Assembly: GCA_964627525.1 (NCBI GenBank)
Contig: CAZVIA010000002.1
Location: 59,262-123,261, forward strand
Direction: 5' to 3'
Source of the DNA: an uncultured Gammaproteobacteria bacterium
GTDB taxonomy: Bacteria > Patescibacteriota > Patescibacteriia > Magasanikbacterales > JBBTQS01
Length of the DNA: 64,000 bases
Of the stretch, positions 1-64,000 are shown piece by piece. The position numbers and the translations under genes were made by a program. Numbering within the stretch: position 1 is the stretch's first letter; every line of letters begins with the position of its first letter. Below the pieces are notes generated by a model. That model saw only the letters and a list, made by a program, of their open reading frames with translations. It ran no database searches and was not told the origin of the DNA.

Positions 1-276
1 AATATTAGTGGAGCTGAAGCTGAAAAAGCTTTGGGACTTGCTGGAATTACTGTAAACAAAAATACAGTTCCTTTTGAAAAACGTTCGCCGTTTGATCCTT
101 CTGGAATTCGTCTTGGAACTCCAGCATTAACAACTCGCGGAATGCAGGAGGTGGAAATGAAGGAAATTGGAAAATGGATAACTAAAGTTGTACACAATCA
201 CGATGATTCTGGAATTTTGGAAGAAGTTCATGGTCAGGTTAAAAAAATGTGTGCAGACTTCCCTATTTATGGTTAA
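1..276 (+). CDS. glyA: Serine hydroxymethyltransferase, C-terminal fragment (5' end outside window)
   Basis: Translation ...GLAGITVNKNTVPFEKRSPFDPSGIRLGTPALTTRGMQE... matches the conserved SHMT C-terminus. In frame from base 1, stop at 274-276. Confidence 0.8.
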   Translation, partial: NISGAEAEKALGLAGITVNKNTVPFEKRSPFDPSGIRLGTPALTTRGMQEVEMKEIGKWITKVVHNHDDSGILEEVHGQVKKMCADFPIYG

Positions 277-1105
277 AAAAATCAATGGAAAAAAATTGTC
301 TGAAAAAGTTTTTTTAAGACTAAAAAAAGAAATTTCTGAACTAGATGTAAAACCAGGACTAGCAGCTGTTTTAATTGGAGACAATGCAGAGTCTGAACTT
401 TATGTGCGCTTAAAAGAAAAACAATGCGATGAGTTGGGAATTTATTTTGAAAAACATTTGTTTGAAAAAAATGTTGACGAAAAAACCGTGATTGATTTGA
501 TTGAAAAATTAAATGCAGATAAAAAAATTCATGCGATTTTAGTGCAACTGCCTTTGCCGAAAAATTTTGATACACAAAAAATAATTGGAACTGTTGATTC
601 GAAAAAAGATGTAGATGGTTTTCATCCAAAAAATATTGAAAATTTTATGGCTGGAGAGGGGTCTTACATACGACCTGTTTTAATTAAAGCAGTCATGGGA
701 TTAATTGATGCTACTGGAGAAAGTTTGCGGGAAAAACGCGTAGTGATTTTGGGAAAAAGTGATGTCTTTATGCGACCTTTGGGAAGTGCATTGTTGCGAA
801 GACATGCGCAAGTTTTGTGGCAAACTATTGATGGAGAAGATTGGGAAAGGCGCTGTGAAAGTGCAGATGTTTTGATCACTGCTTTGGGTAAGCCACATTT
901 TATTAAAAAAATTAAACCTGGTGCAATTTTGATTGATGTTGGAATTACTAAGGATGTGGAGCGTGTACGTGGAGACATTGCGTTGAGTGCTGTGGAGATG
1001 GCTGGATGGGCTACTCCTGTTCCTGGTGGTGTTGGGCCGATGACGATTGCGATGCTTATGGAGAATGTTGTTGAGATGGCGAAAGCGCAAAGTGGTTTAA
1101 GTTAA
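269..1105 (+). CDS. folD: Bifunctional methylenetetrahydrofolate dehydrogenase/cyclohydrolase
   Basis: MVKKINGKK...AAVLIGDNAESELYVRLKEK...ILVQLPLP...DVDGFHP motifs typical of FolD. ATG at 269 overlaps the glyA stop by 8 nt; the track's upstream extension from 188 is unlikely. Confidence 0.8.
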   Translation: MVKKINGKKLSEKVFLRLKKEISELDVKPGLAAVLIGDNAESELYVRLKEKQCDELGIYFEKHLFEKNVDEKTVIDLIEKLNADKKIHAILVQLPLPKNFDTQKIIGTVDSKKDVDGFHPKNIENFMAGEGSYIRPVLIKAVMGLIDATGESLREKRVVILGKSDVFMRPLGSALLRRHAQVLWQTIDGEDWERRCESADVLITALGKPHFIKKIKPGAILIDVGITKDVERVRGDIALSAVEMAGWATPVPGGVGPMTIAMLMENVVEMAKAQSGLS

Positions 1106-1131
1106 GTGGGTTAAATTATGTAGGCAAAATT

Positions 1132-1590
1132 ATGAATAATAGTGGACCAAGTGGGCTAAAAAAATTTAATATTACAATTGACGAAATTCCAGATTTTGCA
1201 AAAAAAATTGTTGGTGAGATTGGTGGTGGTGATGTTATTTTTTTGTATGGTGAATTAGGTGCTGGCAAAACTACTTTAGCTAAAGCAATTGGTTTGGAAT
1301 TAGGTGTTGAAAAAACTATTACTTCTCCGACTTTTGGGCTGATGAATTTATATAAAGTTGATGGGCATAAAAATATTGCAGAGTTATGCCATATTGATAC
1401 TTATAGAATTAAAGATGCTCGAGAATTTGATGAGATTGGTGTGCAAGAATATGTTGGCAGGGCTGATGTTTTGACTTTGGTTGAGTGGCCGGAAATTTTG
1501 GAGGAATATTTTGGTGAAGGTGTTGGCAAAAGGCAAACAAAAGGGGTTTTGAAAAATGTTGTAAGGGTGTATATTGGGAGTAGTTCTTAA
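1132..1590 (+). CDS. tsaE: tRNA threonylcarbamoyladenosine biosynthesis protein TsaE (P-loop ATPase)
   Basis: Walker A GELGAGKTTLAKAIG followed by TSPTFGLMNLY, 152 aa, typical TsaE/YjeE size. Confidence 0.75.
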   Translation: MNNSGPSGLKKFNITIDEIPDFAKKIVGEIGGGDVIFLYGELGAGKTTLAKAIGLELGVEKTITSPTFGLMNLYKVDGHKNIAELCHIDTYRIKDAREFDEIGVQEYVGRADVLTLVEWPEILEEYFGEGVGKRQTKGVLKNVVRVYIGSSS

Positions 1591-1597
1591 AGAATAC

Positions 1598-2401
1598 ATG
1601 ATCAAATTCAACTCCCAAAAACACAAAAAACTTTTAAAAGATAAACCATTTTCATTTATATCAACTTTGGTTTATTTGGATTTTTGTGCTTATATTTTGG
1701 AGAGAAATGAAGAAGATTTGATTGTGACACAAGACAAAGTAGATAAAAAAGATTTTCCGTATTTGTTTTTGCCAAAAAATAAAAAAAACTGGAAAAACAT
1801 GACAGCCTCAATGGTTTGTGCAGAGGATTTGGAAAAAATTAAAAAATCTGATGTAAAAATTATCAAAACAAACCCAACTGTAACTGAATTTTTTTATTTA
1901 ACAAAAGATTTTCTTAATCCCACAAAAAAATACAAACAAAAAATTGGGCAGTTTGAAAAAAATTATAAGTTTAAAATCCGCAAAAAATACAATAAGAAAA
2001 AGTTGCTGAAATTTTATGATTTTTGGGAAAAACAAAAATCTGGCGATAAAAATAAAGATGAAAATGTTTTTAGAAAAGAAAGTGACGAGTTTTTTAATTT
2101 TTGTTTAAAAAATCTCAAAAAATATAATATTGAACAAATTTATGTTGAGGTTGAAGGAAAATTAGTAGGATTTGTGTGGGGAGTAAAACATTCTAAAAAC
2201 AATTGGGTAAGTTTGCATATAAAATCAGATTATAAATATCGCGGGTTAAGTAGTTTTTTAAATTTTGAAATCTCCAAAAAATTTACTAATACAAAATTAG
2301 TTTCTTTGGGTACTGGTTGCCAAGATGCAGGCTTAACTCAAAACAAAAAAGAATTAGGACCAGCTGAAGAAAAAAAATATTTTTACGTTTTAACTAGATA
2401 A
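1598..2401 (+). CDS. Hypothetical lysine-rich protein (possible GNAT-fold C-terminal region)
   Basis: Long ORF with native AT-rich composition. Start assigned to the second Met (MIKFNSQ) to avoid overlap with tsaE. No recognised motif. Confidence 0.45.
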   Translation: MIKFNSQKHKKLLKDKPFSFISTLVYLDFCAYILERNEEDLIVTQDKVDKKDFPYLFLPKNKKNWKNMTASMVCAEDLEKIKKSDVKIIKTNPTVTEFFYLTKDFLNPTKKYKQKIGQFEKNYKFKIRKKYNKKKLLKFYDFWEKQKSGDKNKDENVFRKESDEFFNFCLKNLKKYNIEQIYVEVEGKLVGFVWGVKHSKNNWVSLHIKSDYKYRGLSSFLNFEISKKFTNTKLVSLGTGCQDAGLTQNKKELGPAEEKKYFYVLTR

Positions 2402-2434
2402 TCAAAAACTCCACAAGGTGTTAACCAAGTGGAG
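2401..2434 (-). terminator. Intrinsic terminator downstream of the 94-aa GC-rich ORF
   Basis: Imperfect hairpin CTCCAC...GTGGAG followed on the minus strand by TTTTTGAT. Confidence 0.5.
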
Positions 2435-2462
2435 CCTTTTAAGTGTGTCGCATGAAATTGAC

Positions 2463-2747
2463 TCACTTTGTTTTCTGTTTGGGATAATAACCCACACTAT
2501 CCATTGCAGTGATAACACTGAAGGGTACGATCTCTTTCAAGTCTTGGAAAAGCATTCCTTCTGGAGGAAACCAGCAAATCCAATCATTATCTTGACACCT
2601 AAATCCAGCAATACTCATATGTCTTATGAAATCTTCGCAAGCAGGAACATGACCGATAAAAGTACCTAATTTAACTCTGACAGTACCAATTGGGTCATCT
2701 TCTTGGAACAAGCTAGACGGAGCTTTCCCACGATTTTTGTCCGTCAT
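2463..2747 (-). CDS. Hypothetical 94-aa protein in a compositionally foreign (GC-rich) cassette; Cys/His-rich
   Basis: ATG preceded by AAGGAGGAG (5-nt spacer). Local GC is clearly higher than flanks. Own promoter upstream and terminator downstream. His/Cys cluster HVPACEDFIRH...FRCQDNDWICW. Confidence 0.55.
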   Translation of the reverse strand: MTDKNRGKAPSSLFQEDDPIGTVRVKLGTFIGHVPACEDFIRHMSIAGFRCQDNDWICWFPPEGMLFQDLKEIVPFSVITAMDSVGYYPKQKTK

Positions 2748-2783
2748 GTTCTCCTCCTTTTCTTCTCCCTAATGAGAAGATAT

Positions 2784-2818
2784 CTTTATACCAAAAACAG
2801 CACTTTGTGTCAAGTGCT
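2784..2818 (-). promoter_or_regulatory. Sigma70-like promoter (TTGACA-17-TATAAA) inside the cls terminator hairpin
   Basis: Minus strand reads CAGCACTTGACACAAAGTGCTG TTTTTGG TATAAA. An 8-bp inverted repeat (CAGCACTT/AAGTGCTG) plus T-tract terminates cls, and its loop region contains the -35 TTGACA for the downstream small ORF. Confidence 0.5.
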
Positions 2819-2836
2819 GCTTGCTTTTAAAACAAT

Positions 2837-3949
2837 TTACAAAATCGGACTCCAAATACTCCAAATTTTCTGTAAAACTTTATCTAAAAAAGAATGTCCT
2901 TTCCAAAAATCAGGTGTAAATACTGTTGATTGTTTTTTCCATTTATTTAAAATCCTACGCAAATCCCCTATCATCTCACGATTTGTAAAAACAATATTTG
3001 CTTCATGATTATAAAACAAACTTCGCGAATCCATATTACTACTTCCAACCATTCCTAATTTGTGATCAACAACCAATGCTTTTGCATGAATCATTTCTTT
3101 TAATAAATAAAACTTCACACCCAAAGCATGTAACTCTGGAAACATTGAATGCATTGCATGATTAACTGGACCATGATTTCCTTTCATTGGCACAACCACT
3201 TCAATCCTGACTCCCCTTTTAATTGCTTTTTGAAAAGCTAATTTTAATTTTTTATCTGGCAAAAAATAAGGTGTGGTAATTAAAATTGCTTTACGCGCTT
3301 TTCTCAAAGATGTAATGTATAATTTTCTAATCTTTGATCGTGTTTTAAATTTTTTATAAGGATGCGCAAAAATAAATGCAAACTGTTTGAATTTTTTCTT
3401 GAAATTTTTAATTGGGTGACGTAGGAGATTTTTTACATGACGATGATCACCACCACCCTTAACCCAACTTGTTCCAAAAGATCTTATCATTGGCGCAACC
3501 ACATCTTTGTTTTGAATTTTTAAATGCAAATCATAATAATCTCGACTTTCTTTATAAACATTTACACCACCAATAAAACCAATCTTATTATCAATAACTA
3601 AAATCTTGCGATGATTACGATGAAATAACCGACGAAAACTTTTCACAATGCGTTTTAAAGCTAAAGATTGAAAAGACAAAACTTTTGCACCTGCTTTTTT
3701 CAAACGCTTTATTGTTGAGTATGAAAACCACCAACTACCAAAACCATCAAAAATAATTTTTACATCCAAACCAGCTTGAGCTTTTTCAACTAAAATATTT
3801 ACAAACTCATGACCAGCTTCATCATCAATCAAAATATAAGACTCCAAAAAAATAGAATGCTCTGCTCTGCGCAAAGCCCTTTTCATTGACGACCACGCTT
3901 CTTCAGTTGTTTTATAAAACTCCCATTTCATAATTATTTTTTCTGACAA
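2837..3949 (-). CDS. cls: Phospholipase D-family cardiolipin synthase (two HKD motifs)
   Basis: Two HxKxxxxD motifs: HRKILVIDNKIGFIGGVN and HAKALVVDHKLGMVGSSNMD. Confidence 0.75.
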   Translation of the reverse strand: MSEKIIMKWEFYKTTEEAWSSMKRALRRAEHSIFLESYILIDDEAGHEFVNILVEKAQAGLDVKIIFDGFGSWWFSYSTIKRLKKAGAKVLSFQSLALKRIVKSFRRLFHRNHRKILVIDNKIGFIGGVNVYKESRDYYDLHLKIQNKDVVAPMIRSFGTSWVKGGGDHRHVKNLLRHPIKNFKKKFKQFAFIFAHPYKKFKTRSKIRKLYITSLRKARKAILITTPYFLPDKKLKLAFQKAIKRGVRIEVVVPMKGNHGPVNHAMHSMFPELHALGVKFYLLKEMIHAKALVVDHKLGMVGSSNMDSRSLFYNHEANIVFTNREMIGDLRRILNKWKKQSTVFTPDFWKGHSFLDKVLQKIWSIWSPIL

Positions 3950-3965
3950 ATTTATTTTAGAAAAA

Positions 3966-4781
3966 CTATTTTACAAAAACTTGCTTAAGTTTTGCTGTGC
4001 CAAATAAAACCCCAAACAAAACCGCTCCAACCAATACAATAACAGCTCCTGAAGGTAAATCAAGATAATATGAAACTACTAATCCACCTAACACAATTAA
4101 CTCAGCATAAATTACACTTTGAACTAACATGCTTTTAAGTGAAGTTGCCAGCTGACGACCTGCTGCTACTGGAACAATTAGCAACGCACTTATTAAAACA
4201 ATTCCCAAAAGTTTTACTCCAATGACAACTGTGATTGCAAGAAAAACATATAACAACAATTCTGCAGCTAAAACTGGAATTCCAGAAAGCCACGCCATCT
4301 CCCTATTGATCACTAACAACAAAATACTTCTGTACAAAAGCAAAAGCAAAATTGTTGTGATTACTGAAAATGGAATTATCAACCACAAGTCTGCATAACT
4401 TATTGTTAAAATATTTCCAAACAAATAACTCATTAAGTCTGGCTGATATCCTTTGCTAAATGTTAATAAAATTACACCAATCGCCATTCCAACTGTAAAC
4501 ATAAATCCTAAAATTGTGTCGCTGCGAAGTTTTGTGTATTTATCAAACAAAGCCATTCCAATTGCAAAAATTACTGCAACTAACATTGCACCCCACAAAG
4601 GATTTATTCCTACAAGCAAACCAATTGCAATTCCAGCCAAAGAAGCATGTGCAACTCCATCACCAAAAAATGCCATTCCTTTTGCGTTCACAAAAATTCC
4701 CAACAAAGCCAAAGGTAAAGCTGTTGCTGCTCCAGCCAACAAAGCTCTTTGCATAAATTCTAATGTAATAAACTCTGGCAT
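3966..4781 (-). CDS. znuB: Metal (Zn/Mn) ABC transporter permease
   Basis: Polytopic membrane protein of the ZnuB/MntB family, immediately downstream of the cognate ATPase. Confidence 0.7.
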   Translation of the reverse strand: MPEFITLEFMQRALLAGAATALPLALLGIFVNAKGMAFFGDGVAHASLAGIAIGLLVGINPLWGAMLVAVIFAIGMALFDKYTKLRSDTILGFMFTVGMAIGVILLTFSKGYQPDLMSYLFGNILTISYADLWLIIPFSVITTILLLLLYRSILLLVINREMAWLSGIPVLAAELLLYVFLAITVVIGVKLLGIVLISALLIVPVAAGRQLATSLKSMLVQSVIYAELIVLGGLVVSYYLDLPSGAVIVLVGAVLFGVLFGTAKLKQVFVK

Positions 4782-4783
4782 AA

Positions 4784-5536
4784 TTATTTATGATCGTGCG
4801 CATGATGTTGCACAATATGACCTTGGTATAATTTTTTTAATTTATTTGATTTTAAAACTTCCAACGGACTACCCGAACAAACCAATTCTTTATTTACACA
4901 CAAAACATGATCTGCATAATGTGTAACAACTTCCATTTCATGAGACACAATTATAATTGTTACATCATACCTTTTGCGAATATAATCCAAGTGTTCATAA
5001 ATTGATTTTGAACCAACCATATCTATACTACTCACTGGCTCATCTAAAACCAACAAAAGTGGTTTTCCAATTAATGCACGTGCAATTAAAATTCTTTGCA
5101 ACTGCCCACCAGAAAGTGAAGCAAGTTTTTTGCGTTCAGTTCCAGACATTCCAACTTCTTTTAATGCAACTTTTATTGACCGCCCTTTTTTGTCTATATG
5201 TGTTAATGATAAAAACTCTTCAACAGTAATTGGAAAAGCCCCATCCACATAAAATCTTTGTGGCACATAACCAATTCTCTCACGAATTTGTTTTGGCTTC
5301 CGACCAAACAATCTTATTGAACCATTGTCTAATTGTATTAGCCCCATGAGCGACCGCACAAGCGTTGTTTTTCCAGAACCATTAGGTCCAATCAACATTG
5401 TGATGCTATTTCGCAAAAGCTTAAACGAGATATTTTCAAGTATCTCTTGTGATTCAAGCCGCACAGCAAGATCATCCACTTGGATTACAATCTCATCTGT
5501 TGGGGTTTGTTTTAATTTTTTTGATTTATTACTCAT
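4784..5536 (-). CDS. znuC: Metal ABC transporter ATP-binding protein
   Basis: Walker A GPNGSGKTT, signature LSGGQLQRILIARAL, Walker B LLVLDEP, His-rich tail HHAHDHK. Confidence 0.75.
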   Translation of the reverse strand: MSNKSKKLKQTPTDEIVIQVDDLAVRLESQEILENISFKLLRNSITMLIGPNGSGKTTLVRSLMGLIQLDNGSIRLFGRKPKQIRERIGYVPQRFYVDGAFPITVEEFLSLTHIDKKGRSIKVALKEVGMSGTERKKLASLSGGQLQRILIARALIGKPLLLVLDEPVSSIDMVGSKSIYEHLDYIRKRYDVTIIIVSHEMEVVTHYADHVLCVNKELVCSGSPLEVLKSNKLKKLYQGHIVQHHAHDHK

Positions 5537-5545
5537 GACTTATAT

Positions 5546-6508
5546 CTATTGTGCCATGATTTGCCTTATCTTTTCAAGTTGCACAAAATTAAATTTCATC
5601 ATGTCAATGTATGAGTCGCGATTTTCTGCCCCGCCAATAGGATCAAGTTCAATAATTTCTAATCCAAAATCTTCTGCAATTGGTTTTAAACTATCCAAAC
5701 CAATTTGAGGTTCAACAGCAATTATTTTTACATTATGCTCTTTAATTGTGTCACTTAAGTTTTTTAAATATTTTGGAGTTGGCTCTTCACCAGCAAATGG
5801 TTCAAAAGTTCCAACAATATCCAAATCATTTTCTTCAGCAAAATAAAACCATGCATCATGCATTGTGACTATTGAAATTTTTTTGTCTGAAACTTTTGTA
5901 GGAATTATTAAATTTAGTTCATCTGTATATTTCAAAAGATTTTCTTCAAAATACTCTCTATTCTTAGGATATAGTTTTGATAGTTCATTGTAAATATTTG
6001 ACGCAACTGCTTTTGCATTATGTATTGAAAGCCAATAGTGCGGATCTGAATTTTCACTTGGGATAATAGTAAAGTCTTGTGGTGTATCATAATCTACATG
6101 ATCATGGTCATGTGAATGTTGATCTGCACCCAACTCACGCAAATTTAACCCACCAAAAACAAAAATAGTTTCTGAAGTACTAATATTTTCTGACAACTTT
6201 GTAACCCAATCATCCAAACCAAACCCTACAGCAAAAATCATTTTAATCTTTTGGAGACGCTTTACATCTTTTGGTGAAAAATTAAATGTGTGTGGACTTG
6301 CTCCTGCTGGCAAAATTAATTCCACATCAATTTTATCCCCTGCAATGTTTTTTGCAATATCATAAATTGGAAAAATTGTTACAGCTATTTGTGGTTTGTT
6401 GCTTTCATTTGAAGGATTATTTTGTGATATGTTTTTGTAAACAAACCACAAACCCACAACACCAATTATTAAAATCAATACCACGAAAACCAAAAGTGTT
6501 TTTTTCAT
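5546..6508 (-). CDS. znuA: Metal ABC transporter substrate-binding protein with His-rich loop
   Basis: N-terminal signal/anchor plus a ZnuA-like cluster-9 SBP fold. The His-rich loop DQHSHDHDHVDYD is typical of zinc-binding ZnuA. Confidence 0.7.
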   Translation of the reverse strand: MKKTLLVFVVLILIIGVVGLWFVYKNISQNNPSNESNKPQIAVTIFPIYDIAKNIAGDKIDVELILPAGASPHTFNFSPKDVKRLQKIKMIFAVGFGLDDWVTKLSENISTSETIFVFGGLNLRELGADQHSHDHDHVDYDTPQDFTIIPSENSDPHYWLSIHNAKAVASNIYNELSKLYPKNREYFEENLLKYTDELNLIIPTKVSDKKISIVTMHDAWFYFAEENDLDIVGTFEPFAGEEPTPKYLKNLSDTIKEHNVKIIAVEPQIGLDSLKPIAEDFGLEIIELDPIGGAENRDSYIDMMKFNFVQLEKIRQIMAQ

Positions 6509-6551
6509 ATGTTTTTAAAAAATTTTTATTAAAAACTTCTGTGTGAACTTG

Positions 6552-6623
6552 TACCGCCAAGGGGAATCGAACCCCTGTTCCCAGGATGAGAACCTGATGT
6601 CCTAACCACTAGACGATGGCGGC
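6552..6623 (-). tRNA. tRNA-Glu (anticodon CUC)
   Basis: Manual cloverleaf: acceptor GCCGCCA/UGGCGGU with G1-U72, D arm GUCU/GGAC, anticodon stem UCAGG/CCUGG with loop UUCUCAU, T arm AGGGG-UUCGAUU-CCCCU, discriminator A. CCA is not encoded. Confidence 0.7.
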
Positions 6624-6693
6624 ATATGCAATAATAATGCCTTTTTTTCTAAGAAAAGTCAATTGCTGTTATAATTAAAGTATTGATTATTTA

Positions 6694-6722
6694 GGGCAAA
6701 ATTTGCTTGCCAAATTTTGCCC
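6694..6722. repeat. Palindromic element copy 1 (GGGCAAAATTTG-cttgc-CAAATTTTGCCC)
   Basis: Perfect 12-bp arms. Lies between the divergent tRNA-Glu and CarS-like genes, so it is not a terminator for either. Confidence 0.6.
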
Positions 6723-6738
6723 ATACAAAACTCTAAAT

Positions 6739-7284
6739 ATGATTATCTTACAAACTATTATTTTATTTTTGCCAGCTGGATTTGCAAACATGACTCCCCC
6801 TTTGTTGAAAAAAATTAATTTTTTGGCTGAGCCTATTGATTTTGGGAAAAAATTTCGTGGAAAAAGAATTTTTGGTGACCACAAAACTTGGCGCGGTTTA
6901 ATTTTTGGAATTATAGTTGCGATTGCAATTTGTTGGGCACAAAGATTATTGTATCCACATTTTGCTGAATATTCTTTGTTAGATTATCAAAATATAAATG
7001 TTAATGTACTTGGTTTTGTGTTGGGATTTGGTGCTTTAGGTGGAGATATTGTGAAAAGTTTTTTTAAAAGACAAATTGGAGTTGCTCCTGGGAAAACTTG
7101 GATAATTTTTGATCAAATTGATTGGATTGTTGGTGCAAGTTTTTTAATGTGGGTGTTTTTTGAATTTTCTCCAGATATATTTTCTGGATGGGTGTATGTT
7201 GTTGCTATTATTTTATTTGGATTGTTGCATCCTATTTTTAATTTAATTAGTTGGGTTTTAGGAATTCAGAAAAATAAATTCTAA
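6739..7284 (+). CDS. CarS/DUF46-family membrane cytidylyltransferase (CDP-archaeol synthase-like)
   Basis: MIILQTIILFLPAGFANMTPPLL...GDHKTWRGLIFGIIVAIAICW resembles the CarS/CTP-transferase-like family. ATG at 6739; the track start at 6703 is a TTG inside the palindrome. Confidence 0.55.
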   Translation: MIILQTIILFLPAGFANMTPPLLKKINFLAEPIDFGKKFRGKRIFGDHKTWRGLIFGIIVAIAICWAQRLLYPHFAEYSLLDYQNINVNVLGFVLGFGALGGDIVKSFFKRQIGVAPGKTWIIFDQIDWIVGASFLMWVFFEFSPDIFSGWVYVVAIILFGLLHPIFNLISWVLGIQKNKF

Positions 7285-7289
7285 AAAAA

Positions 7290-7526
7290 ATTTAGGGCCT
7301 GCGCGTTAGCTAACAGGCCCAAGGTTACTTTCTGACAAAATGAACGTTAGGTAAGATTCGACGTTGGTGCCGTTATTGTCTAGCTGACCCTTGTTCAGGC
7401 CATCAGCCCTTGTTGGACAAACCAAGCTAACCATACTTGGTTTTTCCCGAACACCACATGTACTACCTACCGTATGCACGAGGCCTACTTCTATGAGCGG
7501 TTTCCTCTTGTTGTGCAATCCAGATT
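7290..7526 (-). ncRNA. Unclassified GC-rich structured RNA (~235 nt) with its own promoter and terminator
   Basis: GC roughly 50% against a ~33% background. No SD-led ORF (the 70-aa track ORF uses TTG and has no RBS). Upstream minus-strand promoter TTGACA-17-TAGTAT. 3' hairpin GGGCCUG...CAGGCCC followed by U8. No conserved tmRNA, RNase P, SRP or 6S motif could be matched by eye. Confidence 0.5.
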
Positions 7527-7532
7527 GTTCGT

Positions 7533-7570
7533 ATACTACAAAACCCTGACTTTTTTGTCAAGTCAGGGTT
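7533..7570 (-). promoter_or_regulatory. Bidirectional terminator hairpin that embeds the -35/-10 of the ncRNA promoter
   Basis: CCCTGACTT...AAGTCAGGG hairpin flanked by A/T tracts terminates the DUF5684 operon. On the minus strand TTGACA (7561-7556) - 17 nt - TAGTAT (7538-7533) forms a near-consensus sigma70 promoter. Confidence 0.5.
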
Positions 7571-7597
7571 TTTGATTGATTTTGAAACTGAAAATTC

Positions 7598-7990
7598 TTA
7601 GACTACTGGCTGTTGTGGAGTTGTAGGTGCTGGAGGAGTTGCTGAAGCTGAACCACTTTTTGCAAAAGCAATATAACCCATACTAATAAAGTTTACACCT
7701 GGAATAAGTGAAAATAATCCATGCCACCACCTGTTCATTCCTCTGTTGTGTGCCATATTAGACCACAACCTCACATAGATCACAAGATTAACTAACGGTA
7801 TAAAGGTTAATAAAAACCACCAAATAGATTTTTTTGCAGCCTGTATCATTATTATAACTTGAGCTACTGGAACCCAAGCTAACCACGAATTACTAACTCC
7901 TGATTTTTTGCCTATTATTTGAATACAGTAGGCCATATAGGCATACATTATCAAAAAGACAATTAACATCATTGGCGACGTTTCTTCCAT
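7598..7990 (-). CDS. DUF5684-family small membrane protein
   Basis: Pattern W..VP....I....KKSIWWFLLTFIPLVNLVIY...FAKSG matches the DUF5684 signature (IP..N...WW.LL.FIPLVN...FGK). Confidence 0.55.
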   Translation of the reverse strand: MEETSPMMLIVFLIMYAYMAYCIQIIGKKSGVSNSWLAWVPVAQVIIMIQAAKKSIWWFLLTFIPLVNLVIYVRLWSNMAHNRGMNRWWHGLFSLIPGVNFISMGYIAFAKSGSASATPPAPTTPQQPVV

Positions 7991-7993
7991 AAA

Positions 7994-8317
7994 TTATTTA
8001 TTATTAGAAACCGTATAGTCTATTACTTCGGATTTCTTTGAATTATTTTTACTTAATGAATTTAATTTTTTTTCTTTTTTAGCTTTAACTAATAAGACTA
8101 ATCCTATTGGAATACATACTATAGACAGTACAGCAAAAACAACCGGCAACAACCTGAACAAATCCCATAAAAAAATTTCTATGTATGTTATTGTTGTTGA
8201 AAAAGACTTCAAAAACCAAAAAAACAAAAATGGTGGCAATGAAACAAAAAACAGCGCTGGCGGTATAATTAACAATAACAGTCCTGTTGATTTCTTTTTC
8301 TCTGTTGTCATAAACAA
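7994..8317 (-). CDS. Hypothetical small membrane protein (2 TM)
   Basis: Two hydrophobic spans with a Lys-rich tail; co-oriented and adjacent to the DUF5684 gene. Confidence 0.4.
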   Translation of the reverse strand: MFMTTEKKKSTGLLLLIIPPALFFVSLPPFLFFWFLKSFSTTITYIEIFLWDLFRLLPVVFAVLSIVCIPIGLVLLVKAKKEKKLNSLSKNNSKKSEVIDYTVSNNK

Positions 8318-8323
8318 AAAATT

Positions 8324-8935
8324 TTATTTTTTTAATCTCCTAACCCTAACAAAAAACACTGCACTCATCACCGCAAAAACCAAAGCAACAAAACTAACAA
8401 CTACTTCAACATAATTTATACCACTAAATGCATATAAAACAAAGAACAGGTGTGGAAGATAAGCAAATGCATTATACCAAAAACCTGCAATTGGTTTGAT
8501 AAGCCAATTTGTTTTTTTGCCATAACTTCTGTGCAAAGTTATAAACAAACGCGCACTTACTAAAACAAAACCATAAATCACACCGACTCCTGCGCTCACA
8601 AAACCTGCCATTGCCAAACCAGCCACAAAAATCATGTAACTTGTGGTATCCACCACAACATCTGTAAATTTTCCGCGATCAGAACTTTTTTTCAAATAAC
8701 GCGCCAAACTTCCGTCCAACCAATCCATCATCAAGCTCAACACCATAAACAAAACAGCTAACTTAGAATTTATCTCAATATATAAAATCGCAATAACAAT
8801 AAAAACTAAAACAAGATAACTTACCATGTTTGGTGTTATGTGTAGTTTAGCTAACAACCAACAAACTGGCCGAAAAATTTTAGTTCTCAGGTCCTGTAAA
8901 AAATAATAAATTTTGTCCACTGCCTCCTTATTCAT
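8324..8935 (-). CDS. CDP-alcohol phosphatidyltransferase family protein
   Basis: D-G-x2-A-R-x8-G-x3-D-x3-D motif: DWLDGSLARYLKKSSDRGKFTDVVVDTT; multi-TM. Confidence 0.7.
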   Translation of the reverse strand: MNKEAVDKIYYFLQDLRTKIFRPVCWLLAKLHITPNMVSYLVLVFIVIAILYIEINSKLAVLFMVLSLMMDWLDGSLARYLKKSSDRGKFTDVVVDTTSYMIFVAGLAMAGFVSAGVGVIYGFVLVSARLFITLHRSYGKKTNWLIKPIAGFWYNAFAYLPHLFFVLYAFSGINYVEVVVSFVALVFAVMSAVFFVRVRRLKK

Positions 8936-8952
8936 ATTTTTATGTTTTATTT

Positions 8953-8985
8953 ATAGGCGAAATTTGCTGGGCAAATTTCGCCTAT
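8953..8985. repeat. Palindromic element copy 2 (ATAGGCGAAATTTGC-tgg-GCAAATTTCGCCTAT)
   Basis: 15-bp perfect arms. Relative to the other copies it carries a compensatory A>G / T>C change, which preserves the hairpin. Confidence 0.6.
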
Positions 8986-9001
8986 AAAAACCCAATTAAA
9001 A

Positions 9002-10306
9002 TTAAGTATTTAACCACTTTCCATATTGCCGAGCCAATAATCGACCAGACTCCAAAGGATGTGCCATCACTTCTTTAACAATTTTTTCCATTCGCATTGC
9101 TGCAGAACCTTTTACTAAAATCAAATCACCTTGTTTAATTTTTTCCTGAATAAACTTTCCAGCAACCATACTGTCTGCAAATTTTGCAATTCTATGTTCT
9201 TCAAAACCAGCTTCTTGTGCTGCTATTGCAATATGTTTTGCAGCTTCACCAACTGTCACCAAAAAATCCACACCAGCTTCAACCAAAGCATAACCCAACT
9301 TACGATGTTCATCTTCTGTCATTGGTCCCAACTCAAGCATATCTCCTAACACTAAATATTTTTCTGGTTTAATTCTTGAATCTGCACCTTCAGGCAATTT
9401 TATTTCAGACAAAACCTTTAGTGCAGCATTTGCAGCAACAGGAGATGAATTATAAGTATCATCAATTATGGTTGTATTTTTAATTCCAGAAACCACATGC
9501 ATTCGTCCTGGTGCTGGAGTGTATTGTTTTAATCCTTCAGAAATCTCAATCATGTTCATTCCATAAAACAAACCAACTGCCACAGCAGACAACGCAGGAT
9601 AAATATGTTGCCTTCCTAAAACATTTGGTAAAAACATCGGAATGTTTGAACCACCATATGCAATCCTAAAATTAATTCCATTTGGCTTAGAGTTTTCACT
9701 ATAAGAAACTACTGCATCACTACCTTGAATCATTGCATCACCACCAAAACCAAATGTATACATTTGGCATTTAATTTTTGGCTCAACAGCCAACACTCTT
9801 TCATCATCTGAATTTAAAATTGCTGCACAATCCCCAGTCAAAGAAGTTAAAACCAGTTGCTTTTCTTTTGCTACACGTTCAACAGTTTTAAAATACTCAA
9901 CATGAGTTGGTGCAATAGCTGTTAGCACCCCAACTTTTGGTGGACAAAATTCTAACAAATACTGAATATCTCCTGGCCGATCTGCACCCATTTCAACAAT
10001 TAACATTTCCGGATAATTTTCATCTTTAGAAAAAATCAATCGCAAGCATTCATAAAAAACAGCGACCCATCCTGTGATAGATCGCCCCGGACTTTCCATT
10101 CCAACAATTGTCATTGGCACACCAATTTGATCATTATAACTACGAATTGCTTGGCGCACTCTGAACTTATGAGTTAGAGCTGAAAAAATTGCTTCTCGCG
10201 CAGAAGTTTTTCCAACAGAACCAGTGATAGCAATTACCTCTGGTTTATATTTCTTTAAAATCTTTTTACTGCAAAATCTTAACAGCCAATGTATTATTGA
10301 TCTCAT
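9002..10306 (-). CDS. murF: Mur ligase, probable UDP-MurNAc-tripeptide--D-Ala-D-Ala ligase
   Basis: ATP-binding ITGSVGKTS and the MurF-like DDTYNSSP motif; 434 aa. Confidence 0.65.
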   Translation of the reverse strand: MRSIIHWLLRFCSKKILKKYKPEVIAITGSVGKTSAREAIFSALTHKFRVRQAIRSYNDQIGVPMTIVGMESPGRSITGWVAVFYECLRLIFSKDENYPEMLIVEMGADRPGDIQYLLEFCPPKVGVLTAIAPTHVEYFKTVERVAKEKQLVLTSLTGDCAAILNSDDERVLAVEPKIKCQMYTFGFGGDAMIQGSDAVVSYSENSKPNGINFRIAYGGSNIPMFLPNVLGRQHIYPALSAVAVGLFYGMNMIEISEGLKQYTPAPGRMHVVSGIKNTTIIDDTYNSSPVAANAALKVLSEIKLPEGADSRIKPEKYLVLGDMLELGPMTEDEHRKLGYALVEAGVDFLVTVGEAAKHIAIAAQEAGFEEHRIAKFADSMVAGKFIQEKIKQGDLILVKGSAAMRMEKIVKEVMAHPLESGRLLARQYGKWLNT

Positions 10307-10307
10307 A

Positions 10308-12080
10308 TTATTCTCTAGTTGGTGGTATCCCTAAATATTTTACCAAAAATTGCGCCATTTTACCAAAATATGGCGCTGCAGTAGATTCAGCCCAAGCTCT
10401 ATTAGGTTTTTCAAACTTTGCAACAATCACAAACTGCGGATCTTCTGTTGGTCCATATCCAGCAAAAGTATGATTAGTATCTTCTAAATAACCACCCTTT
10501 CCTGGAATTTGAGCAGTTCCAGTTTTGCCACCAAAATAATATCCTGGAATTGATGCAACTCTTTTATAAGTTTCTTCAATAACAGAAGTTAAAATACCTG
10601 TAATCAAGTGCGCAGCATGAGAAGAAATCACTTCACGCAACTCTTCTGGCTCAAATTTTTCCACTTCCCCATTTGGATGGCGAATTTCCTCAATAATTCT
10701 TGGTTTCATTAAAATACCACCATTTGCCATTGCTCCATACGAAGCTACAATTTGCAAAGGAGTTACTGTTAAACCCTGACCAAACGAACCAGTAGCCACA
10801 TAAATATCCCCTTCTTTTGACAAAGAACTTATGTTTCCTGCAACTTCAGTGTCTAAACCAATATCAGATTTTTCACCATAACCAAATTTTTCAACATATT
10901 TTCTAAAATCATCTTTTCCTAACTTATCCACAATAAAAAGCATTCCAGTGTTAATTGATTTTTGCAAAACACGAGACATATCAACTGTGCCATAAGTTTT
11001 ACGCAAAGCATTATGAATTGTAAACTTACCTATTTTAACTGACCCTGGATCATCAAAAGTTAATTCTGGAGAAATCACACCCTTATCCAAAGCTCCAGCC
11101 ATTGCAATTGTTTTAAAAACAGACCCAGGCTCATATGCCTTAAAAATTGCCGTATTATTAAAAACATCAATTGAGTCAACTTCATTATATTTATTTGGAT
11201 CAAAATCTGGGTAATTACACATTGCCATTACTGCACCAGTTTTTGGATTTAAAATTATTGAAGTAGCTGATTGTGCCTCAACTTCATCTGCAATTTGCTT
11301 GAGCAATTCGCATGCTTTAAATTGAACAGTTCTATCTAAAGTTAAAATTATATCTGAACCATGTTTTGCTGCTTTATGTTCTTTGTTGGAAACTGGAATC
11401 CACGCACCAAAAGCATCACGTTTTCCTTCTATAAAACCCTGAATACCTGAAAGTATTTCCTGATAATACCCTTCAGCCCCATACATTCCCATTGGTTTTC
11501 CATCTGGAGTTTGTCCATAAAAACCTATCACGTGCGATGCAAAAGTTTTTTCAGGAAAATATCTGTATGGTTTTTTTACAAAATATAAACCAGTGATATT
11601 TTTTTGCTCAATAATTTCTTTTTGCTCTTCTGTAATTTTTTCAGCACCAGAAATCGGGATATAAGGATCATCGGGTTTTTGATCTCTTAAATGATATAAA
11701 ATTTCTAAGCGGCGTTCTATCCCCCAATCAAATACTGGATCTAGATCAACTGCAATTTGATTGTGGTCTGGGTTGTCTCGATTATCTACAAACAATTGAT
11801 AAACATTTCTGTTCATTGCCAAAGGGTAAAGATCATCTGGATTGTTTTTATCTTTAATATAAATTGTTCCTCTGCGCGGCAACAATTGCTTAAAAATGTC
11901 TTGAGTACCACTTGCAAGTGCTGTATAAAACTCATGTTGAACAACTTGCATAATAAAAAGCCGGGCAATCATTGCTACTGCAATAATTCCTGCAAAAAAC
12001 CCAAGTAGCCGCAATCGCTTAATTGCTGGCTCTGTCAAAGGATCTTTTCTGTGTTGAGATCCTGCTTTTGGTTGATACAT
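10308..12080 (-). CDS. Penicillin-binding protein 2 / FtsI-type peptidoglycan D,D-transpeptidase
   Basis: N-terminal TM anchor, dimerisation domain, transpeptidase motifs SVFK (SxxK), SIN (SxN) and KTGTA (KTG). TATAAT box 7 nt upstream of the ATG, so possibly leaderless. Confidence 0.75.
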   Translation of the reverse strand: MYQPKAGSQHRKDPLTEPAIKRLRLLGFFAGIIAVAMIARLFIMQVVQHEFYTALASGTQDIFKQLLPRRGTIYIKDKNNPDDLYPLAMNRNVYQLFVDNRDNPDHNQIAVDLDPVFDWGIERRLEILYHLRDQKPDDPYIPISGAEKITEEQKEIIEQKNITGLYFVKKPYRYFPEKTFASHVIGFYGQTPDGKPMGMYGAEGYYQEILSGIQGFIEGKRDAFGAWIPVSNKEHKAAKHGSDIILTLDRTVQFKACELLKQIADEVEAQSATSIILNPKTGAVMAMCNYPDFDPNKYNEVDSIDVFNNTAIFKAYEPGSVFKTIAMAGALDKGVISPELTFDDPGSVKIGKFTIHNALRKTYGTVDMSRVLQKSINTGMLFIVDKLGKDDFRKYVEKFGYGEKSDIGLDTEVAGNISSLSKEGDIYVATGSFGQGLTVTPLQIVASYGAMANGGILMKPRIIEEIRHPNGEVEKFEPEELREVISSHAAHLITGILTSVIEETYKRVASIPGYYFGGKTGTAQIPGKGGYLEDTNHTFAGYGPTEDPQFVIVAKFEKPNRAWAESTAAPYFGKMAQFLVKYLGIPPTRE

Positions 12081-12101
12081 GAGTATATTATAGCACTAGT
12101 C

Positions 12102-12130
12102 TTGACTTGTGTGCGATTTATGTGTACAAT
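12102..12130 (+). promoter_or_regulatory. Near-consensus sigma70 promoter TTGACT-17-TACAAT
   Basis: TTGACT at 12102-12107, 17-nt spacer, TACAAT at 12125-12130, immediately upstream of the GC-rich 97-aa ORF. Confidence 0.55.
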
Positions 12131-12160
12131 TTCGTTAACTTTGACTTTGGGAGGGGGAAA

Positions 12161-12454
12161 ATGGCTGGTGAAAGTAAACAGGATTGTCCTACTGTTGCGG
12201 AGTTTCTGCTACAAGAGGGGTATACAAATGCTGGAGGTCTACTTGGGCACATTGAACAAGGTGGACCAGTCAAACTTGAGACAATGCTGAACCGAGCGAT
12301 TCAGTATGGTTGGCGAGCTGGTGCAGTTGCAACAGATCAGCGAGCTGTAAAAGCCTTGCGATTGTTGGAAGATGCACAGAAAGAGCGAGGTGCTTCGTTC
12401 AGTCCGAAAGAAAAGTTCAACCCATTCTGGAGTTCTGGTGACCATGGTTCCTAG
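12161..12454 (+). CDS. Hypothetical 97-aa protein in a GC-rich self-contained cassette
   Basis: GGGAGGGGG SD, ATG at 12161, GC-rich codons, terminator directly downstream. No recognised domain (MAGESKQDCPTVAEFLLQEGYTNAGG...). Confidence 0.55.
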   Translation: MAGESKQDCPTVAEFLLQEGYTNAGGLLGHIEQGGPVKLETMLNRAIQYGWRAGAVATDQRAVKALRLLEDAQKERGASFSPKEKFNPFWSSGDHGS

Positions 12455-12477
12455 ACCTTTGGGTCTTGAGATACACA

Positions 12478-12512
12478 CCCCAAACTTGAACAAGTTTGGG
12501 GTGAAATATTTT
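12478..12512 (+). terminator. Intrinsic terminator
   Basis: CCCCAAACTTG-aaca-CAAGTTTGGGG followed by a T-rich tract. Confidence 0.65.
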
Positions 12513-12527
12513 TATTAAAGTTTTTTA

Positions 12528-12556
12528 TTGATTTTTTGTAGGAAAAAGCGTATAGT
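12528..12556 (+). promoter_or_regulatory. Putative sigma70 promoter for cca (TTGATT-17-TATAGT)
   Basis: Hexamers with 17-nt spacing about 45 nt upstream of the cca ATG. Confidence 0.4.
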
Positions 12557-12602
12557 CGCAATAGTTAATTGAATCGCGCTGAATTTTGAATCGCGAAAAA
12601 AT

Positions 12603-14057
12603 ATGAAAATCAAACTACCAAAATTTGTTAAAGAGATCTTGAAAGAAATGAAAAGCTCGGGACATGAAGCTTATCTTGTTGGTGGTTGTGTTCGTGATTT
12701 GCTATTAGGTGTTGAACCATTTGATTGGGACATTGCAACTGATGCTTTGCCTGATGATATAATGAAAATTTTTGCAGAAAGTTTTTGTGAAAATGATTTT
12801 GGGACAGTGACTTTAAAACCAGATGCTGGTGTACCTGATGGACATAAAGTTGAAATCACTCCTTATAGAACTGAATTTGGATATTCAGATAAGCGTCATC
12901 CAGATAAGGTAACGTTTGGTGTGAGTTTGGAGGAAGATTTGTCACGTCGTGATTTTACTGTAAATGCAATTGCTTATAATGGCAGTGAGTTGATTGATCC
13001 TTTTGAAGGTCAGGCAGATATTAAGAAAAAAATCATTCGCACTGTTGGATTGGCTGAAGATCGTTTTAATGAAGATGCTTTACGTTTGATGCGTGCCGTA
13101 CGTTTTGCTACAACTTTAGGATTTAAAATTGAGGATGCAACTTTGGCTGCAGTAAAAAAATTAGCAAAAAATATTGTTGGCATTTCTGTTGAACGAATAC
13201 GCGATGAATTAAATAAAATTGTTAGTTCTGTAAAAAAACCTTCTGCAGGATTTGTACTGTTGCATGACACTGGTTTGTTAAAATTAATTTTGCCTGAATT
13301 TGATAAAGGTCATGGAGTTGCCCAGTGCAAGCATCACATTTACACGGTTTTTGATCATAATATTTATTCGCTGGATTATGCTGCAAAGTATAAATATTCT
13401 TTGGCTGTGCGATGGGCTGCTTTATTGCATGACATTGGAAAACCTAAGGTGAAAAAAGGACGCGGTGAATCTGCAACTTTTTATAATCATGATATTGTTG
13501 GCGCTAAAATGGCGCGTGATATTATGATTGGCTTAAAGTTTCCTAAAGATTTTGGGAAAAAAGTTGTGCTGTTAGTTCGTTATCACATGTTTTTTTATGA
13601 TGTTGGAGTTGTAACTGAAGCATCAATCCGTCGTTTAGTGAAAAAAGTTGGCCAAGAAAATATTCAAGAATTGTTAAAAGTGCGAATTGCTGAACGCAAA
13701 GGATCTGGTGTTCCAAAAGATAGACCATATCGTTTGCGTCATTTGGAATTTATGATTGAAAAAGTTGCGCGCGATCCTATTTCTGTTAAAATGTTAAAGC
13801 TGGATGGTGATTACATGATTGAAAAAATGGGATTTAAACCTGGGCCACGTATGGGTTGGATTTTGAATGTGCTGTTAGAAGATGTTTTAGATGATCCTAA
13901 GAAAAATTTAAAAAAATATTTGGTTGGGCGTGTTAAAGCTTTGGATAAATTAAATGACAAAGAATTGATTGAACTTGCTGAAAAAGCTAAAGAAGTTGCT
14001 GGAGATGAAGAAGAAAAAAATGTTGGGAAGATTAAGGAAAAGTTTTTTGTAAAATAA
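12603..14057 (+). CDS. cca: CCA-adding tRNA nucleotidyltransferase (class II, with HD domain)
   Basis: GGCVRDLLLG...DWDIAT nucleotidyltransferase head, RRDFTVNA motif, HD motif LLHDIGKP. Confidence 0.8.
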   Translation: MKIKLPKFVKEILKEMKSSGHEAYLVGGCVRDLLLGVEPFDWDIATDALPDDIMKIFAESFCENDFGTVTLKPDAGVPDGHKVEITPYRTEFGYSDKRHPDKVTFGVSLEEDLSRRDFTVNAIAYNGSELIDPFEGQADIKKKIIRTVGLAEDRFNEDALRLMRAVRFATTLGFKIEDATLAAVKKLAKNIVGISVERIRDELNKIVSSVKKPSAGFVLLHDTGLLKLILPEFDKGHGVAQCKHHIYTVFDHNIYSLDYAAKYKYSLAVRWAALLHDIGKPKVKKGRGESATFYNHDIVGAKMARDIMIGLKFPKDFGKKVVLLVRYHMFFYDVGVVTEASIRRLVKKVGQENIQELLKVRIAERKGSGVPKDRPYRLRHLEFMIEKVARDPISVKMLKLDGDYMIEKMGFKPGPRMGWILNVLLEDVLDDPKKNLKKYLVGRVKALDKLNDKELIELAEKAKEVAGDEEEKNVGKIKEKFFVK

Positions 14058-14094
14058 GTATTAATAATCATAAATAAACTAATATTAAAAAAAT

Positions 14095-14991
14095 ATGTTT
14101 CATCGAGAATCTGAAGGTGACAAAGAAAAACATGTAAAATGGGAAGCTCCTATTACTGGTGTGGAAAAAACAGAGGTGACACCTATTACTGGTTTAGAAA
14201 AAACCGCCGTAACAACTCCTGACAGTAAAAAAAGAAACAGATTTGATGAGCCAGAAGAAAAACCAATAGATCAAAAAGCTGTTAAAGAAATGTTTGAGCA
14301 AACTCGTTTAGAAGTCACTATTGATTGTTTTAATAATGCTATTAAAATGGGAAATCCTTTTGTGGCTTTTGAAAATTTAGCTACCTTAAAAAGAGTTGGT
14401 TATGATAAAGAAAAACTAGGGGGAATGAAAGACCAAATGATTGACCACCTTGATACCTGGTTGCAACTAAGTGATGAAATGGTTGGAGAAAAACAACGTT
14501 TATCTGTAAATCAAATGAAATCTTTGGTTGAAAGAGATTTGTTTGAACCAGAACTAATGTTGCCAAAAACTCAAGATGAACCATATGGCGAAGCAAGTTT
14601 TGTTGAACCTGAAAGTGAAGAAAGTGATGCGCGCACAATGATTGAAAAACAATCACTTAGCGAAGCTTCTTTTACTCCTACAGAAGCATCTGCCCCTACA
14701 GAAGCATCATTTGAAACCCAAGAAACAACAACACTTGAAACAGTTAGAATTTTGAAAATGCAAGAAAACATCTCTGAAAATAAATGGGCTGCTGTATATA
14801 GTGATCTTAGCGAATTACACAGTGAAGATTCTGATTTATACATAGAACTAAAGAAAAAGGCTTTAGAACAAATGGATGCAAGACTTGCTGATACTGATCA
14901 AGACTTAGGAACTCAATACAAAGCTCGATTAGAACAATTAAAAAGTGACATTGACTCTGATTCTTATTGGTTGGCTAATAGAGCTGCATGA
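14095..14991 (+). CDS. Hypothetical acidic protein
   Basis: Native composition; Glu/Asp-rich with short TEAS repeats. ATGA overlap with the murE start. Confidence 0.45.
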   Translation: MFHRESEGDKEKHVKWEAPITGVEKTEVTPITGLEKTAVTTPDSKKRNRFDEPEEKPIDQKAVKEMFEQTRLEVTIDCFNNAIKMGNPFVAFENLATLKRVGYDKEKLGGMKDQMIDHLDTWLQLSDEMVGEKQRLSVNQMKSLVERDLFEPELMLPKTQDEPYGEASFVEPESEESDARTMIEKQSLSEASFTPTEASAPTEASFETQETTTLETVRILKMQENISENKWAAVYSDLSELHSEDSDLYIELKKKALEQMDARLADTDQDLGTQYKARLEQLKSDIDSDSYWLANRAA

Positions 14992-16298
14992 TCAAAAAAA
15001 TACTTAAAAAAATCTTTCCTCAAAGCTTGTTACTTTTTTATCATTCTCTACAAAGTAGTTTGGCGAGTTTTTGGTATAAAAACCCATCTTCTAAATTATT
15101 TGTAATCGGTGTGACTGGCACAAAAGGAAAATCAACTTCATGTAATTTTATTTGGTCTGTTTTGCAAGCTGGTGGTTTTAAAACTGCATTAACTGGAACA
15201 GCAAATTTTCGTTTAGGCTCTGAAGAAAAAATGAATCCATATCATTTATCAATGCCTGGACCTTGGGTTATACAAAAATTTTTGCGCAAAGCTGTCGATT
15301 CTGGATGTACCCACGCTATTATTGAAGCAACTTCAGAAGGAATGAAACAACATCGTGAAAAAGGAATTGATTTTAATGTTGCTGTTTTTACTGGTTTGAC
15401 TCCAGAACATTTAGCTTCTCATGGCGGAAGTTTTGAAAAATATCGAGAAGCTAAACAACGTTTGTTTGTTGCTTTAAAAAAATCTCCAAAGTCTGGGAAA
15501 ATTTCAATTTTAAACAAAGACAGTGACCAAGTTAGTTTTTTTGAAAATTACAAAGTTGATGAAAAAATTTATTTTGGTTTAAGCGGTGACGCCAAAGCAA
15601 CTGATGTAATTGCAAGTGAAATTAGTCAGACATCTGATTTTGTGAAATTTAAAGTTGGATCAAAAACTGGATCAGATGATTTTGAAATAAATTTTCCCGG
15701 TGAATTTAATGTGATGAATACTTTGCCTGCAATTGCTATTGGTCAAAAACTTGGAATTAATATTGAAAAAATTAAATCTGGAATTAAATCTTTAAAAACC
15801 GTTGCTGGAAGAATGGAAAAAATTTCTACTGAACAAGATTTTACAGTTTTTGTGGATTATGCACATGAACCAAATTCAATGGGACACTTATTAAATACTT
15901 TAAAAACTGTTGTTGGTGTTGGCAAAAAAATTATTATTTTATTAGGTGCTGAAGGTGGTGGTCGTGACAAAACTAAAAGAGCGCTAATGGGAAAACAAGT
16001 TGCTGAACTTGCTGATTTTGTTGTGGTAAGTAATGTTGATCCTTATGAAGATGATCCAAAAAAAATAATTGAAGATATTGCTGTGGCTTGTGAAAAGTTT
16101 GGGAAAACTCGTGGAAAAAATTTATTTACAATTGAAGATCGTGGTGCTGGAATTGCAAAAGCTTTGTCTTTAGCCAGTCAAGGTGATATTGTTGCGATCA
16201 CTGGAAAAGGCGCAGAACAATCTATTACTATTGATGGTGTTAAATCAGATTGGGATGATCGGATGGTTGTAAAAGAGGAATTAGGGAAAGTAAAATAA
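14988..16298 (+). CDS. murE: Mur ligase, probable UDP-MurNAc-L-Ala-D-Glu--diamino-acid ligase
   Basis: GVTGTKGKST ATP site and the MurE-type DYAHEPNS motif. Confidence 0.65.
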   Translation: MIKKILKKIFPQSLLLFYHSLQSSLASFWYKNPSSKLFVIGVTGTKGKSTSCNFIWSVLQAGGFKTALTGTANFRLGSEEKMNPYHLSMPGPWVIQKFLRKAVDSGCTHAIIEATSEGMKQHREKGIDFNVAVFTGLTPEHLASHGGSFEKYREAKQRLFVALKKSPKSGKISILNKDSDQVSFFENYKVDEKIYFGLSGDAKATDVIASEISQTSDFVKFKVGSKTGSDDFEINFPGEFNVMNTLPAIAIGQKLGINIEKIKSGIKSLKTVAGRMEKISTEQDFTVFVDYAHEPNSMGHLLNTLKTVVGVGKKIIILLGAEGGGRDKTKRALMGKQVAELADFVVVSNVDPYEDDPKKIIEDIAVACEKFGKTRGKNLFTIEDRGAGIAKALSLASQGDIVAITGKGAEQSITIDGVKSDWDDRMVVKEELGKVK

Positions 16299-16420
16299 AA
16301 AAACCCTAGACAAACGTTTCCATAATAAAACGCAAAGTTATGTCCAAGATTTTTTTGTTAATCCAAACTTAGTATATTTTAATAATTTTGTCAAGCTAAT
16401 TTCTACCACTTCTTACCCCC

Positions 16421-16726
16421 CTACTTTCCTCCGTCAAAATCTTCCCAATGCTTTTTCAAATATTCAGTTAAAAATCCTTTCACATCTTTTGCAATATCTT
16501 TTCTCTTTGCATAAGAATCAACAACTTTTGTGACAACTTTATCATACTGCGCTTTTGTAGGTTTTTTTAAACCTTTCATTTTCTCTTGAGCTTCATAAAG
16601 AAGAACATTTGCTTTTTTCTTTAATTCAGCTTTTTTCTTTTTTCCTTCAGGAGTTTCCAAATATTTTGTAGCTAAAACACCTGCGACCAAACCTAATAAT
16701 AATCCCTTAGTAAATTTCTTTTTCAT
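16421..16726 (-). CDS. Hypothetical membrane-anchored protein (YtxH-like)
   Basis: N-terminal TM followed by a Lys/Glu-rich helical region. Confidence 0.4.
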   Translation of the reverse strand: MKKKFTKGLLLGLVAGVLATKYLETPEGKKKKAELKKKANVLLYEAQEKMKGLKKPTKAQYDKVVTKVVDSYAKRKDIAKDVKGFLTEYLKKHWEDFDGGK

Positions 16727-16739
16727 ATTTTTTAATTAT

Positions 16740-17135
16740 TTATATTGCAAGTACTGCACCTAAAGAAAATCCACCAGCACCTAACATAAACAACATCATG
16801 CAAACTGCAAAAACTAACAGCTCTTTTTCATAACCACCCTTAAAACCTTTTTTAGCTCCAGTCAAAGCAATTGCCACAACCATTATCATTGCAATCAAAA
16901 ATGCCCAAATTGGCGTTAGTAATCCTACTAAAATCAACAAACCACCAAAAAATTCAACAACACCTACAAGAAACACAAACAATCTTGGAGCCGGCACTCT
17001 TAAACTTTTAAATTCTTTAACAGTGGTTTTAATAACTTTTTTATCAAAAAGTTTTGGATAACCATTAACCAAAAAAATCAAACCTATTACCACTCTTAGC
17101 AACAGAAGTGATGTGTGAAGCGCGAGTTCACTCAT
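16740..17135 (-). CDS. DoxX-family membrane protein
   Basis: LRVVIGLIFLVNGYPKLFD and four hydrophobic spans. Confidence 0.55.
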   Translation of the reverse strand: MSELALHTSLLLLRVVIGLIFLVNGYPKLFDKKVIKTTVKEFKSLRVPAPRLFVFLVGVVEFFGGLLILVGLLTPIWAFLIAMIMVVAIALTGAKKGFKGGYEKELLVFAVCMMLFMLGAGGFSLGAVLAI

Positions 17136-17159
17136 ATAATTATAATAATAAATTAAAAA

Positions 17160-18302
17160 CTAAATTAAATTTTTATAAATGTTGTTGTGGATTTCTGCAA
17201 AATTTTTCCACTGAAAAATTTCCTTAACACGCAAAGTTGCGTTACTAACTTTTTGCTGTTGCAATTGCTCATTACTTAAAGTTTGATCAATTACTTTTGC
17301 AAGTGCATTTATATCCCCAACTGGGAAAAGTATACCACAATTACCATAATCAAGCACATAAGAAATACCCGGAAGATCAGATGCAATACACGCAACACCA
17401 CTTGCCATTGCTTCTAACAAAACCAAACCAAAAGCTTCGCCACGATTTAAAGAAGCTAACACAAATAAATTTGCTTCTTGATAATATTTTGGCAAAGCTT
17501 CTTTTGAAACTGCCCCAGCAAAATCCACACTTTGTTTAACCCCTAATTTTTCAGCTAATTTTATATAATTTTCTTTTAATTCCCCTTCTCCAACCAAAAC
17601 CAACTTTGCAGAAGTTTTTATTTTTGCAAAAGCTTTAATTAAAACATTCACCCCCTTAAATTTGTGCGGCAAATCCATTCCACCAACAAACAAAATTGTT
17701 TTTTGTTCTGAATTTTGATTTTCTGATATTTGCGCGGGGTTTTTTTGCTTTGGAAAAAATCTATTGCTATCAACACCAAATGGAGCTAACACACATTTGT
17801 CTAAGTTTTTCTCAAAAAACTTTTTATTAGAATTAGCCAAAGCATATTCTTTTGAACTTAAAAAAATTTTGTCTGCTTTGGCGAAAATTTTTGAAGCAAA
17901 AATTTTCGCATAAATATAATAAAGTATTCCCCTCACACCACCTGCCATAGCATCCATATGATAAGTAATATAAAACGGTTTTTTATATTTTCTTTTTAAG
18001 CGCAAAACCTGTTCAGCACTACCAAAAAAAGGATAATGCAGATGTACAATATCATTGTTTGCAAACGCTGGCTCAAGATCAATTCTTCCAGCATTCCCTA
18101 TTCTCCAAAAAGTTTTTCTATTTTCTAAACAAAAAATCTCAACTTCATAACCCAACCCCTGCATTAATTCAGAATGTTTTTGCGCAACATAACCAATTCC
18201 TCCATGATATGGAGGAAAAGCACAAGAAATTATTGCCAATTTTTTTGACTGATTTAACCTACTTTCTTTATTTAGATTGTTCTTTTCGTTTTTCATCAAC
18301 AA
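17160..18302 (-). CDS. Glycosyltransferase family 4
   Basis: C-terminal GT4 motif EAFGLVLLEAMASGVACIASDLPG. Confidence 0.75.
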   Translation of the reverse strand: MLMKNEKNNLNKESRLNQSKKLAIISCAFPPYHGGIGYVAQKHSELMQGLGYEVEIFCLENRKTFWRIGNAGRIDLEPAFANNDIVHLHYPFFGSAEQVLRLKRKYKKPFYITYHMDAMAGGVRGILYYIYAKIFASKIFAKADKIFLSSKEYALANSNKKFFEKNLDKCVLAPFGVDSNRFFPKQKNPAQISENQNSEQKTILFVGGMDLPHKFKGVNVLIKAFAKIKTSAKLVLVGEGELKENYIKLAEKLGVKQSVDFAGAVSKEALPKYYQEANLFVLASLNRGEAFGLVLLEAMASGVACIASDLPGISYVLDYGNCGILFPVGDINALAKVIDQTLSNEQLQQQKVSNATLRVKEIFQWKNFAEIHNNIYKNLI

Positions 18303-18621
18303 AATCTTTTAATGCATTTTGCCTAACAATAGTTGTTAAATGATCTTCCATTTTTTCCAATCTAACAAAAACCCTAAAAACCAAATAAAAAATCACAACA
18401 ATTGAAATATAAACAGCTGTATCAACCCCTCTTCCAATCCCAACTAAATCAGCTAATCTGTTTAATAATTCTGGCCACAAAGCAAAAATAATAACACAAG
18501 CCCAAATAATAACTCCCAACACTGCTAAAGCATATGATAATTCACGTTTTCTTACTCTTACAAAAATCCTAGACAAACCAAACAAGGAAAACAAAATAAA
18601 GAAAATTTTTATAATACTCAT
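18268..18621 (-). CDS. DUF2304-like small membrane protein (GT2-associated)
   Basis: Three TM helices with a charged tail; sits directly downstream of a GT2 gene as in typical DUF2304-GT2 pairs. Confidence 0.45.
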   Translation of the reverse strand: MSIIKIFFILFSLFGLSRIFVRVRKRELSYALAVLGVIIWACVIIFALWPELLNRLADLVGIGRGVDTAVYISIVVIFYLVFRVFVRLEKMEDHLTTIVRQNALKDFVDEKRKEQSK

Positions 18622-19295
18622 ACTAGAAATTTACGCAAAGCAATTTTTGTTAAAGTTTTTACACCCCCAACAAAACTCTGCCCCTTACTTAAAGAATACT
18701 CAGTATAAACCGGTTCAATAGAAATTTCACTTAAGCGCAAACCTAAACGCTGCGCCTCATTAATAAATTCAGATGAAACTTCCATGTGATTTGCTTTTAT
18801 ATTCATTTTTTGTGCTACATCAGAAGTAAAAGCTCTTAAACCAGACTGACTATCACTCACCCATTTTCCATAAAAAACCCAAGTCACAAAATTTCCAATC
18901 CAATTAAAAATTTTGCGATGAAACGGCATGGATTGATTTTGCAAAAATCTTGAACCAATCACCATGTCAGCTTCACCCAACTTAATCGGCTCGGTAATTT
19001 TTTTAATATCTTTTGCTTTATGTTGACCATCTGAATCAAAAGTTACAATAGCATCAGCACCTAGAGCAACACTCAAAATAATTCCACTTTTTAATGCAGC
19101 ACCTAATCCCCGATTAACTTTATGAGACAAAACATGTACTCCAAATTGTTTTGCAATTGTTTTTGTTTGATCACCACTCCCATCATTAACTAAAATAATT
19201 TGTTGTGGATGAATATTTTTGCAAACATCCTCAAGAACCAACGGCAAAACCGCAGCTTCATTATAAGCCGGCATTACAACAAAGATATTTTCCAT
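18618..19295 (-). CDS. Glycosyltransferase family 2 (polyprenyl-phosphate sugar synthase-like)
   Basis: VVMPAYNEAAVL...VNDGSGDQT (DxD region), 225 aa soluble GT2. Confidence 0.7.
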   Translation of the reverse strand: MENIFVVMPAYNEAAVLPLVLEDVCKNIHPQQIILVNDGSGDQTKTIAKQFGVHVLSHKVNRGLGAALKSGIILSVALGADAIVTFDSDGQHKAKDIKKITEPIKLGEADMVIGSRFLQNQSMPFHRKIFNWIGNFVTWVFYGKWVSDSQSGLRAFTSDVAQKMNIKANHMEVSSEFINEAQRLGLRLSEISIEPVYTEYSLSKGQSFVGGVKTLTKIALRKFLV

Positions 19296-19298
19296 AAG

Positions 19299-20312
19299 CT
19301 ACAACCCCAAAATCTGTTTATGTGCAATTGTAAAATCAACTGTTTTTGCAATTCCATCTTCCAAACGCACCAAAGGCAACCAACCCAACTGCTCTTTTGC
19401 TTTTCCAATTGAAGGCATACCTAGTGGGCTCATAAACGGCAAAGGCTGCTCATGTTTAATTTTTGAACCTGATTCAGTTTTCTTAATAATCATCTCAGCA
19501 ACTTCTGTAATCATGTGCGCTTCAGTACCACCAAAATTCACTGGCCCAAAACCTGCAGGCGCTCTCATCAACTTTGTTAAACCATCAATCAAATCACTCA
19601 CATACATTAAAGATGTTGAAAAACTTTCATCACCGTAAACTACCAACTCATTTCCATCAATAGCATCCACCACAAAATCTGGAATCATCTGACCGTCAAA
19701 TAATTTCATGCGCGGACCATATGTTCTAAAAATACGCGCAATCTTTGCGTCCAAACCATGAACTTGCTCATAAGTTGTCACACAAGTTTCAGCAAAACGC
19801 TTTCCCTCATCATAACAACCACGTGGAGACAAATGATTCATCGCACCCTGATCTTCTTCAACAAATTCAGAACCATCTTCTTTTCTTGGACCATATACCA
19901 CAGAGGAAGATCCATGCACAAATTTTGACTTATATTTTAAAGCAATTTCCAAAGCATTTATTACACCATGACTATTACTTCGCAAAGTATTCATTTTTAA
20001 TTCATCAAAATTCTTTGCACTTGTTGGGCATGCCATGTGATAAATTTCTTGTATACCTTGATATGGAACTTTAAATCTTGTTAAATCAGAAATACTTTCA
20101 AGATCAATTGGCTCATTTAAATCATGTTTAATAAATTCAAAATTTTCAAACTGCATTAAATGATCAATATTTTTTGCTGTAGAATTAGATAAGTCATCTA
20201 AGCAAATCACATTAGAATCTTTTAAAAGCTCTTCGCACAAATGTGAGCCAATAAAACCAGCTCCGCCTGTGACTAAAATATTTTTCTTTTCAAATATTGG
20301 TTTGTCTGCCAT
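19299..20312 (-). CDS. UDP-glucuronate decarboxylase / UDP-xylose synthase-like SDR
   Basis: [19 protein letters not shown] Rossmann motif and YDEGKRFAETCVTTY catalytic region typical of UXS/ArnA-C. Confidence 0.65.
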   Translation of the reverse strand: MADKPIFEKKNILVTGGAGFIGSHLCEELLKDSNVICLDDLSNSTAKNIDHLMQFENFEFIKHDLNEPIDLESISDLTRFKVPYQGIQEIYHMACPTSAKNFDELKMNTLRSNSHGVINALEIALKYKSKFVHGSSSVVYGPRKEDGSEFVEEDQGAMNHLSPRGCYDEGKRFAETCVTTYEQVHGLDAKIARIFRTYGPRMKLFDGQMIPDFVVDAIDGNELVVYGDESFSTSLMYVSDLIDGLTKLMRAPAGFGPVNFGGTEAHMITEVAEMIIKKTESGSKIKHEQPLPFMSPLGMPSIGKAKEQLGWLPLVRLEDGIAKTVDFTIAHKQILGL

Positions 20313-20384
20313 AAAAAATGGATTATTATTACGCTAATTATAGCTGAAAATTATAATTTTTAGCAAGTTTTTATTTAAAATTTA

Positions 20385-22379
20385 TTATTTAAAAGCTGCG
20401 ACCCTAACACCACTCTTAAAATTTTCATAAGCAATAAACTGCTTAATCAAACTACCTGTTGCTGAAAAGATCTTAACATAAGAAGTAGACTTCTTACCAG
20501 GTGCCACAACAACAGCACCTGAAATAGCTGAAACCCTGACTCCCCCACGATAACTTACTGGAAAAACCAAAAACTCATTACGTGTATCAGACAAATCAAA
20601 TGGCCGTGTATAAACATAAGGTTTATTACCAGCTGAACTTCCCATTACAATATTTGCCTGACCATCTTGATTAATATCTGCCATGGCTAAATAAGGTCGT
20701 TGAGAATTTACACCTTTTAAAAACCACTGCCTAGCAAAAGCCCCCAACTCAGACCAAGCTTCAATTCTTTGGTCTGTTCCAACACGATCTGTTGTAATAA
20801 TTCTTGGCATTGAATTTACTTGACCTGATGTCATCTGAATTCCAAATGGATGTTCTCTTTGCCCAGGCTGCACCTGCACCAATAACTTTCCAGTGTAATC
20901 AAAAGTTCTAATATATTCTGCTTCACCTAACAAAGGACTTGTAACTATATCTAATTTTCCATCATTGTTCACATCAACCAAACTTACACTTGTTCCTTTT
21001 GTATCAAACCTTCTCGCATCAAATGAATTTAACAAATCACCATCTTGCGTATAAATATTAACTTCTGGCGCACCACTCCAGCCTTTTCCAACAATTATTT
21101 CGGCCTTACCATCTCCATTAACATCTCCAGCTGCAACAGTTGCGCCTCCTGTAAAATTCCCCTCAAACGCATAAAAATCATTTTCTAAACCACCTTCATT
21201 ATTAAAAATTTTCACTTGAGGTCGTGCATTACTTTCTTGCACAGTTGCTATTTTAAAATCTAATTCTGATTCTGGCTCAGGTTCAGGCTTTGACTCTATT
21301 GCACTACTTACAATTAATTCCAATGTTTTTTCTATATTTAAACGCCCTGCACCCATTTCTGAAACCATACTTGGATTTGTATACACCAAACTATCTGCAC
21401 CTAAAACCAAGTATTCTAAAATTTGTTTTGGCGTTAAATCTGGCTCAAGTGATTTCATTAAAACAACTGCCCCACTCACCAAAGGAGCTGCAACCGAAGT
21501 ACCAGACCAATCACCACCATAATTATCTGTTAAACCTAAATCTAAAGAACGATATAAAGTGCTTGGCAAAAATTGTCCTGGCGCACTTATATCCACACAA
21601 CCTCTTCCATAATTTGAAAAACTACCTAACACATCATCTTCATCAACCGCAGCAACACCAATCACAAAGTTTTTATTATTAATTTCATCAACAAAACAAG
21701 CTGGATAATGTGGATCTACTCTTAAATCATATGCTTCCTCATCTTCAGGGGCATTACCAACAGCCGCAACAACTGTTACACCTGCATCATATGCGCGTAA
21801 CAAAGCTCTTTTAAATTCCTGAACACCAGTTGTTCCAACCAAACTCATATTAATAATATCTGCCCCATTAACAATCGCATAATCAATTGCTTTTATAGCC
21901 ATCGCAGTATCACCAGATCCAGCACTATCTAAAATCTTCAAAGGCATTATTTTTACTTTCCAACTTACACCTGCCCCTGCAACACCATTATTTCCAACAG
22001 CACCAATCAAACCTGAAACAACTGTGCCATGTTGCAACCCTAAATCAGTATAATTTACTTTGTCTGGAGCTGGAATTGGATCTTCATCAACAAAATCCCA
22101 CCCATAATAATCATCAACATACCCATTATTATCATTATCCTTACCATCAACTGGATCATTTTCATTTATCCACAAATTTGCTACTAAATCTGGGTGATCT
22201 AAATCAACACCAGTGTCTAAAACAGCCACAATAATATTTTTACTACCAGTTGTGATATCCCAAGCTTGCTCTAAAGCAATATTTCCCCAAGATTTTAAAC
22301 GCTCATAATAAGGATCATCTGGCTGTTTTGCTTGAGTGTTTTGAGCCCACAAAATAAAGACCATAGCAAAAAACAGCAT
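20385..22379 (-). CDS. Secreted subtilisin-family (S8) serine peptidase with C-terminal FG-GAP/VCBS-like repeats
   Basis: Signal peptide; catalytic triad contexts AVLDTGVD, HGTVVSG, GTSVAAPLVSG; C-terminal repeats GDVNGDGKAEIIVG / VDVNNDGKLDIV. Confidence 0.75.
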   Translation of the reverse strand: MLFFAMVFILWAQNTQAKQPDDPYYERLKSWGNIALEQAWDITTGSKNIIVAVLDTGVDLDHPDLVANLWINENDPVDGKDNDNNGYVDDYYGWDFVDEDPIPAPDKVNYTDLGLQHGTVVSGLIGAVGNNGVAGAGVSWKVKIMPLKILDSAGSGDTAMAIKAIDYAIVNGADIINMSLVGTTGVQEFKRALLRAYDAGVTVVAAVGNAPEDEEAYDLRVDPHYPACFVDEINNKNFVIGVAAVDEDDVLGSFSNYGRGCVDISAPGQFLPSTLYRSLDLGLTDNYGGDWSGTSVAAPLVSGAVVLMKSLEPDLTPKQILEYLVLGADSLVYTNPSMVSEMGAGRLNIEKTLELIVSSAIESKPEPEPESELDFKIATVQESNARPQVKIFNNEGGLENDFYAFEGNFTGGATVAAGDVNGDGKAEIIVGKGWSGAPEVNIYTQDGDLLNSFDARRFDTKGTSVSLVDVNNDGKLDIVTSPLLGEAEYIRTFDYTGKLLVQVQPGQREHPFGIQMTSGQVNSMPRIITTDRVGTDQRIEAWSELGAFARQWFLKGVNSQRPYLAMADINQDGQANIVMGSSAGNKPYVYTRPFDLSDTRNEFLVFPVSYRGGVRVSAISGAVVVAPGKKSTSYVKIFSATGSLIKQFIAYENFKSGVRVAAFK

Positions 22380-22478
22380 CGCGCAAATGCTGACTCTGTG
22401 AATACCCTTGATTTTTTTGCTAAATTCTGCTATAGTGCTCCTAGTTATTTTTGGTATAGTATATTAATAGTATAGTAC

Positions 22479-23870
22479 ATGAAGAACCCAACTACAAATA
22501 TTAAAAAACTATTACTGCTTGCAGGAGATGTATTTATCTTGTTTGCGGCTTTGGGAATTACTTTGCGCCTAAGATATGGTGCTGATTTATTTTTTTCTCA
22601 ATGGCAAATTCACTTATTGCCATTTATTTTGGTTTTTGCTCTGTGGATTGTAATTTTATATATTAGTGAACTTTACGACATTCAAAAAGCCAAAAACAAC
22701 GTACATTTTTATCGTCAATTTTTTTATGCTTTGATAATTTCTGGAGCAATTGCAATTGGTTTTTTCTATGTAATTCCGTTTTTTAGAATTGCACCTAAAA
22801 CTAATCTAGTGATTGTCTTGGGGTTATTTGCAGTATTATTTACAATTTGGCGAATGAGTTTTAATCATTTTATTGCACCGCGCTTGTTGCGTCGTCGTTT
22901 GTTATTTGTTGGTCGCACAAATGAAGTTGATGAATTAGTAAAAATTTTTCAAAACGATTCACAATTAGGGTATTTGCCAGTTGCTATTGTTGATTTATCT
23001 GAAAATAAAAAACCTAATTTGTCAGAAGTTGAAACTTATTCTTCTTTGCAACATATTCGAGCAATTGTTACTGCACATGAAATTGATATGGTTGTATTGA
23101 GTATAGATATTCATGAGCAACACGAGTTAACACAAGAATTATATGAGTTGATTTTCTGGAATTTGGATATTACGAATTTTGGAACTTTGTATGAACACAT
23201 CACTGGTCGTGTTCCTTTATCTGCCTTGTCTGAATCTTGGTTTTTGGAAAACTTACGACCTGGACATGTGCGTTTGTATGACATGTTTAGAATGAGTTTT
23301 GACTCAATTATTGCCATTGTGATTTTAGTTATAACCGGAGTGTTGTTACCATTACTTGCTTTGTTAATTAAAAGCACTAGTCCTGGGCCTTTATTTATTA
23401 AACAAAAAAGAATTGGGAAAAATTCTAAAACTTTTACGATTTATAAATTCCGCACAATGCATGCTCTTGGGAAAGACGGGTCTGCAGAAATTAATGGTGC
23501 TGAATTTGCTAAAACAAAAGATAATCGTGTAACAAAAATTGGAAAGTTTTTGCGCAAAACTCGTATTGATGAATTTCCACAAGCTTTAAATATTTTGAAA
23601 AGTGAAATGAGTTTGATTGGTCCACGCCCAGAACGCCCTGAGTTTGTGAAAAAAATTGAGCAAGATATGCCATTTTATACTGTGCGTCATATTGTTAGAC
23701 CTGGAATTACTGGTTGGGCACAAATCAATTATCCTTATGCAAAATCTTTAGAGGAATTATTAGTTAAATTACAGTACGATTTGTATTACATAAAAAACCG
23801 CTCCATCATGATTGATGCAGCGATCTTTTTGAAAACTATAAATATTTTGTTTAGAAGGAAGGGTTTGTAA
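22479..23870 (+). CDS. Polyprenyl-phosphate hexose-1-phosphate transferase (WbaP/bacterial sugar transferase family)
   Basis: N-terminal TM domain and conserved C-terminal PGITGWAQINYPY...DLYYIKNRS region. Confidence 0.75.
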   Translation: MKNPTTNIKKLLLLAGDVFILFAALGITLRLRYGADLFFSQWQIHLLPFILVFALWIVILYISELYDIQKAKNNVHFYRQFFYALIISGAIAIGFFYVIPFFRIAPKTNLVIVLGLFAVLFTIWRMSFNHFIAPRLLRRRLLFVGRTNEVDELVKIFQNDSQLGYLPVAIVDLSENKKPNLSEVETYSSLQHIRAIVTAHEIDMVVLSIDIHEQHELTQELYELIFWNLDITNFGTLYEHITGRVPLSALSESWFLENLRPGHVRLYDMFRMSFDSIIAIVILVITGVLLPLLALLIKSTSPGPLFIKQKRIGKNSKTFTIYKFRTMHALGKDGSAEINGAEFAKTKDNRVTKIGKFLRKTRIDEFPQALNILKSEMSLIGPRPERPEFVKKIEQDMPFYTVRHIVRPGITGWAQINYPYAKSLEELLVKLQYDLYYIKNRSIMIDAAIFLKTINILFRRKGL

Positions 23871-23880
23871 TTTTAGTTTT

Positions 23881-23914
23881 ATAAGCCAAAAGGCCAATTG
23901 GCCTTTTGGCTTAT
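23881..23914. terminator. Bidirectional intrinsic terminator (15-bp perfect hairpin)
   Basis: ATAAGCCAAAAGGCC-aatt-GGCCTTTTGGCTTAT flanked by T-tract and A-tract, between convergent genes. Confidence 0.7.
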
Positions 23915-23920
23915 AAAATT

Positions 23921-24679
23921 CTATTCTACAGTTGAAGTAACCACATCAAAAGGTGTGGTTGTTGTTATTTCATCCCACTCACCTGTTTCTTTTAAATGAA
24001 CTAACAGTCTCTCATACTCTTCTTGAGCTGCATGATTATAAGGCTCCATTGCATAAATTTTTGCCCAATCTAACATAGCCTCTTTGTGCATTCCAATTTC
24101 TTCATAATAAACAGCACGTTCTTTCAAAATCGTCTCTGCTCCAAAAACAATTCTTTCCAAAGCTCTTGCATACAAACTCAAAACCTCTTCAGGACTTTTT
24201 TCCATTCTATATCTATATAAAATTCCTAACTTTTGATACAAACCTGCATTACCTTGCGAAACTTTTATCGCACGCTCATAATATTTTTCAGATTTTTTAT
24301 ATTTACCTAATGCTTTGTACATATCTGCAGCACCTTGCAACAACATCGCATTATCCTGACCATAATAATCCAAAGCACTTTCATAATGATCTACTGCACG
24401 TTGATACCCATATTTTAAACCAAAACCATCACCAATACTTTTCCAATAACGAGCTGATTCAGTAAAATCAAGTGGCTCTTCTGGATCAGCCAACTTTGCC
24501 TCCCATTTTCCTGCTTGTTCAATTAAACCACTAACCTGATCTTGTGTTACTTGCTCAAGTTGTGATATTTTTTTATAAAAACTTTTCTCTTGATAAGAAT
24601 CTGAATAAAAATATCCAGCACAAGCCAAAATAATAATTATTAAAATCCCGAATACTGTAGATGTTGTTTTTTTGTTCAT
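23921..24679 (-). CDS. TPR-repeat protein with N-terminal TM anchor
   Basis: Single N-terminal TM then repeated AxxYYxxAL / YxxLGxxY TPR-like units. Confidence 0.55.
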   Translation of the reverse strand: MNKKTTSTVFGILIIIILACAGYFYSDSYQEKSFYKKISQLEQVTQDQVSGLIEQAGKWEAKLADPEEPLDFTESARYWKSIGDGFGLKYGYQRAVDHYESALDYYGQDNAMLLQGAADMYKALGKYKKSEKYYERAIKVSQGNAGLYQKLGILYRYRMEKSPEEVLSLYARALERIVFGAETILKERAVYYEEIGMHKEAMLDWAKIYAMEPYNHAAQEEYERLLVHLKETGEWDEITTTTPFDVVTSTVE

Positions 24680-24712
24680 AAAATTTATTGAACTATTTAT
24701 ATACTAAATAAA

Positions 24713-25618
24713 TTATTCTACGCCGTAATATTTTTTAACTTTTTCAACACCTTCTTCCAAATTAACTTCTGGTATCCAACCTAATAATTCTCTTGCCAAA
24801 GTATTATCTGCTTGAGCATCACGAGGTTCTAAACGTGCTTCTATATTTTTTGTTTCACCACCAAATAATTCTGCAACATAATTTACAGATTTATTATTTC
24901 CATTTCCAATATTAATTACTTCACCCTTTCCAACTTTTTGACTTTCCATTGCTAAAATATTTGCACGAACAACATCTCCAATAAAAGTATAATCACGAGT
25001 TTGTTCTCCATCTCCAGTAATTGTAAGTGGCTCTCCAGCTTTTTTCTGTCTCACAAAAATAGACATAACAGAAACATAAGTTCCAATTTCAGACATTCCT
25101 GGACCATAAACATTAAAATATCTCAAACTAACTGTTTCCATTCCATATGCCAAAGCAAAAACTCTTGTATAATGTTCACCAACATATTTTTGAATACCAT
25201 ATGGACTCATTGGCATTGTTAACATTTTTTCATTTAAAGGCATTGGATTTTCATCACCATAAGCTGAACAAGAAGCTGAATAAACCATTCTCTTAACTTT
25301 TGCATCACGCCCTGCCACCAAAACATTTAAAGTTGCTGTTAAATTATCTGCATGAGTACCAATTGGATCTTCAATTGATTTCATTACACGAGGCACTGCT
25401 GCAAAATGAAAAATACCATCAACTCCTTCAAACAAAGGTTTGATTGTTTCTAAATCTTTTAAATCTACTTCATGAAAAACTGCACCTTCTGCAATGTTTT
25501 CTTTTTTTCCTGTGCTTAAATTATCAAGCACCAAAACCTCATGACCTTTTTCTAACAATGCTTTTGATACATGTGCGCCAATAAAACCCGCACCACCAGT
25601 TACAATATATTTTGCCAT
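24713..25618 (-). CDS. NAD-dependent nucleotide-sugar epimerase/dehydratase (SDR)
   Basis: [12 protein letters not shown] Rossmann motif and YxxxK region; 301 aa. Confidence 0.7.
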   Translation of the reverse strand: MAKYIVTGGAGFIGAHVSKALLEKGHEVLVLDNLSTGKKENIAEGAVFHEVDLKDLETIKPLFEGVDGIFHFAAVPRVMKSIEDPIGTHADNLTATLNVLVAGRDAKVKRMVYSASCSAYGDENPMPLNEKMLTMPMSPYGIQKYVGEHYTRVFALAYGMETVSLRYFNVYGPGMSEIGTYVSVMSIFVRQKKAGEPLTITGDGEQTRDYTFIGDVVRANILAMESQKVGKGEVINIGNGNNKSVNYVAELFGGETKNIEARLEPRDAQADNTLARELLGWIPEVNLEEGVEKVKKYYGVE

Positions 25619-25642
25619 AAAAAAATTATTTAACTTTTAATA

Positions 25643-27019
25643 TTATTTTGCTTTTAGCAAAGGAGAACCCACAGCAATAATTGTAAAACCTTGTTCTTGT
25701 AAGTCTGTATAATCATTGTGCAACATTCTTCGACCATCTGCAATACAATATGGTTTTTCAGCGTGCTGTTTTAAGATTGGAGCTAACATTCTGAAACGCT
25801 GCCAATCTGTCACAATAATTGCCAAATCTGTATCTTTTAAAGCTTCTTCTTCTGTATCCACTTCAACCACATCTAACTTGTCTGGCTTATCTTGATCTTC
25901 TAATTTTGCTTTTGGATCAAAAACTCGCGCCTGCTTAACACCTTTTTCTGCCAACCATTTAAGTATTGATGGACCAGCAGAATTTCTAACATCATTTGTA
26001 TCTTGCTTAAATGCCATTCCAAAAATCGCAACTTTAGCATTTTCTAAAACAACACCTGAATCTTTTTCAATTCTTTGCAAAAAGTTTTCTAACTGAAAAT
26101 GATTTTCTTTAATTAAATCTTCTAATAATTTTGTTGGTTGATTTTTTTCATTCATTTGAAAAGCCAAAGACTTTACATCTTTTTCTAAACAACTTCCACC
26201 TGCAAATAAACTGTCGTAAAATCCCCACTCACCAAAACGCCCATCTGATCGCACAACTTTTCTTAAATTTTCAAAATCAACACCATCAAAAGTTTCTGTA
26301 AGACGACCAATTACTCCATAAGTAGACATCAAACGATCAAACAACAAAAAATTAGAAATTAACTTTCCTGCTGCAGCTTCTTTTGGACTTACTTCAATAT
26401 AAGGAGTTGTTGATTCAAAAAACCTATTATAAATTTTTCGCATTACTGCAAAATCTTTTTCATCTGTCGCACCTACAACTATTCTTGTTGGATGTGTATT
26501 TCCTTGCACAGCTTTTCCTTCAACTAAAAATTCCGGATTAGATGCTACACCAAAATTTTTCACACCAGCATTTTCCAAAGCTTCTTTTGCATAATTAGCA
26601 GTTTCAATTGGCACAGTGCTTTTATTTACCAAAACAATATACTTTGATTGCTCATTAGAATTTCTTTGTTTCATTGCTCCAGACAATTGTTCAAGCGCTA
26701 CATTATAATATTCCATATTACTTGAACCATCACCTCGTTGCGGAGTTGCCACACAAATAAAAATTGCATCAACTGTGTCTAGTTGTTTTTTTACATCATC
26801 ATAATCGTGACTAAATGTAATATGATCCTTATTATTGATCAACATATTAGCCAAACCTTCTTCAAATAAGCAAGATTCAATTTTTTCTTTGTTATTTGAC
26901 CCTAAATTTTTTGTGCGATCTTCATTAATATCAAAAACCAAAACCTCATGCCCTGAATCAGCCATTGCTGCTGCTGTTGTTGCACCCACAAACCCAGCGC
27001 CAATAAAAATTATTTTCAT
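25643..27019 (-). CDS. UDP-glucose/GDP-mannose dehydrogenase family protein
   Basis: MKIIFIGAGFVGATTAAAMA NAD-binding N-terminus with a central catalytic Cys region (GGSCLEKD). Confidence 0.75.
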   Translation of the reverse strand: MKIIFIGAGFVGATTAAAMADSGHEVLVFDINEDRTKNLGSNNKEKIESCLFEEGLANMLINNKDHITFSHDYDDVKKQLDTVDAIFICVATPQRGDGSSNMEYYNVALEQLSGAMKQRNSNEQSKYIVLVNKSTVPIETANYAKEALENAGVKNFGVASNPEFLVEGKAVQGNTHPTRIVVGATDEKDFAVMRKIYNRFFESTTPYIEVSPKEAAAGKLISNFLLFDRLMSTYGVIGRLTETFDGVDFENLRKVVRSDGRFGEWGFYDSLFAGGSCLEKDVKSLAFQMNEKNQPTKLLEDLIKENHFQLENFLQRIEKDSGVVLENAKVAIFGMAFKQDTNDVRNSAGPSILKWLAEKGVKQARVFDPKAKLEDQDKPDKLDVVEVDTEEEALKDTDLAIIVTDWQRFRMLAPILKQHAEKPYCIADGRRMLHNDYTDLQEQGFTIIAVGSPLLKAK

Positions 27020-27084
27020 AAATTATGCTAAATTATCATGCCTAATTGTAACATATGCATGAAAAAAATCAAGTTATTGTGGAG

Positions 27085-27939
27085 TTATAGACCTAAAGCA
27101 ATTTCCAACATTTTTATAGCTTGCTTACTGTGACCCTGTCCTTCAAAAGCCACAGCAGCTCTTAATTTTGAGTTTGCAAAAACAATTGCTTCTCTAAGTT
27201 GTACACGCTCTTTTGTTTTTAAATATGAATCAATGCAATTTTGTGGATTTGCTGGGTCGCGCAAACATGCTTCTTTAGAATATTTATTTGCATCCTTAAA
27301 AAACAAACTCAATGCCACAAGCAATGAATCAAACTGTTTTTCAAACAAAACCGTAAGCAGTAGAGTTTCAAGATGAAATGATTTTATTCGCACATTACAA
27401 TTTCTTCGCCAAGCTTTTAAAATTTTTAAAGTTGGAATTATCAAATTATTTTGTGCACCATTAATTTCTTGTAATAAATGATTATGAATTGTTGGATTAG
27501 ATAAAATCCACTTTTGTTGTTTTTTAGGAAAATATTCTGGAATCATATACATTCCATCATCTGTAAAAAACGCTGGAATTATATCTGCTGTAAATCCATC
27601 ATCCAACTCAATTCCAATTGAATGTGCTTTTAACTCAGTTTTTACTTCTTGTGAAAAAATTTCACACACCAAACTTAGTAATTTTTTTGGTGAAATATCT
27701 AAATAAAAACTTTTGTCCAGCACCACAAAAAAATCCAAATCTTTTGGCGGCCTAATAATCGTATTCCTTATACAAGACCCTGTCACAAAACCATTTGTGC
27801 TTGATTTTTGTGTTGTGCAATAAAGTGACTGGCACAATTTTTTTATTTTTTCTTTGTGATAGTCTAGTTTTCTTTTTTCTTGATTTGTAAGTTCTAGTTT
27901 TTGTGTTAAATAGATTTTCAAAAATCTTTCTGCTGTCAT
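27085..27939 (-). CDS. cGAS/DncV-like (CD-NTase / SMODS-like) nucleotidyltransferase, standalone
   Basis: Pol-beta NTase signature GSCIRNTIIRPPKDLDFFV (GS-x9-12-DhD). Third acidic residue in an OAS/cGAS-like h-D-h-h-P-A-F context (TADIIPAFF). C-terminal helical region LKILKAWRRNCN...KSFHLETLLL resembles the OAS/cGAS hK.W...S..LE.L segment. The LicD NTase-fold alternative fits less well. Confidence 0.5.
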   Translation of the reverse strand: MTAERFLKIYLTQKLELTNQEKRKLDYHKEKIKKLCQSLYCTTQKSSTNGFVTGSCIRNTIIRPPKDLDFFVVLDKSFYLDISPKKLLSLVCEIFSQEVKTELKAHSIGIELDDGFTADIIPAFFTDDGMYMIPEYFPKKQQKWILSNPTIHNHLLQEINGAQNNLIIPTLKILKAWRRNCNVRIKSFHLETLLLTVLFEKQFDSLLVALSLFFKDANKYSKEACLRDPANPQNCIDSYLKTKERVQLREAIVFANSKLRAAVAFEGQGHSKQAIKMLEIALGL

Positions 27940-28168
27940 ATCTTTTGCTTTATCTTAATTATGTTTTTTAAACATTTCCCCGAACATTAGATAACCTTAG
28001 CTCTAAAAAACAAAAAATGTCAAGTGCTTTGTAGACATTTTTCTGCAAATTTATTGGGGTTTTTGGGATTTCTTTGAAATTTCTTAAAAAATAGTCAATT
28101 TTTAACCGACACCTTGCATAAAAATAAAAAACCTGCTAAACTTTTTTTGAAATTCAAGGAGGTGTGCG

Positions 28169-28288
28169 ATGTGCACCGCGTTCTGGCTTTGTGCGGGATA
28201 CCTGATGTTCTTCGATGAGAAGCCTCCCAAGGTGGAGGGAGAGCTTCCAATCGACGGGCAGAAGAACATCCCTGATGATGATCAGTGA
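28169..28288 (+). CDS. Putative 39-aa microprotein (hydrophobic N-terminus, acidic tail) in a GC-rich cassette
   Basis: AAGGAGG, 6-nt spacer, ATG; MCTAFWLCAGYLMFFDEKPPKVEGELPIDGQKNIPDDDQ; strong terminator 30 nt downstream. Not in the six-frame track because it is under 60 aa. Could alternatively be a non-coding RNA. Confidence 0.35.
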   Translation: MCTAFWLCAGYLMFFDEKPPKVEGELPIDGQKNIPDDDQ

Positions 28289-28317
28289 TTGCCTGACTAG
28301 GCAAGCTCTGACCCTCG

Positions 28318-28358
28318 CCCCTGTAGACGTTAACGCGCCTGCAGGGGATCTTTTTTTT
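28318..28358 (+). terminator. Intrinsic terminator (CCCCTG...CAGGGG + T8)
   Basis: GC-rich hairpin followed by eight T. Confidence 0.65.
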
Positions 28359-28359
28359 G

Positions 28360-28388
28360 AGGCAAAATTTGCAAAGCAAATTTTGCCT
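28360..28388. repeat. Palindromic element copy 3 (AGGCAAAATTTGC-aaa-GCAAATTTTGCCT)
   Basis: Perfect 13-bp arms, immediately adjacent to a canonical terminator. Confidence 0.6.
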
Positions 28389-28398
28389 ATTTAATATT

Positions 28399-29709
28399 TT
28401 ATAAAGACCAATAATCAATTCCTTGGTCTTTGAAATAATTTTTTGTAAAACAATTTCGCACATCCATAAATAATTTCGGCCCATCAGCAAACAAACTTTT
28501 AATCCACTCTTCTCCTGAATCTAAAAACTCTTTGTGTGAAGTTGCAAAAATAACCACATCAGCATTTTGACAATCATTTTTTTCACAAACTTTAATTCCG
28601 TATTCATGTTCCAACTCTTCTAAATCAGCATAAGGATCAAACACATCTACGTGTGCACCCATGTCTAATAAAATTTTGTACAACTCTGCTGCTTTTGAAT
28701 TGCGCACATCTGGAATATTTTCTTTAAAAGTCACACCTAACATCACAACTTTTGTGTCTGCAATATTTTTATTATTAGTATCTAAATAATTTTTTAATTC
28801 TTGAGCAACAAAATTTGGCATTGCGTCATTAATTTCACGCCCAGCTAAAATAACTTTTGGATCATAACCCAACTGCTTTGCACGATGAGTTAAATAATAT
28901 GGATCAACACCAATACAATGACCACCAACTAATCCTGGAGAAAACTTTAAAAAATTCCATTTTGTTCCAGCTGCCTCAATCACATCTTTTGTATCAATTC
29001 CCATTTTATGAAAAATCAAAGACAACTCATTCATAAACGCAATGTTTAAATCACGCTGTGCATTTTCAATAACTTTTGCAGCTTCAGCAACTTTGATTGA
29101 TGGAGCTTTATGTACACCTGCCAAACAAAAAGTTTTATAAACCTGTGCAATTTCTTCACAAGCTTCTGGAGTTGAACCTGAAACAATTTTTATAATTTTA
29201 TCAATTGTGTGTTCTTTGTCCCCTGGATTCACACGCTCTGGAGAATATCCAATCCAAAAATCCTGTGCATGCTTCATACCACTTGCCTGCTCAATCGCTG
29301 GAATGCAAGTTTCTTCAGTTGCCCCTGGATAAACAGTTGATTCATAAACCACAATTGAATCTTTTGAAATATGCTGACCAATCATTGTGCTAGCTTTTTC
29401 CAGCAAAGTGAGATCGGGTTTTTTGTTTTCATCAACAGGAGTTGGGATTGCCAAAATAAAAAACTTTGCTTGCTTTAAATCTTCTGGGTTTGATGTAAAT
29501 TGCGCTGTGGTTGCTTGTAAATCTGTATCACTTACCTCGCCTGTTGTATCTTGATTTTGTTTTAGTCTTTCAACTTTTTCTTTATTTATATCAAAACCTA
29601 TCACGTCAAATTTCTTTGCTATAAGAACGCAAAGTGGCAGGCCAACATATCCAAGACCAACTACTGCAATTTTTTCATTTTTTGATTGAAGTTGTTCAAA
29701 AGTGATCAT
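28399..29709 (-). CDS. Nucleotide-sugar dehydrogenase (UDP-ManNAcA/UDP-glucose dehydrogenase family)
   Basis: KIAVVGLGYVGLPLCVLIAKKF NAD-binding motif and a C-terminal UDP-binding domain. Start placed at Met19 (MITFEQ). Confidence 0.7.
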   Translation of the reverse strand: MITFEQLQSKNEKIAVVGLGYVGLPLCVLIAKKFDVIGFDINKEKVERLKQNQDTTGEVSDTDLQATTAQFTSNPEDLKQAKFFILAIPTPVDENKKPDLTLLEKASTMIGQHISKDSIVVYESTVYPGATEETCIPAIEQASGMKHAQDFWIGYSPERVNPGDKEHTIDKIIKIVSGSTPEACEEIAQVYKTFCLAGVHKAPSIKVAEAAKVIENAQRDLNIAFMNELSLIFHKMGIDTKDVIEAAGTKWNFLKFSPGLVGGHCIGVDPYYLTHRAKQLGYDPKVILAGREINDAMPNFVAQELKNYLDTNNKNIADTKVVMLGVTFKENIPDVRNSKAAELYKILLDMGAHVDVFDPYADLEELEHEYGIKVCEKNDCQNADVVIFATSHKEFLDSGEEWIKSLFADGPKLFMDVRNCFTKNYFKDQGIDYWSL

Positions 29710-29820
29710 ATTTTTGTAATTGTGTAACAACATTAGAGTACTATTTTTGGGATTTTTAGGCAAGGTTTTTTAATTGATTTATTGGGTTGACTTATTTAGA
29801 TGGATTTGATAAGGTGATCG

Positions 29821-29874
29821 GTCATGTGGTTGATAACTCCAGTATCTATTATGGCTGTTCTACAACCACATGAC
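29821..29874 (+). promoter_or_regulatory. 5' leader inverted repeat (GTCATGTGGTTG-N30-CAACCACATGAC) upstream of the deacetylase gene
   Basis: 12-bp perfect inverted repeat about 30 nt upstream of the AGGAGG/ATG. A homologous inverted repeat with compensatory changes precedes the next gene; both are preceded by a shared TTTGATAAGGT box. Confidence 0.45.
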
Positions 29875-29903
29875 ACAACCCTTGCTGAAGAGGAGGTGCT
29901 ACC

Positions 29904-30875
29904 ATGGCGCAAGTTCCTGTTGTGATGTTTCATCGAGTTGGAGATCAACAATACATGCATCATCGTGGTTTGAGACTTTCTGGAGAACACTGTCCTTTGA
30001 AAATGTTTATAAGAACCATGGAATACATCCGAGGAAATGGTTTGAATGTTATTTCGCTTTATGAATTGGTTACAAAATTGTGTTGCCAACAACTACTTCC
30101 TCCAAACAGTGTTGTACTTACTTTTGATGATGGCACTCGTGACCACTTGAAAATTGTATTGCCTATTCTTGAACAATGTGGTTTTCCAGCAACTTTTTTT
30201 GTGATGTCAGGGCCTCCTGTTTTTGGGAAAATTCCACCCACTTTTCAACTTCAGCTTATTACTGGAGATGTACACTGGGTTAAGGAGCATGGCTTGAGTT
30301 CACTTCTTGGTGCACTTGAAGAACAAAATGACCAAGAATTCACTGATTGGTGTGCCAGTGGTGCTGGAGTACCAGAAGAAAGATATATTGGTGAAGCTAG
30401 TGAAACCATTCGTAGGATAAAATACTTAATTAACTATCTTTTGCCTGCTGAACTCAAGCAAGTGATTGTGGACGCAATGTTCAAAGCAAGATTTCCAGAT
30501 ATGGATATGGAAGATGTCTGCAAACTGATGTTCTTGAGTAAAGAAGAAATTCACGAGCTTGCAGCACATAATCTGATTGACATTGGTTTTCACACAAGAA
30601 ATCACTTTAACTTAGCAACTATCGAAGATCCAAGTGTAGCTCGCACAGAGATTGTTGGAGCTTGCAGTGACCTAGGACTTGTTGGTGATTTAGCTCCCAA
30701 GCTTTTTGCCTATCCTTCTGGAGGAAAGCTGGGATATAACCTGCACCATGTAGGTATGGCACGCGCTGCATACCAGGGCGCAGTTGTGACTTGGGATCAA
30801 AAGACGTTGTGTAGTGACACCAGTAATGAATTTGAGATTCCGCGTGTGCATGAGAAGTTTTTTCCAACTAGCTAA
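29904..30875 (+). CDS. Polysaccharide deacetylase (CE4/NodB homology domain)
   Basis: LTFDDGTRDH (TFDDG motif) and PATFFV. GAGGAGG SD; GC content higher than neighbours. Confidence 0.65.
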   Translation: MAQVPVVMFHRVGDQQYMHHRGLRLSGEHCPLKMFIRTMEYIRGNGLNVISLYELVTKLCCQQLLPPNSVVLTFDDGTRDHLKIVLPILEQCGFPATFFVMSGPPVFGKIPPTFQLQLITGDVHWVKEHGLSSLLGALEEQNDQEFTDWCASGAGVPEERYIGEASETIRRIKYLINYLLPAELKQVIVDAMFKARFPDMDMEDVCKLMFLSKEEIHELAAHNLIDIGFHTRNHFNLATIEDPSVARTEIVGACSDLGLVGDLAPKLFAYPSGGKLGYNLHHVGMARAAYQGAVVTWDQKTLCSDTSNEFEIPRVHEKFFPTS

Positions 30876-30951
30876 ACATTATGTTATGTGGTGATAAACC
30901 ACGACTTAAAAGGTTGGTGTGATACCCAGTAGCTACACTAAGAGTTACATT

Positions 30952-31003
30952 CACACACCCAACGGGCTGGCCCAACAACTGGCCCGTTGTTTTTTTACTA
31001 AAA
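30952..31003 (+). terminator. Terminator repeat unit 1 (ACACACCC-AACGGGC...GCCCGTT-T7)
   Basis: Hairpin plus T7; about 50 nt nearly identical to the unit after the next gene. Confidence 0.6.
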
Positions 31004-31045
31004 TTACATATTTGACAATTTTAAATAGGTTTGATAAGGTAATTT

Positions 31046-31099
31046 GTCATGTGGCTAATAGCCTGTGATTTTATTACGCGAACAGTACAGCCACATGAC
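31046..31099 (+). promoter_or_regulatory. 5' leader inverted repeat (GTCATGTGGCT-N32-AGCCACATGAC) upstream of the 364-aa hypothetical gene
   Basis: Homologue of the 29821-29874 element. The arms differ at the distal positions (TTG/CAA versus CT/AG) in a compensatory manner. Confidence 0.45.
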
Positions 31100-31125
31100 A
31101 ACCACTAGGCAAAGGGAGGATTCTG

Positions 31126-32220
31126 ATGTCAGAAAAGACTCTTGATCTTTCACAATCTAATCAGCAATTGGCAACAGCTTGCTTGATTGAGCCAGCTCTA
31201 AATGAGCCTGATAAGTTGGACATGACACTACTTGCTCAAGTGCTTTTGTATAATCGCAAGAATCGTGATCCTAAGCGGTATGCTGATATTTGTGAACTTG
31301 CAGCAAATGAACTTCAACCAAGAGAGAGGGGTGAGAAAACCACTCATATTGCTCACATTCACCTACTTTTGCAAGTTGTGAATGGTTTGAGAAGACAAGC
31401 CGGACTTTGGGACTTAGAACCAGCACTTTCAACTCTTAGGATGGCATCAACAGTTGATACATTTACTACTTTTAAAGGTATTGAAGTAGTCAAGCTACAA
31501 ATAGAAATTCAGCGACAAACTGCAATGATTTATAGATTGAGGGGTAATTACGAAAGAGCCTATCTTAATCACAAAAGTGCTTCTAGACTAGCTAGGCTGA
31601 ATAAATTATTTGCTGGAGCTACTGTTTTTGACTTTTGTGCTGATGTAGATAGTGCAAATCTAGCTTTGTGTGATGGTGATGAAGTTGTTGTGAAAAAGAA
31701 CCTTGGTATACTTTTGGATTCGTATCACACACTGTTTCTTCCAAAGTTTAATGGAGATGAACAAGTTGAATACTGGCGTGTAGCTAATGCACCTATTCAC
31801 GTGCTATGGGCTCACTTTCTAGCAGGTAAATCACTTGTGGAAATGGGTGAAGGAAAAACCAGTGGAATTGTAGAATTCAAAGAGTATACTGAGATGGGCT
31901 TCTACCTTTTGCAAGATTTTCCTCTAAAACCTATTGCTGAAAGATTCACACATTGGCTTGATATACTTCAAATCATGTGGTGGTTGCGCATTTTGAAAAT
32001 CTATGAACCTCTAGCAAAATCACATGCCTTTCAACTTGTCGATGACAACAGACACCCTGATGTAGTTGCAACTGCCCTACTAATGCTGGCAGAAATTGCC
32101 ACCAAGAACCGCAGACTAGCTGATGCAACAAAGTATTTGAATGACATTATTGAGCTTGAAAGCCATAGTGCGCACGTGGTACGTGCAATTGCCAAGCGCA
32201 GATTGGAAGGTCTTGCATGA
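31126..32220 (+). CDS. Hypothetical 364-aa protein (predicted all-helical), island gene
   Basis: GGGAGG SD and GC-richer codon usage; no recognisable catalytic motif. Confidence 0.5.
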   Translation: MSEKTLDLSQSNQQLATACLIEPALNEPDKLDMTLLAQVLLYNRKNRDPKRYADICELAANELQPRERGEKTTHIAHIHLLLQVVNGLRRQAGLWDLEPALSTLRMASTVDTFTTFKGIEVVKLQIEIQRQTAMIYRLRGNYERAYLNHKSASRLARLNKLFAGATVFDFCADVDSANLALCDGDEVVVKKNLGILLDSYHTLFLPKFNGDEQVEYWRVANAPIHVLWAHFLAGKSLVEMGEGKTSGIVEFKEYTEMGFYLLQDFPLKPIAERFTHWLDILQIMWWLRILKIYEPLAKSHAFQLVDDNRHPDVVATALLMLAEIATKNRRLADATKYLNDIIELESHSAHVVRAIAKRRLEGLA

Positions 32221-32260
32221 TAATGGTGTGATATTCTTTCTTTAAAATAAAGATGAACTC

Positions 32261-32322
32261 CACACCACACACCCCAACGGGCCGGCTCAACAACTGGCCC
32301 GTTGTTTTTTTACTAAAAAAAA
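32261..32322 (+). terminator. Terminator repeat unit 2
   Basis: CACACACCCCAACGGGCCGGCTCAACAACTGGCCCGTTGTTTTTTT is nearly identical to 30952-31003. Repeat 1 has U.G where repeat 2 has C-G. Confidence 0.6.
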
Positions 32323-32372
32323 GGTAGCATTTAAACATAGATTGCGTCTAAATATAAACGCAGAAAATTTTT

Positions 32373-33614
32373 ATGAGAGAAAAATTAAAACAAGTTTTGC
32401 TTTGGAGTCAAAAATATACAAAAACTGATATGTTGTATTTGGCGCAAGGTGGATTTTGGTTAACACTTGGAAAAACCAGTGTAATTGCAAGTGCGTTTTT
32501 GTTGTCTATTGCTTTTGCAAATCTGTTGCCAAAAGAAGTTTACGGAACTTATCAATATGTTTTATCTATTATTGGCTTATTAACTGTTACAACTTTAATT
32601 GAATTAAACACCTCCTTAATGCGATCTGTTGCTCGTGGTTTTGAAGGAGAATTTTTTCCAGCTTTGTATACACGCATGAAATTTGGTGTGTTGGGTGGAT
32701 TGGCTTCACTTGGTTTAGGTGGATATTATTTTTTCCAAGGAAATAATACTTTGGGTGTGGCATTTGCTATGGCTGCGTTTTTCATTCCAATTATGGAACC
32801 TGTTGGAATGTTTGGTGATGTACTAAAAGGCAAAAAAATGTTCAGGCTGTCTGCAAAAATGCAGATGATTTCTCGCTCGCTTTCTTTTGTTGCAATGGGA
32901 ACAACATTATTTTTTACAAATAATATTTTTGTAGTGTTGCTAGCTTACTTTATTCCACGATTGTTGATTAGGTTTTTTTCACACTTGTACATTATTATTA
33001 AAGTACAAATGAATAAAAAACGTAATAATGAAACTTTAATTTATGGAAAACAATTAAGCGTGCTATCTGTTTTACAAACTTTTGCAGCACAGCTAGATAA
33101 GATTTTGGTTTTCCATTATTTAGGTGCAGCTGAGTTAGCTGTTTATTATTTTGCAATTGCGCCTGAGGGTCAAATAAAAACTTTGTTTTCATCTTTAAAA
33201 ACCCTAGCTTTTCCAAAATTTAGTAACATGGACAAAGAATTAATTAAAGCAAGTTTACCACGCAAAATTTTGCAATTTCAGTTGATGATAATTTTGCCAA
33301 TTGTTGTGATTTATATTATTGCCGCACCTTTTGTTTTTGAATGGCTGTTCCCACAATACATGGATGCTGTTCCATTTTCACAAATTGCAATTTTAATGTT
33401 GTTATTTTTTCCCAAAGGCTTGCTATCTTCAGCTTTGGTTGCGCAGAAAAAAACAAAAATGCTTTATTTTCTTAAAACATTGTCCCCTGTTGTGCGATCA
33501 TTGATTTTATTGGGAGCTGTTTATTTTTACGGATTAAATGGAATTGTAGTTGGGTTAGTTGTAAATGGTGCAATTATTTATACTTTGTACTTTGCGTTTT
33601 TCAAAAAAATGTAG
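32373..33614 (+). CDS. Oligosaccharide flippase (Wzx/MOP superfamily)
   Basis: 413 aa with about 12 TM helices, typical polysaccharide-biosynthesis-protein family layout. Confidence 0.65.
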   Translation: MREKLKQVLLWSQKYTKTDMLYLAQGGFWLTLGKTSVIASAFLLSIAFANLLPKEVYGTYQYVLSIIGLLTVTTLIELNTSLMRSVARGFEGEFFPALYTRMKFGVLGGLASLGLGGYYFFQGNNTLGVAFAMAAFFIPIMEPVGMFGDVLKGKKMFRLSAKMQMISRSLSFVAMGTTLFFTNNIFVVLLAYFIPRLLIRFFSHLYIIIKVQMNKKRNNETLIYGKQLSVLSVLQTFAAQLDKILVFHYLGAAELAVYYFAIAPEGQIKTLFSSLKTLAFPKFSNMDKELIKASLPRKILQFQLMIILPIVVIYIIAAPFVFEWLFPQYMDAVPFSQIAILMLLFFPKGLLSSALVAQKKTKMLYFLKTLSPVVRSLILLGAVYFYGLNGIVVGLVVNGAIIYTLYFAFFKKM

Positions 33615-33627
33615 TTGATTGTTTTGT

Positions 33628-33657
33628 GGGCAAAATTTGGCAAAGCAAATTTTGCCC
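33628..33657. repeat. Palindromic element copy 4 (GGGCAAAATTTGGC-aaa-GCAAATTTTGCCC)
   Basis: Perfect arms; immediately followed by a separate canonical GC-hairpin terminator. Confidence 0.6.
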
Positions 33658-33661
33658 TATT

Positions 33662-33690
33662 AAAAAACCCCTGCTTGCGCAGGGGTTTTA
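33662..33690. terminator. Bidirectional intrinsic terminator (CCCCTGC-ttgc-GCAGGGG)
   Basis: 7-bp GC stem with A-tract upstream and T-tract downstream, between convergent genes. Confidence 0.65.
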
Positions 33691-33693
33691 AAT

Positions 33694-34539
33694 TTACAAA
33701 TCATCTCTGCCAATCAAGTGCTTTTTTGGATAAACCCAAAACCCAAGCCAAAGTGTCAAAAGCAACCCAAACACAATATGAAATCCATACAAATAAAAAG
33801 CAATCTGTTGATCAAAATACATCACAATTACTACAAGCACATACCAAAAAATAGTTATACTATGAACCATGCTTACTAAATAAAATAAAAGTCGGCTAAA
33901 AATATTTTTTGGAAGCGCAAAACTTTTTCTTTTTTCTGGAAGATTATGTTGATGCTCTACCATTTTTTTAATTTTCTTTACAATACTAATTCGCATTAAA
34001 TCAAAAGATCTAAAATGCATTGTTGTAATTGCCAACAAAAGTGTTAACACAAAAATAAATGGCTCAGAAAAAACATTAAAAAATTGAAAACCTACTGTGA
34101 AATAAAAAATGAATGGATAAAAAAAGTGGTAAGACTTATCATAATAAATTCCTTCTGCTGTAAATCTTTTTGTTGCTCGTGCAACTTCCCCATCCACTTG
34201 ATCTAAAATTGAAGTTAAATAAAGCAACCCTAACTGAATTAAGAAAAAGACCTCTACACTTAATTTTGTTTGTGGCAAAAAGTTTAAAAACAAAACCACC
34301 AAAAGCAAAAGCACACTAAACCCAGTAACATGATTTGGTCTTATTTTTGGAAAAATTTTTACCAAAACCCAAGTCAACAAAACAGAAAGATTGCGTTGCC
34401 ACCTATAAAGTCTGTCAATTTTCATTCGCTCAAGTTTTGAGGAATGTGCTTGTTGTTTAAATTCTGAAAATCCCATATTAATATTCATACCCATATCTGT
34501 ATTCATTTTATAACAAATCTTTTGCTTCAGGCCCCACAT
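33694..34539 (-). CDS. Polytopic membrane protein, CDP-alcohol phosphatidyltransferase-like
   Basis: DQVDGEVARATKRFTAEGIYYDKSYH fits D-G-x2-A-R-x8-G-x3-D-x3-(D>H). The true start is probably an internal Met. Confidence 0.4.
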   Translation of the reverse strand: MWGLKQKICYKMNTDMGMNINMGFSEFKQQAHSSKLERMKIDRLYRWQRNLSVLLTWVLVKIFPKIRPNHVTGFSVLLLLVVLFLNFLPQTKLSVEVFFLIQLGLLYLTSILDQVDGEVARATKRFTAEGIYYDKSYHFFYPFIFYFTVGFQFFNVFSEPFIFVLTLLLAITTMHFRSFDLMRISIVKKIKKMVEHQHNLPEKRKSFALPKNIFSRLLFYLVSMVHSITIFWYVLVVIVMYFDQQIAFYLYGFHIVFGLLLTLWLGFWVYPKKHLIGRDDL

Positions 34540-35194
34540 TACAAATCAAATCAATTATTGCCAAACCTTTTTCAAAATCACCGTACAACTGTGAATATGT
34601 TGGATGATCATAGTGTTGATATTCAATTTCAATCTTAGCTTCATCAAATAATTCTGTTTTTAAATATTTACTACCAGAAGGTCCGGACAAATATTTTGTT
34701 GCATCCAACTCTTTGCAAACAACTAACAGCCATTCTGTTGATTTTAATTCGTGGTCAATATTCATTTCTGACTCTAAAACTAATCTTGCTTTTATTTCTA
34801 AATACTCACAAACATATTTTATAAAAGCCAAATTAAATTGTGCCAAAGTTTTTAAGTTTTTAACGTCCTCTGTATAATATTTTTCAAAAAAATCTTTGTG
34901 GTCTTTCCAAAAAGGTGTTTTAGAATAATTCATTTCAATTGCACGCAGATGTTTTTTTGCCCAAGAAGTATCCAAAGGCATTGCAACATCTTTCATTGGT
35001 TTAAATTGCTCTTTGCGCGAAACTGGAATTGTTAAATAAACCCAACCTTGCGATGTTTTAATCCTGTTACGATTATGAAAACCATTTCTTGAATAAGTTG
35101 CGCCATCAAAAAAAACAAACACATCAGAGCGTTTGATTTTATCAAAATAACCCATCCACGGAAGATAATCTGGTTGATGAATTGAGATTAGCAT
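34508..35194 (-). CDS. WbqC-like family protein
   Basis: N-terminus MLISIHQPDYLPWMGYFDKI...FFDGATYSRNGFHNRNRI matches the WbqC family signature. Confidence 0.65.
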   Translation of the reverse strand: MLISIHQPDYLPWMGYFDKIKRSDVFVFFDGATYSRNGFHNRNRIKTSQGWVYLTIPVSRKEQFKPMKDVAMPLDTSWAKKHLRAIEMNYSKTPFWKDHKDFFEKYYTEDVKNLKTLAQFNLAFIKYVCEYLEIKARLVLESEMNIDHELKSTEWLLVVCKELDATKYLSGPSGSKYLKTELFDEAKIEIEYQHYDHPTYSQLYGDFEKGLAIIDLICNVGPEAKDLL

Positions 35195-35234
35195 AGTTTT
35201 TATTTATGCTTTTATTTTAGTCTATAACGAAAAT

Positions 35235-35876
35235 TTAGTCTATAATGCGAACAATTTCAAATGCTTCAGCCAAAGGCAATCCAACCTCAACACCTCTTGT
35301 AAAAGCCCAACTACGTAAATATTTTTCTGAAAGATAAGTGCGCTGTGTATCTGTCTGACTTTTATAAGTTTGAACAGCTTTGATTTTATTTTGTAAATTT
35401 TTTTCTGAAATCTCACTATAAAAATTCACATGTTTGTTTAGACGATTCCAATCAAAAGCATAAGCAATCAAATTACAATCCTTAAAAGCACGCAAACTTT
35501 CTTGCGCAACTGTTGCATGATCTTGATGCATATCATTTAAAGCACCAGTGATCACCAAATCTGGTTGAATTTGTTTTTTATATTTCCAAATTGTATCCAA
35601 AATTTGCTGACGCTGTTCTGGAAAAGTTCTGTTTTCAAAATGTTCAATAAAAACTTTATCCGCCGGAATTCCCAAAATCTTTGCACTTTCCATTGCCTCC
35701 ATAACAATATGCTCGCGCGGATATTGTTCCGCCTTTCCTTTATTATTAACTGAAAGCGCCAAACTATAAACATCCTTACCTTCTGAAACAAGCTTATCTA
35801 TTGTCGCACCACAACCAAGCTCCATATCATCTGCATGAGCACTAATTACTAAAATTTTGTTTGCCTTTTCAAACAT
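35235..35876 (-). CDS. PIG-L/LmbE-family N-acetylglucosaminyl deacetylase
   Basis: ILVISAHADDMELGCGATI and a downstream HQDH metal-binding motif. Confidence 0.7.
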   Translation of the reverse strand: MFEKANKILVISAHADDMELGCGATIDKLVSEGKDVYSLALSVNNKGKAEQYPREHIVMEAMESAKILGIPADKVFIEHFENRTFPEQRQQILDTIWKYKKQIQPDLVITGALNDMHQDHATVAQESLRAFKDCNLIAYAFDWNRLNKHVNFYSEISEKNLQNKIKAVQTYKSQTDTQRTYLSEKYLRSWAFTRGVEVGLPLAEAFEIVRIID

Positions 35877-35889
35877 AAATTAAATCCTA

Positions 35890-37065
35890 TCACTTTTGTT
35901 TGGTTGTGTCAAGTTCACTTGGTTCACTTCTCAAACCTAAAACTTGGATCAGCTCTTTGATTTTATTTTCAATTGAAAACTGATTTTTAATTTTTTCAAA
36001 ACCTTTTGCGCCTATTTTTTCTCGCAACTCTTTATTAGTCACAAGTTCATCTAAATATTGTGCAATTTGTTGTGGAGATTTTTTATCTACTAAAAATCCA
36101 TCTTGTTTATGATCAATCATTTCTGGAGCAGACCCAACTTTTGTTGAAATCACTGGCAAAGCAAAAGACATTGCTTCCAAAATAACATTTGGTGAACCTT
36201 CAGACACAGAAGCAAACACAAAAATTGATGAACACATATATTGTTCATCTAATTTCACTGAATCTAATCTCCCTAAAAACTCAACTTGATTTTCAATTCC
36301 TAATTCTTTAGTCTTATTTTTATAAAAATCCAAAAGATAACCAGCTCCAGCTAATTTAATTTTCAACTTCCCAACATATTCTTTATTTTGTTTTTTCAAA
36401 ATTGCCACAGCTTCAAACAAATCCTCATAAGCTTTCTCTCGCCAATTTAAAGAACCTACCATTAAAATTATTAAGTCTTGATGTTGTAATCTTTTTTTAA
36501 TTAAATCCCCTGCTTTAGATTGATCAATTTTCATTTCAACACCATTTACCAAAACATCCATTTTATTTTTTTGAGTTGGCTGTATTTCTTCAGCAAATTT
36601 TTTCATTTCTTGAGAAACCAAAATAATTTTTTCAGAAAATCTATTTAAGATCTTATCTAGAAATTTAAACTTTTTTGATTTAAAAGTTGGCTTACCTTTT
36701 TTATCTACAAAAGATGTACCAGATTCTCTAATATATATTTTCACTTTAGGAACAAACAACTTCACAATTCTAGCAACAATATTTGATAATTCTAAAGTAG
36801 AATATATAACCTTAATATTGTTTTTCTTGATTATCTTCCTTAATTTTAGGTAAATTCTAGGATTTAACCAGTGTTTTAAATTTAAATTAAATTGATTTGC
36901 TTTGGGGATTTGCAACTCACCCAAATACCCATCTTGCTTGGTATTTGTAAGAGAAGTGAAAAAAACACCTTCATGTATTTTATATAAAGAATTCATTTGC
37001 AACAAAAACTGGCGTTCTGCACCACCTCTATTCAAATTATTAATTAAAAAAATTACGTTTTTCAT
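35890..37065 (-). CDS. Glycosyltransferase family 4
   Basis: SEGSPNVILEAMSFALPVISTKVGS. Start placed at MKNVIFL to remove the overlap with the upstream gene. Confidence 0.7.
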   Translation of the reverse strand: MKNVIFLINNLNRGGAERQFLLQMNSLYKIHEGVFFTSLTNTKQDGYLGELQIPKANQFNLNLKHWLNPRIYLKLRKIIKKNNIKVIYSTLELSNIVARIVKLFVPKVKIYIRESGTSFVDKKGKPTFKSKKFKFLDKILNRFSEKIILVSQEMKKFAEEIQPTQKNKMDVLVNGVEMKIDQSKAGDLIKKRLQHQDLIILMVGSLNWREKAYEDLFEAVAILKKQNKEYVGKLKIKLAGAGYLLDFYKNKTKELGIENQVEFLGRLDSVKLDEQYMCSSIFVFASVSEGSPNVILEAMSFALPVISTKVGSAPEMIDHKQDGFLVDKKSPQQIAQYLDELVTNKELREKIGAKGFEKIKNQFSIENKIKELIQVLGLRSEPSELDTTKQK

Positions 37066-37075
37066 TTTGCGTTTT

Positions 37076-37783
37076 TCATTTTTTCTTACAAATATACATT
37101 GGCCAACGTTCAAAAAAAGCAGTCCATAATTTAGAATGTTTTTTCTTTGTATTAGAACCAACCTCTATAACTTTAAAACCACAATCATAAATAAATTTTT
37201 CTTCACTCCAAATATTATTAAATGCATAATACAACTCTCCATTCTTATGATGTTCTGTACGAACATGATATCCAAAATGAAACTTCAAAATATTTTTCCA
37301 AAAATCTAAAAAGTTTCTTTTAGTTCTTGGCAAAGCAATACTATTATGATGTGTATACATAAACACACCTTCATCTTTCAAAACCCTACACGCTTGTTTA
37401 AGCACTTCAGCTCTTTTGCTTCTTGGATGAACACAATCAATTCCTTGATTTGGAAACATCACTACATCAAAAATTTTATCTTGAAAACTTAATTCAGCAG
37501 CGTTCATTAATCTTAAATCTAAATCTGGATGACGTTCGCGACCTCTTTGCAAAAAAGCTTCAACCATATCAACCCCAACCACAATCGCACCACGATCTTT
37601 TACAAATCTTGTTGAGCGACCAACCCCACAACCCAAATCCAAAACTTTCATTCCAGGTTTAATATATTTTTCAAAAAAATATTCCTCAGACGCGCGAATA
37701 TAATCTGTATCATAGACATCCACTGCTTTTTTATCTGAATAAGTTGTTTTGTTTACATTTTCTAAATCCTTATTTAAATCCAT
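37076..37783 (-). CDS. Class I SAM-dependent methyltransferase
   Basis: Motif I VLDLGCGVGRST. Confidence 0.65.
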   Translation of the reverse strand: MDLNKDLENVNKTTYSDKKAVDVYDTDYIRASEEYFFEKYIKPGMKVLDLGCGVGRSTRFVKDRGAIVVGVDMVEAFLQRGRERHPDLDLRLMNAAELSFQDKIFDVVMFPNQGIDCVHPRSKRAEVLKQACRVLKDEGVFMYTHHNSIALPRTKRNFLDFWKNILKFHFGYHVRTEHHKNGELYYAFNNIWSEEKFIYDCGFKVIEVGSNTKKKHSKLWTAFFERWPMYICKKK

Positions 37784-37800
37784 ATTAATTTAAATTTCTA

Positions 37801-38832
37801 TCAGTTTTTTGCGTCAAACTTTAAAAGGTGTTCAATTATATAATTTTGTTCGGTTTTTGTCAATAAAGGATAAATAGGAATTGAAACTGTTGTTTTTAAT
37901 AATTCTTCTGCATTTGGTAAAGTTTTTGGCTGACCATAAACTTTATGCAAAACCTGCTTAACACCAAAACCTGTTTCAATACCTTTTGCTAATAAATATT
38001 TTCTTAATTTTTTTGCGTGCTTTGTGCGAATGCAAAACCTATAAAACAAATGATCTTTGTGTAAATATGTTTTTGGTAAAACATAATCAGTATTTTTCAA
38101 TGCAACAAAATATTTTTTTGCTAAACTTTTCCGCACACTGATAAATTTCCTCAACTTCTTTATTTGTTCTAAAACAATTGCAGAATTTATATCACTTAGT
38201 TCTAAATTTAATTTTTGTTTTTGTAATTTAATTTTTTTATCCAATCCAACCAAAGAAGTTGCAACTGCCCCACCACAACCTCCAGTAATAATTTTTGTGG
38301 CATAAAAAGAATACACAACAATATCACCAAAATTACCAGCTAATTTTTTATTAAAACTCGCACCAACAGACATTGCACAATCTTCAATAATCGGCACATT
38401 AAATTTTTCACTTATTTTTTTCAAAGCGTGCATTTCAGCCATTTGCCCATACATATGTGGAACAATTATTGCTTTGGTTTTTTTATTAATTACCTGTGCA
38501 ACAGCAACAGAGCTAATATTAAAATCGCTTAAACACACATCAACTATTTTTGGCTGAGCACCAACCATTTCAACTGCTTTTAACAAGGCATCACACACAT
38601 AAGCTGGAATTATCACCTCATGACCTTTTCTCACATCCAACCCAACCAAAGCTAAATATAAAGCAGAAGTTCCAGAATTTGTTAATATAACTTTTGATTT
38701 CCTAGAAATTTGTGAAAGTTTTTTACATAACAAATCACCCTTTTGACCCTGACTAATCATTCCACTCTCAAGAACTTTTTTCACAGCAAAAAATTCTTCT
38801 TTTGCTAAACTGGGTTTTGAATGCTTAATCAT
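37801..38832 (-). CDS. DegT/DnrJ/EryC1/StrS-family PLP-dependent sugar aminotransferase (short form)
   Basis: N-terminal KKVLESGMISQG and a region of DegT-like organisation; 343 aa. Confidence 0.55.
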   Translation of the reverse strand: MIKHSKPSLAKEEFFAVKKVLESGMISQGQKGDLLCKKLSQISRKSKVILTNSGTSALYLALVGLDVRKGHEVIIPAYVCDALLKAVEMVGAQPKIVDVCLSDFNISSVAVAQVINKKTKAIIVPHMYGQMAEMHALKKISEKFNVPIIEDCAMSVGASFNKKLAGNFGDIVVYSFYATKIITGGCGGAVATSLVGLDKKIKLQKQKLNLELSDINSAIVLEQIKKLRKFISVRKSLAKKYFVALKNTDYVLPKTYLHKDHLFYRFCIRTKHAKKLRKYLLAKGIETGFGVKQVLHKVYGQPKTLPNAEELLKTTVSIPIYPLLTKTEQNYIIEHLLKFDAKN

Positions 38833-39587
38833 TTTTTTAAAATTATAATTAATGACTGCCCAAAAAATCTCTTAAAAAATATATCGAAAAATTTTGCAAC
38901 AGGTAAAACATATTTTTCAAAAAACATCACCTGCTTATTTACTTTATCATCATTTAAACTTTTTGGCCTAATGATACGACCGGTTATAAACCAACCAATC
39001 GCTCCTATAAAATTAAAATATTCCACTTTAACAACTTTCCAACCACTTACCTCACATTTATTAACCAACTCTTTTTTGGAATATCTACGACAATGACCTG
39101 CCAATCTATCCATACTTCCATAAAGTTTTTTTCCAGACGGAACTATCACAACAAAACTTGCACCACTTTCAAAAACCTCACAAACATTTCTCAAAAACTG
39201 TTCATCATTTTCAACGTGCTCTAAAACATTAAAACAAAAACCTGAATCACAATAATAACTTTTAATTTGCTCCAAATTATTTTGCAAAAAATCAAAACGC
39301 AGACATTGCACTTTTTTATTTTCTGAAAATTCTCTACTACACAAATCAATACACTCTTGAGAAATATCAATTGCTAAAATCAAATTTTTATTTTTATCTG
39401 CAAGTTGTTTTGTATAATTACAATAACCACACCCAATTTCCAAAATCCTATTTTTTAAATAAGGTTGAGCCTTACTCAATAACCAAGCGTGATATTTATC
39501 AACATCTGCCATTGCATTAGACATTGTTGATAATCCCACAGCTGGTGGCGTAGGTGTAACTGAAGTAGTTGAACTTTTTTCAATCAT
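38829..39587 (-). CDS. Class I SAM-dependent methyltransferase
   Basis: ILEIGCGYCNYT motif I. Confidence 0.6.
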   Translation of the reverse strand: MIEKSSTTSVTPTPPAVGLSTMSNAMADVDKYHAWLLSKAQPYLKNRILEIGCGYCNYTKQLADKNKNLILAIDISQECIDLCSREFSENKKVQCLRFDFLQNNLEQIKSYYCDSGFCFNVLEHVENDEQFLRNVCEVFESGASFVVIVPSGKKLYGSMDRLAGHCRRYSKKELVNKCEVSGWKVVKVEYFNFIGAIGWFITGRIIRPKSLNDDKVNKQVMFFEKYVLPVAKFFDIFFKRFFGQSLIIILKK

Positions 39588-39588
39588 T

Positions 39589-40356
39589 TTAAACTTTATT
39601 AATCACAACTGACCAACTATAATCCCTAACTGACTGAATTTTATAATCAAGTGGTCCAGGCAATTTTTTAACCAAAGCCATAACCTCTTCCTTTGTCCAA
39701 TAATTTGCCACACGAGGAACTAAATGATCTAAAACAGTATGAATAATATGCTTGTAACTTGTTTTAGCCATTGTTTTCATATACTGGTTTTTGTGTGGAA
39801 AAATTTTTAAAAACAAATACAGCGGCGTTGCAAAAACATATGAAATTGCATGAGTTAAGAGCAAAGGCAACTTAGATGTTATTTTACGAATTGGATTTAT
39901 ATATTTAACCACCCATTCATTATTTTTATATCCATAAACCCAAATTGCCAACTTCCCACCTGATTTTGTTGCGGAATATAAATTACGCAAAGCCTTTCCT
40001 GGATTTTCTAGATGATGAAGTACTCCAATTGAAAAAACAATATCAAACTCATTCTCATAATTAATTTTATAAATATCTTGAAATTGCACTTCAGCATTTT
40101 TTGTATGCTTTAATAAATCTGTAGCAGCATCAATTGACTGAAAATCAAAATCAAAACCAACAACTTTTTTAGCACCCCAAGCTGTAGCTGTTAAATAACA
40201 ATATCTTCCCATTCCACAACCAGCGTCCAGAATTTTTTTATTTTTAAAATCTTCTTTTCTTAAATCCCCCATCCAGCCTGAAAACTGCTCTTCATAAATC
40301 GGAGGAAGAATGGCATATTTTTTCCAAGCATAACCAAATCTTTCTTGAGAACTCAT
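39589..40356 (-). CDS. Class I SAM-dependent methyltransferase
   Basis: ILDAGCGMGRY motif I and acidic motif II. Confidence 0.6.
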   Translation of the reverse strand: MSSQERFGYAWKKYAILPPIYEEQFSGWMGDLRKEDFKNKKILDAGCGMGRYCYLTATAWGAKKVVGFDFDFQSIDAATDLLKHTKNAEVQFQDIYKINYENEFDIVFSIGVLHHLENPGKALRNLYSATKSGGKLAIWVYGYKNNEWVVKYINPIRKITSKLPLLLTHAISYVFATPLYLFLKIFPHKNQYMKTMAKTSYKHIIHTVLDHLVPRVANYWTKEEVMALVKKLPGPLDYKIQSVRDYSWSVVINKV

Positions 40357-40359
40357 AAT

Positions 40360-41994
40360 TTATTTTTGTATTTCAAACATTGTATAATCTGCATTCTTAT
40401 ATATTTCTAACAAATTTTCTGTCACTTGTCCAGACCACTCACCTCTTGGCATCACAAAATGAGTGCACCCGGTTTTTAAAGCAAACTCAATGACTTTTTT
40501 AAGATCACCAGACCCAGTCTGTTCTTTATACAATATATATTCATCATACCATCGCTGACTATTTTCAGATGTGCTTGAATAATATAATGCACCTTCTTTA
40601 AAAGTCATGTTAGTATTTGTTTGGCTTAAAACTTTAAAATTAAAATCATCAAATATAAAAACTTTTGCATCGGTCTGACTTAAATTTTCACGAGAAAACC
40701 TTGCTATATCTTTTAGATTTTCAAAATCCCATTTAACCATTTCTTTGGATGCTGGCGCAAGATTAAATTTTTCTCTAATTTCAATTGGAACAACTTTTCT
40801 TACAACAGACCTGATAAACGGAGCAGAAAAATAAATCGGATAAAAAATCAATACAACTCCAGTTGCAACAGCTAATTTTTTCTTTCCAATTTTATTTAAA
40901 ATCCACAAATCAAAAACAGCTAAAGCAATCCACAAAAACCCAACAGCTCTCGCAAGTCGCAAATGCTCAACAAACAAAGGTGGTTTAAAATTAATAGATT
41001 GATAATAATTTCCCAAATCCACTACAAAAATAAATAATATAAAAATTATTGTAAAACTAACTATTGATTTGTGAGCCAAATGCATTTGTTTTGGAATTTG
41101 CGCGTGATATTTTTTAAACAAATAAAACGAAAGCAAAAACAAAATCAATAACGGTGTACCATCCCACAAACCACGTTTTGCATATTCAAAATCAACATCC
41201 CAAATTGCTGTTTCAGAAACCCTAAAATCAATTATCTCTGCTTGCTTAGCCTGATCTTCAACACTTACTAATTCCCCAGGATTTATTTGTTGAGTAAATG
41301 TATTTGAAAAATGTCCGTACCAAAACAAAGAAGACCCTAATAAATAAATTACAGCAAACAACGCAATGGGTTTAAAATATTTTTTTCTATGAACAACTAG
41401 TGCGGTCAAAATAAACATTCCAATAACTAAAATCCCAGCTGGTGGATACAAATAAACAGACAAAGCTGCAACTAAAGCCAAAACAATATTTTTTCTTTTA
41501 TCTTTTAAACCATAAACAACCCAATACAAACTCAACAACAAATACAAAGGAAACACCAAGCCAACTCCACGAACATTATCAAAATCCATTAAACCGATTT
41601 GTGTTGGATAAATATATTTTGGAATTATCAAAAGCACACCCACCAAACCAGCCAAAACCCAAGACTTTGTAAATTTATAAATAACAAGCCCACTTATTAA
41701 ATAAGTCAAAACCAACAACACCAACCCAATTGAAAGATACCCAGTCATTGAACCCTGCATTCCTAAATTTGCATAATATAAAATCGGATAAGCCAAATAA
41801 AACGGCTCCTGATTATACAATCTAGGTAAACCATCCCAATATTCATAATTTTGTTGCAAAACATTTAGTTGATACATCCAAACATCAGAACTTATTGCAT
41901 CTACATCCTTATGCAAATTCTCTTGCAAAAACAATCCAACAAAAATAATCAAAATTAATATAAAAAAAATAAAAGGTTTGAGGATTTTTCGCAT
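40360..41994 (-). CDS. Polytopic membrane protein with C-terminal soluble domain, possible GT-C-fold (ArnT/PMT-like) glycosyltransferase
   Basis: About 10 N-terminal TM helices plus a ~150-aa C-terminal domain. Sits beside an aminotransferase/GT2/formyltransferase module. Architecture-level call only. Confidence 0.35.
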   Translation of the reverse strand: MRKILKPFIFFILILIIFVGLFLQENLHKDVDAISSDVWMYQLNVLQQNYEYWDGLPRLYNQEPFYLAYPILYYANLGMQGSMTGYLSIGLVLLVLTYLISGLVIYKFTKSWVLAGLVGVLLIIPKYIYPTQIGLMDFDNVRGVGLVFPLYLLLSLYWVVYGLKDKRKNIVLALVAALSVYLYPPAGILVIGMFILTALVVHRKKYFKPIALFAVIYLLGSSLFWYGHFSNTFTQQINPGELVSVEDQAKQAEIIDFRVSETAIWDVDFEYAKRGLWDGTPLLILFLLSFYLFKKYHAQIPKQMHLAHKSIVSFTIIFILFIFVVDLGNYYQSINFKPPLFVEHLRLARAVGFLWIALAVFDLWILNKIGKKKLAVATGVVLIFYPIYFSAPFIRSVVRKVVPIEIREKFNLAPASKEMVKWDFENLKDIARFSRENLSQTDAKVFIFDDFNFKVLSQTNTNMTFKEGALYYSSTSENSQRWYDEYILYKEQTGSGDLKKVIEFALKTGCTHFVMPRGEWSGQVTENLLEIYKNADYTMFEIQK

Positions 41995-42083
41995 AATTTA
42001 AACAAAACCAAGCTGATTATACATCAACAGTTTGGTATTTACAAAAAAATTATCTTAAGCTAAGATATACACACTTTAAAGAT

Positions 42084-43088
42084 TTGGCTAAATTTATGGA
42101 AATTATTCAGGAACCAAAGAAAAAAGTCTTATTATTAGGAGGAGCTGGATTTTTGGGATATTATATTTCTCATGAATTACATGATTTAGGTCATGAAGTT
42201 GTTATTTATGATGGTTATATAAATTTTTTGGATCACGACAAATCTAATTATAAATTATTTTTGCGTGAACGAACCAAGGATTTGGCTAAATTTTGTAAAA
42301 TGGAATATGGTGATATTCGAGACACAGATCGTTTAATAAAAGTTTTGAATGAACATAAGCCAGATGTTGTTGTGATGTTAGCTGCTATTCCAATTGCAAA
42401 TGTTTGTAACCAAATGGCTTCAGAAGCTTTGGACATAAACTTGAATGGAACAATGTCTGTTTTGCGTGCACTTGGTACAAATGATTTTGTTAAAAGAATA
42501 ATTTATTCATCATCAAGTTTTGTTTATGGAAATTTCCAATATGCACCTTGTGATGAAAAGCACCCTTGTACACCAATTGATGTTTATGGTGGCACAAAAC
42601 TAGCAACAGAAAATTTGATCAAAGGATTTTCAACTCGCTATGGTCGTGAATATGTAATTGTAAGACCGTCTGCTGTATATGGACCTTTGGATGCAAACCG
42701 CCGTGTGAGTCAAATTTTTGTAGAAAATGCTTTATTAGGAAAACCTATCACTATTCATGATCCTAAAACTGTTTTAGATTTTAGTTATATTAAAGACACT
42801 GCAGATGGTTTTACAAAAGTTATTACAAAAGTTAATGCAGCAAACGAAGTCTTTAATATTACAAGAGGCGAAGGTCGGACTTTATTAGAGTTCGCACAAA
42901 TTATTAAAAACCTAATACCTAATGTTGAAATTAAAACACAGTTTGATGCTGAAGAAGCTCGTCGTCCTGTGCGCGGTGGTTTAGATATTCGCAAAGCTCG
43001 CGAAATGTTAGGTTATGATCCTAAATATTCAATTGAAAAAGGGTTGGCAGAGTACATCCCATTTGTAAAACAAAAATTTGGCCTATGA
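42084..43088 (+). CDS. NAD-dependent nucleotide-sugar epimerase/dehydratase (SDR)
   Basis: LLLGGAGFLGYYISHEL Rossmann motif and YGGTK (YxxxK) active site. Confidence 0.7.
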   Translation: MAKFMEIIQEPKKKVLLLGGAGFLGYYISHELHDLGHEVVIYDGYINFLDHDKSNYKLFLRERTKDLAKFCKMEYGDIRDTDRLIKVLNEHKPDVVVMLAAIPIANVCNQMASEALDINLNGTMSVLRALGTNDFVKRIIYSSSSFVYGNFQYAPCDEKHPCTPIDVYGGTKLATENLIKGFSTRYGREYVIVRPSAVYGPLDANRRVSQIFVENALLGKPITIHDPKTVLDFSYIKDTADGFTKVITKVNAANEVFNITRGEGRTLLEFAQIIKNLIPNVEIKTQFDAEEARRPVRGGLDIRKAREMLGYDPKYSIEKGLAEYIPFVKQKFGL

Positions 43089-44197
43089 TTCCATTATGCA
43101 AACCATATATAAATGAAAAAGAATTTGAGTACGTTGAGAAAGTTTTGAAATCCGGCTGGTTGGCTGATGGCCCAATCAATCGTGAATTTGAAAAACAATT
43201 TGCAGAATACATCGGAGTAAAACATGCTGTGTGTATGAACTCTGCAACCAGTGCTTTGTTTATTGTTTTAAAAGCTTTAGACATAACAGGTGAGGTAATA
43301 ATTCCAAGTTTTACTTTCAGTGCAACAGCAAATGCAATTGTAACTGCTGGAGCAACTCCTGTTTTTGTGGACATTGATTTTAAAACTGGAAATATTGATG
43401 TCGCAAAAATTAAAGCTGCTGTCACAGAAAAAACTCAAGCTATCATGCCAGTGCATTTAGCTGGACAAAGTTGTAATATGGATGCTCTAATGCGAATTTG
43501 TCGTGAAGATAATTTGCATTTGATTGAAGATAGTGCAGAAGCTATTGGTGCACATTATAAAGGACGAAAAACTGGTTCATTTGGAATTGGTTGTTTTTCA
43601 TTTTTCCCAGTAAAAAATATGACAACTGGTGAAGGTGGAATGTTAACTACTAATGACAATGCTTTGGCTCAAAAAATTCAGACTTTGGTAGCGCATGGAA
43701 TACCTCGTCATATTCAAAAAAATCCTAAAAAATTCTGGGAACGTTCGTCTCATGAAGCTGGATATAATTTTCGCTTAAGTTCTATTTTAGCTGCAATTGG
43801 TTTAGTGCAATTAAACAAACTAGATACAATGAACGCAATGCGTCAGAAAAACGCAACTTATTTAAATCAAAACCTTGATAAAGAAAATGTTGAAGTGCCT
43901 TATCTGGCTGATGGCTGTGATCATGTTTATCAAATGTACACAATTCGTGTTGCTCCAGAAATTCGTGATGAGTTAGTGCATTTTTTACGTGAAAGAGAGA
44001 TTTGTGCCTCAGTACATTTTGATCCACCAGTTCATGAACAAAAGTTTTATAAAGGTTGGTATAAAAGTGAAGGGCTTGAACAAACTGAAAAACTTGCGCG
44101 TTCAATTATTACATTACCAATGTTTCCGCAAATGACACCACATCAATTAGAAAAAATCACAAACACTGTAAATAACTTTTTTCAAAAAAATAAATAA
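43085..44197 (+). CDS. DegT/DnrJ/EryC1/StrS-family sugar aminotransferase (ArnB/PseC-like)
   Basis: IPLCKPYINEKEFEYVEKVLKSGWLADGP N-terminus and a conserved PLP-lysine region. Confidence 0.75.
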   Translation: MIPLCKPYINEKEFEYVEKVLKSGWLADGPINREFEKQFAEYIGVKHAVCMNSATSALFIVLKALDITGEVIIPSFTFSATANAIVTAGATPVFVDIDFKTGNIDVAKIKAAVTEKTQAIMPVHLAGQSCNMDALMRICREDNLHLIEDSAEAIGAHYKGRKTGSFGIGCFSFFPVKNMTTGEGGMLTTNDNALAQKIQTLVAHGIPRHIQKNPKKFWERSSHEAGYNFRLSSILAAIGLVQLNKLDTMNAMRQKNATYLNQNLDKENVEVPYLADGCDHVYQMYTIRVAPEIRDELVHFLREREICASVHFDPPVHEQKFYKGWYKSEGLEQTEKLARSIITLPMFPQMTPHQLEKITNTVNNFFQKNK

Positions 44198-44203
44198 AAA
44201 AAT

Positions 44204-45118
44204 ATGGAAAAATATCATTTGCCATATGTAGTTGTATTTATTCCTGCATACAACGAAGAGGATTCAATTGGTCGTGTTATTGAAATGACAAAAGACCAAT
44301 ACAAAGGACCAAATCAAATTCAAAATGATTATGTTTTGGATATTATTGTAATTGACGACGGTTCAACAGATAGAACAAGTGAGATTGCACGTGAGCATGG
44401 ACTAAGAGTTGTACACCATCCAAAAAACCAAGGATTAGGCGGAGCAACACGAACTGCTTTACGAACTTGTTATGAAATGGGTGCTACAGTTGGTGTTAAA
44501 ATTGATGCTGATTTTCAACATGATCCAGAAGATATTGATAAAGTTGTACGACCAATTTTAGAAGACCGCGCTGATTCTGTTTTTGGAACAAGATTTAAAG
44601 GTGGCTTAGAATATAAAATGCCTTTGTATCGTGACTGGGGAAATAAATTTTTCAGCTGGTTAACTGGACTGATTACTGGTTTAAAAGTTACAGATGGACA
44701 AACTGGTTTAATGGCCTTTCATCGTCGTTACTTAAAAATTGCCAACTTAACTCAAAGCTATAATGAAACACAACAACTGATTATTGATTCTTGGGGAAAA
44801 CACATGCGCGTTACCGAGGTGCCAGTTTTGTTTCATAAACGCACAACCGGAACATCATTTATTTCATGGAAATATCCTTTGATTGTTTTACCAAACATGA
44901 TTCGCTTATTTATTCATTTCAAACCTTTACGATTTTTCTTGCCAGTTGGAGTGTTGTCAATAATTGCCGGACTTGTAATTGCAATTTTAATGACTTACAA
45001 CAACGGAGACCCTGTTGGAATTTTTGGAAATGCATCAGTAGCAATCTTTATTTTAGCTGGATTACAAATAATGTTCTTTGGAATGTTAGCTGACCAAATC
45101 GGCAAAAAGCGTTTCTAA
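44204..45118 (+). CDS. GT2 polyprenyl-phosphate glycosyltransferase with C-terminal TM pair (ArnC/DPM1-like)
   Basis: VVFIPAYNEEDSI...VIDDGSTDRT, DAD motif, two C-terminal TM helices. Confidence 0.7.
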   Translation: MEKYHLPYVVVFIPAYNEEDSIGRVIEMTKDQYKGPNQIQNDYVLDIIVIDDGSTDRTSEIAREHGLRVVHHPKNQGLGGATRTALRTCYEMGATVGVKIDADFQHDPEDIDKVVRPILEDRADSVFGTRFKGGLEYKMPLYRDWGNKFFSWLTGLITGLKVTDGQTGLMAFHRRYLKIANLTQSYNETQQLIIDSWGKHMRVTEVPVLFHKRTTGTSFISWKYPLIVLPNMIRLFIHFKPLRFFLPVGVLSIIAGLVIAILMTYNNGDPVGIFGNASVAIFILAGLQIMFFGMLADQIGKKRF

Positions 45119-45158
45119 TAATTTTATATCTGGAATTTGATCTAAAATCGATTTAAAA

Positions 45159-45989
45159 TTACTTCCTAAAATAATCTCTAAATTTAAAAAACTGCCAGCC
45201 CATGTTGCGCAGTTTTTTAATTTCTTTTTTTGTTGGGATAGAAAAATATTCACCCTGATCTGAAGGATTTTCTTTTGTGTGAACTTCTTCACCTAATTTT
45301 ATTTTTGTAATAAAATTTATTAGCAACTCAGCAGCACCTTGCATACACCTCATTGTTATTGAATGTTCTGTGTCAGTTTTTTGCACTTTAAAAAGCCTTT
45401 GATCAATAATTCTGCCAGTATCAATTCCTGGATCAATATAATGCAAAGTTATCCCAATATGATCCTCACCACCCAACAAAGCCCTCAGAATCGGCCCTAC
45501 GCCCTTATATTTAGGCAATTCAGATGCATGAGTGTTCACAATCCCATATTTTGGTATGTTTATAATTTTTTTTGAAATTTTTTCCATTGAGCCAATTGAC
45601 ATAATTATATCTGGCATCATTGCTTTTATTAAATTTGTTTTGTGAATTTTTTTTAAATTATTAAATGGACTAAGCACAAAAAAATTATTTATTTTTGAAC
45701 CAAGTTTGTTGTAAGGATAATAAGGTGAATTTTTTTTATTAAAAATTTTTGCATATGTCTGCGCTAATAAAAATAAAAACTTTTTAAACCCTTGAGTAAA
45801 AACATAATTAGCCCCGCTAATTTTTAAGTAACGCCTTAAAGCTTGTGAAGTTTTTTTACCCGGCACAATCCAATCTTGTTCAAGCACAAAAACATAATCA
45901 TCTTTTTCAAAAATCCCAGAATGCAAAAGTTGATTCAAAATATAATTTGAATATGGATATCCTTTTAGTGCAAAAATCACATATCTCAT
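45159..45989 (-). CDS. Formyltransferase-domain protein (sugar N-formyltransferase / ArnA-N-like)
   Basis: GIVNTHASELPKYKGVGPILRALLGGEDHIGITLHYIDPGIDTGRII matches the formyl_trans_N catalytic core (N.H.S.LP...G....D.G). Confidence 0.65.
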   Translation of the reverse strand: MRYVIFALKGYPYSNYILNQLLHSGIFEKDDYVFVLEQDWIVPGKKTSQALRRYLKISGANYVFTQGFKKFLFLLAQTYAKIFNKKNSPYYPYNKLGSKINNFFVLSPFNNLKKIHKTNLIKAMMPDIIMSIGSMEKISKKIINIPKYGIVNTHASELPKYKGVGPILRALLGGEDHIGITLHYIDPGIDTGRIIDQRLFKVQKTDTEHSITMRCMQGAAELLINFITKIKLGEEVHTKENPSDQGEYFSIPTKKEIKKLRNMGWQFFKFRDYFRK

Positions 45990-45998
45990 ATAATTCTA

Positions 45999-47891
45999 TT
46001 ATCCAAAATATTTTTTATACCAAAGCTGCCAAGTTAATAGTGTATATAATTTACGTCCATTATTTTTTTTATGTTGAAAATTCTGTTCAAGCAACTGCTT
46101 AACATAATCATACTGAAGCAACCCAGCTTTTTTTATTTCTTGTTCAGACAAAACATCTAACAACAAACTTTTCCAATGAGTATTACACCACTTCCCCATT
46201 GGCACTGTAAAACCTTGTTTACCTCTTTTGGTAATTTTTTCTGGTAATTTATTTTTCATTAACTCACGCAATAAAAATTTTGAGGTACGACCTTTTAGTT
46301 TAAATTCTGAAGGTAACTGATTTACATAATTCACCACCTCATGATCTAAAAACGGAGAACGTACTTCTAAAGAATTTTGCATACTAGAACGATCCACCAT
46401 TGCAAGAACTTTTTGTGGCAAATACATTTTTTGATAAAAACCTGCTACCTCGCTTAAATAATCTTTCGCACCTTTTGTTGAAAAATATTTTAAAGGTTCT
46501 TGTGCAATTTCTTGTGCTTGCAAACAAATTAATTTATCCAATTCCTGTAAATGAAAAGCACCCAACCAGCCCTGATGTCTAAATGCTAATTTATCATGAG
46601 CTTGAACAAATTGTTTTACTTTGTAATCAAAACTTAAATAATTAAATGAAGTTGGTAATAATTCAGCAAAAACTTTTCCACTTGTTTTCATCCAACTTGG
46701 TAACTTTTTCCAAATCTGAAAAACTTTTTCTGCAAAAAAAGTTTGGTAGCCCATAAATAATTCATCTCCACCGTCTCCACTTAAAGCAACCGTTACATGC
46801 TTACGTGTTTTTTGAGCTAACATATATTGTGGCAAAACTCCTGCGTCTGCAATTGGCTCATCAAAAATATCTGGCAACTTCTGAATTGTATTTTGAACTT
46901 CTTGAATTGTCATTGGAAGTTCTGTGTGATCTGCACCAACATGATTCGCAACAATGCGAGCATATTCAGATTCATCAAAACTCTTATCTTCAAAAGAAAC
47001 TGAAAAAGTTTTTAATCTTTCTGAAGTTGATTGAGATGCATACCAAGCAACTGCACTTGAATCCAACCCCCCACTTAAAAACAAACCAAGAGGCACATCA
47101 GAAATCATTCTACGCTTAACAGCTGATGAAAATAGACTGTCTAAATTTTTTAAAGCTTGTTCAGCCGAATCATGCATTCCATGCTCTGCACCTTGAACTC
47201 CATAATGTGAATTAAAATTTGAACCAAAATTAACTTCCCAATATTTATGGATCTGAACTTCTCCACCTTGATAAACCAAAACACTTGCTGGTTCTAACTT
47301 TTGCACATCTTGATAAATAGTTTCAGGCGACGGGATATACTCATAAAAAAAATATTTATGAGCTGCATTAACATTTAATTCTTTTTTAAAACTTGGATGC
47401 TCAGCAATTGCTTTTAGTTCAGAAGCAAAAACAAAATCCTTATTCTGCTGTGTCCAATACAATGGTTTTTGCCCCAAACGATCACGTACCAAAATTAATT
47501 TACGTTTATCAAAATCCCACAAAGCAAAAGCAAACATTCCATTTAATTTTTTTACAAAATCAATCCCCCATTCTTTATATGAAATTAAAAGCACTTCAGT
47601 ATCTGAATTTGTATTAAACACATGACCTTTGGCAAGCAACTGTTCTCGCAATTTTTGAAAATTATAAATTTCACCATTAAAACTTACAATACAACTTTGA
47701 TCTGAACTTTTCATTGGTTGCACCCCTCTCTCCAAATCAATAATAGACAAACGACGATGACCTAACCCTAAACCAAATTTTTCATCAACAAAAAAACCAG
47801 ATGCATCTGGCCCACGATAAATTAACGTATTTGTCATACGTCGTAAATCTTGTTCTGTACCAGCACCAACAAACCCAGTTATGCCGCACAT
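45999..47891 (-). CDS. asnB: Asparagine synthase (glutamine-hydrolysing) family amidotransferase
   Basis: MCGITGFVG N-terminal nucleophile and SGGLDSS PP-loop. Confidence 0.8.
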   Translation of the reverse strand: MCGITGFVGAGTEQDLRRMTNTLIYRGPDASGFFVDEKFGLGLGHRRLSIIDLERGVQPMKSSDQSCIVSFNGEIYNFQKLREQLLAKGHVFNTNSDTEVLLISYKEWGIDFVKKLNGMFAFALWDFDKRKLILVRDRLGQKPLYWTQQNKDFVFASELKAIAEHPSFKKELNVNAAHKYFFYEYIPSPETIYQDVQKLEPASVLVYQGGEVQIHKYWEVNFGSNFNSHYGVQGAEHGMHDSAEQALKNLDSLFSSAVKRRMISDVPLGLFLSGGLDSSAVAWYASQSTSERLKTFSVSFEDKSFDESEYARIVANHVGADHTELPMTIQEVQNTIQKLPDIFDEPIADAGVLPQYMLAQKTRKHVTVALSGDGGDELFMGYQTFFAEKVFQIWKKLPSWMKTSGKVFAELLPTSFNYLSFDYKVKQFVQAHDKLAFRHQGWLGAFHLQELDKLICLQAQEIAQEPLKYFSTKGAKDYLSEVAGFYQKMYLPQKVLAMVDRSSMQNSLEVRSPFLDHEVVNYVNQLPSEFKLKGRTSKFLLRELMKNKLPEKITKRGKQGFTVPMGKWCNTHWKSLLLDVLSEQEIKKAGLLQYDYVKQLLEQNFQHKKNNGRKLYTLLTWQLWYKKYFG

Positions 47892-47892
47892 A

Positions 47893-48600
47893 TTATTTAC
47901 TCAATTTTTGTTTCATTAAAAATTCTACTATCCCCCAATCAAAAATATCATCAATATCAAACGAGTCTTCAACTTCCATTATATAAGGAATATGGTTTTC
48001 TCCATACAAAGTTTTTGTTCCTAACAAATGATCACGCTTGCTAATTAACAAAGCTGGACCATTGCGCGCATAAACTTCTGGCTTATCCTGACGACGCAAA
48101 ATTTTGTCACCATGACCTTCCATAAAAGCTTTTAATTTTCCATCCTCAATTTTCATTACTGAAACAGGATTAAAACAATGAGGAACTTTTTGAACACTAA
48201 CCAAAGAATCTGGATTTTCTTTTTCAAACAAATCAATTGCTTCGTCAATTTGTTCAGCTGTTCGTAAAGGAGATGTTGGTTGCAAATAAATTAAAGCATC
48301 TGGCACATAACCTTCATCTGTTTCTAATTTTTCTAAAGCATGAATAATTCCATCAATCGCAGGACTTTTATCTTGTGCATGTTCAGCTAATCGCATAAAA
48401 GGAACTTCAACACCAAAAGACTTAGCTACTTCAGCAATTTCTTCACTATCTGTTGAACAAATCACTCTATCTAATTTTTTACTAGCCAAAGCTGCTTCGC
48501 ATGTATAACCAATCAATGGTTTGCCAGCCAACTCTTTAATATTTTTTCCAGGAATTCCTTTTGACCCACCACGAGCTGGAATCATTGCTAAAATTTTCAT
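47893..48600 (-). CDS. neuA: Nonulosonic acid cytidylyltransferase (CMP-NeuAc/CMP-legionaminic acid synthetase family)
   Basis: MKILAMIPARGGSKGIPGKNIKELAGKPLI is the canonical CMP-NulO synthetase N-terminus. Confidence 0.7.
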   Translation of the reverse strand: MKILAMIPARGGSKGIPGKNIKELAGKPLIGYTCEAALASKKLDRVICSTDSEEIAEVAKSFGVEVPFMRLAEHAQDKSPAIDGIIHALEKLETDEGYVPDALIYLQPTSPLRTAEQIDEAIDLFEKENPDSLVSVQKVPHCFNPVSVMKIEDGKLKAFMEGHGDKILRRQDKPEVYARNGPALLISKRDHLLGTKTLYGENHIPYIMEVEDSFDIDDIFDWGIVEFLMKQKLSK

Positions 48601-48618
48601 AATTTTATTAGACTAAAA

Positions 48619-49779
48619 TTAATATGCTAAAAGTTTTTGAGGATTTGGATTTGATTTTGCCAACACTTGAGCAATTTTTTCTCCAGCAAAACCATCACCA
48701 TATGTTACATCTGCTTCTTGCAGTCCTTTTGCCACCTGACTTCTCACAGCTTCAACAATTTTATTTGTATCATAATCAACTGAAACAACATTAGCTGCTA
48801 ACTGACGTCCAGTTTGACGAGTTCCAATTAAAACTCCAGGTGTTCCAATAAAAGCACCCTCACGCAAAATTGAACTACTATTCCCAAACATACAAGCAGT
48901 TTTTTTCATCAAATGAAAATAAGTATTCATTGGTAGATTTTTGAAAAAATGAATTTCCGGACCTTCATGCTCTTCATGTTCACGATATTTTCTCATACCA
49001 CGCGCAACATCTTCAGAACCTGCATCTGGATTTGGCCACAACATTATTGTTGGCATGTTTAATTTTTTAATTGCATCCATTGTTTTTTTAATTTGCACCT
49101 CACCACTTCCATATTCAGATGTAACAGGATATTGAGACACAAATAAAAACGGCTTAGTAATATCAATTTCTTTACCTACACCCACAAATTTTAATTCCTG
49201 CATCGACTCTTCTTCTAAAATTCTTTTTACCTCATCCATTCTCGGACAACCAACAACATGAACGTCTTCAGGTCTTTCACCCATTTTTATAATTCTCTCA
49301 CCAGCTCTTTCTGAAGCTGGAAAATGTATGTGTGCAAATTTTGTAATTGCATGACGAATACTTTCATCAATATTTCCAGAAACCTCACCACCCATTGAAT
49401 GCGCAACAGGAATATTCATATAAGCTGCAGCAACAGCAGCTGGCAAAACTTCAAAACGATCCCCAATCACAAAAACTATATCTGGTTTTAAACGATTATA
49501 CGCGGTTGCCAACTCACTCATTCCAAGCCCAGAAGATTTTGCCATTGTAATCGGACTAGCACCTTCAATAATCATGTGCACTCTCTCATCAATTTTAAAA
49601 CCATCTTTTTCAATTATTTCAATCACCTCTCCATACTTATCTAACAAAGCAGCAGCTGCAGCAACAACTTGGATATCTAAATCAGGGTGTTTTTGAACAG
49701 CCTTCATCGCTGATTTAGCACTACCATAATTGGCACGTGACCCAATGTAAAAACAAATTTTCTTTTTTACAAACGACAT
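48619..49779 (-). CDS. neuC: UDP-N-acetylglucosamine 2-epimerase (hydrolysing), NeuC-like
   Basis: KKICFYIGSRANYGS...GDRFEVLPAAVAAAYMNIPVAHSMGGEVSG. Confidence 0.7.
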   Translation of the reverse strand: MSFVKKKICFYIGSRANYGSAKSAMKAVQKHPDLDIQVVAAAAALLDKYGEVIEIIEKDGFKIDERVHMIIEGASPITMAKSSGLGMSELATAYNRLKPDIVFVIGDRFEVLPAAVAAAYMNIPVAHSMGGEVSGNIDESIRHAITKFAHIHFPASERAGERIIKMGERPEDVHVVGCPRMDEVKRILEEESMQELKFVGVGKEIDITKPFLFVSQYPVTSEYGSGEVQIKKTMDAIKKLNMPTIMLWPNPDAGSEDVARGMRKYREHEEHEGPEIHFFKNLPMNTYFHLMKKTACMFGNSSSILREGAFIGTPGVLIGTRQTGRQLAANVVSVDYDTNKIVEAVRSQVAKGLQEADVTYGDGFAGEKIAQVLAKSNPNPQKLLAY

Positions 49780-49786
49780 AATTATT

Positions 49787-50815
49787 TTAAGCTAAATCCT
49801 CCCAAGTTAATAAATGATTTTTTGCCAAATTTTTTGAAGCCACACGACCCATGACTCTATTAATATCTTTTGGCTCAATTCCAGTTCCAGGTTTTTTAGT
49901 TGTAAGCATTTCCTTTGAAATCACAGTTCCAGCTAAAATATCTTGCTTAGTCACAAAACTTTTCTGAAAAACCTCTTTCATTACTTTAAACTTTTCAATG
50001 TCATCTTTATCAACTTCAGAAGCTTGAATCGCCTCAATAGTTCTAATTCCTTTTACTAATTCACCAAATTCTTGTGGCAACATTGAATGCTTAGCATCAG
50101 AACCATACAACTTACGACTAATTGTAAAATGTTTTTCAATAATTTTTGCACCTTCAGCAACAGCCAGAAACGCGGCGTAATTATGCAAACTATGATCAGA
50201 CAAACCAACTGTTACACCATAGCGCTGTTTCATTTCATGCATAACATTCATTCCAACATTTTCAGGTATAACTGGATATTCAGTTGTGCATTGAAACAAA
50301 AACAAATCACCGCCATTATCCTTAATAGTTTTCACTGCCAAATCCAACTCCTCCCAATTACTCATTCCAGACGAAAGCAAAATCTGTTTACCAGTTTTTG
50401 CCATGTGCGCAAGATAAGGTAAATTTGTCACCTCACCAGAAGGAACTTTATGCACTTCTACCCCCAACTTCTCCAACAACTCAGTAGCTTCAATTGAAAA
50501 ACTTGATGCAAAAAACACCAACCCCTTAGATTCAGTATATTCTTTTAGTTCTCTCCACTGATCAAAACTAAATCCCGTTCTTATAAAATATTCATAACGC
50601 GGCTCTCCTTTAAAAAACGGAGGCATTGGCGCGTCACGCAAAGTTTCTGCTTCAGAAATATGAATTTGAAATTTAACAGCATCAACACCAGTTTCAGCCA
50701 CAGCGTCAATCATTGTTTTTGCTAAATTAAAATTTCCATCATGTGTTGAACCAATTTCTGCAATAATAAAACACGGCTTATCTGGTCCAATTAATTTTTT
50801 TGTTTGTGTTTGCAT
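49787..50815 (-). CDS. neuB: N-acetylneuraminate (nonulosonate) synthase with SAF domain
   Basis: KPCFIIAEIGSTHDGNFNLAKTMIDAVAETGVDAVKFQ plus a C-terminal SAF domain. Start at MQTQTKK; the track's longer N-terminal extension is unlikely. Confidence 0.75.
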   Translation of the reverse strand: MQTQTKKLIGPDKPCFIIAEIGSTHDGNFNLAKTMIDAVAETGVDAVKFQIHISEAETLRDAPMPPFFKGEPRYEYFIRTGFSFDQWRELKEYTESKGLVFFASSFSIEATELLEKLGVEVHKVPSGEVTNLPYLAHMAKTGKQILLSSGMSNWEELDLAVKTIKDNGGDLFLFQCTTEYPVIPENVGMNVMHEMKQRYGVTVGLSDHSLHNYAAFLAVAEGAKIIEKHFTISRKLYGSDAKHSMLPQEFGELVKGIRTIEAIQASEVDKDDIEKFKVMKEVFQKSFVTKQDILAGTVISKEMLTTKKPGTGIEPKDINRVMGRVASKNLAKNHLLTWEDLA

Positions 50816-50879
50816 ATTTGTTTTTAAATTTTTGTAGTATTTTTTGTTTGATATTTTTTTGTGCGATTTTTGCAATTTT

Positions 50880-52418
50880 TTATAATGCAATTTCCAAAAT
50901 TTTATTTGTAATATTTCCCGGGTCAATGTGCCCTAAGTATTTTTGCTTAAAACTTTCGCATTCAGAATTGTAATCCGTTTTTGTTTTTTCTTCTTGAAAA
51001 ACTTTTTGCAAAACTTCTTTTGATTCAATTACTGGTGCTCCAATTTTTTCCCACTGTTCAATCATTCCTTTGTGCCGTCTTTTGTATAATTTGATCGGCG
51101 TTCCTAACAACAAACTTTCAATAAAAACCGTTGAATTTACAGTAATCATCAGGTCGCTACACAAGATACCATTGTATAGCAAATGATCTGTATCGTCAAG
51201 AATAAACACATTTTCTGGCAAATCACCTAATTGTGCAATTATATCCTCTTTTTTCAAAACCGGATGCACCTTTATTATTAGCGCTGTTTTTGGCGCCAAC
51301 TTCGCAGCTTGCACAAGCTCTGTTCTTATCTCTGGCTGATTACTTGGCTGATCACAAAAAGTAATAATTTTATTGTACTTGTTTTGTATAAACAACTTAC
51401 CAAATTCAACGTTACAGTCAAGTTGTTGAAGTTCTGCCATTTTATCCCACTGTGGATTCCCAATTATTTTTACCGCACTTTGTTGTGCTCCTTTTTTTAA
51501 AACCATTTGCTTTTGATCTTCAGTCCAAACACAAACATTATCTTGCAAATCATAACGACCATCTGTAAAATAATTTGTTAAATTATCTGTTATCAAACCA
51601 TGCAAAACAGTCGTGGTTTTTATATTTGGATTATTTTTTGCTACAGCAAAAAAAGCAATGTCACTTGATTTACGAATTCGCGCTCCAATTAAATATTTAA
51701 TTTGATATTTTTCTAAAATTCGTTCCGCAACTTTTAAATCTAAAATTTGCCTTGGTAAAACTTTTCCAAAATATGTTTTTAAACCCGAAGCAACCAAAGG
51801 CCAATAATTTATTTTCTGAAATTTAAAAATGTTTTTTAGCTGGTGTTTATTTTTTGCATCTTTGTCCGCGTCTTTATAAACGTCTTTATTTTGTAAAAAC
51901 CATTCCAAATAATCCTGCTCATCTTTTTTCATTTCATCAAGATCTTTTTGTAAAACAAAATCTTTAATATAAATTTTTTCAGCATAATCTGGAATCTGAT
52001 TTTTTATACGCCATTTTTTTGATGAATAAGGAAGAATTATTACCACCTCTTTACCTGATTCATGCATTTTTTCAATCAAAGGAATTAGACTTTTATAATG
52101 ACTTTCCATTGTTGCTATAAAAGCCGTGCTAATTTGCTTAGTTTGTTTTTCAAAATCCACACTAGACAGACCAACCTCAAGCGACTTAATTTTATATTGT
52201 TTATTTTTGTGAACCATGATCGGACTACCCAAAAAACACAACTTTGCCAAAAAACTATTTTTCAAAATAAAACTCAAAATATTTTTTAAACGAATCCTCT
52301 GCCCCACCAATTCATTTATGTCTAACAAAAGCAAATCAGCATTTTTGTAAAATGACTTTTCGCCCATTAAACTCCTAAGTTCAGGAATTATTTTATTGTT
52401 AATTTCATTTACAACCAT
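50880..52418 (-). CDS. Hypothetical GT-B-like transferase (TagF/KpsS-like), candidate nonulosonic-acid transferase
   Basis: C-terminal KVHPV...FILDDTDHLLYNGILCSDLMITVNSTVFIESLLLGTPI resembles TagF/capsule transferases, and the HP motif resembles bacterial sialyltransferases. Sits directly upstream of neuBCA. Confidence 0.35.
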   Translation of the reverse strand: MVVNEINNKIIPELRSLMGEKSFYKNADLLLLDINELVGQRIRLKNILSFILKNSFLAKLCFLGSPIMVHKNKQYKIKSLEVGLSSVDFEKQTKQISTAFIATMESHYKSLIPLIEKMHESGKEVVIILPYSSKKWRIKNQIPDYAEKIYIKDFVLQKDLDEMKKDEQDYLEWFLQNKDVYKDADKDAKNKHQLKNIFKFQKINYWPLVASGLKTYFGKVLPRQILDLKVAERILEKYQIKYLIGARIRKSSDIAFFAVAKNNPNIKTTTVLHGLITDNLTNYFTDGRYDLQDNVCVWTEDQKQMVLKKGAQQSAVKIIGNPQWDKMAELQQLDCNVEFGKLFIQNKYNKIITFCDQPSNQPEIRTELVQAAKLAPKTALIIKVHPVLKKEDIIAQLGDLPENVFILDDTDHLLYNGILCSDLMITVNSTVFIESLLLGTPIKLYKRRHKGMIEQWEKIGAPVIESKEVLQKVFQEEKTKTDYNSECESFKQKYLGHIDPGNITNKILEIAL

Positions 52419-53470
52419 TTTAAAATATTTTGAACCATTGATTTAACACTGTGATTTTCTAAAATAATTTTTCTTAACCCTAAACCTAATTGTTTTTTAG
52501 TTTCACCCGACTCCCCCAATAAAACCAAAATTTTTCTTGCCAAGTCTTGTGGGTCTTTTTCTTGAAAAATCATTTTTTCATGCAATTGTTTTGGAAAAAT
52601 TTCATAATAAGATTTATTACTTACCACAACCAAAATCTCACTCGCCATTGCTTCCAATGTTGTTTTATCAAAACTTCCTGTACAAGTTAAGTTCACAAAC
52701 AAATCATGACTATTATAAATTTCTGCAGTTTTATGGTGTGAAACTTTTCCAACAAAATCAACTCCTTTAATTTGTTTGGCAAGTTGTTTAATTTTTTCTT
52801 CATATTCTTCATGACCTTCGGCAGCAACTCCAACAATAGATAATTGCAAATCTTGTTTTGTATTTTGAGCAATTTTAAAAGCATCCAACAAAATTTCAAG
52901 ATCTTTTACAGGAGAAATTCTTCCTAAAAACAAAATCTTATTCCCGGTTTTTTGAACATTAAAATTTTTAAACAAATCAATATCAACACCTTGACCAACA
53001 ACTTGCAATTTTGGAGATTTAATTTTGCATGCAAATTTTGTAGAAGTAACAATTACATCAGACAAAGCTGTGGCTAGTTTAAAAGACCAATTGATCAAAT
53101 AATGCGCATACCACAAAACAACTTTTTTACCCAAAATTTTCCACAACAAACCACCCAACAAAACATATTCTTTATTCATGTGCACCCAAACTGAATCGTA
53201 ATTTTTTCTTTCAGCAAAAATATATTTAAAAAACCTCCAAACATATTTTATTTTTGAACGCCCACCTTCTTTTCCCAAAGACAAAACCTTAACATTTTCT
53301 GGTAAATTATATTCACCTTTTTGCAAACAAATTACAGTAACTTTTTCACAATTTTGTGCAAATTCATTTACCCAACCATGAAAAAAACCTAGCAGATCAT
53401 CGTTGTAATCAACTTTTTGACTTAAGATTAATATTTTTTTTGAATTATTATGGTAAGTGTTTGACCGCAT
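52409..53470 (-). CDS. Glycosyltransferase family 4
   Basis: ExFG-type C-terminal motif region (EAMASEILVV). Confidence 0.65.
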   Translation of the reverse strand: MRSNTYHNNSKKILILSQKVDYNDDLLGFFHGWVNEFAQNCEKVTVICLQKGEYNLPENVKVLSLGKEGGRSKIKYVWRFFKYIFAERKNYDSVWVHMNKEYVLLGGLLWKILGKKVVLWYAHYLINWSFKLATALSDVIVTSTKFACKIKSPKLQVVGQGVDIDLFKNFNVQKTGNKILFLGRISPVKDLEILLDAFKIAQNTKQDLQLSIVGVAAEGHEEYEEKIKQLAKQIKGVDFVGKVSHHKTAEIYNSHDLFVNLTCTGSFDKTTLEAMASEILVVVSNKSYYEIFPKQLHEKMIFQEKDPQDLARKILVLLGESGETKKQLGLGLRKIILENHSVKSMVQNILKWL

Positions 53471-54548
53471 AAAAATTTGCTTTTTCCCAAGACTGTAAAT
53501 ATAACTGCAAAGTTTCTTCCTTAGAAGGTAATTTTTCTAAAGCAAAAACCCCAGCGTCTGAATATCTTTTAGCGTTAGACGGCAACTCAATCATTTCTAA
53601 CATTGCTCGCATCAACTTATCTAAGTCACCTACTTCAACAACTCTCCCAGAAACACCATCTTCAATTAATTCACCTGCACAACCAACATCAGTCATAATA
53701 ACTGGCAACCTATGTTGTGTAGCCTCAACAATTACCAATCCCCAACCTTCACTGTTTGAAGATAACACAAAACAATCTGCGTTTTTATAAATTCTAGATA
53801 ATTGTTCTTGGGTTTTTTTACCAACCAGTTTAATTACTCTTTCCAGATTATTTTCATTAATCATTTGTTGTAAAATATTTTTTTGTGGACCATTACCAAC
53901 AATAACAAGTTGAGCATGCGGATAATATTTATGAACTACTTTCATTGCTTGAATCTGTAATTCAATATTTTTTACAGAAACCAACCTACCAACTGTTAAA
54001 AATTTAAAATCTTCTTTGTGCTGAAACTTTTTAATCTTAGTGATTTTTTCTGGATCACTAAAAATAGGTACAACTACAATTTTATTAGAATCTAATTTAT
54101 ATTTATTTTGTAAAAAAACTTTTGTCCGTTTACTAACTGTTCTAACTACGTCAGCTTTTTTTAAAACAAACTTTGCTAATCTTTTTTTCCAACCTACAAA
54201 CTGAGCAGTGCCATGAACCTGAACTTCACTTGCTTTTGAAAATCTTGCCGCAACAAACACAGCTAATATCCCAAAATAAAAACAATCTTGCGCAGAAATC
54301 ACATCATATTGATCTTGGCGCACAGCTTTACACATTTTTTTATACAATGAAAAAAATTGTGCAAACTTAGATTTTCCAGTAACTGCATATGCTTTACAAT
54401 TACTAGACAACAAAACAGTTTGTTTTTTATCTGAAGGCACAATAACTGTGTATCTTTCAACAACAACAGCATATTCACACGCTCTTTTTGCCAAAGCAGA
54501 TTGTTCATCTAATATTGAATTGTCTGAACCAACAACTAAAATTTTCAT
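53448..54548 (-). CDS. Glycosyltransferase family 4
   Basis: GWGLVIVEATQHRLPVIMTDVGCAGELI. Confidence 0.7.
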   Translation of the reverse strand: MKILVVGSDNSILDEQSALAKRACEYAVVVERYTVIVPSDKKQTVLLSSNCKAYAVTGKSKFAQFFSLYKKMCKAVRQDQYDVISAQDCFYFGILAVFVAARFSKASEVQVHGTAQFVGWKKRLAKFVLKKADVVRTVSKRTKVFLQNKYKLDSNKIVVVPIFSDPEKITKIKKFQHKEDFKFLTVGRLVSVKNIELQIQAMKVVHKYYPHAQLVIVGNGPQKNILQQMINENNLERVIKLVGKKTQEQLSRIYKNADCFVLSSNSEGWGLVIVEATQHRLPVIMTDVGCAGELIEDGVSGRVVEVGDLDKLMRAMLEMIELPSNAKRYSDAGVFALEKLPSKEETLQLYLQSWEKANFYAVKHLP

Positions 54549-55612
54549 ACTAATTCTTTAAACACTTTTTCATGCTCATCCACAAGAATATTCCAATTAT
54601 GCGAAATGTTTATATTTAAATTATTATTTGGATTTTTCAAAGCTGCAGCCAAAGCATTTTTATCGAACGAATCCACAAACCTTACATTATTTTTTAATTT
54701 CTCAAAATAACCGCAAGACTTTGTTGCAACAACTGGTATTCCCAAAGAAATACTTTCATAAATTATTTGTGGACTTACATCTGAAACCGAAGGCACAACA
54801 ACTACTCGTGCACTTGAAATTGTTTTTTGCAAATCATTATGATCCTTTGCATCTGAAAACCTAACTTGACCAGTAACGCCTAACTCCTTAACAAGCCCAA
54901 CCAAATTATTTTTCTCAGGACCTTTACCAATAATATGCAAACCTAACTCTGAATCTAATTTAATTGCCTCTAACAAAGTCTTAAGATTTTTTAAACGAAC
55001 TAAACGACCTGCGTATAAAATCTCATTATTTTTTTCTGCTTTTATGTGATTTTTTAAAACAGTATTTTTTGTAAAAGCATTTTCAATTACAACAGACTTA
55101 TCTTTAATATTAAAAACTTCACACAAAATATTTTTCTGCCAATCAGTAGAAAAAATTATTTTCGCACTTTTTTTCAAAACATATTTATAAATGTACAAAA
55201 ATATTTTTTCCTTAAAATTCTTAGACTCTGAATAATATTTTTCTAAACCAACACTAGTCCAACCATTATTAAAAGCTTTTTCCCACAAAAAATCTCCACC
55301 CAATCTCACAACTACCGGCTTATTTGCAGCATAAACAGTTGGAAAACCTGCGCTTACCAAATCATGAGTATAAATTATATCAGCCCATTGACTATGCTTT
55401 CTAACCAAACGCACAAATCCAAAATATCGTTTTAATAAAGATTGTTTTCTTAAAACTGAAAAAACATTTTGTTCATCTACAACTTCATCAGAATATGTAA
55501 CAACTTTTACTTCATGACCACGCTCAACTAACAACTTAGAAATTTCTTTCACATAAGTTGCAGGACCACCAAGACTTGGCGGATAAATTCCAGTTGTAAT
55601 TAAAATTCGCAT
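54545..55612 (-). CDS. Glycosyltransferase family 4
   Basis: GT4 C-terminal region YESISLGIPVVATKSCG. Confidence 0.65.
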   Translation of the reverse strand: MRILITTGIYPPSLGGPATYVKEISKLLVERGHEVKVVTYSDEVVDEQNVFSVLRKQSLLKRYFGFVRLVRKHSQWADIIYTHDLVSAGFPTVYAANKPVVVRLGGDFLWEKAFNNGWTSVGLEKYYSESKNFKEKIFLYIYKYVLKKSAKIIFSTDWQKNILCEVFNIKDKSVVIENAFTKNTVLKNHIKAEKNNEILYAGRLVRLKNLKTLLEAIKLDSELGLHIIGKGPEKNNLVGLVKELGVTGQVRFSDAKDHNDLQKTISSARVVVVPSVSDVSPQIIYESISLGIPVVATKSCGYFEKLKNNVRFVDSFDKNALAAALKNPNNNLNINISHNWNILVDEHEKVFKELV

Positions 55613-56760
55613 AATGTATTAAAAACTTTTTTCATTTCAATAACAATTTTTTTCCAATGAAAACTTTTCTTAACCAACTCTTGTGCATTTTGTATAACAC
55701 TAGATTTTTTTTCATTTGAAAGTCCAATAACTTTTTCTATAACATGCACAATTGAATCTGGATTATTTGGCTCACAATAAAAACCCGTCATATCATCACT
55801 CAAAAATTCTGGTATACCACCAACCTTAGTTCCAACAATTAGTAAACCTGCAGCCATTGCTTCTAAAAATGAATTTCCCAATCCTTCAGTTAAAGACGGT
55901 CTGATAAACAAATCACTTGCTTGCAAAAATCTTGGCAAATCATTATAAGGTACCTCACCTTTAAAACTTACCCTATGTGACACCCCTAACTCATCGGCCA
56001 TTCTTTCTAACTCATGAAGTAAAATTCCACCACCAACAACAACAAAACAAACATGCTCTTGAAGTTTTGGTAAAGCGCGAATCACATCTTTAATTCCATT
56101 TTTTTCAACCAAACGCGAAGTTGTAATTAAAACAAAACTCTCTTTAGGAAAACCAAAACACTCACGAGTTTGTTCAACCTCATCTGCGTTAATTTTCTCA
56201 AAAAATTTTTCAAACTCAACACCATTTGGAATTACTTTTGCCACACTACCCTTAAACCCCATTTTCTTTCCCCAGCTCAATAAATAACTACTAATGGCTT
56301 GCAACCCATCTGCTAAAACAAAAATCTTTTTAAACCAACCAAAAGTCAAACGACCCTTAGATTCAGGTCTAGAAAATTTGTCCCCTTCTTGAAGTGTTAA
56401 TAAATAAGGCAATCCAGATTTTTTCTTAAAACGTGCCCCAGCTAAACCACCATAACTAGCCATAATAGACCACAACATTTTGAAATCATATTTTTTGTGT
56501 AACTCCAAAGCTTTTTTATGACCAAAAAATCCAAGAATTATTTTGTCTAAAAAACCAATTCCAAAACCAACTCTATGTACATGCACATTTCCAATTTTTT
56601 CTTGTTTAGCAAGTTTACGATCTAAACGCGCTGTAATTAAATGAAAATCAAAATCTTCAATTCGATCAGTGATTTCCTTAACCGCAACTTCTGCTCCACC
56701 AACAAAAGGAAAATATGCTGTTGAAAAAATTACAATTGATTTATTATCAGCTAACTTCAT
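55600..56760 (-). CDS. Glycosyltransferase family 4
   Basis: [24 protein letters not shown]. Confidence 0.7.
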
Positions 56761-57731
56761 TTCAAACGTTTTTTAAAATCTTCAATTGTTTTATTTAAAC
56801 CATCTTCCAATTCAACTTTTGGTTCCCAACTTAATAATTCCCGAGCTTTACTAATATCTGGCTGACGACGCATTGGATCATCCTCACGAAAATCACTTAT
56901 AGAAATCACTTCACTCTGACTATTAGTTAACTCAATGACTTTTTCAGCCAATTGCTTAATTGTAAACTCTTTTGGATTCCCCAAATTAATTGGACCAACA
57001 ACTTCATCTTCTGAATTCATCATTTTAACAATACCATCCACTAAATCATCAACATAACAAAAACTTCTTGTTTGTGAACCATCACCATGAAATTCAATAT
57101 TTTCATTTTTCAAAGCAGCTACAATAAAATTTGAAACCACCCTACCATCATTAAAAGCCATTCGCGGACCATAAGTATTAAAAATTCTAATTACTTTTAT
57201 TTTCAAATCGTGCATTCGCTTGTATTCAAAAAACAAAGTCTCAGCAACGCGCTTTCCTTCATCATAACAAGCACGCGGCCCAATTGTACTTACAGAACCT
57301 TTATACTCTTCAGTTTGCGGATGCTGTTCAGGATCACCATAAACTTCAGAAGTTGATGCCTGTAAAATTTTAGCATTTTTTAATTTTGCCAATCCTAAAA
57401 CATTAAGCACGCCCGTTGTATTTGTCTTAATAGTTCTAATTGGATTTTCCTGATAATGCACTGGAGACGCTGGACAAGCCAAATTATAAATCTCATGCAC
57501 ATCTTCATTAATCTCAATTGGCTCAACAATGTCATGCTCCATGAAAATAAAGTTCTCATTTTCTTCAAAATGCGCTATATTCTCTTTAGTGCTTGTTAAT
57601 AAATTATCAACACAAATTACTCTTGCGCCACCCTCTAACAAGCGGTCACAAAGATGTGAACCAATAAAACCGGCTCCACCGGTTACCAAAATTGTTTTTT
57701 GCATAATCGATTTGATAGTTGTATTATGCAT
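56757..57731 (-). CDS. UDP-glucuronate decarboxylase / UDP-xylose synthase-like SDR (second copy)
   Basis: [19 protein letters not shown] and [15 protein letters not shown]; paralogue of 19299-20312. Confidence 0.7.
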
Positions 57732-57772
57732 AGTACACCAAAATTAAGGTGTTTTGTAAAGGTTTTAATTAC

Positions 57773-58927
57773 ATGAATTCGCTAAATTTAGCCAAAAAAT
57801 CCAATATTTGTTTTGTTATAACTCAAGGACATTGGGGTGGTGCTCAACGTTATGTTTTTGATTTGGCAAAAAACCTAAAAAACGACTTTAATGTCACTGT
57901 AGCAATTGGTAATTCAAAACATGAAAATGACCTTAAAAACAAACTTGAAAACATAAAAGTTGTACAATTAAAACATTTACGCAGATCAATTAATCCTTTT
58001 CATGACTTGCTTGCGCTTTTTGAAATAAAGAAATTTGCCAAACAAAATCAAATCCAAATAATGCATTACAACTCTTCAAAAGCAACTGTGATCGGGGCTT
58101 TAGCAACAAAAAAAATCTGCAAATCAATTGCAACAATTCATGGTTGGGTTTCTGAAGAACCTCTAACTTCCCTACGCAAAACAATTTATAAAAAACTAGA
58201 AAAAATTTCCACAAAACTTTTGGACGCAATAATTTTTGCAGATAAACATTCTTTAGAAATTGCAAAACAAAATTACAAAACTCCGGATAATAAAATTTTT
58301 TACATTCCACACCAAATTAAAACACCAAACTTTTTATCAAGACAAGAAGCAAGAAATAAAATACAACAAATTACAAAACACACAATTACTAACAACACAA
58401 AAATAATTGGAACAATAGCAAATCTTTACAAAACAAAAAACCTCAACTTACTAATAAACGCATTTGCAGAACCAGATTATAAAGATGCAATTTGTCTTAT
58501 CATTGGTGAAGGAACAGAACGAACAAATTTAGAAAAACAAATTAAACAAAAAAACTTACAAAACAAAATCTTTTTACCAGGATCAATCACAAATGCTGCA
58601 CAACTTTTAAAAGGTTTTGATTTATTTACGCAAACTTCTACAAAAGAAGGATATCCATATACTTTACTTGAAGCAAAAGCAGCACAACTTCCAATTACTG
58701 CAACAAATGTAGGTGGCACAAAAGATATTTTAGAAAAAAACACAAATAGTGTTTTAGTGGATTCACCAACAACTACAGAAATTTTTTCACAAAAAATTAT
58801 TCAGGCACTTCAATTAAATTCTCAAATAAATCCCCAAACAAACCCACAAATAAATCAAAGTGGTTCAGCAGATTTTTTACAAATGATTGAAAAAACTAAA
58901 TCACTCTACAGAAACTTGTTCTCCTAA
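57773..58927 (+). CDS. Glycosyltransferase family 4
   Basis: EGYPYTLLEAKAAQLPITATNVGG. Confidence 0.65.
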   Translation: MNSLNLAKKSNICFVITQGHWGGAQRYVFDLAKNLKNDFNVTVAIGNSKHENDLKNKLENIKVVQLKHLRRSINPFHDLLALFEIKKFAKQNQIQIMHYNSSKATVIGALATKKICKSIATIHGWVSEEPLTSLRKTIYKKLEKISTKLLDAIIFADKHSLEIAKQNYKTPDNKIFYIPHQIKTPNFLSRQEARNKIQQITKHTITNNTKIIGTIANLYKTKNLNLLINAFAEPDYKDAICLIIGEGTERTNLEKQIKQKNLQNKIFLPGSITNAAQLLKGFDLFTQTSTKEGYPYTLLEAKAAQLPITATNVGGTKDILEKNTNSVLVDSPTTTEIFSQKIIQALQLNSQINPQTNPQINQSGSADFLQMIEKTKSLYRNLFS

Positions 58928-61006
58928 AATCTCCAAATATTGATTTGCAGAATCAATATCCCCCACTTCAATAAATACATCAGCAGCAGCCTTAATAAAA
59001 ATTACTTTCTTTGGATCGTCAAACCCCATTTCCAGAGGGATTTTAAAGTATTCTGCAGATTTATCATACATTTCAAATCCAGCATAAAACATTGCCAAGC
59101 GCCAATAAGATTCCATGACATCTGGATTTAACTCAATTGCTTTTAACAAAATCTTCTCCCCTTCCCCAAACATACTTAGCATCATTGAGGTCTGCCCAAG
59201 TTCATACATTATTTGTTGTCTTTCAGGTGAATAGCTTAAAATATTTTTATAAATATTATTAGCCTCTACTAAATAACCTGCAACACCTTCATACAATCCA
59301 GCTTGAAAATATAACTGCCCAAGTATAATACCCGATCTTATGTCATATGGATGCATTAGTATTTCTTTTTTCAAATCTTCAGTTACAACAGGATAAACAA
59401 TTTTATAATAACGATCCATTAAATCAGGATTCCCCGTACTTAAAACACTTTTTACTTGCATAGCAAACCCACGAACAATATCATCTCTGTGCGGTGTTGG
59501 AATTTGTTTTGCTATTTCATAATTTTGCAATGCTGTTATAAAAGCATTCCCTTTTTGATTTGCATCAACAGTTGTATATGGCAACACATCATGAAGAATC
59601 ATATTTGCTTTTGCTGGAAAAATATTAAATCTATAAATTAAAAATATAGCAAACACTAAAGTCACTACACCCACACCCCATGCAATACTTTTAACTTTTA
59701 CATAACCAGTTTCTTCAACTTCATTTTTATTACCTAGAGAATCAACAAAAGCCAACAACAAAAAGAAATACAAATACGAAGAAACATTTTCAAACACAAA
59801 TAAATTATGTACAAAATGTCCTATCCAAAAAGCATACATTAAATAACCAACATATTTTAAATCTGGATGTCTCTTGATTAATTTATGTGTGGACCACAAT
59901 GCAAAAACAAATAATAATAAATACACTAACAAACCCACGACACCTTGTGTTGCCAAAGTATTTAATAAAATATTATGTGCATTATCAAACCAAGTTTCAT
60001 TCATTCCAAAACTCAGAAATTCAGGATTATAATATTGGTTAAAAGCAAAAAAGAAATTATTTGGACCCCATCCAAAAACAGGATATTCTTTTGATGCTTC
60101 AACAGCTATTTCCCAAGCCATTGCACGAGTTTTTCCACTACCTTGTGTAAAAGAAAATTGTGTTAAACGATACAAATAGGTGTTTCCTTTAACAAAATCT
60201 GTGTCGCGCATCATAAACAAAGTTCCCCCAAACAACACACCAACAGCTAATAATCCTATAGCAACACTTCTCCATTTTTTTGCCAATGAATCAGTTTTTG
60301 CTAACAACACCAACAAAACAACACCAGCAACTCCAACACCTAACCAAGTACCACGAGTTTGTGTTAACAAAACAATCAACAAAGAAATTACTGCATATGA
60401 CGCCCACAAAACTTTTTCCCAATTTATTTTTGATTTAATAAACAACATCATGCTTATTGCAGCTGTAAACATTGCATAAGCACTTACATAAATTGTGTTA
60501 CCAAAAGTTGATCGCACACGCTCACTACCTTGATTTAACAAATATTCAGGATCAATCAATTGATAAAAAGCTATCAACCAAATAGGTATTGCTAAAACAA
60601 GAATCCACACAAATAACCATTTCCATTCTCTCCACTCTGTAAAAACCTGTCGCCCAACTAAATATAAGACTAAATAATGTAACATTGTATACAAGCCCAA
60701 CATCCTTTCGTGGTTATCCCACAAACTATGATAAGAATCTACACCAGTAAAACTTGAAATTAAAAATGAAACAAAAAACAATAATACACCAACCAGCAAA
60801 AAACTTTTATAAGGTTTTGCTTGCTTCCAAAATCCAACTAAATAAAAAACATAAACAACCAACAGCAAAGAAATCAAAATCCTAAAGTAAATCATTTTTG
60901 GCACAACAAAAGGAAAAACATAATGATTTAAACTAACTATCAAAGGGGTTATAAAAGCCAAAGCTATAAATCCTTGTAAAAATCTTTTTATCCAAATTGA
61001 TTTCAT
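58901..61006 (-). CDS. O-antigen ligase (Wzy_C)-family membrane protein fused to C-terminal TPR repeats
   Basis: About 12 TM helices with a large periplasmic loop typical of WaaL/PglL-like ligases, then a ~250-aa TPR region. Confidence 0.6.
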   Translation of the reverse strand: MKSIWIKRFLQGFIALAFITPLIVSLNHYVFPFVVPKMIYFRILISLLLVVYVFYLVGFWKQAKPYKSFLLVGVLLFFVSFLISSFTGVDSYHSLWDNHERMLGLYTMLHYLVLYLVGRQVFTEWREWKWLFVWILVLAIPIWLIAFYQLIDPEYLLNQGSERVRSTFGNTIYVSAYAMFTAAISMMLFIKSKINWEKVLWASYAVISLLIVLLTQTRGTWLGVGVAGVVLLVLLAKTDSLAKKWRSVAIGLLAVGVLFGGTLFMMRDTDFVKGNTYLYRLTQFSFTQGSGKTRAMAWEIAVEASKEYPVFGWGPNNFFFAFNQYYNPEFLSFGMNETWFDNAHNILLNTLATQGVVGLLVYLLLFVFALWSTHKLIKRHPDLKYVGYLMYAFWIGHFVHNLFVFENVSSYLYFFLLLAFVDSLGNKNEVEETGYVKVKSIAWGVGVVTLVFAIFLIYRFNIFPAKANMILHDVLPYTTVDANQKGNAFITALQNYEIAKQIPTPHRDDIVRGFAMQVKSVLSTGNPDLMDRYYKIVYPVVTEDLKKEILMHPYDIRSGIILGQLYFQAGLYEGVAGYLVEANNIYKNILSYSPERQQIMYELGQTSMMLSMFGEGEKILLKAIELNPDVMESYWRLAMFYAGFEMYDKSAEYFKIPLEMGFDDPKKVIFIKAAADVFIEVGDIDSANQYLEILGEQVSVE

Positions 61007-61010
61007 AAAA

Positions 61011-63254
61011 TTATTTTTGTTCTAATTGTTCTAAACTATTTATAAAAACCTGTGCATCATTTGCCATTTCAGGATAATCACGTATAACACGCCTTGCTAC
61101 TTCTTTAGCATCTTCAACACGACCAACTGCCGCATAAGCTGCAGCTAATCTTGTGTGCCAATCTGGTATTACATTTCCACTAGTTGTTATATATTCATAA
61201 AACCAAACCAAACCATCTAAATTATCAACTTTAACATAAGCTTGTGCAATAATTTCACGCTGACTATCATTTTCAATATTAAACCCCAAGTCAATTGCTT
61301 TTCTAATAAATATCAAACCTTCCTCTGTATTCCCTATTTTCAAATTTATAAAAGCCAAATGCCATGCTGTCATTTCTGAATTAGGAGACCATTCATTAAT
61401 CTTATATATAACTTGTTTTGCTTCTTCAAAACGACTCTGGAAAATAAAAGACTGTGCAATTAAAAACCAAGCTTCTTCTCTACGCGGACTTATTTCAGTT
61501 GCAAGCACAAATAATTCATGTGCCCTATTTACTTTTTCAATATCTTTAGTTGCAACAGCTAACTGATAATAATATTTTCCCAAAAAACTTGTGTTTATAT
61601 AATTTGTATTCTGTGCAACTAACTCCTCTCCATACTCAGCAAATTTTTCAATATCAGCACGCCACAAAACTCGCATAGGTTCTGGCAAATCAAACTCACT
61701 TTGGTTTGGAGTATCTTCATAAACCATTGACGCTGCAGATTCAGCAGCCCATCGCCAACGCGCAAAATCATAAGGTGTATAAATATCAAATGCCTCTAAC
61801 AGTAACGGTCGAGCACGCACCCAATCATTTATATATGTATATTGCAAACCAGTATTAGTAGTTATAGAAGATTTCAAAGGTAAATAATTATATCTCATAA
61901 TTAAAAACCCTGAAAACAAAATCACAACAACCATAATTAAATTTCTTGGAAAACCTTTTAACACAAAACCCTCACTGCAATTAGTTTTTTTATTTAATAA
62001 TTTAAAACTTAACCACAACACATAAGCAACACAATAACCTGCCAAAATAAATGATGTTCCAGTTTCAAACAAGAAAAAATCCTGAACCAAATATGCAACA
62101 CCTAACCCAATCCAAACAGAAAACTCTGTTCTTGAAATTAATTCTTTTTTATTAGCCTTAACCAAAACCACAATCAACATCACACCAATAAATAAATACA
62201 AAACACCACCAACAAAACCATTATCAACAACTACTTCCAAAAAAGCATTGTGCGGCTTGTCTGAAAAAGTTTCTATGTAAGACAATTCAGTCAAAGCATT
62301 GTCAAAATGCTCATCAACAACATAACGATAATTTTGAGACCCCCAACCTAAAACAGGTTTTGCTTTTATTCCTTCCCATGCCATTGACCAGTTTATAGCA
62401 CGACTAGACAAACTTGTTGTTCCTGAAATTCTAGAAAAAGGAGTTGACTGAACAAAATCAGTATTTCTAAAAACAATTAATAAAGCTCCCATCAAAACAC
62501 CAACAACAACCAAAACAAAAAACAATCTCCGCCAAAGTTTTTTCCAATTTTTAGATAATAATAATAAAAACACAGTACCACCAAAAAACAACCCCAACAT
62601 CGGACCTCTAGGCACAGCCAACATAAAAGCAATTAACAAAATACAAGTTCCAACTATCAATCCCCCACGAATTAATTTACTAGAATTCCAATGCCACACC
62701 AATGGCACAAAAAACATATTTACCATTAAATAAGTTCCTAAAAACAATGGATTTCCCAATGAACTAGAAATACGATCAGCAGAAAAATTTGGATACAAAG
62801 AAGGTAAAAAATATTGCACAATTCCCAAAACAGCAACCACAATACTAATTAACAAACTTGCACTAAACAAAAGTCGCCAATCTTTTTTCCCAAAAACACC
62901 ACTGGAAAAAATCAAAATAAAAGCCAAAACATGCAACTGAAAAAACAAACCAGTTGAACGAACCATTTGCCCAAAAAAACTTAACTGCACGTCTACCCCA
63001 GCAAAAGCTGCAACAACCTGCACAATAAAAAACAACAACAAACCAATAATCAAAGCATTTTTTCGCGGACGTGATTTGGGAAATTTCATCCAAACATATG
63101 CAATCACAAGCAAAGCCAAAATAACCAAAACTTGATAAGCAACTGTTTTTGGATAAGAAATTGGATACAATGAATATTTTACATAAAGTAAAGGAATAGC
63201 CGTTGTCAACAAAGCAACACCCAACAAAATTTTCTTAGCAATATTATTTTGCAT
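61011..63254 (-). CDS. O-antigen ligase (Wzy_C)-family membrane protein fused to C-terminal TPR repeats (tandem paralogue)
   Basis: Same architecture as 58901-61006. Confidence 0.6.
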   Translation of the reverse strand: MQNNIAKKILLGVALLTTAIPLLYVKYSLYPISYPKTVAYQVLVILALLVIAYVWMKFPKSRPRKNALIIGLLLFFIVQVVAAFAGVDVQLSFFGQMVRSTGLFFQLHVLAFILIFSSGVFGKKDWRLLFSASLLISIVVAVLGIVQYFLPSLYPNFSADRISSSLGNPLFLGTYLMVNMFFVPLVWHWNSSKLIRGGLIVGTCILLIAFMLAVPRGPMLGLFFGGTVFLLLLSKNWKKLWRRLFFVLVVVGVLMGALLIVFRNTDFVQSTPFSRISGTTSLSSRAINWSMAWEGIKAKPVLGWGSQNYRYVVDEHFDNALTELSYIETFSDKPHNAFLEVVVDNGFVGGVLYLFIGVMLIVVLVKANKKELISRTEFSVWIGLGVAYLVQDFFLFETGTSFILAGYCVAYVLWLSFKLLNKKTNCSEGFVLKGFPRNLIMVVVILFSGFLIMRYNYLPLKSSITTNTGLQYTYINDWVRARPLLLEAFDIYTPYDFARWRWAAESAASMVYEDTPNQSEFDLPEPMRVLWRADIEKFAEYGEELVAQNTNYINTSFLGKYYYQLAVATKDIEKVNRAHELFVLATEISPRREEAWFLIAQSFIFQSRFEEAKQVIYKINEWSPNSEMTAWHLAFINLKIGNTEEGLIFIRKAIDLGFNIENDSQREIIAQAYVKVDNLDGLVWFYEYITTSGNVIPDWHTRLAAAYAAVGRVEDAKEVARRVIRDYPEMANDAQVFINSLEQLEQK

Positions 63255-63987
63255 AATTTATGTTATATCTTTCTTCAATATTAAAACCCATTTGCTTAGC
63301 TTCCTCAAAAACCCGCAACTCCATTTCTTTATCACCCTTAACACCATAAGCCAAACCTAAATACAAATACGTATCCTCAATTTCTGGATGTTGATTTTTT
63401 TTCTCAACCAAAATCTCAATCGCCTCATCAAACTTTCTTTGCTCTAACAAAGTTTTCGCATAATTATAATAAATATGCATTTGATCCGGAGAAATTTCCA
63501 ATAATTTTTTATATAAATTTTCTGACTTCTCAAACCATGCACCATTATCCAAACTATCCCCTACTTCAGAATATAATTGCGCTAATAAAAACCCTCTGAA
63601 CACATGAATTTCACCAGCACCTTCACCCAACTTCACACACTGCTCTTGTTTATTTAAAATTAAATCAACAGCATCATAAACAAAAGCACGCGGAATTTCT
63701 TTCAGCACTTTTAATTCCAACCAATCTTTTGTGTGACGATCCCAATAATCACATTTATACGGTGAAAAATTTGTGCCTAATAATTTTACATTGATTTCTT
63801 GCCAATCAAACCACTGTGAATGATGCAAAGCATAATTTGACTGAAAATATCGTACAGCACTTAAAGCAAAGCACACATTCCCAATCAAAAACACAACAAC
63901 TAATATAACACCCCCAACTTTTAACCACACTGCAGTTTTATTTTTTTCAAAACTTTCACTGGTCATCCAAACCAACCAACCAAACAA
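63244..63987 (-). CDS. TM-anchored TPR-repeat protein (possibly a truncated third paralogue)
   Basis: One N-terminal TM plus TPR-like repeats resembling the C-terminal domains of the two upstream ligase-TPR genes. Confidence 0.45.
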   Translation of the reverse strand: MFGWLVWMTSESFEKNKTAVWLKVGGVILVVVFLIGNVCFALSAVRYFQSNYALHHSQWFDWQEINVKLLGTNFSPYKCDYWDRHTKDWLELKVLKEIPRAFVYDAVDLILNKQEQCVKLGEGAGEIHVFRGFLLAQLYSEVGDSLDNGAWFEKSENLYKKLLEISPDQMHIYYNYAKTLLEQRKFDEAIEILVEKKNQHPEIEDTYLYLGLAYGVKGDKEMELRVFEEAKQMGFNIEERYNINYAK

Positions 63988-64000
63988 AACCCAAAAAAAC

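Follow-up and report, generated by a model that had tools for sequence, protein, structure and literature searches.

The Patescibacteria (CPR) have reduced genomes with few recognisable regulators, and they carry archaeal-type lipid genes that they share with DPANN archaea. To our knowledge, RNA-based regulation is all but unexplored in these bacteria. Among the closest described systems, GadY of Escherichia coli is a cis-antisense sRNA encoded opposite the 3' UTR of gadX; the duplex controls the processing or the stability of the mRNA. Screens of GC-rich intergenic regions (GC-IGR) in AT-rich genomes offer another comparison, and in these, candidates were reportedly accepted only when they had multiple homologs and covariation. 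The 6S RNA, finally, is a rod with a large central bubble and long irregular flanking helices, and it is conserved across related genomes.

Here, we analyzed a candidate RNA gene in a stretch of 64,000 nucleotides from an uncultured bacterium of this group (hereafter, the window). We suggest, with a probability of roughly 0.45, that the locus encodes an expressed non-coding sRNA of about 240 nt restricted to one species of Patescibacteria. A sigma-70-type promoter would drive a discrete minus-strand transcript into a stretch of 46-50% GC. This transcript would fold into a 5' hairpin and a core with a three-way junction, and would end at a hairpin followed by U8. We infer that the RNA could act as a regulatory or as a protein-binding RNA. 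The elements of the locus, some of them predicted, are the following.

6695 to 6729: direct repeat, left copy, 35 nt; it bounds the inserted segment of 2.26 kb
6739 to 7284, plus strand: carS-like gene (CDP-archaeol synthase family; PF01864, 5.6e-27), convergent to the RNA
7283 to 7320, minus strand: intrinsic-terminator-like element (stem, 12-nt loop, UAAA spacer, U8 at 7290-7283)
7283 to 7526, minus strand: predicted primary transcript, about 237-244 nt, 46-48% GC
7344 to 7473, minus strand: predicted core domain with a three-way junction (closing helix plus hairpins A and B)
7475 to 7517, minus strand: predicted 5' hairpin (UGCAC/GUGCA, GAGG/CCUC, inner CC/GG and GCU/AGU, with an AAA internal loop)
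7533 to 7561, minus strand: sigma-70-type promoter (-35 TTGACA at 7561-7556, 17-nt spacer, -10 TAGTAT at 7538-7533)
7540 to 7572, both strands: bidirectional terminator-like hairpin AAAACCCUGAC...GUCAGGGUUUU, which would end the DUF5684 operon on the minus strand
8956 to 8990: direct repeat, right copy, between the murF stop codon and the CDP-alcohol phosphatidyltransferase gene

The limits of the putative transcription unit are set by the promoter and by the terminator-like element. A first-pass annotation of this DNA had placed a near-consensus minus-strand promoter, TTGACA-17-TAGTAT, at 7561-7533. Its coordinates are right: the element scores 10/12, its -35 hexamer is perfect, and it is the top match in a scan of the 3-kb region, in which promoter-like matches as a class are at chance level (12 observed, 12.1 expected). 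When the whole window was scanned, 33 matches scored at least 10/12 and 8 of these were intergenic. The remaining 7 intergenic matches lie each 8-63 nt upstream of a gene or a tRNA on the same strand. Hence, an intergenic match of at least 10/12 is predictive in this genome, since the other 7 precede a same-strand gene or the tRNA-Glu. For the promoter of the RNA, the next same-strand gene (tRNA-Glu) is 910 nt away, beyond the convergent carS. Transcription is predicted to start at about A7526/A7525. At the other end, the stem of the terminator, GGGCCUGU/GCAGGCCC, pairs 7320-7313 with 7302-7295 (dG -17.1 kcal/mol). Its loop of 12 nt contains two inner G-C pairs, and the U8 overlaps the stop codon of carS on the opposite strand. 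The element had been called a textbook terminator at 7295-7320. The coordinates, the stem and the U8 stand, but 4 nt separate the U-tract from the stem, so that the element is not quite canonical. This spacing and the 12-nt loop explain why the terminator scanner did not list it.

Between these limits, the RNA is predicted to fold better than expected by chance, and it does so preferentially on the minus strand. The 5' hairpin is found both in the minimum free energy (MFE) and in the centroid structures (z = -1.9). The core is closed by a long, interrupted helix (ACG/CGU, UAGGUAG/UUACCUA, AUGU/ACGU, GGUGU/GCACC) and carries hairpin A, at 7447-7415, with a 9-bp stem (AAACCAAGU/GCUUGGUUU), and hairpin B, at 7408-7382, with the stem GGCUGAU/GUCAGCU, a GG bulge and a GAACA loop. 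The helices of the core are also found in the centroid structure. Relative to shuffled controls, the minus strand of the 130-nt core (7473-7344) reaches z = -3.50 and its plus strand -1.63; for comparison, the neighboring tRNA has z = -2.49 and three other GC-rich stretches range from +1.35 to -0.45. For the full RNA, z is -2.08 (minus strand) versus -1.14 (plus strand), and without the terminator these values become -1.87 and -0.42. The excess of folding is hence greatest in the core, and the transcript as a whole reaches only about -2. The first-pass description of a structured, ORF-poor unit with promoter and terminator on the minus strand is in line with this fold.

Natural variation provides some additional information. 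Eight contigs of this species, recovered from several samples, carry the RNA in identical or nearly identical form. A variant found in two samples (contigs L006 and L007) has four substitutions in the RNA. Two of them fall in positions with pair probabilities of 0.99-1.0, C7515U in the 5' hairpin and C7317U in the terminator stem, and both change a C-G pair into a U-G pair. Pairing is kept in these two cases (2/2) on the minus strand, where the plus strand would have A-C mismatches. The other two, A7501C and U7343C, affect positions that are at least 95% unpaired. This pattern fits a structured RNA on the minus strand, as very weak evidence. The RNA of the minus strand is thus predicted to be structured above chance level, a prediction that draws on thermodynamics (core z = -3.5) and on the four strain-level substitutions only.

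The composition and the genomic context of the block could also tell a different story, in which the block is a relic of horizontally acquired DNA, e.g., a decayed small gene or cassette fragment, functionless and carrying a promoter and a terminator by chance. The block on the minus strand (7283-7561) has 46-50% GC, compared with 33% in the genome, in agreement with the earlier claim of a block of about 50% GC in a genome of about 33%. In windows of 200 nt, GC peaks at 0.48 at 7300-7499 and the flanks have 0.25-0.35. A scan in 150-nt windows flagged 7287-7548 (maximum GC 0.50) as one of 7 stretches above 0.46 GC in the window, whose mean is 0.330. The nearby tRNA has a GC of 0.57. A structure-constrained RNA fits such a local excess because the genome is strongly AT-biased and the flanking native genes have a very low GC3 (0.19-0.21 for the genes of MurF, PBP2, ZnuA and CarS). 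No internal repeats, nor CRISPR-like or TIGR-like arrays, were found within the block. Elsewhere in the window, GC-rich islands are small protein genes that are led by an SD and look foreign. The high GC could hence mean recent acquisition, since these islands look foreign and the block lies in an insertion of 2.26 kb.

This insertion separates MurF from tRNA-Glu and includes the genes for a CDP-alcohol phosphatidyltransferase, a hypothetical protein of 107 residues (hyp107) and DUF5684, followed by the RNA and carS. It is bounded by direct repeats with a palindrome, GGCAAAATTTGC-N-GCAAATTTTGCC, which can also be delimited as GGCRAAATTTGC-N3-GCAAATTTYGCC. The two copies are 83% identical at a spacing of 2261; this repeat family (D2) has 3 copies in the window, where 0 are expected, and the third (28361-28387) adjoins another GC-rich island. 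The neighbors and the homologs of MurF and CarS place the organism in the Patescibacteria (CPR); with about 50% identity, members of the Magasanikbacteria, Falkowbacteria and Parcubacteria are the nearest named relatives. Relatives with 57-65% identity in MurF have the order PBP2-MurF-tRNA-Glu(CTC)-ZnuABC-PLD, with the promoter of the tRNA directly after murF, and the whole insertion is absent from the relatives compared by MurF synteny (68, 65, 59 and 57% identity). Elsewhere among CPR and DPANN, carS and the gene for the CDP-alcohol transferase often converge directly, with nothing in between. The neighbors gave nothing significant that would indicate a phage or a defense context (PHROG, PADLOC), and DUF5684 has no relative but itself among 5.8 billion proteins. 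In the literature, we found no paper on DUF5684 and none describing a matching CPR RNA. The insertion is species-specific, and the block is open to being read as recently acquired DNA.

The searches for homologs point in the same direction. With nhmmer and a covariance model (CM) of the core, 0.91 Mb of CPR and DPANN loci retrieved via CarS and MurF returned the window only. A set of 80 GTDB loci with carS synteny, analyzed with nhmmer, a screen for GC islands and ORFs, Rfam and the CM, contained no homolog. The RNA had no match (blastn) in phage and plasmid collections, and two DNA pattern scans of viral contigs gave zero matches. Two structure-guided pattern scans of metagenome contigs also gave zero; these negatives are weak, because the collection failed to return a JGI contig (L099) with an identical RNA. 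The RNA was therefore found in one species only, inside an insertion specific to that species, which bears out the first-pass suggestion that it is lineage-specific. The absence of homologs from all collections searched is also what one would expect of acquired DNA. So is the distribution of the differences in L006/L007: all 4 in 876 aligned bases fall within the RNA, which suggests relaxed constraint or a recombination tract that ends there.

Several results argue against such a relic. The remainder of the insertion is not GC-rich (GC3 of 0.19 in carS, GC of 0.28 in hyp107); therefore, the GC excess is confined to the RNA. The excess of folding is strand-specific and composition alone does not explain it. 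Both substitutions in stems keep the pairing, the promoter equals those of real genes in this genome, and there is no protein similarity for any ORF. We thus regard a functionless relic as unlikely, and we keep the reading of the block as an sRNA gene.

The block could also be a structured 3' UTR, and not a separate gene. The gene encoding DUF5684 ends at 7598 on the minus strand and is followed by the hairpin at 7572-7540 (minus-strand dG -19.4, plus-strand dG -17.5), the loop of which contains the -35 hexamer of the RNA promoter. On the minus strand this first hairpin is followed only by UUUUGUAGUAU, which makes it plausible that transcripts of the hyp107-DUF5684 operon read through to the second hairpin. 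Alternatively, the block could belong to the 3' UTR of carS, which has no U-tailed terminator on the plus strand before 7572. Against a 3' UTR of either gene, a 10/12 promoter with a perfect -35 hexamer lies exactly between the two hairpins. Against carS in particular, it is the minus strand, and not the strand of carS, that gives the fold signal. In L006/L007, the sequence downstream of the RNA is rearranged and, 55 nt past the terminator, enters the middle of an ORF resembling deoxyhypusine synthase: carS is truncated in these contigs and the RNA is retained. Hence, carS is not the only reason for the RNA to exist. A mere 3' UTR seems to us quite unlikely, and a stand-alone sRNA remains the preferred reading. 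Read-through and an internal promoter could coexist.

The third alternative is a small protein gene of foreign origin, encoded either by a 70-aa ORF with a TTG start (7518-7306) or by an internal ORF of 42 aa with an ATG start. The open frame covers most of the block, yet we estimate that a frame of 70 codons would arise by chance in 240 nt of about 48% GC in about one case out of 6. The TTG is preceded by acgaacaatctgga, which has no SD. The earlier remark that the block lacks an SD-led ORF is true, but it carries no weight as an argument. SD-like motifs precede only 6 of the 57 genes of the window, most starts are ATG codons in an AT-rich context, and a strong SD occurs at those genes that are GC-rich and look foreign. 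The missing SD is thus uninformative in this genome and does not count against a small protein. Codon composition is slightly favorable, with GC1 above GC2 (0.51/0.41, mildly coding-like), but the GC3 of 0.48 differs from the 0.19-0.21 of native genes. The TTG is 8-9 nt from the predicted transcript start, which is neither leaderless nor the AT-rich context of native starts. The ORF had no match in Pfam, PHROG or PADLOC. A single match was found among 1.84 billion representative proteins (E = 2.4e-25), and we rejected it as a repeat artifact: it consists of 18 tandem units of 55 aa on a contig of 115 Mb (presumably eukaryotic satellite DNA), a single unit scores 26.6 bits, and the E-value comes from the summed repeats. 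No gene was called at the block in any of the 12 contig places returned, and the four substitutions of L006/L007 are all (4/4) non-synonymous in the frame of the 70-aa ORF. On these sequence features coding is unlikely, and a small gene of foreign origin in particular appears very improbable next to a non-coding RNA.

Could the block encode a known RNA? The first-pass annotation had not been able to assign it to any family by eye, and the searches agree. At gathering thresholds, the sole Rfam 15 match in the whole window is the tRNA-Glu (6552-6623). At E<=10, the regions 7200-7650 and 7325-7530 gave chance-level matches and no tmRNA, RNase P, SRP or 6S RNA, and ARAGORN found no tmRNA in the window; the signatures of these four RNAs had previously been reported as missing. 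The best sub-threshold matches are Yfr19 (26 bits versus a gathering threshold of 70, essentially the terminator) and algC (14.7 versus 33.8).

Each housekeeping RNA has hallmarks that can be compared with the block. The tmRNA has a tRNA-like domain (acceptor stem, T-arm and 3' CCA end) and a frame for the tag peptide; neither a T-arm nor an acceptor is visible here, and tmRNA was rejected with the negative results of ARAGORN and Rfam at E<=10. In bacterial RNase P RNA (type A/B), usually above 270 nt, P4 is formed by CR-I (GAGGAAAGUCCGG) and CR-V (ACAGAAnCCGGCUUA). Rfam is negative for it at E<=10, the CR-V partner is absent, the RNA has about 240 nt, and the partial look-alike of CR-I, GAGGAAACCGCUCAUAG, pairs locally in the MFE structure (GAGG/CCUC). 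The SRP RNA (4.5S, large bacterial or archaeal) is recognized by helix 8, which carries a GNRA tetraloop and binds Ffh through conserved loops, both symmetric and asymmetric. The SRP clan is negative at E<=10, and hairpin B instead combines a GG bulge with a pentaloop, GAACA. For the 6S RNA, there is no match to RF00013, the MFE and centroid structures are predicted to be branched, and the RNA is absent at the syntenic site in relatives. Other look-alikes were considered by eye (RNase P CR-I, the 5' end of tmRNA, sarcin-ricin, K-turn, 5S rRNA and the SRP S-domain), and all lack their partner elements. We also rejected a cis-regulatory leader. Such leaders lie upstream of the gene that they control, on the same strand, and their terminator competes with an antiterminator; here the nearest same-strand gene is the tRNA-Glu, 910 nt off, and there are no riboswitch or T-box matches. 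The ORF downstream of the RNA in L006/L007, being the middle of a deoxyhypusine-synthase-like gene and thus a rearrangement scar, also weighs against a leader.

A divergent housekeeping RNA missed by the Rfam models is, finally, extremely unlikely: the size, the GC and the strong promoter and terminator do resemble such genes, and GAGGAAACCGCUCAUAG and UCUGGAUUGCAC look by eye like the RNase P CR-I and the 5' region of the tmRNA of E. coli, but the families are negative even at E<=10 on inputs of 206-451 nt, as is ARAGORN, the partner strand of P4, the tRNA-like domain and a GNRA-capped helix 8 are absent, the predicted fold is branched and not a rod with a central bubble, and an insertion missing from relatives with 57-65% identity in MurF is an unlikely home for an essential RNA.

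If the block is an sRNA gene, as we favor, its position raises the question of its relation to carS. The plus-strand hairpin after carS is followed by AAGGUUAC, which has no U-tract, and the hairpin at 7540-7572 is followed by UUUUUGAUUGAUUUU. Downstream of the stop codon of carS (7284), we found the first U-tailed hairpin of the plus strand only at 7540-7572. The carS mRNA would therefore extend up to that hairpin, and its 3' UTR is probably antisense, and fully complementary, to the RNA over its entire length. A duplex of the RNA with this 3' UTR, or the collision of converging polymerases, could then set the stability or the level of the carS mRNA. Such an antisense action would tie the RNA to the lipid-synthesis cassette formed by carS and the CDP-alcohol phosphatidyltransferase. 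It is the most concrete of the mechanisms to which the anatomy points, but we consider it rather unlikely. As for targets in trans, complementarity in the rest of the window is limited to chance 10-12-mers.

A bolder possibility is that the RNA is the first member of a new class of structured RNAs, defined by the 5' hairpin and the 130-nt core with its three-way junction, and carried in CPR bacteria on a small palindromic-repeat cassette with hyp107 and DUF5684, as small membrane proteins, and archaeal-type lipid genes. It could, e.g., belong to a ribonucleoprotein at the membrane or regulate the pathway of carS and the CDP-alcohol transferase; its homologs would then be too diverged, or too sparsely sampled, for the searches made here. 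We regard this as improbable. If it were verified, an sRNA gene so cleanly bounded by promoter and terminator, and adjacent to archaeal-type lipid genes, would offer a good starting point for work on RNA-based regulation in the CPR; for now, the locus is chiefly of value as a well-delimited target in a single species. The locus also provides two notes of caution for such genomes: the lack of an SD is meaningless where the SD is hardly used, and GC-rich islands are equally possibly small foreign genes.

How does the candidate sRNA compare with the known systems? It resembles the 6S RNA (RF00013) in its size class, its strong promoter and its non-coding nature. It differs from it in having a 5' hairpin and a three-way junction in place of a long rod with a central bubble, and in lacking both a CM match and a counterpart in relatives. 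The algC RNA motif (RF02929) shows a weak local likeness to hairpin B (AGGGC...GCCUGAAnAAGGGU), but the match covers about 50 nt with 14.7 bits versus a gathering threshold of 33.8 (E = 2.1), which is chance level. The candidate is closer to GadY in its geometry: it is convergent and would be a perfect complement of the 3' UTR that carS probably has, so that duplex-dependent processing or stabilization could take place. In contrast to GadY, it is longer and far more structured, it persists where carS is truncated, and its overlap with the mRNA is deduced from the missing terminator on the plus strand. Relative to the sRNA genes revealed by GC-IGR screens, it is a singleton, with no homolog found outside one species. 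Yet it shares their signature, i.e., a long GC-rich and ORF-poor intergenic region in a low-GC genome, and it likewise has its own promoter and terminator and a predicted fold better than that of shuffled sequences. The best available description is hence not that of a demonstrated new RNA class but that of a new, unclassified sRNA candidate of the ordinary stand-alone kind.

The RNA also occurs in a strain variant in which its convergent neighbor is truncated. In L006 and L007, which represent a strain variant recovered from two samples, the sequence departs from carS 55 nt beyond the RNA terminator, at the last 17 codons of that gene. Past the breakpoint, both contigs continue midway through an ORF absent from the window, one that resembles deoxyhypusine synthase (TTVGGIEEDIMK...).

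820-1231 of L006 and L007: rearranged stretch, counterpart of window position about 7234 and downstream.

This is a strain-level rearrangement that truncated carS and retained the RNA. A copy 100% identical to that of the window lies on the JGI contig L099 (3300009375, Ga0118721_1035209; 2047-2360). Both pattern scans of metagenome contigs missed this contig despite the identical RNA, the collection or its index being incomplete for the sample in question.

The promoter of the RNA is interlocked with the end of the upstream hyp107-DUF5684 operon: its -35 hexamer is part of the loop in the operon's terminator hairpin (7540-7572), which is terminator-like in both orientations. Within the RNA, hairpin B and its flank (7385-7441, minus strand) scored 14.7 bits with the algC RNA motif (RF02929; E = 2.1), whose gathering score is 33.8; this weak likeness is probably due to chance. 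The TTG-initiated 70-aa ORF inside the RNA had a single protein match, P0242 (E = 2.4e-25; encoded at 3001-6030 of L096). This is an ORF crossing a 165-nt tandem repeat of 18 copies, on a contig of 115 Mb that is presumably a eukaryotic chromosome. The case calls for caution, as adding up the scores of repeats can overstate significance.

Two other GC-rich islands of this genome turned out to be protein genes, so that such an island is not in every case an RNA.

12161-12454, plus strand: small protein gene in a GC-rich island, 97 aa.
28169-28291, plus strand: small protein gene in a GC-rich island, 40 aa.

Each has its own TTGAC-type promoter and terminator and a strong Shine-Dalgarno (SD) motif (GGAGGGGG and GGAGGTG, respectively). 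Strong SD motifs are confined to GC-rich, foreign-looking genes, namely these two and those at 29904 and 31126. Across the window, SD-like motifs precede just 6 of 57 genes, and several genes have a -10-like hexamer 5-7 nt 5' of the ATG, e.g., the PBP2 gene (gcTATAATatactcATG).

12080 and 22479: example gene starts in the SD survey of the window.

Together, these patterns suggest that leaderless or SD-independent initiation is common among the window genes.

The lipid-gene pair around the RNA recurs in other genomes. Homologs of the carS-like gene (6739-7284), which belongs to the CDP-archaeol synthase family, and of the CDP-alcohol phosphatidyltransferase gene (8324-8935) are adjacent in 26 of 80 carS loci, in many CPR and DPANN genomes, and are often convergent. 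Among the relatives of CarS, those with about 50% identity carry both Patescibacteria and Woesearchaeota/Nanoarchaeota labels, and hence the pair seems common to both groups. In one of the 80 loci, L042 from a Paceibacterota MAG, a tRNA-Glu gene lies 3' of carS, and tRNA-Glu-like fragments broken up by GC-rich inserts flank it (region 1840-2270); the fragments may represent tRNA pieces that were duplicated or are intron-like.

In the closest relative (L089; MurF 68% identity, same samples), the interval between MurF and ZnuA is variable too, which marks the surroundings of tRNA-Glu as an insertion hot spot within this clade.

2061-4520 of L089: MurF-ZnuA interval, with an 83-aa gene, a ParE-like toxin, tRNA-Glu, a 203-aa repeat protein, two small reverse-strand genes and an S41 peptidase.

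In the window, a palindromic element (GGCRAAATTTGC-N3-GCAAATTTYGCC) occurs in three copies, with 0 expected.

6695-6729: palindromic element.
8956-8990: palindromic element.
28361-28387: palindromic element.

The first two are 35-nt direct repeats at both ends of the 2.26-kb segment that holds the RNA and the lipid genes, a segment missing in relatives, and the third adjoins a further GC-rich island of small genes. A compensatory G-C/A-T difference among the copies retains the hairpin. The palindrome may be REP-like, or else a site at which small cassettes recombine.

Follow-up and report, generated by a model that had tools for sequence, protein, structure and literature searches.

The closest described counterparts of the gene treated here are the cyclases of CBASS defence systems. 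CdnD of P. aeruginosa ATCC27853 (PDB 6p82), which belongs to a type III CBASS with HORMA2, Trip13 and NucC, is the top match to our nucleotidyltransferase (NTase) both in structure and by profile. The two share the GS...DxD...D site and a size of about 300 aa, but they are only about 20% identical. The NTase belongs to a bacterium with a reduced genome, where it sits in a glycan locus with no HORMA, Trip13 or NucC nearby. Type I CBASS, in which a cyclase is combined with a single transmembrane or other effector, is found around two other relatives (P0006 and P0020). These cyclases are of the same family, all SMODS, with 28-34% identity, but the type I loci of the relatives contain integrases and, besides these, S_4TM, SAVED-HNH or downstream genes of unknown kind, where our locus has a nucleotide-sugar dehydrogenase downstream. 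The nearest sequences outside the two-member clade of the NTase are two SMODS-AGS_C fusions of about 425 aa (P0024 and P0079), which are 37-38% identical over the whole NTase; their C-terminal AGS_C domain is absent from the NTase, and they sit in a defence island. To our knowledge, there is no way in which a lone cyclase acts in defence.

Two further kinds of system bear on the DNA beside the NTase. CdnE03, activated by cabRNA, and OAS and cGLR, activated by dsRNA, are enzymes of the CD-NTase fold that work with a structured viral or foreign RNA, and the binding has been demonstrated; the RNA considered here is in contrast hypothetical, host-encoded and not conserved. The Fst/par type I toxin mRNAs are structured molecules of about 200 nt that have their start codon in a hairpin, end in a strong terminator and encode a small, hydrophobic peptide whose tail is charged. 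The unit beside the NTase is not related to them in sequence, its hydrophobic stretch is too short, and we found no antisense partner for it.

The window, that is the whole stretch of 64,000 nucleotides that was analysed, comes from a Patescibacteria-like host with a tiny genome, and the NTase is located at the border of a cell-surface sugar locus (Table 1). Our best explanation, to which we give an even chance of being right, is that of an orphan CD-NTase beside a small GC-rich putative transcript and terminator block, in which the short reading frame is an unconserved ORF and not a microprotein partner. The enzyme is of a known kind, and it is the placement beside a GC-rich element that is unusual.

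Table 1. Features of the NTase and of the adjoining GC-rich unit, in window coordinates.
Feature	Position	Strand	Basis
Orphan CD-NTase (SMODS) gene, 284 aa	27085..27939	-	G54 S55, D67xD69, D119 intact
Putative NTase promoter: TTGACA (28023-28018), 18 nt, TAAGGT (27999-27994)	27994..28023	-	read from sequence, inferred
GC-rich unit, ~209 nt; small RNA or micro-ORF mRNA	28150..28358	+	GC, fold, positional counterpart in L003
AGGAGG Shine-Dalgarno (SD) site	28157-28162	+	sequence
Hairpin GGUGUGC-GAU-GUGCACC, enclosing AUG and last two G of SD	28161..28177	+	MFE, centroid structures
39-codon ORF MCTAFWLCAGYLMFFDEKPPKVEGELPIDGQKNIPDDDQ, ATG at 28169	28169..28288	+	GC3 0.68 vs ~0.2 in native genes
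Long imperfect hairpin inside ORF: AUGUUCUUC/GAAGAACAU, UCGAU/AUCGA, GAAGC/GCUUC, CUCCC/GGGAG	28195..28272	+	fold
Intrinsic-terminator-like hairpin CCCCUG...CAGGGG (28318-28347), then U8 (28351-28358)	28318..28358	+	sequence, fold
Palindrome GGCAAAATTTGC-nnn-GCAAATTTTGCC, genome-wide gene-end family	28360..28388	.	terminator-like on + strand

The nucleotidyltransferase

The earlier note, made from the sequence alone, had called the ORF a cGAS/DncV-like CD-NTase of the SMODS kind and had proposed profile and structure searches, which have now been run and agree with the call. The Pfam SMODS profile (PF18144) gives 57.6 bits, where the gathering score is 26.5, PADLOC Cyclase PDLC00823 matches residues 12-283 and thereby the full length at 3.9e-45, and NCBIfam CBASS_cyclase_b reaches 125.8 bits, which is below its equivalog cut-off of 200. 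The AlphaFold model has a pLDDT of 95.3, and a Foldseek search of the PDB ranks CdnD first (6p82, E 3e-15, TM 0.82), followed by CdnC, CdnB, DncV and cGAS, all with a probability of 1.00; the family profile of the NTase matches 6p82 over the full length at 3.8e-62. The bilobed cGAS/DncV fold, with its NTase core and C-terminal helical lobe, is thus present in a predicted model rather than in a solved structure. The GS-x11-DLD signature (G54-S55, 11 residues, D67-L68-D69), the third acidic residue (D119, within FTADIIPAFF) and the C-terminal helix (LKILKAWRRN...KSFHLETLLL) are all where they had been claimed to be, and the catalytic positions vary little, if at all, among 47 homologues. A LicD-type polysaccharide phosphotransferase (PF04991) had been named as the outcome that would speak against the call. 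We do not take the gene for one, because the best matches are SMODS and CD-NTase and because LicD, like Mab-21, gives no match even at E ≤ 10 in the Pfam scan, which lists only SMODS, NTP_transf_2 (0.066) and FIMAH (0.11). Judged by its sequence and predicted structure, the 284-aa ORF is a genuine and intact CdnD-like cGAS/DncV-like nucleotidyltransferase, which would use its GS...DxD...D site to join NTPs into an oligonucleotide signal, either cyclic or linear.

The partners of such an enzyme are missing, as the earlier note also observed. No effector, Cap2/Cap3 or HORMA/TRIP13 gene is found within ±10 kb in the Pfam annotations or by PADLOC on 10 neighbours, and the locus thus has neither the adjacent effector of a CBASS operon nor the accessory genes of types II and III. 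Three neighbours were considered as hidden effectors and rejected: the gene unk364, the TPR gene and the deacetylase gene are each without a PADLOC hit, unk364 is moreover missing from the related locus described below (L003), and the TPR gene is part of a conserved glycan block. We hypothesize that the NTase is a stand-alone cyclase, probably derived from a CBASS operon, the effector of which would have been lost or be encoded elsewhere. In the literature, we found no report of CBASS in Patescibacteria.

Relatives and genomic setting

Two protein libraries, 5.8 and 1.84 billion sequences in size, were searched for homologues, and the close relatives are confined to the NTase's own cluster (P0001) and one other (P0002). 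The sole close relative, an intact orthologue of 286 aa in L003, is 39% identical to the NTase and occupies the same syntenic slot, among neighbouring genes that are 50-79% identical. In the window and in L003 the order is a first dehydrogenase gene (DH_A), a GC-rich intergenic region, the NTase, a second dehydrogenase gene (DH_B), an epimerase and a TPR protein. Both genes that flank the NTase and the GC-rich unit belong to the UDP-glucose/GDP-mannose-dehydrogenase family, in line with the earlier siting between two nucleotide-sugar dehydrogenases, and the neighbours include, besides these, the epimerase, the TPR protein and a deacetylase. The more distant relatives of the NTase belong to defence islands of the usual sort, in which the effectors are S_4TM or SAVED: P0006 has S_4TM and SAVED-HNH as neighbours, P0024 has DUF6602, a second SMODS gene and a restriction-modification gene, and P0020 has integrases. 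A search for further syntenic relatives by way of DH_A, in genome and metagenome contigs, gave nothing but dehydrogenases from unrelated phyla, with identities of about 50-57%, and the organism's own contig was not recovered.

The genes downstream of the NTase form a conserved envelope-glycan block of DH_B, epimerase, TPR, Bac_transf and S8 protease. The NTase would have its own promoter, TTGACA-N17/18-TAAGGT; the same hexamers occur in L003 with a 17-nt spacer. This region is the best Smith-Waterman alignment between the two intergenic regions, but the alignment lacks significance, its score being reached by 65 of 500 shuffles, and the putative promoter was not picked up by a consensus scan. 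We abandoned an aligned promoter for the GC-rich element itself (TTGCAT-17-TAAACT against TTGTCA-17-TAGGCT), because TTGTCAAG of L003 fits the -35 box of the NTase promoter in the window (28018-28023) better. There is no terminator before DH_B, and the NTase may therefore be co-transcribed with the glycan genes.

The earlier note gave recruitment of the NTase to glycan metabolism as its other possibility, and one could think, from this arrangement, that the NTase is a domesticated signalling enzyme, the messenger of which regulates the adjacent envelope-glycan genes as a matter of housekeeping and not of phage defence. In both lineages it heads the co-directional string of DH_B, epimerase and TPR, with gaps of 65 nt and 49 nt and no terminator; its composition is that of a host gene (GC 0.30, GC3 0.19), no mobile-element genes are found near it in the Pfam annotations of the neighbours, and it ends right after the NTase core, without the ...FPxYG C-terminal tail of P0004-P0007. 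The glycan block does, however, occur without it: two other loci (L178 and L180) have DH_B, epimerase, Bac_transf and S8 protease in the same order but no NTase, and carry NeuB or PGI in its place upstream. The TPR gene is present in L180 as well, and in L178 three additional genes separate DH_B from the epimerase. Furthermore, DH_B has an extended -10 promoter-like site of its own, none of the neighbours has a receptor domain, and the NTase, with its 39% identity, belongs to the genes that evolve fastest in the locus, which makes it resemble a conflict gene more. We consider such domestication rather unlikely. On our preferred explanation, that of an orphan cyclase, purifying selection would have maintained the NTase over a long period at the variable edge of the glycan block, in two related Patescibacteria-like lineages. 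Its host-like composition and the intact orthologue in the same slot of L003 speak for the long residence, and the different upstream genes of L178 and L180 for the edge position.

The GC-rich unit

The unit is flanked by the convergent DH_A gene on one side and by the NTase promoter on the other. The mean GC of the window is 0.33 and that of the unit 0.53-0.58, with a peak of 0.58 (in 100-nt windows), and outside coding sequence the only places in the whole window with at least 0.5 GC over 100 nt are a tRNA-Glu and this unit. The foreign composition that had been claimed for it is thus real, and so are its coordinates and its parts, namely the AGGAGG, the 39-codon ORF, the hairpin with T8 and a copy of the palindrome, of which three further copies occur at gene ends (6687, 8948 and 33622). 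The terminator-like hairpin was missed by the consensus scan, presumably owing to its irregular loop and stem. The unit is assigned to the plus strand because of the orientation of the SD-ATG and of the hairpin with T8; a strand call from folding energy was rejected, as the preference is for the sense strand in the window and for the antisense strand in L003. L003 has a counterpart at the corresponding position, oriented alike; it too carries an SD-like site, an ATG and a terminator, and it begins about 50 nt away from the ATG of the NTase. In our reading, this stretch of foreign-like composition is a short transcription unit of its own together with a terminator block, and may be either a relic cassette or a small RNA with local structure. 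It counts against a relic that these signals have been kept in position and orientation by both genomes, although SD sites are otherwise scarce (4 of 58 genes).

In sequence, no similarity between the two units was detected. Neither matches the other in nhmmer at E ≤ 10, their best local alignment is not significant, and a MAFFT alignment is weak and without obvious structural correspondence. Compared with shuffled sequences, the full units fold with z -4.0 in the window and -3.2 in L003; without the terminator, the core has z -2.55 in the window but -0.37 in L003, which is no better than shuffled. Rfam gave nothing but noise, be it for 27900-28500 at E ≤ 1, for the whole window at the gathering score or for the L003 counterpart at E ≤ 5, and ARAGORN found only the tRNA-Glu in the window. 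Base-pairing in trans with the 5' regions of the NTase, DH_A and DH_B does not rise above shuffles, and the similarities to phages and plasmids are chance matches of 21-53 nt.

By analogy with the RNA-activated enzymes, the unit could be a structured small RNA, with an imperfect hairpin of about 30 bp, that is a ligand or a labile inhibitor of the cyclase. This would agree with a unit that is divergent from and adjacent to the NTase in both genomes, with promoters that would be back to back in L003, with the low z and long hairpin of the window core, with the tRNA as the only other non-coding GC-rich island, and with a GC3 that coding does not explain. The core of L003 does not share that stability, though, the two units correspond neither in sequence nor in evident structure, and their strand preferences are opposite. 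No such element adjoins the other related SMODS genes examined, the effector would still be absent, and we found no precedent in the literature for a host ncRNA partnered with a CD-NTase. An RNA-regulated cyclase is in our view unlikely.

The earlier note named as one possibility a minimal signalling or defence module, in which the NTase would be paired with the 39-aa peptide, its membrane-active effector or partner. Its signals for translation are a strong AGGAGG at the correct spacing in the window and a weaker GAGAGG in L003, each followed by an ATG, but the AUG and part of the SD lie inside a hairpin. The two peptides open with an aromatic-rich hydrophobic stretch and share only FW..G.Y; beyond this, one has 39 aa and a net charge of -5, and the other, in L003, has 26 aa, is basic and has a charge of +5. 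Neither length, charge nor sequence is thus conserved in the orthologous locus, and the conserved co-occurrence that had been proposed as a check is not seen, as the sole syntenic relative carries a different peptide. Of the hydrophobic N-terminus and acidic tail described earlier, the hydrophobic stretch and the charge are there, but the stretch is only about 15 residues long, and in L003 we estimate its mean hydropathy at about 0.85, below what a transmembrane helix needs. The peptide is too small for a nucleotide-sensor domain and has no Pfam, PHROG or PADLOC match, and in one annotation pipeline the ORF was called in a shorter form only, of 27 aa and with its start at 28205 (L002). An ORF of 39 codons is, by our estimate, unsurprising at about 55% GC, with a stop frequency of about 0.04 per codon. 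Codon composition fits a coding role better: GC3 exceeds GC2 in both small ORFs. Their GC3 of 0.67-0.68, against about 0.3 in the other GC-rich, SD-led and foreign-looking genes of the window, is not accounted for by our own explanation and counts against it. With a peptide that differs in L003, a hydrophobic segment below transmembrane length and nothing similar beside the other SMODS genes, the proposed pair of NTase and membrane-active microprotein is not supported, and we hold it to be very unlikely.

The same features also call to mind a type I toxin of the Fst/par or Hok kind, made from a highly structured mRNA of roughly 200 nt in which the ribosome-binding site is sequestered. Such a gene would be independent of the NTase and simply neighbour it in a variable slot. 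The size of the transcript, the start-codon hairpin, the strong terminator and the architecture of the peptide would all fit, and so would the poor conservation, as type I toxins typically show low sequence conservation. A non-exhaustive look revealed no antisense RNA gene or complementary repeat, however, the hydrophobic segment of about 15 aa falls short of transmembrane length, PADLOC, Pfam and PHROGs gave no match, and syntenic retention in two lineages would be unusual for a selfish toxin-antitoxin pair. This analogy we find highly improbable.

Conclusions

The comparison of two genomes gives no support for the NTase and the GC-rich unit as a functional pair. Such a pair is possible, and the co-location could still be functional because only two genomes carry the arrangement. 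A broader two-part unit, in which the CD-NTase would be controlled by a divergent host-encoded structured RNA (as a labile inhibitor or a dsRNA-like ligand) or by the micro-ORF, and would signal to an unlinked or non-protein receptor that is possibly glycan-linked, seems to us decidedly unlikely.

CBASS biology has a loose end in its orphan CD-NTases, which could have unlinked receptors, have roles other than defence or be decaying remnants. That the NTase is intact and syntenic in two lineages, the housekeeping enzymes of which are only 50-79% identical, and in very small genomes that are poor in defence genes, argues that it serves some use by itself. Should it turn out to signal with no linked effector, or to be under the control of the adjacent RNA, the known roles of bacterial cGAS-like enzymes would be widened.

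The nucleotidyltransferase

The earlier note saw in a 284-aa ORF a CD-NTase/SMODS-like nucleotidyltransferase (NTase) with a mini-cassette beside it, and this observation is confirmed, with every motif it listed found as stated. In a Pfam scan the protein scores 57.6 bits against SMODS (gathering score 26.5) and matches neither LicD nor Mab-21 even at E<=10, while residues 12-283 match the PADLOC CBASS 'Cyclase' model at 3.9e-45. NCBIfam CBASS_cyclase_b gives 125.8 bits, and because this is under the equivalog cut-off of 200, the NTase is a divergent member. An alignment of 47 homologues shows no variation at G54, S55, D67 and D69 and almost none at D119, and the AlphaFold2 model built from it has a mean pLDDT of 95.3. 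The best Foldseek match of the model in the PDB is P. aeruginosa CdnD (6p82, E 3e-15, TM 0.82), followed by CdnC, E. cloacae CdnD, CdnB, DncV and cGAS, and the family profile matches 6p82 over its full length at 3.8e-62. The NTase is an intact, CdnD-like CD-NTase, as the SMODS, PADLOC and Foldseek matches bear out. Its C-terminus comes directly after the core (...LEIALGL), and the ...FPxYG tail seen in relatives further away is lacking. We infer that it still makes a nucleotide signal.

By precomputed Pfam annotation, the genes within +/-10 kb are all for glycan synthesis, apart from those for a TPR protein, an S8 protease and a polysaccharide deacetylase, and PADLOC on ten neighbours together with Pfam on the unannotated ORFs gave the same picture. 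SAVED, TIR, patatin, HNH, S_4TM, Cap2/3 and HORMA/TRIP13 are all missing from this range, in agreement with the earlier reading that no recognisable effector, E1/E2 or HORMA/TRIP13 gene adjoins; the locus thus lacks the adjacent effector that defines CBASS. The NTase has presumably descended from a CBASS cyclase, with its effector lost or unlinked.

Relatives and synteny

Sampling of the family is very thin: a word-indexed search over 5.8 billion proteins and phmmer run exhaustively on 1.84 billion cluster representatives together gave one cluster identical to the NTase and a single close relative. This protein, P0002, has 286 aa and is 39-41% identical. Its locus (L003/L004, NCBI GCA_964554065.1) is syntenic with the window and has the order DH_A, a 306-nt intergenic region, SMODS, DH_B, epimerase and TPR, where DH_A and DH_B are the flanking nucleotide-sugar dehydrogenase genes. 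Neighbouring enzymes are 50-79% identical between the two loci, the deacetylase 43%, the TPR protein 42% and the NTase 39%. The NTase has a host-like composition (GC 0.30, GC3 0.19) and is an old resident, fast-evolving yet intact, and therefore under purifying selection. Judged by the names that homologues of neighbouring genes carry, the host is of Patescibacteria/CPR type.

Two more relatives were reached via DH_B (L178, 60% identity; L180, 52%), and both have DH_B, epimerase, Bac_transf and S8 protease in the window's order; the TPR gene is also kept in L180, and in L178 three additional genes separate DH_B from the epimerase. The place upstream of DH_B is taken by a NeuB or PGI gene, and NTase and DH_A are absent there. 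Since they keep the block without the NTase, the latter occupies the variable margin of a conserved block of envelope-glycan genes, where it is kept syntenically in two lineages without a linked effector. That its signal regulates these glycan genes rather than defence is a reading that suits the neighbourhood, and we consider it rather unlikely; the block persists in L178 and L180 without the enzyme.

The next-nearest NTases are SMODS-AGS_C fusions (37-38% identity) and 320-aa forms (32-34%) in ordinary defence or mobile surroundings, with S_4TM and SAVED-HNH effector genes, integrases, or DUF6602 plus a second SMODS gene near a restriction-modification gene. Another lone SMODS gene, P0048 (282 aa), is found in L176 of a CPR-like genome, with a divergent 391-aa gene 13 nt away, then an AAA+ ATPase gene, and a PPIase gene on the other side; no recognised effector is present around it in L176.

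Features of the window and of related loci
Feature	Sequence	Position	Strand	Remark
DH_B	window	25643-27019		nucleotide-sugar dehydrogenase
NTase ORF	window	27085-27939	-	284 aa
AT-rich spacer	window			~210 nt, NTase to GC-rich block
AGGAGG	window	28157-28162	+	strand opposite NTase
39-codon ORF	window	28169-28288	+	ATG at 28169
Long imperfect hairpin	window	28195-28272	+	within GC-rich block
Second hairpin	window	28277-28316	+	within GC-rich block
CCCCUG...CAGGGG hairpin, U8	window	28318-28358	+	
29-nt palindrome	window	28360-28388		directly 3' of U8
DH_A	window	28399-29763		nucleotide-sugar dehydrogenase
Palindrome copies	window	6687-6728, 8948-8989, 28353-28394, 33622-33663		gene ends
Deacetylase	window	29904-30875		SD
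364-aa ORF	window	31126-32220		SD
Terminator-like repeats	window	30958-31003, 32273-32318		46 nt, 96% identical
97-aa ORF	window	12161-12454	+	SD
Native AT-rich genes	window	7994-8317, 48619-49779		SD 5-mer
P0048	L176	10001-10849		SMODS
GC-rich patches	L176; L178	1-681; 12741-13521		
10-N gap units	L005; L006	1134-1342; 782-990		L003-type

The GC-rich unit

The window is AT-rich (0.33 GC), and its only non-coding sequences that reach 0.5 GC over 100 nt are tRNA-Glu and the GC-rich unit. AGGAGG, 39-aa ORF, terminator and palindrome copy of the proposed mini-cassette were all located, and its composition is foreign-like. Rfam, phage and plasmid collections gave no match for the unit. The palindrome, GGCAAAATTTGC-nnn-GCAAATTTTGCC, has three further near-identical copies in the window, at gene ends, and L003 showed none. 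The family probably consists of lineage-specific REP-like elements or bidirectional terminators.

At the matching position of L003, and in the matching orientation, GC rises to 0.50-0.68 (locus mean 0.41), and the stretch contains GAGAGG-N6-ATG and a hairpin with a U-rich tract after it. This counterpart, the GC peak outside coding sequence, an ORF led by a Shine-Dalgarno (SD) site in genomes that nearly lack such sites, the folding of the full window unit (z -4.0 vs shuffles) and the GC3 of both micro-ORFs (0.67-0.68) speak for a unit that is real and maintained; the GC3 of the window's other GC-rich, SD-led genes, the deacetylase and the 364-aa ORF, is about 0.3, which hints at constraint at the nucleotide level. 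As to co-occurrence of NTase and microprotein, L003 has a GC-rich ORF in the matching position, but the peptides are unlike (39 vs 26 aa, net charge -5 vs +5, only FW..G.Y in common), and no comparable element was found beside other related SMODS genes. With these differences and a hydrophobic run of about 15 residues, a module of NTase plus membrane-active microprotein is not supported, and it is very unlikely that the peptide is the partner of the NTase.

An RNA partner would suit the folding of the window unit, but nhmmer found no similarity between the two units, and without the terminator the window core has z -2.55 vs -0.37 in L003. The strand preference in folding energy also differs, and the best local alignment of the intergenic regions, not significant, is the putative NTase promoter (TTGACA-N17/18-TAAGGT). 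In L003 the last hairpin has an A-run on one side and a T-run on the other, and can therefore also serve as terminator of DH_A. Related genomes often have GC-rich patches, which reach 0.77 GC in L176 and L178, so high GC alone is no proof of an RNA gene. We hold an RNA partner to be improbable. In the window the AUG and part of the SD lie inside a 7-bp hairpin, which speaks against a conserved microprotein or RNA. An independent type I toxin-like gene is a further reading, to which we give very little weight. The most fitting description of the unit is a short transcription unit with its own terminator and a foreign-like composition, whose ORF is not conserved.

The patches in L176 and L178 are long (0.74-0.77 GC; the loci average 0.46 GC) and one spans a 299-aa gene within the glycan block; in composition, this lineage is a strong mosaic. 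In two independent L003-type assemblies a 10-N scaffold gap replaces the same 28 nt of the GC-rich unit, perhaps because the population is heterogeneous or because assembly broke off at a hairpin.

Imported-looking genes

SD sites precede 4 of the 58 genes in the window and, in L003, only the deacetylase (GC 0.53, GC3 0.61), and as both genomes are essentially without them, an SD-led ORF is unusual there. The clearest exceptions in the window are GC-richer (deacetylase and the 364-, 97- and 39-aa ORFs); two native AT-rich genes also scored an SD 5-mer. A subset of genes looks imported from a GC-richer, SD-using donor. The 364-aa ORF (GC 0.40, strong SD, only weak TPR hits) resembles a cassette that entered at a terminator, because terminator-like repeats flank it and the syntenic locus in L003 does not contain it. 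In the 97-aa ORF, a very strong SD (GGGAGGGGG) goes together with GC 0.48 and coding-like periodicity, and Pfam and PHROG gave no match.

The NTase belongs to a known enzyme family and stands in an odd place, next to a GC-rich element.

Follow-up and report, generated by a model that had tools for sequence, protein, structure and literature searches.

Why do two unrelated genes, lying side by side in a surface-polysaccharide locus, sit within regulatory frames that resemble each other far more than the genes do? The window (the whole 64,000-nucleotide stretch of DNA analysed here, which comes from an uncultured low-GC bacterium) contains, at 29766-32318, two tandem single-gene units, the first for a CE4 deacetylase of 323 amino acids (aa) and the second for a 364-aa protein. 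On one side of them lies a UDP-sugar dehydrogenase gene in divergent orientation, and on the other wzx.

Two framed genes in tandem

Both units have the same order of elements: predicted promoter, inverted repeat, Shine-Dalgarno site, ORF, GGTGTG...CACACC hairpin and intrinsic terminator. In a repeat search, the 5' modules (29766-29835 and 30991-31060) are 71% identical over 70 nt, and the 3' modules (30958-31003 and 32273-32318) are 96% identical over 46 nt. The frames on both sides are thus homologous between the units and the ORFs inside them are unrelated, bearing out the proposal of the first-pass annotation that both genes were built from duplicated regulatory modules; the modules are paralogous and frame two co-oriented genes separately. 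The elements are as follows.

29766-29786, + strand: left edge of unit A, a T-run and spacer (TTTTTTAATTGATTTATTGGG) that align with the T-tail and spacer after terminator 1
29787-29815, + strand: predicted promoter A, -35 TTGACT at 29787-29792, 17-nt spacer, extended -10 TGa-TAAGGT at 29807-29815
29821-29874, + strand: leader hairpin A, arms GTCATGTGGTTG / CAACCACATGAC, 12 bp, perfect, 30-nt loop, 6 nt past the -10
29890-29896, + strand: Shine-Dalgarno A, GAGGAGG, 7 nt upstream of the ATG
29904-30875, + strand: CE4 (polysaccharide deacetylase family) gene, 323 aa, PF01522, E 1.8e-13
30916-30959, + strand: 3' hairpin H1 (fold), GGTGTG...CACACC stem with variable interior, directly before terminator 1
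30960-30996, + strand: intrinsic terminator 1, 11-bp stem (7 G-C pairs), 8-nt loop, T7 tail
31012-31040, + strand: predicted promoter B, -35 TTGACA at 31012-31017, 17-nt spacer, extended -10 TGa-TAAGGT at 31032-31040
31044-31101, + strand: leader hairpin B, arms TTGTCATGTGGCT / AGCCACATGACAA, 13 bp, perfect, 32-nt loop, 4 nt past the -10
31114-31119, + strand: Shine-Dalgarno B, GGGAGG, 6 nt upstream of the ATG
31126-32220, + strand: 364-aa gene, predicted all-alpha TPR-like solenoid (family alignment, structure model)
32224-32267, + strand: 3' hairpin H2, UGGUGUG...CACACCA stem, beginning 4 nt past the stop codon
32275-32311, + strand: intrinsic terminator 2, 11-bp stem (8 G-C pairs), 8-nt loop, T7, tail ACTAAAA to 32318

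Seven full-length copies of the 2.8-kb region, on contigs from at least four samples, agree at every position (100% identity), which rules out an assembly artefact. This exact wzx occurs on nine contigs from different samples, and the arrangement is the same on every one of them, free of gain or loss variants. Only two full frames were found within the ~83 kb of this genome that was scanned, and searches of viral, genome, metagenome, phage and plasmid collections yielded no copy.

Composition and Shine-Dalgarno sites

The two genes stand apart from the rest of the window in composition. Their GC content is 0.409 (CE4) and 0.399 (364-aa gene), the mean over 57 ORFs being 0.331 (sd 0.029), which places both ~2.3-2.7 SD above the remaining ORFs and gives a quantitative basis to the earlier impression of noticeably higher GC. 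The main source of the excess is the first codon position, where the GC values of 0.559 (CE4) and 0.553 (364-aa gene) are the two highest in the window. The two genes are also the only 2 of the 57 ORFs with AGGAGG or GGAGG at the first start codon, so that the strong Shine-Dalgarno sites are indeed unlike the native genes. Together, a Shine-Dalgarno site and higher GC in a genome otherwise lacking such sites suggest that both ORFs are foreign. This ancestry is suggestive rather than proven because the GC3 of both genes is only 1.5-1.9 sd above the mean.

Promoters and leader hairpins

The predicted promoters have the form TTGACW-17-TGaTAAGGT, with a -35 hexamer that matches TTGACA at 5/6 (A) or 6/6 (B) positions and a -10 hexamer, TAAGGT, that matches TATAAT at 3/6 positions, keeping A2 and T6. 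Promoter B was aligned with promoter A by repeat search and alignment. A consensus promoter scan called neither of the two; promoter A was missed because of the 3/6 match of its -10. The box TTTGATAAGGT, which had been described in front of each gene, is present in both units, and exact copies occur at these two sites only; it is now identified as the -10 region of the predicted promoter. The -35 hexamers TTGACT (29787-29792) and TTGACA (31012-31017) had been overlooked. Among native promoters, that of the leaderless pigL (TTGACA-17-TGaTAGGAT) is similar in form to those of the units, and TTGACA-17-TATAAT is another form used in this genome.

Each predicted promoter is followed by an inverted repeat with a 100% match between its arms, at 29821-29832/29863-29874 in unit A (30-nt spacer) and at 31044-31056/31089-31101 in unit B (32-nt spacer), so that the leader architecture described earlier (box, inverted repeat, 30-32 nt spacer, Shine-Dalgarno, ATG) is found where it had been placed. 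Leader hairpin A folds at -21.1 kcal/mol (z -5.3, 0/200 shuffles as stable) and the core of leader hairpin B, 31046-31099 (11/13 bp), at -19.1 kcal/mol (z -3.6). Hairpin A starts 6 nt past the -10, and its base would therefore lie at most ~3 nt from the predicted 5' end of the transcript; this "5'-terminal" position is itself a prediction, resting on a -10 hexamer with 3/6 matches to TATAAT. The Shine-Dalgarno sites are located 12-15 nt downstream of the stems, which leave the ribosome-binding site free.

The arms had been held to covary. Their ends do differ between the units and stay complementary, but the difference comes down to a single compensatory pair (U-A versus C-G). A shuffle control on the two window copies (254/500) is uninformative at n=2, and the covariation claim from two copies is statistically empty. 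In the same genome, ~7 kb beyond the end of the window, the leader of an ECF sigma gene that looks native contains a third related hairpin (L123, 2199-2254). It has 13-bp perfect arms, a 30-nt loop, and the same TGTGG/CCACA core and ATAAC loop start as the window copies, and scores only 23 bits (E ~0.003) in a structure-aware search with a roughly calibrated model. All three copies, within ~83 kb, reside in 5' leaders, with stems of 12-14 bp and loops of 30-32 nt. In the three-copy alignment, compensatory changes affect 4/12 pairs and pairing holds in 97% of cells, counts that are biased toward structure because it was a structure-aware search that turned up the ECF sigma hairpin, which was then aligned to the model; MAFFT alone aligned its arms in a different register. 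Apart from the ATAAC start, the loops are poorly conserved. The Rfam covariance models gave no match at the gathering score and, at an E-value limit of 10, only three chance-level matches, none of them on the leaders.

The same repeats could be read as DNA. The 9-bp sequence GTCATGTGG is identical in 4/4 arms, occurs nowhere else within the 64 kb as an exact 9-mer, and lies directly downstream of the -10, a common position for repressor operators; the arms might then be the half-sites of an operator, at which a repressor would block both promoters from +1 and co-regulate the genes at the level of transcription. We consider this improbable. A distance of ~45 bp separates the half-site centres, an atypical spacing for a dimeric repressor, and the bases on either side of the core change from copy to copy with complementarity kept. 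The ECF sigma hairpin differs at 4/12 arm positions and is fully compensated, which argues for pairing and not for sequence-specific protein contact. The 3' UTRs share the style of conserved stem and variable loop, where an operator would make no sense, and the gene list for ~10 kb on either side includes no regulator gene. Of the two options left by the first-pass annotation, an RNA hairpin or an operator, we therefore favour the RNA hairpin.

There is also a general likeness to integron attC sites, in an imperfect-palindrome logic whereby the outer arms are conserved, the interior varies and pairing is kept; the repeats would then be sites of site-specific recombination, and both genes integron-like cassettes. 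This reading is effectively refuted, and we give it next to no credence: the arms GTCATGTGG / CCACATGAC do not fit the R''/R' consensus RYYYAAC / GTTRRRY, the stems are perfect and lack extrahelical bases, the repeats lie between promoter and ORF instead of downstream of the ORF, no repeat follows the second gene, and the Pfam lists for ~20 kb around the units contain no integrase.

Doubtful, too, is the notion that the long-loop hairpin (TGTGG...CCACA, ATAAC) is a lineage-specific cis-regulatory RNA, the target of a binding protein or of RNase processing, and not a passive stabiliser; a single post-transcriptional control would then extend over the CE4 gene, the 364-aa gene and the ECF sigma operon. 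Three leader copies in ~83 kb do share geometry, stem core and loop start, four compensatory pairs maintain the stem, and it would make functional sense for an envelope-stress-type sigma factor to be linked to surface-glycan genes. Against this, the loops otherwise differ, the third copy has only the score given above, and neither an Rfam family nor a candidate binding protein was found. Furthermore, unrelated hairpins occupy the same position in two other loci (L112 and L010, described below), which favours a generic structural role.

3' hairpins and terminators

Both sites at the 3' ends have the sequence features of intrinsic terminators, namely, a G+C-rich stem-loop followed by a T-run; termination itself is predicted. 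Among the terminator-like sites of the 14 kb scanned, these two rank highest, and the 28-nt terminator core gives 2 matches, compared to 0 in 100 shuffles. The two copies are near-identical, as had been noticed, with one U.G versus C-G pair and one loop base between them. Compared with ordinary Rho-independent terminators, they are unusual only in being 96% identical copies, loop and tail included, and in being preceded by a conserved hairpin. This second conserved 3' hairpin, TGGTGTGATA...CACACC (30916-30959 and 32224-32267), had been overlooked; TGGTGTGATA and CACAC are kept in both 3' regions, and the 3' UTR with H2 folds at -35.2 kcal/mol (z -6.7).

A proposed explanation: autonomous, hairpin-capped mRNAs

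The explanation that we find most likely, although we would put it no higher than an even chance, is that the two units yield autonomous, insulated, hairpin-capped mRNAs in which foreign ORFs are carried in frames of the host type. Each unit would be transcribed from its own sigma-70-type promoter, judging from the sequence, and the transcript would start at, or a few nucleotides from, the foot of the leader hairpin, with its perfect stem of 12-13 bp and its ~30-nt loop. Translation would be led by the strong Shine-Dalgarno site, a feature that the host's own genes lack, and the transcript would end in the second hairpin followed by the strong intrinsic terminator. With a stem-loop at its 5' end and a double hairpin at its 3' end, the mRNA would be capped on both sides and protected from 5'-end-dependent and 3'-exonucleolytic decay. 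The frames would insulate each gene from the adjoining host operons, and the CE4 and 364-aa products would be made in parallel and autonomously.

Bacterial mRNAs are reportedly stabilised by 5'-terminal stem-loops. In the ompA and papA 5' UTRs of Escherichia coli and the 5' stabilisers of Bacillus subtilis, the hairpin is found at the transcript start, upstream of the ribosome-binding site and clear of it, as is predicted for the window units. Unlike those stabilisers, the window units have predicted start sites and an unusually long loop (30-32 nt), and their stem sequence recurs at three genes of one genome. A loop of ~30 nt is large for a simple stabiliser, which speaks against this explanation and hints at a more specific role.

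The encoded proteins

The CE4 protein matches PF01522 with 50.9 bits (cut-off 23.1) and contains the motifs TFDDG (73-77) and HTRNH (229-233). Its best solved relatives are deacetylases of the PgaB/BpsB type, and it shares with the PgaB/IcaB/BpsB type both PF01522 and the TFDD and HxxxH metal/catalytic motifs. Unlike these enzymes, it is apparently cytoplasmic, and it belongs to a distinct subfamily, with 39-43% identity to its nearest relatives. To the eye, the N-terminus of the protein has no obvious signal sequence. Genes of this subfamily adjoin those for NeuB, a CMP-sugar synthetase and a UDP-sugar dehydrogenase.

The 364-aa protein had been described as devoid of any recognisable motif, a view that no longer holds. 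It is a member of a small uncharacterised family with distant homologs in polysaccharide and nonulosonic-acid loci and with the invariant residues R89, L124, A145, W217 and H225, and its structure model is a confident all-alpha, TPR-like solenoid (pLDDT 84.8, pTM 0.86). The nearest folds are the TPR folds of LGN, Rap, NprR and MalT domain III (TM 0.45-0.52), a resemblance of fold only. Like the TPR domain of LGN, the RRNPP receptors Rap and NprR, and MalT domain III, the model is an all-alpha superhelix of similar size; compared with these solenoids, the protein has its own invariant R89, W217 and H225. A Foldseek search with the model yielded no significant match (best E 0.008), and Pfam returned only TPR_2 below the cut-off (E 0.014), with no helix-turn-helix, other DNA-binding or catalytic domain. 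Assignment to the TPR/RRNPP-type receptors, which would call for a significant sequence or structure match together with an N-terminal effector or DNA-binding domain, is not supported.

Relatives' loci and the history of the units

In the syntenic locus of a relative (L112), where the flanking proteins are 56-73% identical to those of the window, the same slot holds a CE4 gene whose product is 43% identical to the window CE4 and is its sister in a neighbor-joining tree; the 364-aa gene was not found in this locus. The homology to L112 stops at GGCAAGGTT, immediately before the left edge of unit A (29766). The L112 CE4 gene has a GC content of 0.53, compared to 0.39-0.43 in its neighbours, and the Shine-Dalgarno site GAGGAGG. 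Its leader and terminator differ from those of the window, whose frames were not found there. This gene and the homolog of the 364-aa gene in L010 are stand-alone units with the same layout as the window units (promoter, hairpin at the predicted +1, Shine-Dalgarno, ORF, hairpin and terminator), and the frames of the homologous genes in L112, L010 and L110 are unrelated in sequence to those of the window. Elsewhere, homologs of both genes again form GC-rich single-gene islands, each with a Shine-Dalgarno site and a promoter and terminator of its own. Several uncultured lineages have such TPR-like and CE4 islands in their polysaccharide or nonulosonic-acid loci.

Because the L112 slot holds CE4 without the 364-aa gene, only the 364-aa unit is lineage-specific. 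The earlier interpretation of the two genes as a horizontally acquired cassette pair therefore survives in part: both look foreign in Shine-Dalgarno and GC, whereas a joint recent insertion is at odds with the presence of CE4 alone in L112. We propose a history in which both ORFs are ultimately of foreign ancestry. The CE4 unit would be old, since the same slot of the relative holds CE4. The 364-aa unit would have joined later in this lineage, via duplication of, or recombination with, the resident frame, leaving the terminators as direct repeats (46 nt, 96% identical) on either side of a 1,315-bp segment. The frame itself would have been assembled from host-type parts (the promoter form and the hairpin type of the ECF sigma leader); with the native promoter form and the ECF sigma leader hairpin at hand for comparison, the regulatory modules look host-derived, not imported. 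This scenario needs an extra assumption, recent recombination or gene conversion, because the terminators are conserved at 96% and the 5' modules at 71%.

A close known parallel is with the promoter-early stem-loop (PeSL) cassettes of T4-type phages (PMC2839356, PMC4122927). In both cases, repeated units of a sigma-70-like promoter and a stem-loop or terminator flank unrelated, often orphan, single ORFs, each ORF has its own expression signals, and neighbouring intergenic regions share ~50-100 bp of homology. In contrast to the phage cassettes, which occur by the dozen in variable regions, the window frames lie on a bacterial chromosome and make up two units only in the ~83 kb examined. Their order is a separate terminator, then the promoter, then the hairpin, which lies in the leader of the transcript; no circles or shuffling are evident, and the strain contigs are identical.

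By analogy with PeSLs, the frames might be recombination landing pads, with mobilisation as their main purpose, at which homologous exchange from frame to frame inserts, excises (as small circles) or swaps single ORFs of the polysaccharide locus. Examined for PeSL-type recombination, the locus gives a mixed picture. The direct repeats around the 364-aa unit fit, being the expected trace of the integration of a circle through the terminator, and a T-run and spacer resembling a terminator tail are also present at the left edge of unit A. The slot varies between relatives, in the 43% identity of CE4 next to neighbours at 56-73% and in the presence or absence of the 364-aa gene, and homologs of both genes recur elsewhere as islands of the kind described. 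However, L112 lacks the frames as well as the unit, the frames in L112, L010 and L110 are unrelated in sequence, nine of nine wzx contigs show one arrangement, two frames in ~83 kb hardly compare with the density of PeSLs, and the collections searched hold no copies. We regard this possibility as unlikely.

Implications

Overall, gene capture combined with duplication of regulatory modules makes this a tidy and fairly ordinary case, and no new kind of system. The more ambitious interpretations, a lineage-specific leader RNA regulon that unites the ECF sigma operon with the two glycan genes, or a terminator-promoter-hairpin frame that serves as a device for the capture and domestication of foreign ORFs, strike us as long shots; the latter, if true, would be a chromosomal counterpart of the phage PeSL cassettes. 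Two items merit database entries: the leader hairpin, which is undescribed and of which this genome has three copies, and an uncharacterised TPR-like family that recurs with a distinct CE4 subfamily as GC-rich single-gene islands. The value of the finding is descriptive and includes a testable hypothesis of gene capture for surface-glycan loci, with current understanding unchanged. If autonomous, hairpin-capped mRNAs are the correct explanation, a foreign ORF here retains its own ribosome-binding site inside a copied promoter-hairpin-terminator frame of the host type, insulated from its neighbours, and the locus would be a clean natural example of how acquired genes are expressed in a genome that makes no use of Shine-Dalgarno sites.

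The two genes and their neighbourhood

Two co-oriented genes on the plus strand, encoding a CE4 deacetylase and a 364-aa protein, occupy window positions 29766-32318. Their placement between genes for a dehydrogenase and a Wzx flippase, described in the first-pass annotation of this DNA, is borne out by the gene positions.

Genes of the region (window coordinates)
28399-29709/29733, minus: UDP-glucose/GDP-mannose-dehydrogenase-family gene, divergently transcribed
29904-30875, plus: CE4 deacetylase gene, 323 aa
31126-32220, plus: 364-aa gene
32373-33614: Wzx-type flippase gene (wzx)

Seven full-length contig copies of the 2.8-kb region, drawn from at least four samples, are 100% identical, so the region is not an assembly artefact. 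Proteins of the host fall short of the NCBIfam equivalog cut-offs. No strain variants were detected at the CE4/364-aa slot, every contig with the exact wzx protein having the same arrangement.

Farther to the left, a gene with the Pfam SMODS domain (27085-27939, minus strand) encodes a full-length CBASS-type oligonucleotide cyclase (PADLOC 'Cyclase', E 3.9e-45). It is flanked on either side by genes for paralogous UDP-sugar dehydrogenases, no effector gene is recognisable next to it, and about 460 nt upstream (gap 27940-28398) are unannotated. A 42-nt perfect palindrome, TTTTATAAGCCAAAAGGCCAATTGGCCTTTTGGCTTATAAAA (23877-23918), lies between two convergent genes and is probably a bidirectional terminator. 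The box AGAGTACTATTT, which includes the palindrome AGTACT, is located just upstream of the divergent dehydrogenase gene (29735-29746) and could serve that gene as an operator or promoter element of the host.

Composition and translation signals

Among the 57 non-overlapping ORFs of at least 120 aa in the window, mean GC is 0.331 (sd 0.029), compared with 0.409 and 0.399 for the two genes. The single ORF above them in GC (131 aa) overlaps the dehydrogenase gene and is probably spurious. No other ORF in the window reaches the first-codon-position GC of the pair (0.559 and 0.553). The higher GC initially reported for the two genes therefore holds overall and at the first codon position, but the GC3 excess is limited to 1.5-1.9 sd above the mean (0.306 and 0.288 vs 0.221, sd 0.045), so that the compositional signal is genuine but modest.

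The contrast in translation signals is sharp. AGGAGG or GGAGG immediately precedes the first start codon in these two ORFs only, whereas the native genes of the window have A/T-rich leaders, generally without a Shine-Dalgarno site; the claim of strong Shine-Dalgarno sites unlike those of native genes is upheld by this count (2 of 57 ORFs).

Promoters, hairpins and terminators

A repeat finder recovered every repeat that the first-pass annotation had described, and two kinds of elements that it had missed, the promoters and a second 3' hairpin, complete the frame around each ORF.

Elements of unit A (CE4 deacetylase) and unit B (364-aa protein) (window coordinates)
29766-29835 and 30991-31060: 5' regions, 71% identity over 70 nt
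29787-29815: promoter A, predicted, read from the sequence; TTGACT (29787-29792), 17 nt, TGaTAAGGT (29807-29815)
31012-31040: promoter B, predicted, read from the sequence; TTGACA (31012-31017), 17 nt, TGaTAAGGT (31032-31040)
29821-29832/29863-29874: inverted repeat of unit A, perfect 12 bp, spacer 30 nt
31044-31056/31089-31101: inverted repeat of unit B, perfect 13 bp, spacer 32 nt
30916-30959 and 32224-32267: second 3' hairpins H1 and H2, stem conserved, interior variable
30958-31003 and 32273-32318: 3' regions, 96% identity over 46 nt

Each of the only two exact occurrences of the box TTTGATAAGGT in the window forms the extended -10 element of a plausible sigma-70-type promoter. A consensus scanner called neither promoter because TAAGGT matches TATAAT at just 3 of 6 positions. 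A native promoter of like form, TTGACA-17-TGaTAGGAT (35884-35912, minus strand), precedes pigL, where the -10 element ends 7 nt before the ATG, so that the predicted pigL mRNA is leaderless. In the two units, the leader stems start 4-6 nt after the predicted -10 and would therefore occupy the extreme 5' end of the predicted transcripts. For the leader hairpins, stable folds are predicted in both copies (unit A, -21.1 kcal/mol, z -5.3; unit B, -19.1 kcal/mol, z -3.6). The leader ATGs at 29851, 29870 and 31093 could open upstream ORFs, a possibility that was rejected because they fall within the stem or loop, are not preceded by a Shine-Dalgarno site and are unconserved between the copies.

Downstream of each gene, the second 3' hairpin, TGGTGTGATA...CACAC(C), lies directly upstream of the terminator, and the 3' UTRs also fold (z -3.4 and -6.7). 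Within the 14 kb scanned, no terminator-like site scores better than these two terminators, and their 28-nt core has 2 matches in the window vs 0 in 100 shuffles. The compensatory difference previously noted between them is real and consists of one U.G vs C-G pair, in addition to which one loop base differs.

The exact 9-mer GTCATGTGG is confined, within the window, to the four arms of the inverted repeats, which could conceivably form a DNA operator instead of an RNA stem. The operator reading is disfavoured because the half-sites would be about 45 bp apart, the differences between the arms are compensated, and stems of like style are also present in the 3' UTRs. Identification of the repeats as integron attC-type sites was rejected given that the arms lack the attC core-site consensus and that none of the genes annotated by Pfam in about 20 kb of surrounding sequence is an integrase.

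The best-supported reading of these sequence predictions is that of two autonomous, insulated, monocistronic units, each with an mRNA that would be capped at the 5' end by a terminal stem-loop and at the 3' end by a double hairpin.

A third hairpin and the question of covariation

Between the two leader stems of the window, 10 of the 12 pairs are invariant, 1 is compensatory (U-A vs C-G) and 1 is unpaired in copy B. The leader repeats had been described as covarying, but a single compensatory event is not statistical evidence: with two sequences, the shuffle control (254/500) has no power to discriminate. No match to known RNA families was found.

A covariance model built from the two leaders detected no additional copies within the window or at the related loci but matched the same genome's sequence past the right end of the window (L123 2199-2254, 23 bits, E about 0.003). 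This third hairpin, with the arms GGTGTGTGGGTGG and CCACCCACACACC and 30 nt between them, lies about 7 kb beyond the window, on its minus strand, and about 65 nt upstream of a native-looking ECF sigma-factor gene (GC 0.34, without a Shine-Dalgarno site). Like the window leaders, it has a TGTGG/CCACA core, a loop that starts with ATAAC, the same loop length and ACAC after the 3' arm. Across the three hairpins, 4 of 12 pairs are compensatory and 97% of cells are paired (4/500 shuffles), figures that come from a hit selected with awareness of structure and an alignment fitted to the model; MAFFT alone puts the third hairpin in another register. A three-sequence model yielded nothing further except one non-significant match, to H2, the stem of which, GGTGTG/CACACC, is similar to the outer portion of the third hairpin. 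Between the ECF sigma gene and a gene for a small HTH_17 regulator, a 26-nt direct repeat, CATTTTGTATAGACTAGTGTATACAA (L123 1995-2020 and 2105-2130), looks like a duplicated operator.

A less likely rival explanation is that the leader hairpins are a specific RNA element that connects the CE4, 364-aa and ECF sigma genes. The window's repeat is absent from the leaders of the CE4 homologs (L007, L009, L110 and L112) and of the homologs of the 364-aa gene (L010, L012 and L014), and none of these loci has the window's hairpin or terminator sequences. In the genome_contigs collection, the inverted-repeat pattern has 83 matches, about the estimated chance number, none with the promoter box and most of them unrelated longer palindromes or located in high-GC genomes. 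Searches of viral_contigs for the inverted repeat, the box-plus-arm pattern or the terminator gave chance matches or none, and box plus arm gave 5 chance matches in metagenome_contigs. The scanned collections lack the window's own contigs, and the failure to find further copies is therefore weak evidence; the analysis covered about 83 kb of this genome's sequence. The arrangement is undescribed yet conventional, being composed of element kinds already known, and we consider it improbable that the hairpin and frames represent something more specific.

The protein products

In the CE4 protein, the motifs TFDDG and HTRNH are present and no signal sequence is obvious; among solved structures, the PgaB/BpsB deacetylases are most closely related to it. 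The 364-aa protein was at first thought to have no recognisable motif, and a word-indexed search indeed retrieves only the protein itself. An exhaustive search, however, identifies 14 distant relatives (25-46% identity), 13 of which were aligned (21-30% identity to the query across the full alignment), with R89, L124, A145, W217 and H225 invariant. Whereas structure prediction without an alignment reached pLDDT 41, the family alignment gave a confident all-alpha model (pLDDT 84.8, pTM 0.86) that resembles the TPR superhelices of LGN, RapI, NprR and MalT domain III (TM 0.45-0.52, best E 0.008). Pfam TPR_2 matches below threshold only, and there is no match to defence-system models. We treat the protein as a putative TPR-like adaptor or ligand-binding protein that would act in glycan modification. 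The invariant Arg, His and Trp prompted consideration of a tyrosine recombinase, which was rejected: Pfam detects no integrase domain, and the predicted fold is that of a TPR-like solenoid. One protein from the exhaustive search, P0110 (886 aa), has thirteen separate stretches with 46% identity to the part of the 364-aa protein that spans residues about 60-90 and is thus a repeat protein with many copies of that helix-pair motif.

Related loci and the origin of the units

The syntenic region of a relative, L112 (JGI 3300009375), encodes flanking proteins that share 56-73% identity with their window counterparts, in the order epimerase, dehydrogenase, SMODS, dehydrogenase, CE4, wzx, CDP-alcohol transferase, WbqC, PIG-L, glycosyltransferase. 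The CE4 gene is in the same slot, encodes a protein 43% identical to the window CE4 and carries GAGGAGG; its GC is 0.53 vs 0.39-0.43 for the neighbours, its leader and terminator differ from the window's, and there is no 364-aa gene. Left-hand homology stops at GGCAAGGTT, just before window position 29770. The CE4 relatives number a dozen (39-43% identity), and in a neighbour-joining tree the window and L112 proteins are sisters with long branches. The SMODS cyclase retains synteny in L112, yet is only 39% identical, vs 56-73% for its neighbours, and the box AGAGTACTATTT is kept there in two copies (4768-4779 and 4818-4829).

In L010, from a different genome of the same sample set, a homolog of the 364-aa gene stands alone on the plus strand among minus-strand genes, adjoining dehydrogenase genes, with GC of 0.548 vs 0.35-0.41 and its own TTGACA-17-TAATAT promoter, AGGAGG and terminator. 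This homolog and the L112 CE4 gene share the window-like layout, with a hairpin at the predicted +1 and a 3' hairpin plus terminator. The L014 homolog has GC of 0.664 vs 0.48-0.50, and the contexts of the 364-aa homologs include NeuB, CMP-sugar synthetase, 2-hydroxyacid dehydrogenase, HAD phosphatase and Wzy. GC3 is 0.63 vs 0.33-0.39 for neighbours in L010 (6001-7047), 0.865 vs 0.46-0.59 in L014 (2213-3232) and 0.565 vs 0.32-0.37 in L112 (4981-5954). A conserved pair of CE4 and 364-aa genes was rejected, the CE4 neighbour in L110 (340 aa) being an unrelated membrane protein; the neighbour in one JGI contig is a 362-aa protein without a Pfam domain.

The first-pass observation is thus confirmed and extended, and its interpretation, a horizontally acquired pair, is right in part: the ORFs look foreign by Shine-Dalgarno sites and GC, but L112 has CE4 alone. 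The ORFs would be of foreign ancestry, given a Shine-Dalgarno site kept in a genome without them and a raised GC content, which is strongly raised in the relatives. The frames appear to be host-built, since their promoters have the form of a native one and this type of hairpin is found at a native gene too. The CE4 unit would be older than the split from the L112 lineage and the 364-aa unit a later addition. Direct repeats of 46 nt (96% identical) flank the 1,315 bp that run from promoter B to terminator 2, which is consistent with the resident frame having been either duplicated or used in recombination. The 96% identity of the terminators, loop and tail included, vs 71% for the 5' module suggests that the terminator copies are younger or homogenised. 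By analogy, the frames might instead be recombination frames like the promoter-early stem-loop (PeSL) cassettes of T4-type phages (PMC2839356); comparison of the intergenic frame with phages and plasmids (blastn), and of the 364-aa protein with plasmids (tblastn), returned nothing useful.

Both families thus recur as GC-rich single-gene islands within surface-glycan loci. The sequences suggest that high-GC donors have repeatedly passed genes into low-GC loci of this kind.
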